From Octopus sinensis (lineage: Eukaryota), in the NCBI RefSeq assembly GCF_006345805.1, contig NW_021826056.1, positions 1 through 13,668 of the forward strand: a DNA stretch of 13,668 nucleotides. The letters run 5' to 3'. Under the pieces are notes generated by a model. It saw only the letters and a list, made by a program, of their open reading frames with translations. It was not told where the DNA came from and made no database searches. The translations under genes and the position numbers were made by a program. Below, piece after piece: positions 1-13,668 of the stretch. Positions within the stretch are counted from its first letter, which is position 1. Every line of letters starts with the position of its first letter.

Positions 1-374
1 ATAATACGAACAGAAATCACTATATCGATATAAATGCGCATATAAATCGACGTTCACACACAAGCTGTTTAAGTGTGAGTATATATATAGATATGTGTAT
101 ATATGCTCATATGTGCGTGTATGTGTATGTGTGTATTTGCATACATATATTTACATATATTAGATGAATGTGTATGTTTGCGTATGACCGTATTTGATGA
201 AGTGTTAATTGCTACATAATTAATAACGATGTTCTGGACATTAGGTAAGGTCAGACCATCAGATCACTGTCTGTAGTTTGTCTCTAACAAATGGCCATTG
301 CTCCATCTTCACAGATAATTACCCCGTCTCCTCCTTGTGCTCCCTGACTGTCAATGGCATTTCTGACTTTCCAA

Positions 375-795
375 CCAGCAGTCGCCCACGCATACCAGCC
401 TCCCCTCTACGCGCCACCGATGTTATCCAAGGGAAAGGCAAAGGGGCCGATACAGCTTGGCACCAGTGACATCGCAGCTCATTTATTAACGTGCAAGTGA
501 CTGAGCACTCCACAGACACGTGTACCCTTAACGTAGTTCTCGGGGAGATTCAGCGTGACACAGAGTGTGACAAGGCCGGCCCTTTGAAATACGGGTACAA
601 CAGAAACAGGAAGAAAGAGTGAAAGAAAGTTGTGGTGAAAGAGTATAGCAGGGTTTGCCACCATCCCCTGCTGTCGCCTCGTGGAGCTTTAGGTGTTTTT
701 GCTCAACAAACACTCACAACGCCTGGTCTGGGGATCAAAACCGCGATCCTACGAACACGAGTCCGCTGCCCTAACCACTGGGCCATTGCGCCTCC
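375..795 (-). mobile_element. tRNA-derived SINE, family A (head GGAGGCGCAATGGCCCAGTGG), long 3' tail variant
   Basis: The minus strand from 795 reads GGAGGCGCAATGGCCCAGTGGTTAGGGCAGCGGACTCG...GGTTTTGATCCCCAGACC (Pol III A and B boxes). The first ~175 nt match the copies at 9498 and 11798. The 3' boundary is approximate. Confidence 0.8.
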
Positions 796-1189
796 ACATT
801 TATATGTATATGTTTGTATGTATACGAGCGTGTATGTGTTAGAAGTAGAAGGGAGAGAGAGGAGATAGATAGATCAAGAGAGAGAGAGAGAGAGACATAT
901 AGTGTGAGAGAAGAGGAGGGAGAGTGAAATGGAAAGACGATGTATGACGATGGAGGCGGTATATAATGACTAAATGACCAGCAGCGAGGACCTAGTTATT
1001 AACTAGGTTCAACGACTCGCGCCAGCAATAAGCGTCAATAAAAAGTTTCAGTAACAATATTTAGTTGTTAAGATCAATATCCAAAGTGTCTTTCTTAGAA
1101 AATCTGTTTCCCAACATGCAATTAACCATTCTTTAATTATGTATTTACAGAAATTATAAAAAATAATCTTAAGGTTGGCGTTAATGCGT

Positions 1190-1435
1190 CTAGCTGTTAG
1201 AATCGCTGTCGCCCGAGGAAATATTCTTAGCGACATTTCTTCCGATATTGCGTTCTGAGTTCAAATGCTGCCAGGGTCAACTTTGCCTTTTATCCTTTCA
1301 GGGTCGATAAAATAAGTACCAGTTACGCACTGGGATCGATATAATCGACTTAATCCGTTTGTCTGTCCTTGTTTGTCCCCTCTGTGTTTAGCCCCTTGTG
1401 GGTAGTAAAGAAATAGGTATTTCGTCTGCCGTTAT
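1190..1435 (+). mobile_element. tRNA-derived SINE, family C (one unit plus the start of a second)
   Basis: Degenerate head, B-box-like GAGTTCAAAT, body GCCTTTTATCCTTTCAGGGTCGATAAAATAAGTACCAG...GTAGTAAAGAAATA, then a restart at GGTATTTCGTCTGCCGTTA. Homologous to the arrays at 3519-4100 and 8255-9300. Confidence 0.85.
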
Positions 1436-1496
1436 GTGTGTGTGTCTGTATGTATTATATATATATATATATATATATATCTATTATATATATATA

Positions 1497-1683
1497 CGCC
1501 ATGATAGATCGTTAGCCACTGCACACATTTTTTTCTCTCCTTGTTTTCTCTGTCCCTTTCTGTAGAAGAGCGTAGGCTCGAAACGTAAAAGACTTTTTCT
1601 ATTCCTGAGCGTTATACTTATACATCTGTTTGTTTTGTACACCACCTGTCTTCGTCTTTTGTTTTTTTTCCGTAAATTCTCCC
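1497..1683 (+). mobile_element. Probable Penelope-like pseudo-LTR remnant inserted in a (TA)n tract
   Basis: Unique ~190-bp segment flanked on both sides by (TA)n and containing a PLE-type minimal hammerhead motif at 1556-1591. Confidence 0.6.
1556..1591 (+). ncRNA. Minimal type I hammerhead ribozyme motif (PLE-type, variant core)
   Basis: CTTT-CTGTAGAA-GAGC(GTAG)GCTC-GAAAC-GTA-AAAG. Stem I CTTT/AAAG, core CUGUAGAA (A6>U plus an extra A), 4-bp stem II, palindromic ACGT stem III, GUA site after 1587. Confidence 0.65.
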
Positions 1684-1798
1684 TGTATATATATATACAC
1701 ACACACACAACATTATGTAAATGGGCGGGCGAGTATTTACCCAGACCTTGTCCATTATCTTCTAACATATGTCTATATTAATATATTTATAAGTGGTA

Positions 1799-1802
<4 letters not shown>

Positions 1803-1838
<36 letters not shown>

Positions 1839-1887
1839 CAGAGACGGAGAGACAGAGAAAGTTTGAAAGATAGAGAAACAGAGAGAG
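1803..1887. repeat. (GA)n microsatellite, degenerate 3' part
   Basis: Direct reading. Confidence 0.95.
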
Positions 1888-2081
1888 TTTCTAAGAAGAC
1901 AAAAGCTTTGGGGGAGTTCCCTGTGTTTATATAAGGCGTTAGACTATAGACGTGCTAAGGTGTGTAATATGAGACCCAAAGCTGTCTGTTTGTCATCCGA
2001 GAAAGTACAGACTTTGCTACCCGTATATTTGCATAAATCAATGTAATTTTCCATATATATGCATATATCTATGTTGATATT

Positions 2082-2328
2082 GGCTCAGGCGTGGCTGTGT
2101 GGATTAGAAGTTTCCTTACTAACCACATGGTTATGGGTTCAGTTCCAATGCGTAGCACTTTGAGCAAGTGTCTTCTACTATAGCTTTACGCCGACCAAAG
2201 ACTTGTGAGTGGATTTGTTAGACGGAAACTAAAAGAAGCCCATCATGTATGTGTGTGGGGGGTGAATACATTTGTGTTAATACCCCACCACCACCACCAC
2301 TTCACAACTGGTGTTGATTTGCTTACAT
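2082..2328 (+). mobile_element. tRNA-derived SINE, family D (3'-truncated, diverged)
   Basis: GGCTCAGGCGTGGCTGTGTGG (A box)...GGGTTCAGTTCC (B box)...TTGAGCAAGTGTCTTCTACTATAGC (CORE-like). Homologous to the minus-strand copy at 6589-6975. Confidence 0.85.
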
Positions 2329-2739
2329 TAAAGGTGATGGCAAGTGAAATAATTTGTGGGGAGGGACTAATTTTTTTTCCTCCGTTACTTAGCCCGTCTG
2401 TAACGCTTTCACATGATTAGTTGAAGGGGAAAGCGAAGAGTGAAAGAGAAAGGAGAGAGAAAAGAGGATAAGGCGAAGAGTGAGAGAAAGAGTCTATAAA
2501 ATTGTGCATAAAATATATAAAATGTATACATAAAGTTCATTAAGTAATCCACGTATTCTAATTTCCTTCATTTTCAATGATTAGCACATGAGTGACTATC
2601 TTTTGATAAAGACACAACACTTTAATTATCAATTCTGGTAAAGAGAAGCAAGGTAAACAGTACGTTATTTGACATTATGGAAACAGACATGTTTCGCTCT
2701 TATTAGCTCTCTTTAGTGACGTATATAATAAATAAATGC

Positions 2740-2983
2740 GCCCTTTTAAAGCCTAGCCAGGCTCATGGGCCCGGTTTCCCGGATTCTATGGCGTATGTGT
2801 TCCCCAGCTGGACGGGATGCCAGTCCATCGCAGCGTTACTCATTTTTGCCTGTTGAGGGGACTGGAGCAACGTGAAATGAAGTGTTTTGCTCAAGAAAAA
2901 CAACACATCGCCCGGTCCAGGAATCGAAACAACAATCTTACGACCATGATTCTGACACCCTAACCACTAAGCCACGCGTCTCC
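2740..2983 (-). mobile_element. tRNA-derived CORE-like SINE, family B, copy 1 of a tandem pair
   Basis: Minus strand GGAGACGCGTGGCTTAGTGGTTAGGG...GTTTCGATTCC, then CORE-like TTCTTGAGCAAAACACTTCATTTCACGTTGCTCCAGTCC and tail CTGCGATGGACTGGCATCCCGTCCAG. Confidence 0.9.
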
Positions 2984-2990
2984 ACATCTA

Positions 2991-3235
2991 GCCCTTTTAC
3001 AAAGCCTAGTCAGGCTCATGGGCCCAGTTTCCCGGTTTCAATGGCGTATGTGTTCCCCAGCTGGACGGGACGCCAGTCCATCGCAGCGTTACTCATTTTT
3101 GCCAGCTGAGTGGACTGGAGCAACGTGAAATGAAGTGTTTTGCTCAAGAACACAACGCGTCGCCCGGTCCAGGAATCGAAACCACAATATTACGACCATG
3201 ATTCTGACACCCTAACCACTAAGCCACGCGCCTCC
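2991..3235 (-). mobile_element. tRNA-derived CORE-like SINE, family B, copy 2 of a tandem pair
   Basis: Closely similar to 2740-2983 and separated from it by only ACATCTA. Confidence 0.9.
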
Positions 3236-3518
3236 ACTTAGTGATACCAATTCGTAGTACCGTCTTAGCGTATGGACACACTTCGCAGTTAGCCCGTGGG
3301 CCCTGGCATCTAAAGGACCTAAAAATGATCTATGCATGTTTTGTCCTCATTGTGGTTTCTCGGTAGGTCACGTGCTGTTTTAATAAGTCGTGCTCATATC
3401 CATATTGCTTTTGATGGCCTGAGCACTCACAAGAGGAGGTCATCCGGTAAATTGAACGGTTGTAGAAGTAGTGTAGTAGTAGTATAGTCAGTAATGTTAT
3501 ATGTTTGGGATGGTTGCC

Positions 3519-4100
3519 AAACACAGAAGAGGAGGGACAAACAAGGACAGACAAACAGGATTAAGTCGATTACATCGACCCCAGTGCGTAACTGGTACTT
3601 AAATTATCGACCCCGAAAGGATGAAAGGCAAAGTCGACCTCTGCGGAATTTGAACTCAGAATGTAACGGCGACGAAATACTTATTTCTTTACTACCCACA
3701 AGGGGCTAAACACAGAGGGGATAAACAAGGAAGACAAACGGATATTATTAAGTAGATTACATCGACCCCAGTGCGTAACTGGTACTTAATTTATCGACCC
3801 CGAAAGGATGAAAGGCAAAGTCGACCTCTGCGGAATTTGAACTCAGAATGTAACGGCAGACGAAATACCTATTTCTTTACTACCCACAAGGGGCTAAACA
3901 CAGAGAGGATAAACAAGGACAGACAAACGGATTAAGTCGATTACGTCGACCCCAGTGCGTAACTGGTACTTAATTTATCGACCCCGAAAGGATGAAAGGC
4001 AAAGTCGACCTCTGCGGAATTTGAACTCAGAACGTAACGGCAGACGAAATACCGCTAAACATTTCGCCCAGCGTGCTAACACTTCTGCCAGCTCGCCGCC
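3519..4100 (-). mobile_element. Family C SINE tandem array: one head plus three ~180-bp units
   Basis: The head GGCGGCGAGCTGGCAGAAGTGTTAGCAC occurs once, at 4100. ATCGACCCCGAAAGGATGAAAGGCAAAGTCGACC recurs three times at about 185-bp spacing. Confidence 0.9.
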
Positions 4101-4289
4101 CTTGTTCTGACAACCCCATTACATTATATATATTCGGAACGATTCTCCAACGTATCTTTGACGATAAAATTTTTCACTTACGCACGAAAACAAATATTAG
4201 GATGACGTAATCAAACAATCATTAATAGTTTATATCAATTAGACAGAGTATACTATCAAATATTAAAATGAAAATATTATAAATTGAGA

Positions 4290-4498
4290 ATATTTTTCTG
4301 AAATATACTTCATTTAATTCGACGTTCATATTTGTTGCTTTATTAATATTGTCAATAATTAAGTTATGCTAATTTAAAATTTCCATGTTTAAACTTACAT
4401 AATTTGAAAGAGTGAAAATGTCCTTTTCAATTTACATAAGTGATTAAATAAACGGAAATACTGCTTAATCAATAAATACGCTCCGTCTTTAAATTAAG
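4290..4498 (-). repeat. Old dispersed repeat, copy 1 (homologous to ~11370-11587); possibly a decayed TE ORF
   Basis: 4321-4360 matches 11397-11436 at 32/40 positions, and similarity continues to a shared TCTTTAAATTAAG. Confidence 0.7.
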
Positions 4499-4521
4499 CG
4501 CCAACAGCGTGCGTTCGTCAA

Positions 4522-4529
4522 TATCTATC

Positions 4530-4569
<40 letters not shown>

Positions 4570-4609
4570 CCTACCTACCTACCTATCTATCTATCTATCT
4601 ACCTACCTA

Positions 4610-4649
<40 letters not shown>

Positions 4650-4730
4650 CCTATCTACTTACCTACCTACCTACCTACCTACCTATATATCTATCTATCT
4701 ACCTACATACCTACCTACCTATATACCTAC

Positions 4731-4761
<31 letters not shown>

Positions 4762-4863
4762 CCTACCTACCTACCTATCTACTACCTACCTATCTATCTA
4801 TCTATCTATCTACCTTCTACCCCTACCTACCTAACTACCTACCTATCTTTCTATCTATCTATC
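4522..4863. repeat. Compound (TATC)n/(TACC)n/(TGTC)n tetranucleotide microsatellite
   Basis: Direct reading. Confidence 0.95.
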
Positions 4864-4869
4864 GATAGA

Positions 4870-5522
4870 CATACATATATTTATATATACGTATGTATAG
4901 GTATATATATATATAATATAATATATATATATATAATAGATATATATATATATATCTAAATAATATATATATATAACATACATACACACGCATACATACA
5001 TATATACATACATGCATGCATATAAGTATATGCAATGTAAGTTGCTTAACTGCTAAAAGCATTCAATAAATTTTCTATGAAAATGTTTTCATTAAAAAGT
5101 TTTGAATTATTGATTCTTTTTATAAAAAAACTTCCCTATACATTAATGTATGTATGTATGTATGTATGTATGTATGTATGTATGTATGTATGTATGTATG
5201 ATCATATTGATCGCATACCTTAATACATTATTACAAACACACACATACGTGTATATATGTACGCATGTTTATGTATGTATGTTCGTTGTAGATATGTATA
5301 TTCGGACATATAAGCACATATATACCGGTTACACACACAAACACACACACACTCATATATATATATACATATATTATGTACACACACACATATATGTATA
5401 TATATATGTGTGTGTATATATGTACGCATATGCATACAGACACATATTATCTCTGCCCAACATACAGACATTCAGATCGCACGAGAAGATACAAATGTAT
5501 TCACAAACACACACACAAACAC

Positions 5523-5556
<34 letters not shown>

Positions 5557-5900
5557 CACACACGCACACACGCACTCGCGCACACATACACACGCACACA
5601 CACATACATATTTATATACATACACACATGCATATCTATGTGTGTGTATTTAAATGTATGTAAGTACGTGTATGTTGTATGTATATATATATATATATAT
5701 AATATAACACATATATATATATATAAGTATATATATACGTATATATATAATACATATATATGTATATATATATATATACATATATATGTATATATATATA
5801 TGTATGTATGTATGTATATATATATACAATATATAATATATATATACACACATGTATATATATATAGTATATATATATATATATGCACACACACGAATGT

Positions 5901-5944
<44 letters not shown>

Positions 5945-5986
5945 ATTAATATATATATATATATATATGCACACACACACACACAC
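4870..5986. repeat. Compound (TA)n/(TATG)n/(CA)n microsatellite field with short unique spacers
   Basis: Direct reading. It explains the Y/I/H/T/C/V-rich ORFs in the track. Confidence 0.95.
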
Positions 5987-6296
5987 GAATATATTAATTC
6001 GGAGTCTATTGTGATAGCAAAATCAATATCTCACCACAGGATATTACATAGATATAATGAACTATCCAAACAATGGACTCTCCCCATAATGGAAGAAGCC
6101 TAGTATCAAAATGACCATATTTTGGTGATTAAACTGTTTGCAAATCGTCAAATACGCATTTAATGACAACGGCGAAGTCATATCGATTGTTATACGGGCT
6201 TTCTGTACGAGTACACTCACAGAAACACGCATAGGGAGAAACTGTTACACTTGCACACATTGGTAGATATATGTGTTCACACCATGTGCCCATGCG

Positions 6297-6322
6297 CCTG
6301 TCTGTCTGTCTGTCTGTCTGTA

Positions 6323-6395
<73 letters not shown>
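6297..6395. repeat. (TCTG)n(TATC)n microsatellite
   Basis: Direct reading. Confidence 0.95.
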
Positions 6396-6588
6396 GTTTC
6401 TCTGTCTGTTTCTATGCTTTGCTTCTCTCTGTTTCTGTCTCTGGTATTTGCATACATTTCTCCTCTTCAGCACCAGAGACCATGAAGATAACCACTCCCG
6501 AACAGATCATGCAATGCACCCACCGGTCTGTTAGGGAAAGCTGCAAACTGATTTATTGTGTTTACACCAGCATGTCTATAGCAAGAAA

Positions 6589-6769
6589 TATTCTTTGTAA
6601 GCCCAGTACTTATTCTATCGGTCTCTTTTGCCGAATCGCTAAATTACGGGGACGTAAGCACACCAGCATCGGTTGTCAAGCGATTGTGGGGGAGACAAAC
6701 ACAGACACAAAAAATATACGCACACACCACCACACACACACACACACCCACACACACACACCACATATA

Positions 6770-6806
<37 letters not shown>

Positions 6807-6975
6807 CATATATACGACGGGTTTCTTTCAGTTTCCGTCTACCAAATGCATCACAAGGCTTTGGTCGGCGCGAGGCTATAGTAGAAGACACTTGCCCAAG
6901 ATGCCACGCAGTGGGACTGAACCCGGAACCATGTGGTTGGTAAGCAAGCTACTTACCACACAGCCACTCCTGCGC
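6589..6975 (-). mobile_element. tRNA-derived SINE, family D, with an internal (TA)n(TG)n microsatellite
   Basis: Minus strand GCGCAGGAGTGGCTGTGTGGTAAG...GGGTTCAGTCCC...CTTGGGCAAGTGTCTTCTACTATAGCC. The microsatellite sits at the same internal position as the short TG run in the 2082 copy. Confidence 0.9.
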
Positions 6976-7495
6976 ATACAAATCTATATATACACATCTC
7001 GACATGCACCTATGCGCACCAAACTCATAGCCAAAGCTGTCTCATACAGTACATTTGTATACGTATACATATACATACGCACACACTTATACACACACGT
7101 TTATATGCATGTGAGTATTACGTATATATGCGTATGTATGTGGACATATACATATTCTTCATGCATCGCTATGCACATTCATGTGTATTTGTGTGTGTGT
7201 GTGTTGTGTGTGTGTGTGTGTGTGTGTGGTGTGATTGAAAATGCGATTATTGTTCTTTTGTATGGCTGTGTTTATGTGTGTATATGTATATGTATATGTA
7301 TATGCTTATTTATGTATGTGTAGATGTGCGCATGCTTACATATGTGTTGCTTACATGTATGTGTAAGCATGTGTACAAACGTGGATATGACTGTGTATAT
7401 ATATATATGTTCGCGCATGTGTGTAAATGACTGCGTGCATGTCAACGGCAGGAAGTATGCCGAAACCCGTGTATATAACACGTACACACATATTC

Positions 7496-7658
7496 CTATT
7501 TCTTTATTACCCACAAGGGGCTAAACATAGAGGGAACAAACAAAGACAGACATAAGTATTAAGTCGATTACATCGACCCCAGTGCGTAAGTGGTACTTAA
7601 TTTATCGACCCCGAAAGGATGAAAGGCAAAGTCGACCTCGGCGGAATTTGAACTCAGA
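7496..7658 (-). mobile_element. Family C SINE, 5'-truncated single unit with a 16-bp TSD
   Basis: Family C body flanked by the direct repeat ACGTACACACATATTC at 7480-7495 and 7659-7674. Confidence 0.9.
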
Positions 7659-8254
7659 ACGTACACACATATTCTAAGGCACCGCCCCCACAGACACACG
7701 CATACGCATACACACAGACACACAGACATTTCTTTATATGCGCGTATATCTTTAAGAGTGTACGAGCACCGATTCGTATATACCAACATGTTTCCTTATG
7801 AGCGTGCATGTGAATATATAATTACATGAGCTTACGAGTGCATACACGCGTGTATGTATATGTCTATGTATCTGTGCAAGTGTGTGAATGCGTGTGTGCA
7901 AAACGTATTTTTAATTATGCTGTTTTTCAGTACAATTCTATATATTTTCTCCATTTATAGGTGGCGCCATCGATAATGTAGCTACTGAAGCATAGTGTTT
8001 CTTTTTGTCAGTAACCTAGCAACGGAAATCTATCGATTTCTCCATCTTTTATTTTTGGTAATTACTTTAATTGATTGCCAGGTTTACAGTGTTAAGATGT
8101 CGCTGTCGTATCGACTTTTACTTTGATTTCCTCTCCTCAAGTGTTCACCTGCGCCTAATTATCTTACCAACAGTACGGCATAACGGACATCTAAGTGTTC
8201 CGATAAGTTCCACTCAAGGTCTTGAATCTGCTTGAATATTATCACACAATCTTT

Positions 8255-9300
8255 GCGAGCTGGCAGAAGCGTTAGCACACCGGGCGAAAAGATTTGTGGT
8301 ATTTCGTCCGCCGCTGCGTTCTGAGTTCACAAATCCGTTTGTGGGTAGTAAAGAAATAGGTATTTCGTCTTTATGTTCTGAGTTCAAATTCCGCCGAGGT
8401 CGACTTTGCCTTTCATCCTTTCGGGGTCGATAAATAAAGTACCAGCTACGGACTGGGGTCGATGTAATCGACTTAATCCGTTTGTCTGTCCTTGTTTGTC
8501 CGTCCTTGTTTGTCCTCTCTGTGGGTAGTAAAGAAATAGAAATAGGTATTTTGTCTGCCGCTACATTTTGAGTTCGAATTCCGCCGAGGTCGACTTTTTC
8601 CTTTCATCCTTTCGGGGCCGTTAAATTAAGTACCAGTTACGCACTGGGGTCGATATAATCGACTTAATCCGTTTGTCTGTCCTTGTTTGTCCTCTCTGTG
8701 TTTAGCCCCTTGTGGGTAGTAAAGAAATAGGTATTTCGTCTTTATGTTCCGAGTTCAAATTCCGCCGAGGTCGACTTCTGCCTTTCATCCTTTCGGGGTC
8801 GATAAATTAAGTACCAGCTACGCACTGGGGTCGATATAATCGACTTAATCCGTTTGTCTGTCCTTGTTCGTCCCCTCTGTGTTTAGCCCCTTGTGGGTAG
8901 TAAAGAAATAGGTATTTCGTCTGACTTTACGCTCTGAGTTCAAATTCCGCCGAGGTCGACTTTTCCCCTCATCCTTTCGGGGTCGATAACTAAAGTACCA
9001 GTTACGGACTGGGGTCGATGTAATCGACTTAATCCGTTTGTCTATCCTTGTTTGTCTGTCTTTGTTTGTCCTCTCTGTGTTTAGCCCCTTGTGGGTGGTA
9101 AAGAAATAGAAATAGGTATTTTGTCTGCCGCTACGTTTTGAGTTCGAATTCCGCCGCGGTCGACTTTTCCCCTCATCCTTTCGGGGTCGATAAATAAAGT
9201 ACCAGTTACGGACTGGGGTCGATGTAATCGACTTAATCCCTTTGTCTGTCCTTGTTTGTCCTCTCTGTGTGTAGCCCCTTGTGGGTAGTAAAGAAATAGG
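8255..9300 (+). mobile_element. Family C SINE tandem array: one head plus six units (the first internally deleted)
   Basis: The head GCGAGCTGGCAGAAGCGTTAGCAC occurs once. Units start at GGTATTT at ~8298, 8359, 8545, 8730, 8911 and 9115, each ending GTA/GGTAAAGAAATA. Confidence 0.92.
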
Positions 9301-9328
9301 TTGTCAGAACCATAGTTCCTGTATTTAG

Positions 9329-9495
9329 TTACTCGGTAAATGCTGCTCTTATGCTGTGCACATTTTCGACGAAACTGATGGCTGGTTTTATTATGCCCGA
9401 TCAGGACAACCACGGAAACTGCCGAAAGAATGAACCAGTTTTTCACCGTTTTTTCGAATACGAACAGGAAAATTACATTGTGTAACAAAATATTT
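9329..9495 (+). pseudogene. Decayed Tc1/mariner transposase N-terminal (HTH/GRPR) fragment
   Basis: Manual translation with one frameshift gives LLGKCCSYAVHIFDETDGWFYYARSGQPRK/TAERMNQFFTVFSNTNRKITL. This resembles the Tc1 pattern F.ETG.....RSGRPRKTT.R.DR.I......NR..T. Confidence 0.45.
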
Positions 9496-9497
9496 GT

Positions 9498-9805
9498 GGA
9501 GGCACATGGCCTAATGGTTAAAGCAGCGGACTCGCGGTCGAGGGATCGCGGGTTCGAATCTCAGACCGGGTGATGTGTGTGTTTATGAGCAAAACACCTA
9601 AGCTCTACGCGGCTCCAGCAGGAGGTAATGGCGAACTTCTGCTGACTCTTTCGCTACAACTTTTTCTCACTCTTCCTGCATCTAGCAGCTCACCTGCGAT
9701 GGAACGGCGTCCCGTCCAGGTGGGGTACCTATACGCCAATGAAACCGGGAAATCGGCCCATTATGAGCCAGGCATGAGCCGAAATGTTGTGGAAACAACA
9801 AACAA
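9498..9805 (+). mobile_element. tRNA-derived SINE with a family A head/body and a family-B-like 3' tail
   Basis: GGAGGCACATGGCCTAATGG (A box), GGGTTCGAATCTC (B box), family A body, then CTGCGATGGAACGGCGTCCCGTCCAG...GAAACCGGGAAATCGGCCCA, which matches the family B tail. Confidence 0.85.
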
Positions 9806-10054
9806 GATGAGGACACGTATTTGTCCAAGGTAAATAATGTACACGCACTATATCTTTGTTTTTTACTCGTTTATTACTGTTAACTCCTGTCCATTGTCCG
9901 GAAATCTTTCGTCACACATCTGTGACCTCTTCAGCGACACATTTCGTTTTCGTGTGTGCTTTTGCTCCACTTACTTCATGCGCATGCGTTTGGGTCCGTG
10001 TTTGTATGTATGTGTGCGTGTGTGTGTGTGTGCATGTATGTGTATGTGTGTGCT

Positions 10055-10104
10055 CTTCATTAGTTTACATTAGTCTTCATTAATATTCATTAGTCTTCAT
10101 TAGA
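10055..10104. repeat. 10-bp minisatellite, five copies (CTTCATTAGT consensus)
   Basis: CTTCATTAGT TTACATTAGT CTTCATTAAT ATTCATTAGT CTTCATTAGA. Confidence 0.85.
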
Positions 10105-10132
10105 TATTTTTAACGTTCTTCTATATCTTTTA

Positions 10133-10558
10133 TAAGAAATACTAAATTTCTAAATCTCTCGTAGAGACATGTACGGTGGTGGGGCGATAGAATGGTTGTA
10201 TACTGTCAATCTAACACGAACGTGACAGTAGGGGGGTACACCACCGCTGTATAGCCCTAGGAAGCATCGACGCCTCCTGATGGCTTTGACACATTTTTCC
10301 CTGTGTCCTTATATACATTTACGAAGGGGAGACAAACACCCTAGGCCGATGAAGGACAATGATCCTGAAACACGGTGTCCCTAGATGCAGCTCCGGCGGC
10401 CGGGGGTGTTTGTCTCCCCTTCGAAAGTGTATATAAGGACACAGGGAAAAATGTGTCAAAGCCATCAGGAGGCGTCGATGCTTCCTAGGGCTATACAGCG
10501 GTGGTGTACCCCCCTACTGTCACGTTCGTGTTAGATTGACAGTATACAACCATTCTAT
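10133..10558. mobile_element. Non-autonomous fold-back element with a central hammerhead ribozyme (probable PLE/retrozyme-like derivative)
   Basis: 54-bp unique left end, inverted arms 10187-10341 and 10404-10558 (155 bp, about 2 mismatches), and a 62-nt loop holding the HHR. TSD ATCTTTTA at 10125-10132 and 10559-10566 (15 bp if microhomology is counted). Both termini match the copy at 10824-11286. Confidence 0.88.
10341..10384 (+). ncRNA. Type I hammerhead ribozyme motif
   Basis: Stem I CTAGG/CCTAG, core CCGATGA (U4>C), stem II AGGA-CAATGA-TCCT, GAAA, stem III ACAC-G-GTGT, GUC triplet with predicted cleavage after 10379. Confidence 0.85.
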
Positions 10559-10581
10559 ATCTTTTATGTTTTACCTTTTAC

Positions 10582-10716
10582 TTTTTCCAGCTGAGTGAAC
10601 TGGAGCGATGTGAAGTAAAGTGTTTTGCTCAAGGACACAACGCGTCGCCGGGAATTGAACTCACGATATTAAGATCGTGAGCCGAATACCCTAACCACTA
10701 GGCCATGCGCCTCTCC
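10582..10716 (-). mobile_element. Family B SINE, diverged, 3'-truncated
   Basis: Minus strand GGCGCATGGCCTAGTGGTTAGGG...GAGTTCAATTCC...GTGTCCTTGAGCAAAACACTTTACTTCACATCGCTCCAG. Confidence 0.85.
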
Positions 10717-10823
10717 ACCGTGTAAGAAATATTAGGTGGTTGACCAAGTTTTAGCGCTGCCTGCTTTTAAGCTCGACGTTTCGTGCCCATATTCCATTTT
10801 GCTGAAGAAATATTATTCTTTAA

Positions 10824-11286
10824 TAAGAAATATTGAATTTCTAAATCTCTCGTAGAGACATGTACGGTGGTGGAGCGATAGAATGGTAGTATACTGTCAA
10901 TCTAACAAGAACGTGACAGTAGGGGGTACACCACCGCTATATAGCCTAGGAAGCATCGAACGCCTCCTGATGGCTTTGACACATTTTTCCCTGTGTCCTT
11001 ATATACATTTACGAATGTATATAAGGACACAGGGGAAAATGTGTCAAAGCCATCAGGAGGCGTTCGATGCTTCCCGCTATATAGCCCTAGGAAGCATCGA
11101 CGCCTCCTGATGGCTTTGACACATTTTTCCCTGTGTCCTTATATACATACGAATGTGTATATAAGGACACAGGGAAAAATGTGTCAAAGCCATCAGGAGG
11201 CGTTCGATGCTTCCTAGGGCTATAAAGCGGTGGTGTACCCCCTACTGTCACATTCTTGTTAGATTGACAGTATACAACCATTCTAT
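10824..11286. mobile_element. Second copy of the fold-back element: ribozyme deleted, internal duplication (double hairpin)
   Basis: Same ends as 10133-10558 (TAAGAAATA...CCATTCTAT). 11-bp TSD TTATTCTTTAA at 10813-10823 and 11287-11297. Symmetry centres at ~11011 and ~11150. Confidence 0.88.
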
Positions 11287-11369
11287 TTATTCTTTAAATT
11301 TCGGGAAGTGAACTATCCACCAAACAAGTCTATTTGATCTGAGGCCGTGTGTTCAACACTGCAATCGTT

Positions 11370-11587
11370 ATATTTTCCAAATTTTCATAACTTAACGATG
11401 TTCATCTTTGTGGCGTTATTGACACTGTCAGTAATTGCATAAAACCAATTTAAAACTTGAGCGCTTAATCTTACATCGTTTAAAAGAGCAAAACATTTTT
11501 CTATGCTTATAGAGAGAGTCTTAAATAATTAAATAAGCGGGGTAAAATAGCTTTCAATCATCTGTAAGCTCTTATCTTTAAATTAAG
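11370..11587 (-). repeat. Old dispersed repeat, copy 2 (homologous to ~4290-4498)
   Basis: See copy 1. Confidence 0.7.
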
Positions 11588-11634
11588 TAACATCACCAAA
11601 TACATACGTACGTGTGTGTATATATATATAAATA

Positions 11635-11640
<6 letters not shown>

Positions 11641-11670
<30 letters not shown>

Positions 11671-11696
11671 TGTATGTATGTATGTATGTATGTATG
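11641..11696. repeat. (TATG)n microsatellite
   Basis: Direct reading. Confidence 0.95.
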
Positions 11697-11797
11697 CCTG
11701 TATGTATATATGAGTGTGTGTGCGTGTACACACACACACATGTACATATATGACTATATGTATCTATGTATATACATATAAATCCATATACATGTAT

Positions 11798-12087
11798 GGA
11801 GGCGCAATGGCCCAGTGGTTAGGGCAGCGGACTCGCAGTCGTAGGATCGCGGTTTCGATTCCCAGACCGGGCGTTGTGAGTGAAACACCTAAAAGCTCCA
11901 CGAGGCTCCGGCAGAGGGTGGTGGGGATCCCTGCTGTACTCTTTCGCCACAACTTTCTCTCACACTTTCTTCTGTTGGCCTGCTCGCTTAGCTAGCGGGT
12001 TGGCGTCATTTGAAGGCTAAAACAATGCGAAGCGCATTTTGACCAGCGATGTGTAGCAACATCTGATAGCCTGGTTGGTCACGGTGA
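11798..12087 (+). mobile_element. tRNA-derived SINE, family A, third 3' tail variant
   Basis: A box TGGCCCAGTGG and B box GGTTTCGATTCC. The body matches 375-795 up to ACAACTTTCTCTCACACTTTCTTC, then a different tail ends in (TA)n. Confidence 0.85.
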
Positions 12088-12101
12088 TATATATATTTAC
12101 T

Positions 12102-12321
12102 TATACAATAATATGTTACATTACTCGATAGTCAAGATAAATCTCTTCGGTTATCTAGCCAGATAACCGAAGAGATGGTGTTGTGGATTTCCACTTCGGC
12201 ATCTGAAACTCAGAGTTTTATCTTGACTATCGAGTAATGTAACATATTATTGTATAGATAAATTTCCTCTATTTACATAATATGAGGCTCTCTTTCTTTC
12301 TTTGTTATCTAACGTTTACCA
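12102..12321 (+). mobile_element. Second family of fold-back element carrying a hammerhead-like motif (probable PLE inverted pLTR remnant)
   Basis: Perfect inverted repeats 12102-12140/12218-12256 (39 bp) and 12141-12156/12161-12176 (16 bp), plus a 65-bp one-sided extension. The direct repeat ATATATTTACTTATA lies at 12091-12105 and 12322-12336. Confidence 0.8.
12161..12223 (+). ncRNA. Type I hammerhead-like motif (variant)
   Basis: Stem I AGATAA/TTATCT, core CCGAAGA, long stem II GATG..GTGG(ATTT)CCAC..CATC, one extra T before GAAA, stem III ACTC-A-GAGT, GUU site after 12217. Confidence 0.65.
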
Positions 12322-12330
12322 ATATATTTA

Positions 12331-12332
<2 letters not shown>

Positions 12333-12372
<40 letters not shown>

Positions 12373-12430
12373 TATATATATATATATATATATATATTGT
12401 ATATATATATATATACTACATATATATATA
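12333..12430. repeat. (TA)n microsatellite
   Basis: Direct reading. Confidence 0.95.
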
Positions 12431-12632
12431 CAACATGATTTTATATTGCGTCTAACTACCTTTATTATTTTATATCTGTGTGTGTGTATGTCTTTGATGT
12501 ATAAAAAAAGGTCCTTAGTCAATTCTATATTTGCACATATATAATAAACTCTTCTATGAATTCAATATATTTTATTATGCAAACGTTGAACTGCAGGATG
12601 GAGGTAAAATTACATTTAAATATTTCTACATA

Positions 12633-12833
12633 CCGTATTTGCCGTTGTATAAAACGCGCTTTTTTTTATTCTTAAATGAACCAAAAATTTGTCATCCATC
12701 AAATGCGACTGAATAACGGATAGGTTACCAATCGCACAGATGTAAAATGAAATATATTAAACTTGTTTTTTTTCCCAACAAGGTAGGGCTTTTGTCTTAT
12801 GCGAGCGTGTGTCTTCTACAGCGTTAAATACGG
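12633..12833. mobile_element. Old Tc1/mariner (Tc2/pogo-like) MITE
   Basis: Left TIR CCGTATTTGCCGTTGTATAAAACGC matches the reverse complement of the right TIR, CCGTATTTAACGCTGTAGAAGACAC, at 19/25. The flanks are TA and CA (a mutated TA TSD). CCGTATTT termini are typical of Tc2-group elements. Confidence 0.7.
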
Positions 12834-13243
12834 CACCTCGACAATCACATCCATATATACACATATATACATATCACCTCGTGTTACACAGTAACTATGT
12901 TACATACACACATGTACGATTATAGAACTAAAACAATTCATTAAAAAATTATCAAGCTGTGAATAGCTTTAAATTTAGTCACGAATAAAATTTTTGGGAA
13001 TCTCTTAACGAAAATCATCATGGATTTAAATTAAATACAAATTAACAGAAAATAATAGACAAAATTCATCATGGCTAAAAATGTCATCTTCTTTCCAATC
13101 GTGACTATCACCACAGTATAGAATGGATATATATGTGCAATCAAAGCTAAAGCGTTTAAATATTATGTAATGATCGAAAAGGCTCTGGAATATCAAACAC
13201 CCAGAATTAGCCTTTGTATGTAGATATCTTCTTTTATTTTCCT

Positions 13244-13405
13244 CTGCTTGGTTCAGTCATTGGACTGCAGCCATGCTGGGGCACTGCCTTGAGGAGTGTT
13301 TGTCGAACAAGTCGATCCCAGCAATTTTTTTTTCTTTTCAAGTATGGTACTTGTCCTACTTGTCTATTTTGCCGAAGCGCTAAGTTAGGGAACGTAAATA
13401 CACCA
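13244..13405 (-). mobile_element. 3' portion of a diverged family D SINE
   Basis: TTTTGCCGAAGCGCTAAGTTAGGGAACGTAAATACACCAG matches 6627-6666, and the copy extends further into the 3' tail (CAGTCATTGGACTGCAGCCATGCTGG). Confidence 0.75.
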
Positions 13406-13460
13406 GTTTTCTTTTTGCATGATGGCATGATGTAATACTCACTTTTGATCATCAATAAAG

Positions 13461-13545
13461 AACGCGTCTGAAACAGCTGTAGAAAACTGCAACCCCTATA
13501 TATAACGCGTCTGAAACGGCTGTAGTAAACTGCAACCCCTTATAT
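13461..13545 (+). repeat. 43-bp tandem duplication
   Basis: AACGCGTCTGAAACAGCTGTAGAAAACTGCAACCCCTATATAT is repeated at 13504 with few changes. Confidence 0.85.
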
Positions 13546-13668
13546 AACACAGAGGGGTTTTCTTTGGGTGAGTAAATATTAAAATTAAATACCTGATCCT
13601 TTCTGATCCTAAAATCTTATTACACACGTGCACAGGCACACGCTTACACGCGCGCGCGCACCACACAC

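What the first reader, a model, noticed from the sequence alone, without database searches (positions are those of the whole stretch)
10133..10558. Hammerhead ribozyme at the tip of a 155-bp hairpin in an ORF-less, TSD-flanked mobile element
Seen: near-perfect 155-bp inverted arms enclose a 62-nt loop that is mostly a type I hammerhead (CTAGG-CCGATGA-AGGA caatga TCCT-GAAACAC-G-GTGTC-CCTAG). Stem I connects to the long arm through a ~19-nt one-sided bulge that contains a small CCGG-CGG-CCGG hairpin. One arm has a 54-bp extension, so the inverted repeats are not terminal, and TSD length differs between the two copies (8 bp or more versus 11 bp). Established: minimal type I HHRs with a short, near-palindromic stem III mark Penelope-like pLTRs and metazoan retrozymes and often cleave as dimers. 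PLE insertions often carry an inverted pLTR and a one-sided tail. Inference: this looks like a MITE but is probably an RNA-mobilised, self-cleaving hairpin element. Matching ends in two independent insertions suggest the hairpin form is itself the mobile unit.
Basis: partly seen in the sequence, partly recalled or inferred. Interest (0 to 1): 0.9.

Follow-up and report, generated by a model that had tools for sequence, protein, structure and literature searches.

The report
Penelope-type retrozyme insertion, two-armed
This hairpin is one insertion of a small, protein-less, ribozyme-carrying jumping RNA. The two arms of such insertions almost always start from two different fixed points on the RNA, which suggests how Penelope-type transposons build their mirror-image ends. 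A separate one-gene element repeatedly lands just upstream of the ribozyme.

Summary
Observation confirmed: 155-bp arms (2 mismatches), 62-nt loop, type I hammerhead, 54-bp tail, target-site duplications (TSDs). The 'fixed hairpin mobile unit' reading is wrong. The unit is a ~366-nt ORF-less retrozyme-type monomer with roughly a thousand dispersed copies. Each hairpin is two 5'-truncated copies joined head to head at a variable point. Their outer ends lie at two fixed sites 54 nt apart, the Penelope-like element (PLE) 'tail'. New here: two-armed insertions almost always use one site per arm (34 of 36; contig C1, overlapping set, 18 of 19), while single arms use both sites equally. This points to coupled priming on both target strands. 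The hammerhead covaries across five related families but misses Rfam thresholds, carries U4C, and is truncated in this copy. Cleavage, circular RNA and the mobilising PLE are not shown. An ORF1-only element (two RRM-like domains plus CCHC knuckle, no RT) sits 30-46 nt upstream of the ribozyme core in four retrozyme families. The scan earlier reported similar palindromic mini-PLE insertions in another genome (e1-7858806). Verdict: new variant of a known kind; interest 0.58.

The parts
10119..10133 (+). Left copy of the target-site duplication of insertion 1 (15-nt direct repeat including microhomology with the element ends)
10133..10186 (-). 54-nt tail (segment a): the sequence between the two RT start sites; the outer end is start site 2 (inferred)
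   Evidence: analogy to PMC11167929
10187..10341 (-). Left arm: inverted 5'-truncated copy of monomer segment b, continuing the tail arm
10338..10341 (.). Head-to-head junction of the two arms (1-nt microhomology at C10341); the position varies between copies
10341..10385 (+). Type I hammerhead with U4C core (C3 = 10346, predicted cut after C10379); stem I truncated to 5 bp, natural UAC bulge and distal helix lost
10386..10403 (+). Orphan 3' strand of the natural extended stem I (its partner, segment X, is absent from this copy)
10404..10558 (+). Right arm, segment b in RNA sense; the 3' end at 10558 is RT start site 1 (inferred)
10553..10567 (+). Right copy of the target-site duplication of insertion 1
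10813..10823 (+). Left TSD (11 nt) of insertion 2
10824..11286 (.). Second, independent two-armed insertion of a sister subfamily: tail arm left, site-1 arm right, junction before the ribozyme (no hammerhead), internal ~140-bp duplication 10934-11214
11287..11297 (+). Right TSD (11 nt) of insertion 2

Best explanation
The element is one insertion of a non-autonomous Penelope-like retroelement (non-LTR retrozyme). SHOWN: the unit is a ~366-nt ORF-less monomer X-H-b-a (H = type I hammerhead), dispersed in about a thousand copies. Every arm is a 5'-truncated run of this monomer, up to 2.5-3 units long, whose 3' end lies at the end of b (site 1) or the end of a (site 2, 54 nt further on). Two-armed insertions are head to head, nearly always carry one arm from each site, and have 11-15-nt TSDs in AT-rich or (TA)n DNA. 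INFERRED: the RNA, probably a self-cleaved and re-ligated circle or a short multimer, is bound by a PLE RT/GIY-YIG dimer. The dimer nicks both target strands about 12 nt apart, and each 3'-OH primes reverse transcription at a different internal start site on the same or a sibling RNA. The two cDNAs stop at variable points and are joined through 0-4-nt microhomology, so the hairpin is built anew at each insertion. The window copy is probably a dead product with a truncated ribozyme. Class assignment about 0.9; coupled two-strand, two-site priming about 0.6; circular template about 0.55.
For: Monomer and arm maps. End classes in 87 insertions from end-unbiased queries: two-armed with both ends defined, site1+site2 34, site1+site1 2, site2+site2 0; single arms 15 site 2 and 16 site 1 (p about 1e-8). 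All exact motifs on contig C1: 18 of 19 head-to-head clusters mixed, none tail-to-tail (p = 4e-5; partly the same loci). Family 2: 9 mixed, 2 site2+site2, 1 ambiguous among 20 loci (read by eye). The site-1 arm reaches further 5' than the tail arm in 37 of 57, so neither arm is a simple copy of the other. The arms agree at subfamily sites in 662 of 684 cases against 61% for random pairs. 25 of 114 arms exceed one monomer, and 140 of 213 segments cross the cleavage site. Hammerhead covariation across five families: 15 of 18 pairs change on both sides, score 0.627 against 0.279 shuffled, including C3-G8 to U3-A8. Intact RT+GIY-YIG PLE ORFs that also end in (TA)n occur in the genome. PMC11167929 shows two internal RT start sites (= tail), nicking and extension of both strands, and a predicted dimer.
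Against: No autonomous PLE sharing sequence with the monomer was found in 42 PLE-containing loci; blastn and nhmmer hit only other retrozyme families. The ribozyme misses Rfam models, carries U4C (reported to lower activity, PMC3088659), and its MFE fold pairs core bases with loop III. Within the family the core is hardly more conserved than the rest (1.7% against 2.6% divergence, with a sample partly selected on the core). There is no excess of 5' stops at the cleavage site (9 of 213). 16 of the 52 two-armed insertions in the unbiased set had at least one end elsewhere and were left out of the 36; 4 single arms ended elsewhere. PMC11167929 saw no strand difference in start-site use in vitro. 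Arm concordance may only reflect subfamilies active at different times: private alleles shared between arms are few (13 shared, 188 not). The tail (54 nt) is longer than the 30-40 nt described for PLEs.
Confidence: 0.8

Rival explanations
1. Same element class, but the inverted arm arises by fold-back (self-priming) of a single cDNA started at site 2, with later deletion at the unstable palindrome tip.
For: It explains head-to-head geometry, arm concordance and one-sided tails. Self-priming was proposed in PMC3846280 (passages). The RNA is self-complementary around the ribozyme, and some junctions sit in the palindromic stem III (L017, L019).
Against: In 37 of 57 insertions the site-1 arm holds sequence absent from the tail arm, by up to several hundred nt (L058, L159). 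Only 2 of 57 are near-perfect mirrors. Site 1 is also used by single-arm insertions (16 of 31), so it is a priming site in its own right.
Confidence: 0.13
2. The hairpin itself is the mobile RNA unit.
For: Both outer ends are conserved in many copies; the first query returned 35 of 42 such copies, but it selects for them.
Against: The tip differs in nearly every copy, the ribozyme may be inverted, cut or absent, arm lengths run from 32 to 925 nt, and single-armed copies are common. No set of copies sharing one junction was seen.
Confidence: 0.03
3. The retrozyme RNA is mobilised by a non-PLE LINE (for example the unseen partner of the ORF1-only element), with inversions made by L1-type twin priming.
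For: No PLE partner was identified. An ORF1-type element is tightly associated with the family.
Against: There is no poly(A) or tandem-repeat 3' tail. L1 twin priming (recalled) inverts a 5' part without duplicating the 3' end, whereas here both arms begin at fixed internal sites and duplicate segment b. Tail plus inverted copy plus hammerhead is the PLE signature (PMC8557442, PMC11167929).
Confidence: 0.03
4. DNA-type MITE or fold-back transposon with a chance hammerhead-like loop.
For: Long inverted arms, no ORF, TSD.
Against: Termini are asymmetric, TSD length varies, the interior is variable, direct partial tandems and single arms occur, and the hammerhead covaries across families.
Confidence: 0.01

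Closest known systems
Metazoan non-LTR retrozymes (Cervera and De la Pena 2020, PMC7229834; Li et al. 2026, bioRxiv 10.64898/2026.07.22.740005)
   Same: ORF-less 150-450-nt monomer (here ~366 nt; mussel 350-390) with one type I hammerhead, a self-paired predicted fold, TSDs longer than 4 bp, co-occurring with PLEs.
   Different: Copies here are dispersed, 5'-truncated, one- or two-armed insertions of at most 2.5-3 units, with no long tandem array among the loci seen. The parts of those papers I read do not describe inverted arms, a tail or two start sites for retrozymes. The core is U4C. Expression as circular RNA is not shown here.
Endonuclease-bearing Penelope-like elements (PMC8557442, PMC3846280, PMC11167929)
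   Same: 5' truncation, partial tandems, inverted 5'-truncated copy, a tail on one end equal to the span between two internal RT start sites, AT-rich or microsatellite targets, and a hammerhead upstream of the start sites.
   Different: No RT or endonuclease; a 54-nt tail instead of 30-40; TSD 11-15 nt against the 8-10 nt cases in PMC3846280; a canonical-architecture rather than minimal hammerhead. The papers call the tail 'often' or 'optionally' one-sided, whereas here the one-site-per-arm coupling is counted against an independence null.
Canonical metazoan type I hammerhead (6-bp helix I, 4-bp helix II, short palindromic helix III; PMC4209133; Rfam RF00163)
   Same: Stem lengths, hexaloop II, palindromic helix III suited to dimer cleavage, C3-G8 pair covarying to U3-A8 in sister families.
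   Different: U4C fixed in this family (93 of the first 100 listed matches), A-U at 10.1-11.1, no Rfam hit. The window copy lacks the stem I bulge.
HAL1 (half-L1, ORF1-only; PMC5753468) and sequence-specific Tx1-clade LINEs, for the 1.73-kb insert found in relatives
   Same: Encodes only an ORF1-type protein (tandem RRM-like folds plus CCHC knuckle), makes 10-20-nt duplications, and inserts serially at one site.
   Different: The target is a retrozyme. Different insert families use different sequences at a similar position upstream of the hammerhead. No poly(A) tract, no autonomous partner identified, and loaded copies appear to be re-mobilised by the two-arm route at least once.

Membership tests
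Type I hammerhead ribozyme | Core C3-U4-G5-A6-N7-G8-A9, G12-A13-A14, A15.1-U16.1, H17 in type I order | tested here: met
   All present except U4C. U4C is a known, weakening natural variant (PMC3088659).
Type I hammerhead ribozyme | Stems I-III supported by covariation | tested here: met
   11 hand-picked sequences from five families: 15 of 18 pairs with two-sided change, 93.6% of cells paired, slid controls 26-45%. Relatedness inflates this. Stem III has only one varying pair.
Type I hammerhead ribozyme | Match to a Rfam hammerhead model at its gathering score | tested here: not met
   No hammerhead hit for the window or the intact copy L011. A homologous family hits RF00163 at 26.6 bits (E 4e-5), below the cut-off of 34.
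Type I hammerhead ribozyme | Self-cleavage after H17 | not testable with these tools
   No assay; only contigs were available for RNA.
Non-LTR retrozyme | 150-450-nt ORF-less monomer, under 50% GC, one type I hammerhead | tested here: met
   366 nt; region GC 0.43-0.44; no relevant ORF.
Non-LTR retrozyme | Head-to-tail tandem repeats with two or more ribozymes | tested here: inconclusive
   Partial dimers and trimers exist (L049, L062, L159, L176); no long array among 120 insertions.
Non-LTR retrozyme | TSD longer than 4 bp | tested here: met
   11-15 nt including microhomology in 18 of 18 non-microsatellite two-armed copies; 45 others lie in (TA)n and cannot be measured.
Non-LTR retrozyme | Expressed as linear and circular monomer RNA | not testable with these tools
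   No run on record as RNA, no raw reads.
PLE-type insertion (mobilised in trans) | Inverted 5'-truncated copy plus tail on one end, from two fixed 3' ends | tested here: met
PLE-type insertion (mobilised in trans) | AT-rich or microsatellite target | tested here: met
   89 of 120 insertions have (TA)4 at an end; the other TSDs are AT-rich.
PLE-type insertion (mobilised in trans) | Cis sequence shared with an autonomous PLE pLTR | tested here: inconclusive
   None in 42 loci from 11 GIY-YIG clusters, taken from the best 150 of 5029 candidates. Penelope/Poseidon-type families were not searched separately.
Autonomous Penelope-like element | ORF with RT and GIY-YIG endonuclease | tested here: not met
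   No such ORF in the element; the longer relatives carry an ORF1-type gene only.
MITE / DNA transposon | Symmetric terminal inverted repeats, fixed TSD length, fixed interior | tested here: not met
HAL1-like ORF1-only non-LTR element (insert in relatives) | Single ORF1-type protein without RT or endonuclease, flanked by a duplication | tested here: met
   ~1.73-kb unit; the longest ATG-start ORF measured is 447 aa; weak zf-CCHC hit below the Pfam cut-off; model with tandem RRM-like domains, pLDDT 83.
HAL1-like ORF1-only non-LTR element (insert in relatives) | Descent from, and mobilisation by, an L1/Tx1 element | tested here: inconclusive
   Relatives are 20-49% identical and unnamed, and none of 13 scanned carried RT or APE domains. 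L1 ORF1p was not among the listed fold matches.

The most novel reading that the evidence does not exclude
PLE integration is obligately asymmetric. One RT-endonuclease dimer on one small circular RNA primes the two target strands from two different internal sites, which would explain the tail and the inverted repeat of all PLEs. These retrozymes also host a dedicated hyperparasite: an ORF1-only retroelement lineage that finds a position 30-46 nt upstream of the hammerhead in sequence-unrelated retrozyme families, by RNA homology or structure rather than a fixed DNA motif, and is sometimes carried along by the PLE machinery.
Probability: 0.35. Interest if true: 0.82.

Novelty: new variant of a known kind. 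Interest (0 to 1): 0.58.

Why it matters
How PLEs form tandem and inverted ends and tails is stated as unresolved (PMC8557442), and the steps after initiation remain unvalidated (PMC11167929). A 366-nt, young, high-copy substrate whose two arms obey a one-site-per-arm rule gives a sharp prediction that the existing in vitro PLE system can test. It also links an invertebrate retrozyme to PLE machinery through insertion anatomy, where published links rest on co-occurrence and pLTR similarity in vertebrates. In practice, such elements are easily misannotated as MITEs and missed by Rfam. The ORF1-only insert, if confirmed, is a transposon that specialises on a ribozyme retroelement.

Tried and rejected
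Rfam: no hammerhead hit for the window or the intact copy; only hairpin-type miRNA models below their cut-offs.
Autonomous partner: blastn and nhmmer of the monomer against 42 PLE-containing loci found only other retrozyme families. The most abundant PLE family has a U3/A8 hammerhead-like motif and a ~35-nt tail, but no alignable sequence.
The longer relatives first taken for the autonomous partner encode only an ORF1-type protein.
Expression: no RNA holder listed. Contigs of three runs guessed to be RNA cover the monomer but cannot show strand, ends or circles; not used as evidence.
Run-off at the cleavage site: no excess. Selection on the core within the family: not shown. Same template molecule by private alleles: weak, 13 shared against 188 unshared between arms and 6 against 75 within arms. 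L190 has an allele in both repeats of one arm but not in the other arm.
The search for homologous proteins gave nothing for the insert ORF. The wide fold search gave only generic ferredoxin-like matches, best Z 8.3. The sigma-70 promoter scan is irrelevant for an animal genome.
Literature searches that listed no paper whose title or abstract start describes this family, the arm-coupling rule or a retrozyme-targeting ORF1-only element. The library lacks most subscription journals and Repbase/Dfam, so the family may already be catalogued. No supplements were read; the tables of the bioRxiv preprint and the supplementary figures of PMC7229834 and PMC11167929 may bear on this.

Full report
1. Observation. 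The anatomy is as reported. The arms are 10187-10341 and 10404-10558 (155 bp, 2 mismatches), the loop is 62 nt, and a 54-nt extension lies on the left. Direct repeats are 15 nt (6 overlapping the element end) around copy 1 and 11 nt around copy 2. A type I hammerhead descriptor finds exactly one hit in the window, with C3 at 10346 and the predicted cut after C10379. No hit with such stems occurred in 200 random windows. Rfam does not recognise it. The window is contig C2527 of a 2.72-Gb animal genome. I take it for a cephalopod from recalled repeat motifs only; no call shows that.

2. The real unit. A search with the element gave 2097 first-look candidates, 40 of them scored. Exact motif counts are 367 for the ribozyme core and stem II, and 1597 for the end of segment b, of which 962 continue into the tail. 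The reversed controls gave 0. Longer copies show a cyclic monomer X(93)-H(62)-b(157)-a(54) of 366 nt; X is absent from the window. X pairs with the end of H and the start of b. The natural ribozyme therefore has a 6-bp stem I, a UAC bulge and a long distal rod. The circular MFE is -123 kcal/mol against -89 +/- 6 for 60 mononucleotide shuffles. The window copy reads, left to right: an antisense arm (a, b), a junction at C10341, and a sense arm (last base of X, H, b). Its 'bulge' is the orphaned strand of that rod.

3. The hairpin is rebuilt at each insertion. In 57 simple two-armed insertions the two 5' stops are scattered over the whole monomer, arms are 32-925 nt long, and most junctions show 0-4 nt of overlap or a short gap. 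The ribozyme lies on either arm, or is cut or absent. Among 120 distinct insertions, the 87 found by queries blind to the ends divide as follows:
- 36 two-armed with both ends at a defined site: 34 site1+site2, 2 site1+site1, 0 site2+site2.
- 16 two-armed with an end elsewhere, left out of that count.
- 35 single-armed: 15 at site 2, 16 at site 1, 4 elsewhere.
Independent use of the sites would give half mixed pairs (p about 1e-8). All 96 exact motifs on contig C1 fall in 65 clusters: 19 head to head (18 mixed, 1 site2+site2), none tail to tail, and 46 on one strand (22 and 24). These overlap the first set, and some one-strand clusters may hide a mutated second arm. A sister family (360 nt, 59% identical, 2355 candidates) gave 9 mixed, 2 site2+site2, 1 ambiguous, 5 single-armed and 3 truncated among 20 loci, read by eye. 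TSDs are 11-15 nt in the 18 of 63 mixed insertions outside microsatellites, and 89 of 120 insertions touch (TA)n.

4. Mechanism. Frangieh et al. (PMC11167929; parts 1-2 of 4 read) showed that a PLE protein nicks and extends both strands of AT-rich DNA. It starts reverse transcription at two internal sites whose spacing is the genomic tail, it is predicted to be a dimer, and it does not need ribozyme cleavage in vitro. Craig et al. (PMC8557442, passages) and Arkhipova et al. (PMC3846280, passages) describe inverted 5'-truncated copies and one-sided tails; the latter favours self-priming. Here the site-1 arm reaches further 5' than the tail arm in 37 of 57 cases, less far in 18, and within 10 nt in 2. 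The tail arm in turn holds the tail, so in short copies neither arm can be a plain copy of the other. I infer two cDNAs, one primed from each target strand and each from a different site, joined by microhomology. The arms share subfamily alleles (662 of 684 against 61% for random pairs). That fits one RNA or sibling RNAs, but also subfamilies active at different times; shared private alleles are few (13 against 188). 25 of 114 arms exceed one monomer, 140 of 213 segments cross the cleavage site, and only 9 stop near it. The template is therefore a ligated circle or an uncleaved multimer; the data do not separate these.

5. The ribozyme. U4C is ancestral in this family: 93 of the first 100 listed matches (counted by eye), and the U4 cases are no more frequent than CpG decay. 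U4C lowers activity in vitro yet supports viroid infectivity (PMC3088659, passages and section 8). Five related families in this genome keep the fold with different sequences. An alignment of 11 hand-picked sequences has two-sided changes at 15 of 18 pairs, including C3-G8 to U3-A8, with a covariation score of 0.627 against 0.279 shuffled and at most 0.12 for slid controls. One family hits RF00163 below its cut-off and is homologous to the monomer by nhmmer (E 1e-11). The architecture matches the canonical metazoan type I form with a palindromic helix III that works as a dimer (PMC4209133, passages). Monomer folding predictions pair core bases with loop III, so weak monomer activity is expected. 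Activity was not tested.

6. Partner. The genome holds many GIY-YIG retroelements (5029 candidates, 150 scored), several with intact 775-781-aa RT+GIY-YIG frames. Their Cys-rich linker suggests the Neptune clade (label recalled), and they too end in (TA)n. None of 42 loci shares alignable sequence with the monomer, so the mobilising family is unknown.

7. An insert in relatives. Several copies carry a ~1.73-kb unit at X63-79. It encodes one protein of up to about 450 aa, with a weak CCHC knuckle hit and a confident model of two RRM-like domains, and no RT or endonuclease; this is an ORF1p-type layout (label recalled). Of 30 loci for its 3' end (224 candidates; some loci share an array), 27 are followed by the X target sequence. 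It makes 10-17-nt duplications and occurs as 1-5 serial units, 88-99% identical in the six arrays compared, with target remnants between them. Of 14 more diverged ORF hits, 9 are followed directly by a hammerhead of one of four retrozyme families. The distance from polyA signal to C3 is 41-46 nt in three families and 30 in the fourth, although the target sequences differ. One more is followed by a family-2 target remnant and another unit, one has family-2 tail sequence nearby, and 3 lie in other contexts. Where the opposite arm spans the site, it is empty in 7 insertions and loaded in 1 (L239). This favours insertion into genomic copies with occasional re-mobilisation (also L235, L067). HAL1 (PMC5753468, passages) is the nearest described kind.

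8. Comparison and novelty. The element works like an endonuclease-bearing PLE insertion and fits the non-LTR retrozymes (PMC7229834, parts 2-3 of 6 and passages; bioRxiv 10.64898/2026.07.22.740005, parts 1-3 of 5). Circular RNA and tandem arrays are unproven here. It is neither a MITE nor an autonomous PLE. The class is known, and the scan has noted similar palindromes in another genome. What I did not find in print (a limited library without Repbase or Dfam) is the counted one-site-per-arm rule and a retrozyme-targeting ORF1-only element. Verdict: new variant of a known kind, interest 0.58.

Noticed in passing
L186-L191, L194-L241, L263-L276: ORF1-only ~1.73-kb element (RRM-like x2 plus CCHC) inserted, often serially, just upstream of the hammerhead in four retrozyme families; many copies keep intact frames.
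   Followed up: yes
L113:5742-6294 (-), L243-L262: Second retrozyme family, 360 nt, U3/A8 core, 2355 first-look candidates, same two-site anatomy with a tail of about 58 nt.
   Followed up: partly
L109:5500-5790, L267, L268, L271, L078, L079, L093, L101: Further hammerhead-bearing retrozyme-like families with other stems; one core reads UUGACGA (U3 with G8) in L267 and L268.
   Followed up: partly
L107:636-5479 and L110-L112, L115, L116: Young high-copy RT+GIY-YIG PLE with an upstream reading frame, CCAAT/TGACGT/TATA-like motifs after the ORF, a U3/A8 hammerhead-like motif, a ~35-nt tail and (TA)n targets.
   Followed up: partly
L231:4975-7727: A different ~1.37-kb serial unit that shares the insert's 3' ~380 nt and keeps the same target remnant between units.
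   Followed up: no
L263, L265: Diverged ORF1-only copies are followed by a short tandem repeat rather than a retrozyme, suggesting other target specificities in the lineage.
   Followed up: no
window 3494-4053, 7488-7668, 8352-9310, 1186-1434: A ~180-bp dispersed repeat in tandem runs of 3-5 units and in both orientations; SINE-like by recall.
   Followed up: no
window 10570-10730 and 9500-9780: Fragments of tRNA-like SINE-type repeats (label recalled) flank the two insertions; the two retrozyme insertions lie only ~265 bp apart.
   Followed up: no
monomer position H33 (window 10374): Loop III indel polymorphism: about 64 of 110 insertions have the extra G; the rest have a perfect palindrome.
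   Followed up: partly
runs X15-X20: The sequence is held in runs of five coded organisms (A-E), so the family is probably not confined to one species; only four runs were laid.
   Followed up: no
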